Shown: piece after piece, positions 1 to 1,086 of the stretch
How positions within the stretch are numbered: the first letter of the stretch is position 1
Layout: each line of letters opens with the position of its first letter
Source of the DNA: Escherichia coli
GTDB taxonomy: Bacteria; Pseudomonadota; Gammaproteobacteria; Enterobacterales; Enterobacteriaceae
Assembly: GCF_003334815.1 (NCBI RefSeq)
Contig: NZ_QOWO01000107.1
Length of the DNA stretch: 1,086 bases
Strand: one strand, 5' to 3'
Notes under the pieces: generated by a model
What the model was told of the DNA's origin: nothing
Database searches by the model: none
What the model saw: the letters and a program-made list of their open reading frames with translations, nothing else
Translations under genes and position numbers: made by a program

Positions 1-68
1 TTCGCCAGGAACGACCGGAACGCGGCATCATGCGGCGTGGGCGTTGTGGTGTTTTTCTTCTTACTCAC
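1..68 (-). CDS. Rpn/YhgA-like PD-(D/E)XK recombination-promoting nuclease / putative transposase; N-terminal 22 codons only, the gene runs off the left edge of the window
   Basis: Minus-strand reading from GTG at 68..66 gives VSKKKNTTTPTPHDAAFRSFLA. The TPHDxxF(K/R)xFL motif is the conserved N-terminal signature I recognise from E. coli Rpn proteins (e.g. RpnA ...TPHDAVFKQFL...). GGAGG lies at 77..73, 4 nt upstream of the GTG. An in-frame stop at 86..84 makes this GTG the first possible start. The start overlaps the upstream stop as GTGA. Only 22 residues are visible, so the family call rests on a short motif. Confidence 0.6.
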   Translation of the reverse strand, partial: MSKKKNTTTPTPHDAAFRSFLA

Positions 69-77
69 GGTTCCTCC
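8..77 (-). repeat. Downstream copy of the same repeat; this is the apparently functional RBS, GTG and 5' coding end of the Rpn-like gene
   Basis: This is the partner of 520..589 (see that feature). It retains the intact TPHDAAFRSFL motif. The repeat may extend left beyond the window, since similarity is lost only in the last ~7 nt visible. Confidence 0.7.
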
Positions 78-454
78 ATCAAATCAGCAGCATCGCAGCA
101 ATCATCGTCCAAATCCCCACAACCAAGAGGACAGCAATTGCGATCAAAGCCGTGACAACAATAGCCACGTTCTGCGTCACGGCGTATTTCTTCTGCAATC
201 TCTTCAGCGGAAAGGTAATCAAACTCCTCACGGGCCAGTTCCAGGACCAGCAGATGTTGTTCTGTCGGCAATGTAGACACAAAATTATCAATAGCAGCAC
301 TCAAACGTCGCTGATATAGCTCATAAACAAGACCACAACGGTGCATTAGTTCTTCGGATAATAGTTCCAGTTTTGAGCGAACGCTGTCAGCATTGAAAGT
401 GACTTCATCAGATGACATCTGAAAATCTTTGTCAGTGTCAAAACAAGACTTCAT
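65..454 (-). CDS. Hypothetical small acidic protein, 129 aa, with a helical-looking body and a Cys-rich acidic C-terminal tail; no family recognised
   Basis: This is the lower part of the 65..676 ORF in the supplied track. ATG at 454..452 is preceded by AGGAG (465..461) with a 6-nt spacer. The product is MKSCFDTDKDFQMSSDEV...GYCCHGFDRNCCPLGCGDLDDDCCDAADLMEEP. By hand count it has about 31 D/E versus 12 K/R. The stop TGA at 67..65 overlaps the GTG of the downstream Rpn-like gene. An alternative in-frame start is GTG 580..578 with AGGAGG at 590..585, giving 171 aa. The track's GTG at 676 has no SD and overlaps the upstream gene by 32 nt, so it is disfavoured. Confidence 0.65.
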   Translation of the reverse strand: MKSCFDTDKDFQMSSDEVTFNADSVRSKLELLSEELMHRCGLVYELYQRRLSAAIDNFVSTLPTEQHLLVLELAREEFDYLSAEEIAEEIRRDAERGYCCHGFDRNCCPLGCGDLDDDCCDAADLMEEP

Positions 455-519
455 TTTTATCTCCTGCCCGTCCGGGCCCTGAATGAAAGAAAACCTGTTT
501 CCCTTCTCTGTTTTTTTAT

Positions 520-589
520 GGAACAGGAGGAATCCGGTACCATGCGACATAGACGTCATGATGTTTTTCATCTTGCTCACGGTTCCTCC
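520..589 (-). repeat. Upstream, degenerate copy of the rpn-like translation-initiation region and first ~20 codons (relic 5' gene end)
   Basis: There is an ungapped alignment to 8..77 at a constant offset of 512 nt. It matches 53/70 positions by hand count. It includes an identical 14-mer CTCACGGTTCCTCC (576..589 = 64..77) and 25/27 identity over 563..589 vs 51..77. The encoded peptide VSKMKNIMTSMSHGTGFLLF compares with VSKKKNTTTPTPHDAAFRSF, so the conserved PHD has become SHG. Confidence 0.7.
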
Positions 590-610
590 TGGTAAAGTAC
601 CTGAACATAT

Positions 611-638
611 CCTGCCACCTGCACAGACAGACGGCAGG
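611..638 (-). other. Imperfect hairpin in the 64-nt spacer between the basic-protein gene and the repeat/acidic gene
   Basis: CCTGCC (611..616) pairs with GGCAGG (633..638). An inner CTG (619..621) pairs with CAG (628..630), with a 2x2 internal loop and a 6-nt apical loop. No U-tract follows on the minus strand, so it does not look like an intrinsic terminator. Confidence 0.3.
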
Positions 639-644
639 GGGTAA

Positions 645-911
645 TCAGTGGCAGACCCGTTCAATTTCAAGCGCACGGAGCAGGTGCCCCCACTCGCTGA
701 CTTTCATGGCGGGGATACGCACCCGCTTCCGCTCACTGCAGCGTCTGGCGATATGACCGCCCATCGCCAGGACGTCCGGGTTAATCTCATCCGGTGCCAG
801 TTCCTGGCGTCTGAAGCGGGTATGGCGGTGCAGGGGTTTGTTCTCCCGCAGGCACTCTTCACGCAGACGCTTTACATATTCAGCCGTTGCAAAGATAATT
901 GATGGTCTCAT
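645..911 (-). CDS. Hypothetical small basic protein, 88 aa, Arg-rich; possible nucleic-acid-binding or regulatory protein, family not recognised
   Basis: This is the lower part of the 645..1007 ORF in the track. ATG at 911..909 is preceded by GGAG (923..920) with an 8-nt spacer. The product is MRPSIIFATAEYVKRLREECLRENKPLHRHTRFRRQELAPDEINPDVLAMGGHIARRCSERKRVRIPAMKVSEWGHLLRALEIERVCH. By hand count it has 19 R/K, 5 H and 12 D/E. An alternative start is ATG 1007..1005, which overlaps the upstream stop as ATGA and gives 120 aa. That version has no SD, and its extra 32 codons lie over two strong stem-loops. Confidence 0.6.
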   Translation of the reverse strand: MRPSIIFATAEYVKRLREECLRENKPLHRHTRFRRQELAPDEINPDVLAMGGHIARRCSERKRVRIPAMKVSEWGHLLRALEIERVCH

Positions 912-940
912 GGCATAATCTCCATAGTTCGTGAATGAGA

Positions 941-971
941 TGCCGGACTTCCGTACGGGGAAGCGCCGGCA
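941..971 (-). promoter_or_regulatory. 31-nt imperfect inverted repeat / second stem-loop in the leader of the basic-protein gene
   Basis: The outer stem TGCCGG (941..946) pairs with CCGGCA (966..971). The inner stem CTTCC (948..952) pairs with GGAAG (959..963) around a 6-nt loop. The outer and inner stems are separated by a small internal loop. The element lies 30 nt upstream of ATG 911. Its function (operator, attenuator or RNA-stability element) is not determinable from sequence. Confidence 0.35.
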
Positions 972-1004
972 GAGAAAGGCAGGGTTTATCGCCCTGCTTT
1001 TTTT
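972..1004. terminator. Intrinsic-terminator-like hairpin with A/T tracts on both sides (potentially bidirectional)
   Basis: The stem GCAGGG (979..984) pairs with CCCTGC (992..997) around a 7-nt loop. On the plus strand it is followed by T7 (998..1004), a textbook terminator. On the minus strand it is preceded by A7 and followed by CTTTCTCT, a weaker U-tract. It sits immediately after the upstream gene's stop codon. Confidence 0.5.
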
Positions 1005-1086
1005 CATTCCGGACAGCGACGCAGTGCCAGCGCGAGCGCTTTCATCTTCCAGCCTTCCGGCGTGCGGTACATCACCTTCCAGTAGC
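1004..1086 (-). CDS. C-terminal end of an upstream gene of unknown function (partial, enters from the right edge of the window)
   Basis: The minus-strand frame starting at 1084 reads YWKVMYRTPEGWKMKALALALRRCPE and stops at TGA 1006..1004. Its codons are mostly enterobacterial-preferred (ctg, gcg, ccg, gaa, cgc). The competing open frame contains cta, agg and gga. A hairpin follows 7 nt after the stop. Only 26 codons are visible. Confidence 0.45.
   Translation of the reverse strand, partial: YWKVMYRTPEGWKMKALALALRRCPE

Follow-up and report, generated by a model that had tools for sequence, protein, structure and literature searches.

A diverged direct repeat at the 5' end of a plasmid rpn gene, probably the scar of an old ccgAII insertion in the leading region of IncI-complex plasmids

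The window analyzed here, a 1,086-nt stretch of an Escherichia coli contig, is part of the leading region of IncI-complex conjugative plasmids, near nikA/nikB, ardA, psiA, and psiB, and is 100% identical to NC_022996 (pO26-CRL125). The genes lie on the minus strand in the order ygcA, ygdA, ccgAII, and rpn (ygdB). The window contains the 3' end of ygcA (1004..1086; 144 aa), which matches phrog_1987 (E=1e-20) and is named 'PndC' in some GenBank records. The next gene, for which we use the R64-style name ygdA (645..911; RefSeq PGAP WP_001247861.1), encodes a basic protein of 88 aa that has no match in Pfam, NCBIfam, PADLOC, or PHROG. Downstream of ygdA is a stretch (590..644) that we interpret as the old ygdA-rpn intergenic region, and thus the former rpn 5'UTR; a 12-bp hairpin lies within it, at 611-638. 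An Rfam search of the window returned only a chance IRES match (E=0.45).

The window includes the 5' end of rpn (1..68, GTG at 68..66), and the gene continues past its left end. Its 308-aa product (RefSeq PGAP WP_000038345.1) is an Rpn/YhgA-like PD-(D/E)XK nuclease, based on homology to PF04754 (E=4.6e-78; 262 bits, cutoff 21) and TIGR01784 (177 bits, cutoff 52). The N-terminus VSKKKNTTTPTPHDAAF agrees with other Rpn starts, and the T-P-H-D-x-x-F motif also occurs in four other paralogues. As in the Rpn/RpnS system (PMC10400941), the gene encodes a bona fide Rpn with variable four-residue repeats, and is followed by a 73-aa RpnSs-like ORF that matches Rpn (E=2e-15).

The acidic gene between ygdA and rpn (65..454; RefSeq PGAP WP_001317525.1) encodes 129 aa, has its own SD (AGGAG, ~461-465), and ends with TGA at 67..65. 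We identified it as ccgAII based on full-core homology to CcgAII-named proteins from Enterobacteriaceae, Lonsdalea, and Proteus (E from 1e-44 (P0011) to 1e-20) and the presence of the motif C-x-H-G…CCP-x-GCG, with invariant C99, H101, C108, P109, and G113. Pfam and NCBIfam contain no family models for CcgAII, and a 'CbiX' label is supported by no family model. The AF2 model (pLDDT 78) has four helices and a Cys-rich knuckle, and fold searches with it returned no informative PDB match. The pO26-CRL125 gene has been described as adjoining a 'transposase' gene, and the antirestriction function of CcgAII is stated there by citation only (PMC3817090). The possibility that the acidic protein is an Rpn C-terminal or RpnS remnant, left by internal deletion of rpn, was rejected: BLASTP against Rpn gave E=2.3, there is no TIGR01784 match, and the homology to the Rpn C-terminal three-helix region that characterizes RpnS/RpnSs antitoxins is absent.

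The DNA around the ccgAII core appears to be of mixed origin. The core itself is ~80% identical to a non-IncI ccgAII (L010), and this homology stops at …GACGATGAT, 23 nt before the SD. Upstream, the 5'-UTR element (455..519), which forms the left-hand part of the insert described below, comprises a small hairpin (GCCC-GGAC-GGGC) and then the SD. It is 82% identical to IncX1 pB182_37 at two sites and ~74% identical at three IncI2 sites; these homologues precede leading-region genes of IncX1 and, in part, of IncI2 plasmids, and the genes that they precede are unrelated. No further copies were found in the 13-kb IncI locus. At the other end of the gene, a linker (78..104) forms the right-hand junction with the rpn SD and encodes the CcgAII C-terminal extension …DCCDAADLM-EEP. 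CcgAII relatives are 101-106 aa long, and protein alignment places this extension only in the IncI alleles.

The initiation region of rpn is present twice on the minus strand. Window positions 520-589 align without gaps to positions 8-77 with 53 of 70 nucleotides identical (76%) at a spacing of 512 nt, as found by a repeat search and our own count, and gapped local alignment of a longer locus (L001) returned exactly the same ungapped block. The downstream, live copy (8..77) contains the rpn SD GGAGGA (77..72), the GTG (68..66), and codons 1-20. The upstream copy (520..589) contains an SD (589..584), a GTG (580..578), and 20 decayed codons. They translate to VSKKKNTTTPTPHDAAFRSF and VSKMKNIMTSMSHGTGFLLF, respectively, with PHD changed to SHG in the upstream copy. 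An identical 14-mer occurs at 64-77 and 576-589 (GGAGGAACCGTGAG on the minus strand); no third copy exists in the 13-kb IncI locus, where the repeat has two copies only. The boundaries are sharp, with identity at chance on both sides of the block (1-5/10 per bin) and unrelated sequence upstream of the two SDs (9/30 matches). These findings confirm what a preliminary description of this DNA had reported: an ungapped 53/70 repeat with a shared 14-mer, copies that begin at the SD after unrelated sequence, and loss of PHD to SHG.

The strongest identity is in the SD-start core (26/28), a type of sequence able to converge, so the likeness might be that of two strong ribosome-binding sites, each with A-rich codons just downstream, that share common descent in the 14-mer at most. 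However, the similarity extends past the 14-mer, because 39 of 56 fixed-register positions outside it match (binomial p=3e-12), as do 27 of the 42 distal nucleotides alone (p=1e-7). The local score of the 70-nt block is 36, versus 8.7±1.3 (maximum 14) in 300 shuffles. Furthermore, the upstream copy and its flank align as one piece across the true ygdA-rpn junction of plasmids that lack ccgAII here. Chance or convergence is already effectively refuted, and with it the scenario, raised in the preliminary description, of similarity confined to the 14-mer.

The upstream copy retains the SD and GTG followed by decayed rpn codons, as expected for the relic initiation region proposed earlier. It is a fragment rather than a gene: 12 of its 20 rpn-derived residues differ, and it lacks the intact ORF with PHD that marks Rpn/YhgA-like nucleases. 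Substitutions at codon positions 1, 2, and 3 number 4, 8, and 5, a spread that looks like pseudogene decay, and they are unevenly distributed, with 2/28 changes in the proximal part versus 15/42 in the distal part (Fisher p=0.009). Seven of the 17 changes are C-to-T, biased to the coding strand, which is inferred not to be the transferred one. Strand-biased deamination as their cause was set aside, given the small sample and the bias on the coding strand.

It had been suggested that the repeat arose by recombination between rpn paralogues. In such a case, the resident rpn would have acquired ccgAII and the 5' end of a foreign rpn through homologous or illegitimate exchange, either with the chromosome or with a second plasmid. 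Divergence of the relic is 24% overall and 36% distally, far above that of the flanking genes; E. coli chromosomes have several rpn paralogues that are ~72-76% identical in this region; and some other rpn starts also have AGC as the second codon. Against these points, the relic matches the IncI rpn at 44 of 61 positions versus 24-36 of 61 for four other paralogues. TPHDAAFR is kept in every functional paralogue and lost in the relic, whose changes concentrate at codon positions 1 and 2, and the DNA upstream of the relic is clearly the spacer between ygdA and rpn of IncI plasmids. When 185,579 species-representative genomes were scanned for exact matches to a relic-specific 20-mer, two matches only were returned, where a collection this large should give ~1 at random: one in Vibrio ruber, which on inspection is no rpn start, and one in a Ferruginibacter genome. 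We consider this origin highly improbable, and rejected another paralogue as donor on the basis of the 61-position comparison and the 20-mer scan.

Comparison with related plasmids revealed that the DNA between the repeats is a cassette with a presence/absence polymorphism. At least 80% of the window is covered in 497 of 2,045 plasmid records, and the remaining records, as sampled, have a two-piece match spanning 573-575 bp, equivalent to 1086 minus 512. Thus, in about three-quarters of some 2,000 related plasmids, precisely the 512-nt stretch between the repeats is missing, and ygdA is followed directly by rpn. In five cassette-less loci that we retrieved, rpn starts at the equivalent of window position 68, the ygdA stop is 65 nt upstream, and the junction falls inside the 14-mer. 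The live copy differs from one of these (L004) at 1-2 positions and from the other four at none. Cassettes occur as two alleles, with repeat periods of 512 nt and 498 nt (R64-like).

Loci with the basic-protein gene directly followed by rpn, sought in the preliminary description, therefore exist, form the majority, and differ by the exact repeat period. Its suggestion that the cassette might also lie beside other rpn paralogues was not borne out: full-length matches to this ccgAII allele adjoin rpn only in IncI-complex plasmids, and ccgAII occurs without rpn in the IncN locus and in the one other non-IncI locus opened (untyped plasmid CP088859.1). Nor did we find signs that the repeat still supports deletion, in the form of recent precise-loss variants in nature. 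Synthetic deletion-junction queries for both allele types identified no recent loss in ~2,030 plasmids (best one-piece match 95.7%), and no chimeric relic/rpn start was present in 37 metagenome contigs.

The exact repeat period that separates the allele classes (512 nt, or 498 nt in R64-like plasmids) and the junction inside the shared 14-mer are what deletion between the repeats would leave, via slippage or recombination in 14-28 nt of near-identity. Accordingly, the cassette-bearing state could be ancestral, and a deletion that occurred very early, prior to divergence of the flanks, would formally fit. Several observations make this improbable. The IncFIB outgroup L016 (~20-30% diverged in ygdA) has a ygdA-like gene and then rpn, without the cassette, and its flank 'atctcaccaGGAGG' agrees with the cassette-less alleles. 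IncI2 plasmids retain an rpn 5' stub, also without the cassette and with the cassette-less kind of flank. Beside the SD, the flank is 'cagacatctcacca' in 5/5 cassette-less loci and 'caggtactttacca' in 6/6 cassette-bearing loci. More broadly, 590..644 has nine fixed differences in ~45 nt from the cassette-less alleles, and of the four stretches that differ, three are in the cassette-less state in the outgroup, the SD-adjacent block among them. The absence of one-piece junction matches above 95.7% identity also speaks against deletion. Because a distant outgroup without the cassette carries the cassette-less flank, the cassette is the derived state, a polarity drawn from a single outgroup plasmid and the stub in IncI2. 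Together with the exact indel polymorphism, this upholds the earlier proposal that the acidic gene came to the 5' end of rpn as a cassette.

The insertion appears to be old, and to predate the split into the two cassette alleles. The derived bases of the relic are common to the 512- and 498-period alleles, between which ccgAII dS is 0.13, and the relic-rpn distance is 0.24 raw (0.29 Jukes-Cantor corrected). Flanking rpn dS between cassette states is only 0.057, equal to the within-state value, which fits recombinational homogenization of the flanks. The relic is 3-5x more diverged than the flanking genes are at synonymous sites, and therefore either such homogenization or faster change of the relic is needed.

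We conclude that the repeat is probably a scar left by one insertion, long ago, into the leading region of an IncI-complex plasmid, the part that is transferred first. This reading builds on the repeat itself, the exact indel polymorphism and its polarity, the decay pattern, and the gene identities. Ancestrally, ygdA would have been followed by a 55-nt spacer and then by the SD and GTG of rpn. The cassette, a mosaic of 5'UTR module, ccgAII, and short linker, would have inserted ~60 nt into rpn. Duplication of ~70 nt of target, spanning the SD through codon 20 of rpn, would have regenerated an intact rpn downstream of the insert. The downstream copy would then serve as the working rpn start, with its SD in the last ccgAII codons and its GTG overlapping the stop, and the upstream copy would be a pseudo-start with codons that decayed irrespective of codon position. 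The relic SD, GTG, and first five codons are much better kept than the remainder, and a predicted hairpin pairs them with the mutated distal part. The duplication may have formed in one step, e.g., via a staggered break or double template switch. The one-step mechanism rests on parsimony, because no intermediate was found (neither ccgAII inserted without a regenerated rpn nor a fresh, 100%-identical duplication). No clear microhomology was visible by eye at the two cassette junctions. Involvement of Rpn in the rearrangement is speculation.

The scar resembles the target-site duplications of insertion sequences and transposons, or of staggered breaks, in that an insert is flanked by duplicated target and one copy restores the gene. 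Target-site duplications are usually 2-14 nt, unlike the 70 nt here. There are no inverted repeats at the cassette ends (78-104 and 455-519), and the two inverted-repeat pairs in the window (469-492/998-1021 and 42-56/326-340) are not terminal inverted repeats of the cassette. The 512-nt cassette encodes ccgAII only and no transposase.

Direct repeats that include an upstream and initiation region also bracket leading-region genes in IncN plasmids (the CUP repeats and ccg genes of the pKM101/R46 type; pKC396 here), and ccgAII is itself a member of the CUP-controlled gene set. In an IncN locus (L023), the start codons of ardB, ccgD, ardA, and ccgAI mark the exact ends of the repeats. The layout sets the present repeat apart. 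CUPs are ~430 nt long, occur in four to five copies upstream of the start codons of different genes, and share 84-98% identity in their final ~125 nt. The repeat described here is 70 nt, occurs in two copies, extends from the SD into 20 codons, and has one decaying copy, so that a single copy precedes a live gene. Also, unlike in IncI, the IncN ccgAII is not adjacent to rpn. A blastn search of window 440-660 against the plasmid collection matched 2,718 records; the 60 rows sampled included no plasmid of Klebsiella, Enterobacter, or Citrobacter, the genera to which most CcgAII-named records belong. Regarding Rpn, Zhong et al. (2023) speculate that RpnL may initiate recombination making partial rpn duplicates; those that they describe are expressed and comprise the C-terminal (antitoxin) domain (PMC10400941). 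The present duplicate, unlike RpnSs, is of the 5' initiation region, is in effect non-coding, and is separated from rpn by a foreign gene; CcgAII has no similarity to Rpn or RpnS. Overall, the repeat is a well-resolved rearrangement scar of an ordinary kind, and no new kind of system.

The insertion also altered the start of rpn. The ccgAII stop overlaps the live rpn GTG as GTGA and the rpn SD is inside the last ccgAII codons, an arrangement resembling GTGA/ATGA translationally coupled pairs, and rpn translation may thus be coupled to that of ccgAII. Unlike in such pairs, the overlap here was made by insertion; where the cassette is absent, rpn begins 65 nt downstream of ygdA and has an SD of its own that may be self-masked. 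The native SD-masking stem has z=-0.85, not significant versus shuffles. Over the relic SD, a hairpin is predicted at 524..591 (arms 591..580, CAGGAGGAACCG, and 536..524, CGGAUUCCUCCUG) with an MFE of -24.1 kcal/mol (z=-2.8; 1/200 shuffles as good) and a predicted probability of 1.0 that the SD is paired. The 498-period allele has an equivalent predicted hairpin with a different 3' arm (-24.4, z=-2.9). Both hairpin and coupling are thermodynamic predictions, and two independent relic alleles are too few for a real covariation test. Conservation of the relic SD and GTG could reflect a residual leader function, or selection that keeps a strong, orphaned ribosome-binding site masked.

Taken further, the upstream copy might work in ccgAII expression, as an N-terminal extension (a 171-aa fusion) or as a translated leader or uORF, its SD-masking hairpin gating ccgAII and, via coupling, rpn after plasmid entry. 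In both alleles the SD and GTG are intact despite ~36% decay alongside, the relic ORF is open up to or into ccgAII, and hairpins are predicted to be stable with different 3' arms; the 171-aa ORF (P0001) is the one chosen by automated gene callers. However, the relic is in frame with ccgAII in the 512-nt type and in the +1 frame, with a 42-codon uORF, in the 498-nt type, and A-run variants (A6/A7/A8) in metagenomes shift the frame again. Other CcgAII proteins have no such extension, an open frame over ~22 non-rpn codons is expected by chance about one-third of the time, and a buried SD speaks for silencing over use. We therefore consider a working role unlikely, if less so than the alternatives above, and the 171-aa fusion was rejected as a real protein because its frame is not conserved. 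The lack of an extension in the 101-106-aa relatives and the unconserved frame likewise dispose of the counter-scenario named earlier, in which 520..589 is part of a conserved, longer N-terminus of the acidic family.

A broader proposal, which we regard as doubtful, is that the 5' ends of plasmid rpn genes are a preferred capture or breakpoint site for leading-region cassettes, possibly cut by Rpn, and that the orphan initiation region has found new use as a leader hairpin masking the SD, or as a uORF, and so sets early post-transfer expression of a coupled CcgAII-Rpn pair. A preferred site would fit with the relic, the independent IncI2 rpn 5' stub, and the unusual conservation of rpn over its first ~100 nt. 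If either the hairpin of the relic or the coupling of stop and start were functional, expression of the Rpn toxin would be linked to that of a leading-region protein in the first minutes after conjugation. The locus provides a base-by-base record of how ccgAII, a candidate establishment/anti-defense gene, was slotted before a toxic nuclease/defense gene. For the clinically important IncI-complex plasmids, cassette state (512 nt, 498 nt, or none) is a clean lineage marker. Gene callers that take the relic GTG yield a spurious 171-aa 'CcgAII'.

All genes in the window lie on the minus strand. With R64-style names, they are ygcA (3′ end at 1004-1086), ygdA (645-911, a basic protein of 88 aa), ccgAII (65-454, an acidic protein of 129 aa), and ygdB, here called rpn (308 aa), which starts at a GTG at 68..66 and runs off the window. 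The nuclease gene clearly belongs to the Rpn family (PF04754, E=4.6e-78; TIGR01784 above cutoff). Profile searches with the acidic protein returned no Pfam or NCBIfam model, and it is placed among the CcgAII proteins, a plasmid leading-region family, by matches to CcgAII-named proteins (E as low as 1e-44) that share an invariant Cys/His motif. No similarity was detected between CcgAII and Rpn, and a search for structural neighbours of CcgAII gave none that was informative. In some GenBank records ccgAII is called 'cobalamin biosynthesis protein CbiX' and ygcA 'PndC'; family models support neither. The ccgAII stop codon TGA overlaps the rpn start in the sequence GTGA, and the last ccgAII codons contain the rpn Shine-Dalgarno sequence (SD). 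Many E. coli and Salmonella plasmids are 100% identical to the window, including NC_022996 (pO26-CRL125). The annotated copy in NZ_AP018803 (locus L001) places it in the leading region, with the relaxase genes nikA/nikB (annotated MobA/relaxase) on one side and ardA-psiA-psiB on the other.

The diverged direct repeat claimed in the preliminary description is real. A repeat search recovered 8-77, the initiation region and first codons of rpn, against the relic copy at 520-589 (70 nt, 76% identity, period 512; 53/70 matches by count). Gapped local alignment of the extended locus returned exactly the same ungapped block, with a score of 36 versus 8.7±1.3 (maximum 14) for shuffled sequences, and in ten-nt bins flanking the block identity is at chance level on both sides. 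Matches continue outside the identical 14-mer (39/56, p=3e-12) and through the distal 42 nt (27/42, p=1e-7), so the similarity is significant beyond that core. The peptides compare as described, TPTPHD in rpn versus TSMSHG in the relic.

The comparison with related genomes proposed in the preliminary description did turn up cassette-less loci, in which the basic-protein gene is followed directly by rpn. Whereas 497 of 2,045 matching plasmid records cover the whole window, the sampled remainder gives two-piece matches spanning 573-575 bp, i.e., 1086 minus 512. E. coli RefSeq genomes agree, with at least 80% of the window covered in 417 of 1,431 records. The five cassette-less loci fetched (IncI1/B/O, IncK2/Z, IncI-gamma/K1, and one IncFIA cointegrate) consist of ygdA, 65 nt, then the rpn GTG; their sequence is the window minus 78-589 or, equivalently, minus any 512-nt frame within the shared 14-mer. 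The cassette itself occurs in two allele types, the window type with period 512 and an R64-like type, the commoner of the two, with period 498 and a relic whose distal end is 14 nt shorter. The two types have the derived bases of the relic in common (AGC, ATG for AAG, ATC, TCT, GGT), which indicates that the relic predates the allele split, at which ccgAII shows dS 0.13 and dN 0.034. An IncFIB/IncI-gamma plasmid (L012, NZ_AP027255) joins a 498-type relic to a window-type UTR and a ccgAII with 0 differences from that of the window, a mosaic that shows homologous recombination within the cassette. Among metagenome contigs, the A-run at 512-519 (minus strand, relic/UTR junction) varies as A6, A7, and A8 (L032, L058), changing the period to 499 or 511 and shifting the relic ORF/ccgAII frame.

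Comparative loci both support and sharpen the earlier proposal that the cassette arrived at the rpn 5′ end and left a relic initiation region behind. In a distant IncFIB Salmonella plasmid (L016; ~26-33% diverged in ygdA), a ygdA-like gene is followed directly by rpn with no cassette. This outgroup agrees with the cassette-less alleles at three of four class-distinguishing spacer stretches, including the block beside the SD ('…atctcaccaGGAGG'), and an rpn 5′ stub in IncI2 (pMCR-1-type) plasmids has the same kind of flank. All six cassette-bearing loci have 'caggtactttacca' beside the relic SD versus 'cagacatctcacca' beside the SD in all five cassette-less loci. Outgroup, stub, and flanks together indicate that the cassette is a derived insertion, and that the old rpn 5′UTR and the relic have diverged since insertion, on the cassette-bearing lineage.

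Two sources of the relic were weighed: recombination between rpn paralogues, as the preliminary description had suggested, and duplication, upon insertion, of the rpn initiation region already resident on the plasmid. Counted from the start codon, the relic matches IncI rpn at 44/61 positions versus 24-36/61 for the 5′ ends of four further rpn genes, on chromosomes and a large plasmid, which argues against a paralogue donor. All four of those ends keep TPHDAAFR. The 17 substitutions in the relic fall 4, 8, and 5 at codon positions 1, 2, and 3 and remove every conserved residue, a pattern that looks like pseudogene decay rather than a diverged functional paralogue and that also counts against exchange. 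An exact scan of species-representative genomes with a relic-specific 20-mer gave two matches, in Vibrio ruber and Ferruginibacter, with ~1 random match expected at this collection size; on inspection the Vibrio ruber match is not an rpn start. On this evidence, the second source, duplication of the resident rpn initiation region, is favoured over paralogue exchange. On the coding (minus) strand, seven of the 17 substitutions read C-to-T, a sample too small to interpret; judging by gene orientation relative to oriT, the strand transferred would be the one complementary to the minus strand.

On the cassette-bearing lineage, the spacer has gathered 9 fixed differences over ~45 nt and the 70-nt relic 17 (0.24 raw, 0.29 corrected). 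Flanking-gene dS between cassette states is low (0.10 in ygdA and 0.057 in rpn, matching that found within states), and neither ygdA nor rpn polymorphisms follow cassette state. Most simply, homologous recombination among IncI-complex plasmids would have evened out the flanks, the old divergence surviving only at sites tightly linked to the indel. Between L016 (3168-3290) and IncI rpn (window 1-68 and beyond), the first ~100 nt are only 2.8-9% diverged, synonymous sites included, versus 22-30% in the upstream spacer and 10-47% in the remainder of rpn; a gene-conversion patch or nucleotide-level constraint could explain this.

The insert is mosaic in composition. Its ccgAII 5′UTR element (455-519) comprises a small GC hairpin and an SD, is 80-82% identical to regions upstream of two unrelated genes in IncX1 pB182_37, and recurs in its 3′ part three times in an IncI2 plasmid (~74%). 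Copies of this module of GC hairpin, SD, and ATG lie at L009 2501-2573 and 3414-3482 (IncX1) and, in part, near L011 1949-1990, 4171-4212, and 4904-4945 (IncI2). This upstream module, common to several unrelated leading-region genes (IncX1; partly IncI2), resembles a miniature 'conserved upstream' element. The ccgAII core is ~80% identical in DNA to one non-IncI ccgAII, with homology stopping 23 nt before the rpn SD. IncI CcgAII has N- and C-terminal extensions (pLDDT <50 for both) absent from the 101-106-aa family, the latter (78-104) being read-through to the rpn start. The N-terminal one (400-454, codons 1-18) contains 'FDTDKDF', similar to the true N-terminus 'TFDTDKF' of other CcgAII proteins, and the homologous position comes later, at 'TFNADSV', hinting at a second in-frame 5′-end duplication. 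The junctions at 519/520 and 77/78 are both sharp; neither inverted repeats at the ends of the cassette nor any convincing microhomology at the junctions were found.

Changes in the relic are unevenly spread, with 2 in the SD-proximal 28 nt versus 15 in the distal 42 nt (Fisher p=0.009). RNA folding predicts a relic hairpin in both the 512 allele (MFE -24.1 kcal/mol; z versus shuffles -2.8; P(SD paired) 1.0) and the 498 allele (-24.4 kcal/mol; z -2.9; 0.78). In each it uses the mutated distal relic, with differing 3′ arms (CGGAUUCCUCCUG versus GGUGUCUCC). In cassette-less plasmids, rpn is predicted to form a weaker stem pairing CCAGGAG with codons 20-22 (-23.6 to -23.8 kcal/mol; z -0.85 at one locus; 0.6-0.7), and the insertion point falls in its 3′ arm. 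Downstream of ccgAII, the live rpn copy (-18.9 kcal/mol; z +0.8; 0.35) has lost the predicted masking and gained the GTGA overlap. In a coherent, unproven model, the insertion would have swapped self-masked rpn initiation for coupling to ccgAII, and the orphan relic SD would have been masked anew afterwards; the relic may have some residual function. An ORF begun at the relic GTG would be a 171-aa in-frame fusion with ccgAII in the window (65-580, minus) but a 42-codon uORF in another frame in the 498-type allele. Because the frame is not kept between alleles and shifts with the A6/A7/A8 variants, we rejected the fusion as a real protein and consider it coincidental. Automated gene calls in public assemblies include the 171-aa protein (cluster P0001, 200 member sequences), with no family-model support.

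The suggestion that the repeat could still support cassette deletion was not borne out. Plasmid-collection queries with synthetic products of recombination between the repeats, for both allele types, returned only two-piece, cassette-bearing top matches; the best one-piece, cassette-less match reached only 95.7%. In 37 metagenome contigs with the relic-specific start, the rpn copy follows at 482-512 nt wherever the contig is long enough, and none has a chimeric relic/rpn start. There is no sign of ongoing loss, unsurprising because the repeats are 76% identical with only a 14-nt perfect core.

The closest analogue is the CUP repeats of IncN pKC396, four to five ~430-nt copies whose ends coincide exactly with the ardB, ccgD, ardA, and ccgAI start codons. 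The likeness is conceptual: in both, initiation-region repeats bracket a leading-region gene. Unlike CUP, the window repeat is short, has two copies, reaches into an ORF, and has one dead copy. None of the seven papers found to mention ccgAII describes the window repeat; one notes only ccgAII adjoining a 'transposase' gene (PMC3817090). The repeat is a well-resolved, new form of a familiar kind of rearrangement scar, and its interest stays modest unless a function emerges for the relic hairpin or for coupling of ccgAII and rpn.

Zhong et al. 2023 (PMC10400941) reported toxic RpnL proteins, intragenic RpnS antitoxins with variable four-residue repeats, downstream duplicated RpnSs genes, and phage defence by plasmid Rpn. 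The plasmid rpn here is similar, with GRME repeats and an RpnSs-like ORF downstream. That ORF (L001 4921-5142, minus, outside the window) encodes 73 aa, 52% identical to Rpn residues 244-306 without the GRME repeats, and is a small duplicated antitoxin-like gene of RpnSs type; with the relic upstream, rpn thus has partial duplicates at both ends. The same authors speculated that RpnL may drive such partial duplications, and a role of the nuclease in the duplication seen here is likewise speculative. Rpn itself (L001 5142-6068) has three GRME repeats near its C-terminus. Among the plasmids compared (L003-L008, L012-L015), rpn lengths of 879, 903, 915, 927, and 939 nt differ in 12-nt steps, with one of 924 nt off-step, fitting the repeat-number variation reported for RpnL/RpnS. 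In the IncI2 plasmid (L011, NZ_CP030766; ~2500-2540, minus), an independent rpn 5′ stub has the same SD and GTG and ~9 rpn-like codons (GTGAGCGAGAAGAAAAACACCACGACG) before unrelated sequence; the ORF upstream ends …PEEP*, overlapping at GTGA just as ccgAII does (…MEEP*). The rpn 5′ end may, this suggests, be a recurrent breakpoint. In the E. coli UMNK88 chromosome (NC_017641, 4899929-4900701), an ssb gene is followed after 48 nt by an rpn paralogue, an arrangement that recalls a chromosomally integrated plasmid or ICE leading region.

Follow-up and report, generated by a model that had tools for sequence, protein, structure and literature searches.

The cysteine-rich C-terminus encoded in the analysed stretch of Escherichia coli DNA (1,086 nt, referred to as the window) is probably a structural Cys3His zinc knuckle that caps the acidic four-helix establishment protein CcgAII, and not a redox switch for the neighbouring Rpn nuclease. 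An earlier sequence-only reading of the window had described this C-terminus as three vicinal cysteine doublets, CC-x6-CC-x3-C-x6-CC plus one His. This pattern is confirmed by translation of 454..68; the doublets, however, turned out not to be the conserved part of the protein.

The ccgAII gene and its product

Residues 98-129, YCCHGFDRNCCPLGCGDLDDDCCDAADLMEEP, form the C-terminal end of a 129-aa ORF translated from the minus strand (454..68), and the Cys and His positions of this region are C99, C100, H101, C107, C108, C112, C119 and C120. The sequence-only reading had located the tail properly, although the interval it assigned to residues 98-129 (68-166) spans G97-P129 and is one residue longer. 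The relevant features of the window are the following:

1..68, minus strand: 5' end of ygdB, the gene of an Rpn (YhgA-like) nuclease, RefSeq WP_000038345.1; PF04754 was matched on the equivalent gene
8..77, no strand assigned: downstream, functional copy of a direct repeat, with the rpn Shine-Dalgarno sequence, start and first ~20 codons
65..454, minus strand: ccgAII-type gene, 129 codons (454..68) and stop TGA (67..65), RefSeq CDS WP_001317525.1
68..115, minus strand: acidic tail D114-P129, DLDDDCCDAADLMEEP, predicted to be disordered (pLDDT about 60)
73..77, minus strand: rpn Shine-Dalgarno sequence GGAGG, within ccgAII codons M126-E128
95..100, minus strand: third doublet, C119-C120, within the 9-nt quasi-repeat TGCTGCGAT/GCTGCTGAT (CCD/AAD), of which the first unit encodes it
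116..166, minus strand: knuckle G97-G113, G-x-C99-x-H101-G-x4-(C107)-C108-P-x-G-C112-G, with the putative Cys3His site C99, H101, C108, C112
134..136, minus strand: C107, first Cys of doublet 2, partly conserved and replaceable
155..157, minus strand: C100, second Cys of doublet 1, not conserved
520..589, no strand assigned: upstream, decayed copy of the direct repeat (76% identity), left edge of the ccgAII insertion
645..911, minus strand: ygdA (88 aa), the upstream neighbour in the ardA-ygcA-ygdA string
1004..1086, minus strand: 3' end of ygcA, whose 145-aa protein extends beyond the window

An AGGAG lies 6 nt upstream of the ccgAII ATG at 454. A longer ORF of 171 or 203 aa starting from an upstream GTG was considered and rejected, because the IncI1 allele carries a 14-nt indel in that region and because the region is a decayed rpn leader. 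Within the ygdA-ccgAII spacer no convincing promoter or hairpin was found (promoter/terminator scan; ssDNA fold z -1.16), and the RNA scan yielded no match in Rfam. The upstream neighbour ygdA had no matches in Pfam, NCBIfam, PHROG or PADLOC.

The gene product is acidic and helical, as had been proposed: it contains 31 D+E versus 12 K+R (pI 4.23), and the AlphaFold model (overall pLDDT 87.2) shows four helices within residues 22-95. Proteins named CcgAII from E. coli, Salmonella, Klebsiella, Lonsdalea and Proteus were among its phmmer matches (E 7.5e-45 to 1.4e-27), and on the basis of this significant, full-length sequence similarity the window protein is assigned to the CcgAII family. The family name, CUP-controlled gene AII, derives from IncN plasmids. 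According to a profile search, the family comprises at least 432 clusters at 50% identity; its median pI is 4.5.

Scans of the window protein against Pfam, NCBIfam and PHROGs gave nothing significant, a consistent Pfam domain was absent among 79 family members and 10 long fusion proteins, and no fold match was obtained in PDB and BFVD; no structural or sequence relative of CcgAII with known function was found. PADLOC reported a weak match to PRTase_III-A (E 6e-5, helical core against the N-terminus of the model), which occurred in 5 of the 79 members and was absent from the long CcgAII-domain proteins. Some GenBank records label the ccgAII ORF as a CbiX cobaltochelatase, a label that we rejected since no CbiX match was present in Pfam/NCBIfam. 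The labels 'antirestriction' and 'prevention of RecA overproduction' that the literature attaches to ccgAII are annotation statements for which no underlying data were found. In one protein entry (P0002) the ORF continues beyond the usual stop of ccgAII.

Conservation of the Cys3His knuckle

Across the family, 141 of 144 representatives carry C-x-H-x6-C-x3-C (C99, H101, C108 and C112) with exactly this spacing. Column counts over 150 representatives gave 146/146 for C99, 145/146 for H101, 146/146 for C108 and 145/145 for C112 among the residues present, and G97, G102, P109 and G111 were nearly invariant as well. Of the three spacing exceptions, P0197 carries a His to Cys ligand swap (C-x-C for C-x-H); the C-terminal sequences of the remaining two diverge ahead of the knuckle, which they therefore lack. 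C100 is a Cys in only 13 of 141 representatives (9%; by column, S 54 and C 16 of 150), Ser being the commonest family residue at this position. C107 is a Cys in 99 of 141 (70%) and is otherwise replaced by T (16), Y (10), H (6), W (3) and others. A CC in the tail was seen in a single other representative among the 141, P0119. The sequence-only reading had looked to invariance of all seven tail cysteines as its test; in the alignment of homologues only C99, C108 and C112, together with H101, are invariant. Judged from these counts, the cysteine cluster is a non-chance feature, and selection has maintained C-x-H-x6-C-x3-C, not three doublets as a unit. C107 reads as a frequent but dispensable neighbour and C100 as incidental.

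The putative ligands C99, H101, C108 and C112 most likely hold one structural Zn(II). Similar to structural zinc knuckles and treble-clef-like Cys3His sites, CcgAII has four invariant putative ligands within 14 residues. In the AlphaFold model the C-x-H is placed on a beta-hairpin and the C-x3-C on the following turn, surrounded by the near-invariant Gly and Pro residues (residues 91-110, pLDDT 89-92; beta-bridge 98/104, then a short turn). A swap of ligand type, as in P0197, is apparently tolerated, and the non-ligand positions C100 and C107 vary. The CcgAII spacing differs from that of the CCHC knuckle (C-x2-C-x4-H-x4-C), the zinc ribbon and the ZAS motif (H-x3-C-x2-C). The lack of a match to ZAS or the classical zinc ribbon had already been pointed out from the letters and was reproduced here, as neither an H-x3-C-x2-C nor an anti-sigma Pfam match is present. 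To our knowledge, C-x-H-x6-C-x3-C matches no known classical motif. The earlier idea of a metal or redox cluster can therefore be kept in part: a metal site is plausible in view of the invariant Cys3His set, its fixed spacing and the His to Cys swap, but the seven cysteines do not act together.

Occupation of the same four residues by a redox-active [2Fe-2S] cluster with mitoNEET/CDGSH-like ligands, which would make CcgAII an Fe-S protein, appears unlikely. CDGSH proteins use three Cys and one His, and Cys3His sets can hold [2Fe-2S]; the ligand composition is thus shared, and many CcgAII proteins have a further Cys, C107, beside C108. However, direct reading showed that the motif C-x-C-x2-(S/T)-x3-P-x-C-D-G-(S/A/T)-H is absent, neither the query nor the 79 members gave a match to zf-CDGSH or another Fe-S Pfam family, and the model shows helices and a small knuckle in place of a NEET beta-cap. 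The ligand swap in P0197 is compatible with zinc or Fe-S.

It is highly improbable that CcgAII binds soft metals (As/Hg/Cu) via vicinal Cys pairs in the way of the ArsD metallochaperone. ArsD is a cytoplasmic protein of ~120-130 aa with three vicinal CC pairs, which CcgAII, at ~130 aa and with three CC doublets, superficially resembles, and the CCPLGC of the knuckle is reminiscent of the biarsenical-binding tag CCPGCC. Yet within the CcgAII family the cysteine pairs are not maintained as pairs, the model is helical instead of thioredoxin-like, and no ars, mer or cop genes are present in the neighbourhood. A structural zinc site remains the preferred reading of the knuckle.

Insertion of ccgAII into the 5' end of rpn

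ccgAII is located on an insertion of ~512 nt in the 5' end of rpn, flanked by a 70-nt direct repeat. The upstream copy occupies the position of the rpn start in IncI plasmids that lack ccgAII, and the distance from the ygdA stop to the GTG of this copy, 65 nt, is identical in the empty-site plasmids L031-L033. In the ccgAII-less IncI plasmids rpn directly follows ygdA with the same Shine-Dalgarno sequence and start, and an identical GGAGGAACCGTG precedes rpn. Within the window the rpn GTG (68..66) overlaps the ccgAII TGA (67..65) as GTGA, and the last three ccgAII codons (EEP*) fall within the duplicated rpn leader. The sequence-only reading had rightly recognised the rpn Shine-Dalgarno sequence in the final codons of the tail and had offered the overlap as a sign that the tail contacts the nuclease. 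The overlap is accounted for by the insertion of ccgAII just upstream of the Shine-Dalgarno sequence, and no support for a contact between tail and Rpn was found. In the same way, tail and rpn occur together because the tail arose at the insertion junction.

Tail residues from about 118 on are specific to the IncI-complex lineage, and DNA homology to the IncN ccgAII ends at codon ~117. The third doublet, C119-C120, was present in every tail-bearing allele recovered, all of them from a closely related IncI-complex lineage. It is unchanged across the tail alleles seen, with variation at residues nearby (D116G, D117N, D121N), so that some selection on the doublet may be considered, although the alleles are all closely related. 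Tail-bearing alleles are at least 90% identical; they differ at 18 codons over the whole gene and at one in the tail, and a dN/dS test of the tail was set aside because the alleles are too similar. In the family as a whole, the median length beyond C112 is 5 residues; in 60 of 141 representatives this tail is 7 residues or longer, and over its first 20 residues it is on average 38% acidic and 3% basic. A disordered acidic tail is regarded as a recurrent feature of the CcgAII family.

We consider it distinctly unlikely that DDCCDAADLMEEP, the tail specific to this lineage, was acquired secondarily as a peptide that contacts Rpn or RpnS. Acidic disordered tails are frequent mediators of protein contacts, tail and rpn strictly co-occur in the loci seen, and the CC is invariant among tail alleles whose neighbouring residues vary. 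However, the origin of the tail at the junction, as indicated by EEP* in the duplicated leader and by the CCD/AAD quasi-repeat, fully explains the co-occurrence, the high identity of the alleles gives the invariance little weight, and the tail is predicted to be disordered.

CcgAII is independent of Rpn. The sequence-only reading had suggested that the tail is a switch that releases the coupled nuclease: the seven cysteines would sense oxidation or metal, upon which CcgAII, in the manner of an antitoxin or regulator, would release or activate the translationally coupled Rpn. Both the GTGA overlap and the Shine-Dalgarno sequence within the tail are real, rpn is located immediately downstream in every tail-bearing allele examined (L001, L002, L005, L029, L030), and the trigger that frees RpnL from RpnS has been called an open question (PMC10400941). 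Nevertheless, such a switch is very unlikely. Only four of the eight Cys/His positions are conserved, and the 25 fetched loci with tail-less family members, some of them short contigs, had no rpn nearby. Among complete-genome E. coli records this rpn was found in 1464 and ccgAII in 448, and ccgAII is absent from about 70% of the E. coli replicons with this rpn; co-occurrence is hence not obligate. In addition, the empty-site plasmids retain the rpn Shine-Dalgarno sequence and start.

Rpn further displays RpnS-type antitoxin hallmarks of its own. Four-residue EGRM repeats set in 13 residues downstream of M244. Beyond rpn, a 73-aa ORF encodes a stand-alone homologue of the Rpn C-terminal domain, matching Rpn residues 244-306. 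RpnS is defined as the C-terminal domain of Rpn (Zhong et al., 2023; PMC10400941), and in the plasmid RpnP2 system RpnS alone neutralises RpnL (PMC10400941). In this locus the RpnS role fits both the 73-aa ORF and the internal product at M244. A tblastn search with Rpn matched only rpn and the downstream 73-aa ORF, never ccgAII. CcgAII shares with RpnS and RpnSs that it is a small helical protein encoded beside an rpnL gene, but it has no similarity to Rpn and displays neither the DUF4351 C-terminal-domain homology nor the four-residue repeat helix.

Leading-region context and proposed role of CcgAII

Conjugative plasmids and ICEs carry the CcgAII genes in their leading or establishment regions. 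In the IncI locus L001 the order is ssb-parB-psiB-psiA-ardA-ygcA-ygdA-ccgAII-rpn on one strand, oriented toward the nikA/relaxase side. The IncN ccgAII adjoins ardA and ccgAI, and other members adjoin genes for SSB, RadC, KlcA-type antirestriction proteins, DUF4942, helicase, Toprim and T4CP/relaxase. Among the matching plasmids in PLSDB, 1149 of 1226 are conjugative. A 2025 study, in which ccgAII is not named, assigned the ardA string to a class 2 ssDNA promoter (PMC12672017). The IncI ccgAII is located in the ardA string.

The window protein and the IncN CcgAII (pKM101/R46/N3) are 47-77% identical over the four-helix core and the knuckle, and both genes belong to the leading region near ardA. 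The window protein differs by 12 additional N-terminal residues and by a C-terminal extension of 10-13 residues with the third CC. In IncN, ccgAII is preceded by ccgAI and bounded by a terminator, with no rpn, whereas the window gene lies between ygdA and rpn with the GTGA overlap. CcgAII resembles the leading-region proteins ArdA, KlcA/ArdB and PsiB in being small and acidic (pI 4.2) and in its occurrence on conjugative elements of many types, and the IncI ccgAII shares string and orientation with ardA, psiB and ssb. However, there is no sequence or fold similarity between CcgAII and these proteins.

We therefore propose the following explanation. CcgAII is a strongly acidic protein of ~100 residues with four predicted helices, encoded in the leading, first-transferred region of conjugative plasmids and ICEs, and one structural Zn(II) at C99/H101/C108/C112 would pin a short hairpin-plus-turn onto the helical bundle. 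In the IncI complex the ccgAII cassette was inserted into the 5' end of a resident rpn with a duplication of ~70 bp. The ccgAII frame now crosses 24 nt of simple sequence, enters the duplicated rpn leader and ends at the TGA of GTGA, and the longer IncI-complex tail with its third CC is due to this insertion. Synthesis of CcgAII would presumably begin early in the recipient, along with that of ArdA. From the genomic context we infer that CcgAII binds a host or plasmid protein and may serve as an establishment or anti-defence factor, not as a regulator of Rpn.

A broader proposal is more tentative, and we regard it as possible but rather doubtful. According to this, CcgAII would found a large, uncurated family of metal-dependent early-conjugation effectors, in which knuckle and acidic tail would form the surface that neutralises a host defence or repair protein, and the CC extension of the IncI lineage may add a second, redox-sensitive function linked to Rpn. 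As a weak lead, the recurring similarity of the helical core to the PADLOC model of the retron type III-A PRTase would fit a decoy.

The locus shows cleanly how a gene cassette entered the 5' end of another gene: 70 bp were duplicated, and a new C-terminal peptide along with a stop/start overlap was produced. The tempting link from CcgAII to the adjacent Rpn toxin, for which an antitoxin of its own is present, turns out to be wrong and can be dropped. Whether a resistance plasmid becomes established in a new host is decided by leading-region genes, the majority of which are uncharacterised. For CcgAII, a widespread orphan family, four putative ligand residues, a likely cofactor and natural pairs of plasmids with and without ccgAII are now defined.

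Genomic context and the CcgAII family

In E. coli plasmids of the IncI complex (I1/B/O/K/Z), e.g., pE2863-1, the leading region matches the window at 100% identity; all genes of the window are located on the minus strand.

Genes in the window
1086..1004, minus: 3' end of ygcA
911..645, minus: ygdA
454..68 (stop 67..65), minus: ccgAII, 129 codons
68..1, minus: first 22 codons of rpn (ygdB), an Rpn (YhgA-like, PF04754) nuclease gene

The gene order of the wider locus is ssb-parB-psiB-psiA-...-ardA-ygcA-ygdA-ccgAII-rpn-(73-aa ORF)-...-nikA/relaxase. From ssb to the relaxase side, the genes share one orientation toward the oriT side, the one that genes transcribed early from the transferred strand should have (PMC11541004, PMC12672017). 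In IncI plasmids, ardA is regularly accompanied by two conserved, uncharacterised genes, ygcA (145 aa) and ygdA (88 aa, basic, ending in one Cys-His); ygdA had no match in Pfam, NCBIfam, PHROGs or PADLOC.

The ATG at 454 was chosen as the ccgAII start because a conserved AGGAG/GGAG lies 6 nt upstream and a 14-nt indel at the upstream GTG occurs in the IncI1 allele; the longer ORF (171-203 aa) from that GTG is not credible. The product is acidic (31 D+E, 12 K+R, pI 4.23) and predicted by AlphaFold to form four helices (22-37/40, 44-59, 64-77, 83-95), with a short hairpin and a turn after the last one. It belongs to no family in Pfam, NCBIfam or PHROG; homology to proteins named CcgAII, the 'CUP-controlled gene' product of the IncN plasmids pKM101/R46/N3, is clear (E down to 1e-45). 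The same ORF has already been named ccgAII on the near-identical EHEC plasmid pO26-CRL125, where the adjacent 'transposase' was remarked upon (PMC3817090). In some GenBank records it carries the label 'cobalamin biosynthesis protein CbiX' (e.g., CP057399.1, CP104418.1), which looks like a propagated misannotation; no CbiX domain was detectable. One CbiX-labelled entry, P0002, continues beyond the usual stop. The defining features of ZAS, CDGSH, ArsD, CbiX and RpnS proteins were also looked for in CcgAII and are absent.

A profile search against 1.84 billion representatives recovered 432 clusters at E <=1e-3 and 292 at <=1e-10. The carriers are conjugative plasmids of many types, which account for 1149 of the 1226 PLSDB matches, and ICE-like chromosomal regions, with neighbours including ArdA, KlcA-type antirestriction, SSB, RadC, DUF4942, ParA, DEAD helicase, Toprim and T4CP/TrwC relaxase genes. 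In Achromobacter and Bordetella chromosomes (loci L013 and L015 3998-4486), the gene for a 162-aa CcgAII-domain protein shares 4 nt with the end of the gene for a 656-aa DEAD/ResIII helicase, and a Toprim protein is encoded nearby; here, in an ICE-like setting, CcgAII is coupled to another partner. The window gene is a member of a named but uncharacterised family and encodes a small protein with a probable metal knuckle; no description of the breadth of this orphan leading-region family was found in the searchable literature.

The C-terminal Cys/His site

Translation returned residues 98-129 as YCCHGFDRNCCPLGCGDLDDDCCDAADLMEEP, in agreement with the sequence-only reading. Aligned residues were counted per position in 150 representatives, 146 of which cover the knuckle region.

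Conservation of C-terminal positions
C99: Cys in 146/146
H101: His in 145/146
C108: Cys in 146/146
C112: Cys in 145/145
G97, G102, P109, G111: near-invariant
C107: Cys in ~70%; otherwise T, Y, H, W and others
C100: Cys in ~10%; most often Ser
119/120: mostly gaps

C100, C107 and the third doublet, C119-C120, are thus not invariant, and family members without C107 have no compensating Cys. A regular expression for the exact spacing C-x-H-x6-C-x3-C matched 141 of 144 representatives. Among the three exceptions, two diverge ahead of the knuckle and lack it; the third, P0197, reads C-x-C-x6-C-x3-C, and its exchange of His for Cys is what one would expect of a metal ligand. In the AlphaFold model built from a deeper alignment, the knuckle region (91-110) reached a pLDDT of 92 and 89, with a beta-bridge 98/104 and then a short turn; residues 111-129 reached only 64 and 59. 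The invariant tetrad, its fixed spacing and the confident model thus identify a compact Cys3His site, in which the hairpin and the turn after it contribute two ligands each, as the selected feature. To our reading it is a structural zinc knuckle, zinc being suggested by the ligand set and the compactness. The main alternative, a [2Fe-2S] cluster on the same Cys3His set, is not favoured because both the CDGSH motif and the corresponding fold are absent. The earlier proposal of metal chemistry in the tail is plausible, though for four of the eight Cys/His residues (C99, H101, C108, C112). No description of the C-x-H-x6-C-x3-C site was found in the searchable literature.

Four rare ccgAII variants (P0008, P0025, P0038, P0041) leave the normal frame for the -1 frame after C99/C100, and their C-terminus is a hydrophobic sequence, ...VVGIWAMIAAMLLI, which corresponds to the minus-strand ORF 79..300 of the window. 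They lose the knuckle and probably represent either null alleles or errors that shifted the frame.

Origin of the tail and of the ccgAII-rpn junction

Family members typically end 2-6 residues past C112 (median 5). Longer tails, with 38% acidic and 3% basic residues among their first 20, occur in 60 of 141 representatives, and the acidic tail is thus a recurrent feature of the family that is probably disordered. Cysteines in it are rare (5/141), and only one other representative, P0119 (...PDCCEEEH), has a tail CC. DNA homology to IncN ccgAII ends at codon ~117; past this point the IncN gene has a stop and a terminator hairpin, whereas the window gene reads on through TGCTGCGAT GCTGCTGAT TTGATG and then GGAGGAACCGTGA. 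This tail DNA (window 79-105, minus; 24 nt) contains a 9-nt quasi-repeat, TGCTGCGAT|GCTGCTGAT, encoding CCD|AAD, which suggests that the third Cys doublet arose by slippage or duplication. The pattern of three doublets is largely a lineage-specific accident.

The ccgAII cassette is flanked by a 70-nt direct repeat (window 8-77 and 520-589, 76% identity). The downstream copy provides the working rpn SD, GTG and first ~20 codons; the upstream copy, 65 nt past the ygdA stop, is decayed and lies exactly where rpn starts in ccgAII-less IncI1 and IncI-gamma/K plasmids (L031-L033), which have the order ardA-ygcA-ygdA-rpn-small ORF with rpn intact. Therefore, ccgAII and its leader (~512 nt) are an insertion into the rpn 5' end accompanied by a duplication of ~70 bp, which by far exceeds the target duplications that transposons make. 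The repeat starts at GGAGGAACC and includes the ccgAII end GAG GAA CCG TGA (EEP*), so that the last three ccgAII codons and the stop are rpn leader read in another frame. The insertion junction also accounts for the GGAGG in codons 126-128, within the last six ccgAII codons, and for the overlap of the ccgAII stop with the rpn start (GTGA). In minus-strand RNA/ssDNA, the SD-like AGGAGGAA of the decayed leader (window 520-600) can pair with downstream TTCCTCCTG, forming the hairpin of the ssDNA fold; for the spacer as a whole, the folding energy is unremarkable (z -1.16).

Relation to Rpn and a possible role of CcgAII

The sequence-only reading had further suggested that the tail could be a switch controlling release of the Rpn nuclease, an idea that the locus comparison leaves unsupported. 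No Rpn homologue was found in any of the 25 fetched loci encoding a tail-less family member, some of them short contigs, and among the fetched loci only IncI-type ones have one beside ccgAII. Across 5,426 complete genomes of E. coli, a 727-nt segment of rpn was present in 1464 records (with >=95% identity in 1415 of them) and ccgAII in 448; PLSDB gave the same imbalance (Rpn at >=90% in 1564 records, CcgAII at >=80% in 516). In addition, Rpn of the window locus has the hallmarks of the RpnL/RpnS toxin-antitoxin systems of Zhong et al. (2023, PMC10400941), who found that RpnS alone neutralised a plasmid RpnL: a four-residue repeat, EGRM, starts 13 residues past an internal Met, M244 (MTIAERLEQKG...), and is present in three copies, and a stand-alone 73-aa ORF downstream of rpn (L001, the IncI-complex locus, 6921-7142, beyond the window) is homologous to Rpn residues 244-306. 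This ORF, annotated 'hypothetical protein', is a putative RpnSs-type antitoxin. The evidence says that CcgAII is not a controller of Rpn, at least not obligately, and the tail-less loci without Rpn, the imbalance and Rpn's own hallmarks together make history the best explanation for the co-occurrence of tail and rpn. A contact with Rpn acquired secondarily by the tail would fit the tail CC, which is the same in every tail allele although D116G, D117N and D121N occur; this invariance carries little weight, however, as the alleles differ at just 18 codons, of which 8 are synonymous and 10 non-synonymous and only one lies in the tail.

The analysis shows an invariant Cys3His motif, a confident knuckle model, a low-confidence acidic tail, a leading-region context in many conjugative elements, an insertion origin of the IncI tail and independence from Rpn. 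In the most likely mechanism, Zn(II) would staple the C-terminal knuckle onto the four-helix bundle, and the protein would be made early in the recipient, within the ardA string. Being small and acidic, without DNA-binding character, CcgAII may act by binding a host (or plasmid) protein, by analogy with a zinc-knuckle-capped adaptor; its role would then be in establishment or anti-defence. A weak lead comes from PADLOC, where residues 30-93, in the helical core, match the N-terminal part of the PRTase model for retron type III-A (E 6.2e-5). Of 79 family members, 5 give this match (best 1.3e-6), but long CcgAII-domain fusion proteins do not.

The ccgAII-rpn junction represents a tidy case of tail creation through cassette insertion, and the C-x-H-x6-C-x3-C site provides a precise, testable handle on a widespread, putative plasmid-establishment protein.

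Follow-up and report, generated by a model that had tools for sequence, protein, structure and literature searches.

A putative antisense RNA gene opposite the ygdA leader of IncI/K/Z-type plasmids, most likely a diverged relative of AS-pc01

The window analyzed in this work, a stretch of 1,086 nucleotides from Escherichia coli, derives from the leading region of IncI/K/Z-type conjugative plasmids and represents the gene order ygcA, ygdA, ccgAII, rpn, read from the minus strand. It is identical to the leading regions of IncK/Z/I-type plasmids, in which ssb, psiB, psiA, ardA, ygcA, ygdA, ccgAII and rpn are co-oriented and nikA/oriT lies further on, and it is matched in 1349 of 5426 complete E. 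coli genomes. Homologues of ygdA (the name is taken from pN270) occur in at least 5000 plasmid records. The features that matter for the argument are as follows:

1004..1086, minus strand: 3' end of ygcA (144 aa), with the stop codon TGA at 1004-1006, according to the annotation
645..911, minus strand: ygdA, encoding a basic protein of 88 aa (RefSeq WP_001247861.1), start codon ATG 911
920..923, minus strand: Shine-Dalgarno sequence GGAG of ygdA, 8 nt upstream of the ATG, read from the sequence; predicted antisense target
871..876, plus strand: TTTACA, predicted -35 hexamer, inside ygdA codons 12-14 on the opposite strand
894..899, plus strand: GATAAT, predicted -10 hexamer, inside ygdA codons 5-6
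906..1004, plus strand: predicted antisense small RNA, about 99 nt long, beginning at 906 to within +/-2 nt and ending in the T-run
906..940, plus strand: 5' domain SL1, in whose fold TCTCAT (906-911) pairs with ATGAGA (935-940)
941..971, plus strand: SL2 (hairpin 2 of the initial annotation), a bipartite stem of 11 bp in total
972..978, plus strand: GAGAAAG, a purine-rich single-stranded spacer of 7 nt between SL2 and SL3
979..997, plus strand: SL3 (hairpin 1 of the initial annotation), predicted terminator stem GCAGGG (979-984)/CCCTGC (992-997) with a 7-nt loop
998..1004, plus strand: T7 tract, the U-tail of the predicted intrinsic terminator of the antisense RNA

Database searches say little about the protein encoded by ygdA. 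No match to the 88-aa sequence was found in Pfam, NCBIfam or PHROG, and its IncF homologue yields only a sub-threshold match to an HU-like Pfam family. Profile comparison with sequences from the PDB returned only weak matches, to uL4 and TCP15 (E 0.3-1), a search of the low-confidence AlphaFold model (pLDDT 70) against the PDB with Foldseek returned nothing with E < 1, and a large protein search retrieved close relatives and frameshifted fragments and nothing else. By inspection, YgdA is basic and hydrophilic, without an obvious membrane segment. As to its expression, the promoter scan found no sigma-70-like site on the minus strand of the 92-nt spacer between the hairpins and ATG 911, in agreement with the initial annotation. 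Because the spacer lacks a sense-strand promoter, ygdA is probably read through from ygcA, which would supply the sense transcript.

The tandem hairpins that the initial annotation placed in this spacer, together with the T7 tract, are borne out by folding calculations. The region 930-1015 folds far better than shuffled sequence in both orientations (z = -4.5 for the minus and -5.3 for the plus strand; none of 200 shuffled sequences reached this stability), and the 99-nt plus-strand RNA 906-1004 folds to -43 kcal/mol (z = -4.3). SL2 consists of a 6-bp helix (941-946 with 966-971) and a 5-bp helix (948-952 with 959-963), while the 6-bp stem of SL3 contains five G-C pairs and is followed on the plus strand immediately by T7, whose last base, at position 1004, is also the first plus-strand base of the ygcA stop codon. 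On the minus strand SL3 has A7 before it and CTTTCTCT after it. A simple terminator scan listed the hairpin on the minus strand only (tail CTTTCTCT, 5 T of 8) and did not return the plus-strand site, a miss that we attribute to the extension of the stem into the flanking A/T tracts, as seen in the fold; direct reading of the plus strand finds a GC-rich stem, a short loop and an adjoining U-tract.

Comparison with other loci bears on the orientation of this terminator. We collected 53 loci with ygdA homologues, comprising 47 distinct sequences with protein identity down to about 31%, from taxa ranging from Escherichia to Yersinia, Buttiauxella, Hafnia, Serratia and Edwardsiella. The promoter, SL2, the purine-rich spacer, SL3 and the T-run were found upstream of the ygdA homologue in all 53, with the spacer between SL2 and SL3 measuring about 6-10 nt in nearly all of them, and most homologues retain a complement of the Shine-Dalgarno sequence (CTCC or TCCTT), whereas the sequence of SL1 is otherwise poorly conserved. 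A T-rich tail of 4-7 T follows SL3 on the antisense strand in 47 of the 47 distinct homologues; it is usually unbroken and sometimes has a single C or G before or within it. In the sense direction, on the other hand, the same 47 homologues exhibit 2-5 scattered T of 8 and never a U-run; the window's own tail CTTTCTCT passes a loose scan, and its counterparts contain no run. The initial annotation was right to describe the terminator as better suited to antisense transcription.

The helices themselves are maintained by compensatory substitutions. With the alignment anchored at the base of SL2 (a whole-element MAFFT alignment had mis-aligned this stem-loop), the outer helix of SL2 is kept in 42 distinct homologues, with compensatory changes in 6 of its 7 pairs, and even within the IncI complex the fifth pair of SL2 changes from G-C to C-G (L057). 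The helix of SL3 is 100% paired in 42 homologues and covaries at positions 5 and 6, one of which alternates between G-C and A-U and the other between C-G and G-C, with two U-G in addition. Overall, 95.7% of the stem cells are paired, versus 32-47% when the partners are slid by 1-3 columns; double changes occur in 8 of 13 pairs (71 cells), and none of 500 shuffles reaches the observed score. In the antisense orientation the terminator helix contains three G-U cells and no A-C cell; over all helices the count of G-U against A-C is 7 against 11, and covariation of stems is blind to strand. A degenerate second copy (L025) has lost the start codon and keeps the RNA-like part.

The same comparison bears on whether positions 912-1007 could encode protein. 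A 120-aa open reading frame (645..1007) does exist, as the initial annotation had stated, and its ATG overlaps the ygcA stop codon as ATGA, so the question of a structured leader versus an N-terminal extension of YgdA was a fair one. No stop codon interrupts the extension in the window, L012 or L013, and the output of some gene callers includes forms of 119-122 aa (P0061-P0066). However, the spacer between ygcA and ygdA measures 91, 92 or 93 nt among close relatives from the IncI complex, which argues that the extension is not coding; the T-run also varies from T6 to T8 among these relatives, and the frame is closed in L014, whose protein is 97% identical, as well as in most divergent loci. 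Furthermore, ATG 1007 has no Shine-Dalgarno sequence, while ATG 911 has GGAG 8 nt before it; RefSeq annotates the 88-aa form; and the cluster represented by that form has 1103 member sequences versus 1-9 for the long forms. The changes that do occur in the sequence preserve base pairing. It is the pairing and not the frame that has been kept, and we regard translation from the upstream ATG as hardly credible. This resolves the ambiguity of annotation: the spacer does not belong to a longer ygdA and, as we propose below, is most likely a non-coding small-RNA gene.

The only sigma-70-like site in the window lies on the plus strand, inside ygdA. Its hexamers TTTACA and GATAAT (871-899) are separated by 17 nt and agree with the consensus at 10 of 12 positions, and the predicted -10 element ends 6 nt before position 906. 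The equivalent of the -35 hexamer is TTTACA or TGGACA in all 53 homologous loci, and a hexamer of the form xAxxAT is found 17 nt after it in all homologues. Both hexamers are invariant in 11 relatives from the IncI complex, and 4 of the 5 third-codon positions in the promoter spacer vary. The valine codons overlapping the promoter show low codon entropy (0.46 and 0.93 bits, versus 1.3 and 1.95 at other conserved valines). However, in a synonymous-recoding test the promoter was not stronger than expected from the amino-acid sequence alone (p = 0.08-0.66), and the conservation of the hexamers must therefore be due in part to conserved residues (S-I-I/V and V-K/Q).

A lead to a known RNA came only from a permissive Rfam search, in which the family RF02875 (AS-pc01) was aligned over its full model (1-99) with positions 906-1002 of the plus strand, with 15.5 bits and E of about 1-9, below the gathering threshold of 79 bits; at this threshold, the 12-kb IncI leading region yielded nothing. 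AS-pc01 is an antisense RNA of the plasmid pHK01 (in the Rfam entry, 'Antisense to pHK01_035'). In IncF plasmids it scores 79-110 bits, above the threshold, and lies antisense to a ygdA homologue; its 5' end is 6 nt inside the coding sequence in L004, L010, L011 and L061, the same geometry as that of position 906 relative to ATG 911 in the window. The threshold is reached only by these four loci and L044, and by no non-IncF-type clade tested. We built a covariance model, R1, on 14 copies of the IncF type, leaving out IncI-type sequences altogether, and its sole significant match in the window is full-length, at 907-1003 of the plus strand (24.4 bits, E = 1.7e-5). The same element was recovered from 196 kb with E = 0.003, and intermediate clades bridge the gap between IncF and IncI in the R1 search with E values from 1e-9 to 1e-3.

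The two elements have more in common than the score. Their targets belong to one family (the ygdA homologues are 43-45% identical in protein), they occupy the same position, beginning 6 nt within the coding sequence and ending in the T-run, and they are of similar length (about 99 nt). Their parts also follow one another in the same order: a 5' hairpin, which in the AS-pc01 consensus carries the anti-Shine-Dalgarno sequence in its loop, a bipartite stem with a GCCG...CGGC base, a purine-rich spacer, and a GCAGG...CCTGC terminator. On the other hand, AS-pc01 and the window element are unrelated in sequence in the inner helix of SL2 and throughout the 5' domain. The surroundings differ as well: in the window the element is flanked by ygcA upstream and ccgAII/rpn downstream, in IncF plasmids by a long non-coding stretch upstream and by genes for a DUF3560 protein and a SAM methyltransferase downstream, and the locus is oriT-proximal to ardA in the window plasmids but distal to ssb in IncF. 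We conclude that the window element is most likely a diverged relative of the catalogued IncF antisense RNA. The primary paper for AS-pc01 is reportedly that of Jiang et al. 2017 (FEMS Microbiol Ecol 93:fix090), on the IncFII plasmid pHK01. In the literature searched for ygdA, ygcA and AS-pc01 we found no description of the IncI-type RNA. Outer-membrane vesicles of E. coli have yielded cDNA that gave AS-pc01 amplicons, in an RT-PCR that is not known to be strand-specific (PMC12370729).

Taken together, these features suggest that positions 871-1004 of the plus strand constitute a small gene for a cis-encoded antisense RNA, a reading to which we assign a probability of roughly 75%. The promoter within the first 14 codons of ygdA, facing the opposite way, would start the RNA near position 906; the transcript would pass through the 5' domain and SL2 and end at the terminator formed by SL3 and T7, which abuts the ygcA stop codon. 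Within SL1 lie the sequences complementary to the start codon (CAT, 909-911) and the Shine-Dalgarno sequence (CTCC, 920-923) of ygdA, and the predicted RNA as a whole covers the ATG (911-909) and GGAG (923-920) of the mRNA. Over the stretch from the ygcA stop codon to codon 2, this RNA of about 99 nt would be the exact complement of the ygdA mRNA leader, and its pairing with the leader would block ribosome binding and may also create a substrate for RNase III. Expression of ygdA, and possibly that of downstream genes on the same transcript, would be held down as a result. The initial annotation had recognized the antisense terminator and did not connect it with the plus-strand promoter at 871-899; it was left with attenuator- or processing-like hairpins of a sense operon, a framing from which the evidence leads away, towards a separate small-RNA gene.

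The hairpins could nevertheless act in the sense mRNA, as a leaky or bidirectional terminator, an attenuator or a processing/stability element between ygcA and ygdA. The sense transcript necessarily forms the complementary hairpins (z = -3.0 for the whole leader), its tail CTTTCTCT with 5 T of 8 resembles a terminator on the minus strand in the simple scan, a bidirectional terminator would account for the A7 tract upstream, and read-through would have to cross the hairpins, since the spacer holds no sense promoter. However, the lack of a U-run in the sense tail in 47 of 47 homologues, against a universal T-rich antisense tail, and the constant pairing of the element with an outward-facing promoter at a fixed distance speak against such a role, and we saw no obvious pair of mutually exclusive structures of the kind expected for attenuation. 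Action in the sense mRNA would also leave unexplained the listing of the IncF version as an antisense RNA in its own right. We consider it unlikely as the main function; the complementary hairpins may have a secondary role in the sense mRNA. Alternatively, the locus could be a type I toxin-antitoxin module that aids plasmid maintenance, with YgdA as the toxin and the antisense RNA as the antitoxin. Its geometry matches that of SymR/symE, leading regions often carry modules of the hok/sok type (a sok RNA was found in pEG356), and the degenerate copy mentioned above has retained the RNA-like part despite the loss of the start codon. Nonetheless, the basic and hydrophilic YgdA has no obvious membrane segment, its low-confidence structural model matches no known fold, and the retention of ygdA across many plasmid types, beside methylase or anti-restriction genes, suggests a function of its own, all of which makes this possibility improbable.

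It is also conceivable that the hairpins work as single-stranded DNA on the transferred strand, e.g. as an ssDNA promoter of the Frpo/ssi type or as a priming signal. The plus strand, the likely transferred strand, folds well as DNA (z = -4.05), and ssDNA promoters, some of them of newly described classes, are present in leading regions (PMC12672017). However, those described are large stem-loops (PMC12672017), while direct reading finds here stems of 6 and 11 bp and no -35/-10 hexamers for base pairing to rebuild. Such a model assigns no role to the T-run or to the outward-facing double-stranded promoter, G-T pairs occur in the terminator helix, and the IncF homologue is catalogued as an RNA; we therefore regard this alternative as very improbable.

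Returning to the antisense RNA, its orientation suggests a logic of timing. Gene order relative to nikA/oriT indicates that the plus strand is the one transferred; it has the same sequence as the RNA and hence cannot serve as its template, so that the RNA would be made only once the incoming plasmid has become double-stranded. This predicts that ygdA is expressed unopposed for a short time at the start of conjugation and is then silenced. For the IncI1 and F leading regions, early transcription from ssDNA promoters that declines over time has been described (PMC12672017). We infer that the IncI-type copy does produce the RNA, that it represses ygdA, and that it obeys this timing. It is tempting to go one step further and to regard AS-pc01-like RNAs as sensors of plasmid strandedness, sense transcripts being unopposed only while the plasmid is single-stranded; silencing of ygdA, and of the methylase or anti-restriction genes that follow it in other plasmid groups, would then set in once the complementary strand is made. 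We put this forward as a tentative suggestion. If it is true, an RNA family in plasmids of Enterobacterales would shut off early establishment genes post-transcriptionally, which would complement the known fact that ssDNA promoters do not work on duplex DNA.

Even apart from the sensor, the catalogued AS-pc01 would appear to be the visible tip of a much wider RNA family beside ygdA-type genes, which spans leading regions in plasmids of the IncI/K/Z and IncF types and in many others from enterobacteria. Plasmid establishment and anti-defence are under the control of leading-region genes, and a conserved antisense brake among them would be a concrete and testable regulatory element.

There are several precedents for such an arrangement. 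FinP of F-like plasmids (RF00107) is a constitutive cis-antisense RNA, composed of stem-loops and a terminator, that is complementary to the 5' UTR of traJ including the ribosome-binding site. Like FinP, the predicted RNA would be a constitutive, plasmid-encoded cis-antisense RNA of some 80-100 nt, built of stem-loops and a terminator, and would cover a ribosome-binding site. However, the two have no relationship in sequence or family (FinP was found separately in pEG356), the target of FinP is an activator of transfer while here it is a small protein without an assigned function, and we know of no FinO-like partner for the ygdA antisense RNA. SymR starts a few nucleotides inside the open reading frame of the toxin SymE and covers its Shine-Dalgarno sequence and AUG. 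Both this pair and RNA-OUT/RNA-IN of IS10 share with the window an outward promoter in the first codons of the target and an RNA that covers the start codon and Shine-Dalgarno sequence; they differ in that their sequences are unrelated and their target proteins are others, and that neither toxicity nor a function in transposition is indicated here. Finally, with its GC-rich hairpin at 979-997 between A7 and T7 the element also resembles bidirectional intrinsic terminators. However, only the antisense-direction T-run is conserved across the homologues, and the two-way character of the terminator in the window therefore appears to be incidental.

The 92-nt ygcA-ygdA spacer of the window and the adjoining ygdA start hold an element that, judged from sequence comparison, belongs to the AS-pc01 family of antisense RNAs as a diverged member not catalogued before, with predicted expression and function in IncI-type plasmids. 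All 1086 bases of the window are 100% identical to a stretch present in many E. coli plasmids, with matches in 1349 of 5426 complete E. coli genomes, nearly all of them plasmid-borne. Annotated records place it in the leading region of IncK2/Z, IncI-gamma/K1 and related plasmids, where the minus strand carries ssb, psiB, psiA, ardA, ygcA, ygdA, ccgAII and the Rpn-family gene ygdB, beyond which lie nikA/nikB and oriT. The features relevant to the argument are:

1004-1006, minus strand: TGA stop codon of ygcA
912-1003: ygcA-ygdA spacer, 92 nt, the subject of the finding
911 to 645, minus strand: ygdA, 88 aa
454 to 65, minus strand: ccgAII
871-876, plus strand: -35 hexamer TTTACA
894-899, plus strand: -10 hexamer GATAAT, 17 nt from the -35

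Direct reading of the sequence bears out the two tandem hairpins of the initial annotation: GCAGGG/CCCTGC with a 7-nt loop at 979-997 (SL3), flanked by T7 (998-1004) on the plus strand and by A7 and CTTTCTCT on the minus strand, and, 7 nt away, a stem-loop of 6 + 5 base pairs at 941-971 (SL2). A simple terminator scan lists SL3 on the minus strand only; the plus-strand T7 comes from direct reading. Folding of both strands gave a hairpin region far more stable than shuffled sequences (z = -4.5 and -5.3; 0 of 200 shuffles). The interpretation was borne out in part only: the terminator had been correctly described as antisense, but it had been left unconnected to a putative promoter on the plus strand inside ygdA. 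This promoter, within the first ygdA codons, is the sole sigma-70-like one of the whole window and matches the consensus at 10 of 12 positions. Transcription would start about 7 nt past the -10, near 906, and first cross the complements of two ygdA signals, the start codon (909-911) and the Shine-Dalgarno sequence (920-923); it would then traverse both hairpins and end at the T7 run. The product would be an antisense RNA of about 99 nt, predicted to form three stem-loops (-43 kcal/mol, z = -4.3). Evidence for selection on the promoter itself is mixed. In a synonymous-recoding test its strength did not demonstrably exceed what the encoded protein sequence permits. Both hexamers are invariant in 11 relatives from the IncI complex, in which four of the five third-codon positions of the 17-nt spacer vary, and across the family codon choice is restricted at the valines overlapping the promoter (entropy 0.46 and 0.93 bits, against 1.3 and 1.95 bits for other conserved valines).

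In a permissive Rfam search, 906-1002 (plus) aligns weakly to the full length of RF02875, AS-pc01 ("Antisense to pHK01_035"), with 15.5 bits where the gathering score is 79, which taken alone is not significant. Distant YgdA homologues (about 45% identity) are found in IncF and other plasmids, and in the IncF loci AS-pc01 is detected above threshold (79-110 bits) on the strand opposite the ygdA homologue, its 5' end 6 nt inside the CDS, which is exactly the geometry of the window; the CTX-M IncFII-type plasmid pEG356 shows the same placement, also above threshold. A covariance model built from 14 IncF-type sequences only (R1) finds 907-1003 (plus) with 24.4 bits (E = 0.003 when 196 kb of loci are searched and 1.7e-5 for the window by itself, where no other match is significant), and intermediate clades score between the IncF-type copies and the window. 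Since Rfam's threshold detects only IncF-type copies close to pHK01, the curated family covers just a small part of the actual diversity.

A scan of one genome per species revealed 44 further loci with YgdA relatives, down to about 31% protein identity, in hosts that include Yersinia, Buttiauxella, Hafnia, Serratia, Edwardsiella and Pantoea. When the strand opposite the gene is read, all 53 loci (47 distinct sequences) present the same order of parts:

Part 1: promoter-like pair in the N-terminal codons (TTTACA or TGGACA, 17 nt, xAxxAT)
Part 2: start-codon complement, CAT, or CAC at GTG starts
Part 3: Shine-Dalgarno complement, in most loci
Part 4: stem-loop with a GCCGG...CCGGC-like base and a variable inner helix
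Part 5: purine-rich spacer, about 6-10 nt
Part 6: hairpin GCAGnn...nnCTGC
Part 7: T-rich tail, 4-7 T

The 120-aa ORF that opens at the ATGA overlap with the ygcA stop is indeed present, and the spacer could thus be read as an N-terminal extension of YgdA; comparison of the frame with the pairing, as suggested in the initial annotation, favours structure over coding. Among 42 distinct sequences aligned at the SL2 base, pairing holds in 95.7% of cells of the terminator and outer SL2 helices, against 32-47% when partners are slid by 1-3 columns in the same alignment. Compensatory double changes affect 8 of 13 pairs (71 cells), and none of 500 column shuffles reached the observed covariation score. 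Within the IncI complex, L057 has C-G in place of G-C at the fifth SL2 pair. The frame, on the other hand, is not kept: close relatives differ in spacer length (91, 92 or 93 nt) and in the T-run (T6 to T8), and the extension is closed in L014, a locus with a 97% identical protein, and in most divergent loci. The coding reading was therefore rejected, and RefSeq annotates the 88-aa form. Among near-identical plasmids (alignment A6) the run at 998-1004 is T6, T7, T8, or C followed by T6 or T7, which explains why gene callers yield either "long YgdA" records of 119-122 aa (P0061-P0066) or the 88-aa form.

Stem covariation cannot tell the two strands apart, nor does the overall count of G-U and A-C cells (7 and 11); in the antisense orientation the terminator helix has 3 G-U and 0 A-C cells. 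The assignment to the antisense strand follows from its T-rich tail, which is present after the hairpin in every homologue, and from the outward-facing promoter, whose distance to the RNA body is constant. The complementary hairpins may possibly have a secondary function in the sense mRNA of the window, e.g. as a leaky terminator. Its sense tail CTTTCTCT is relatively U-rich; this is not conserved, and homologues have only 2-5 scattered T of 8 there. The idea that the hairpins constitute an ssDNA promoter fails on anatomy, as the stems are short and lack promoter hexamers, and a putative type I toxin-antitoxin module appears improbable.

The predicted antisense RNA can pair without a mismatch with the ygdA mRNA, from the ygcA stop codon through ygdA codon 2. 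Antisense pairing at the target is familiar from FinP/traJ, SymR/symE and IS10 RNA-OUT/RNA-IN, and by analogy the duplex should mask the ygdA Shine-Dalgarno sequence and AUG; it may also be cleaved. As noticed initially, the spacer has no sense-strand sigma-70-like site, so ygdA is probably read through from ygcA. The gene order relative to nikA/oriT indicates that the plus strand is the transferred one; it is the template of the leading-region genes and, having the same sequence as the antisense RNA, cannot template it. In IncI1 and F plasmids, ssDNA promoters drive early transcription of the leading-region operons, whose induction declines once the DNA turns double-stranded (PMC12672017). 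We infer that the antisense RNA could appear only after synthesis of the complementary strand, and that it would from then on silence ygdA in the established plasmid.

YgdA is a small, basic protein, named only "hypothetical protein" in public records; it matched no Pfam, NCBIfam or PHROG family, and its AlphaFold model (shallow alignment, pLDDT 70) matched no solved fold. In the window ygdA is followed by ccgAII and the Rpn-family gene, whereas in other plasmid groups its homologue, which as a rule opens a short operon (L005-L009, L004 and L061, loci encoding such homologues), precedes an N-6 DNA methylase or DUF3560 with a class I SAM-dependent methyltransferase. The F-like ygdA-methylase operon appears to be the M.EcoGIX-homologue operon, for which an ssDNA promoter of a new class is reported (PMC12672017).

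Some IncI-gamma/K plasmids (L056, L057, L059; A6 columns 46-76, window 911-941) start ygdA with GTG and have an unrelated 5' UTR between the start codon and SL2 (SD AAGGAG), while the promoter and terminator are unchanged; close relatives thus have a mosaic 5' domain of the RNA. A Cedecea contig carries a second, degenerate copy (L025:2618-2760, minus; 27.6 bits with R1), which keeps the promoter-like hexamers, SL2, the T-run and SL3 with one mismatch, has TAC in place of CAT at the start-codon complement, and shows no ygdA-like ORF of at least 50 aa among those listed. This copy may represent a decaying duplicate or an antisense RNA gene without its partner. In Buttiauxella noackiae (L054:1387-1500) the N-terminal part of the ygdA homologue is apparently tandemly duplicated (MKDKFIVACQEYFVKQ... 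repeated as KDKFIAACQEYFVNQ), which makes the choice of start codon uncertain for that locus.

Within the window, the 190-nt ygdA-ccgAII spacer (455-644) contains a GGAGG motif and a T7 run (512-518, plus) enclosed by what may be a CCTGTT/AACAGG hairpin; it yielded no Rfam match and no significant match to R1. The public names "post-segregation killing protein PndC", widespread for YgcA (144 aa; 3' end of the gene at 1004-1086), and "cobalamin biosynthesis protein CbiX" for CcgAII (129 aa; 65-454) look like propagated mis-annotations. Neither protein matched Pfam or NCBIfam; for YgcA, PHROGs gave two families without an assigned function, phrog_1987 and phrog_23089 (E about 1e-20).
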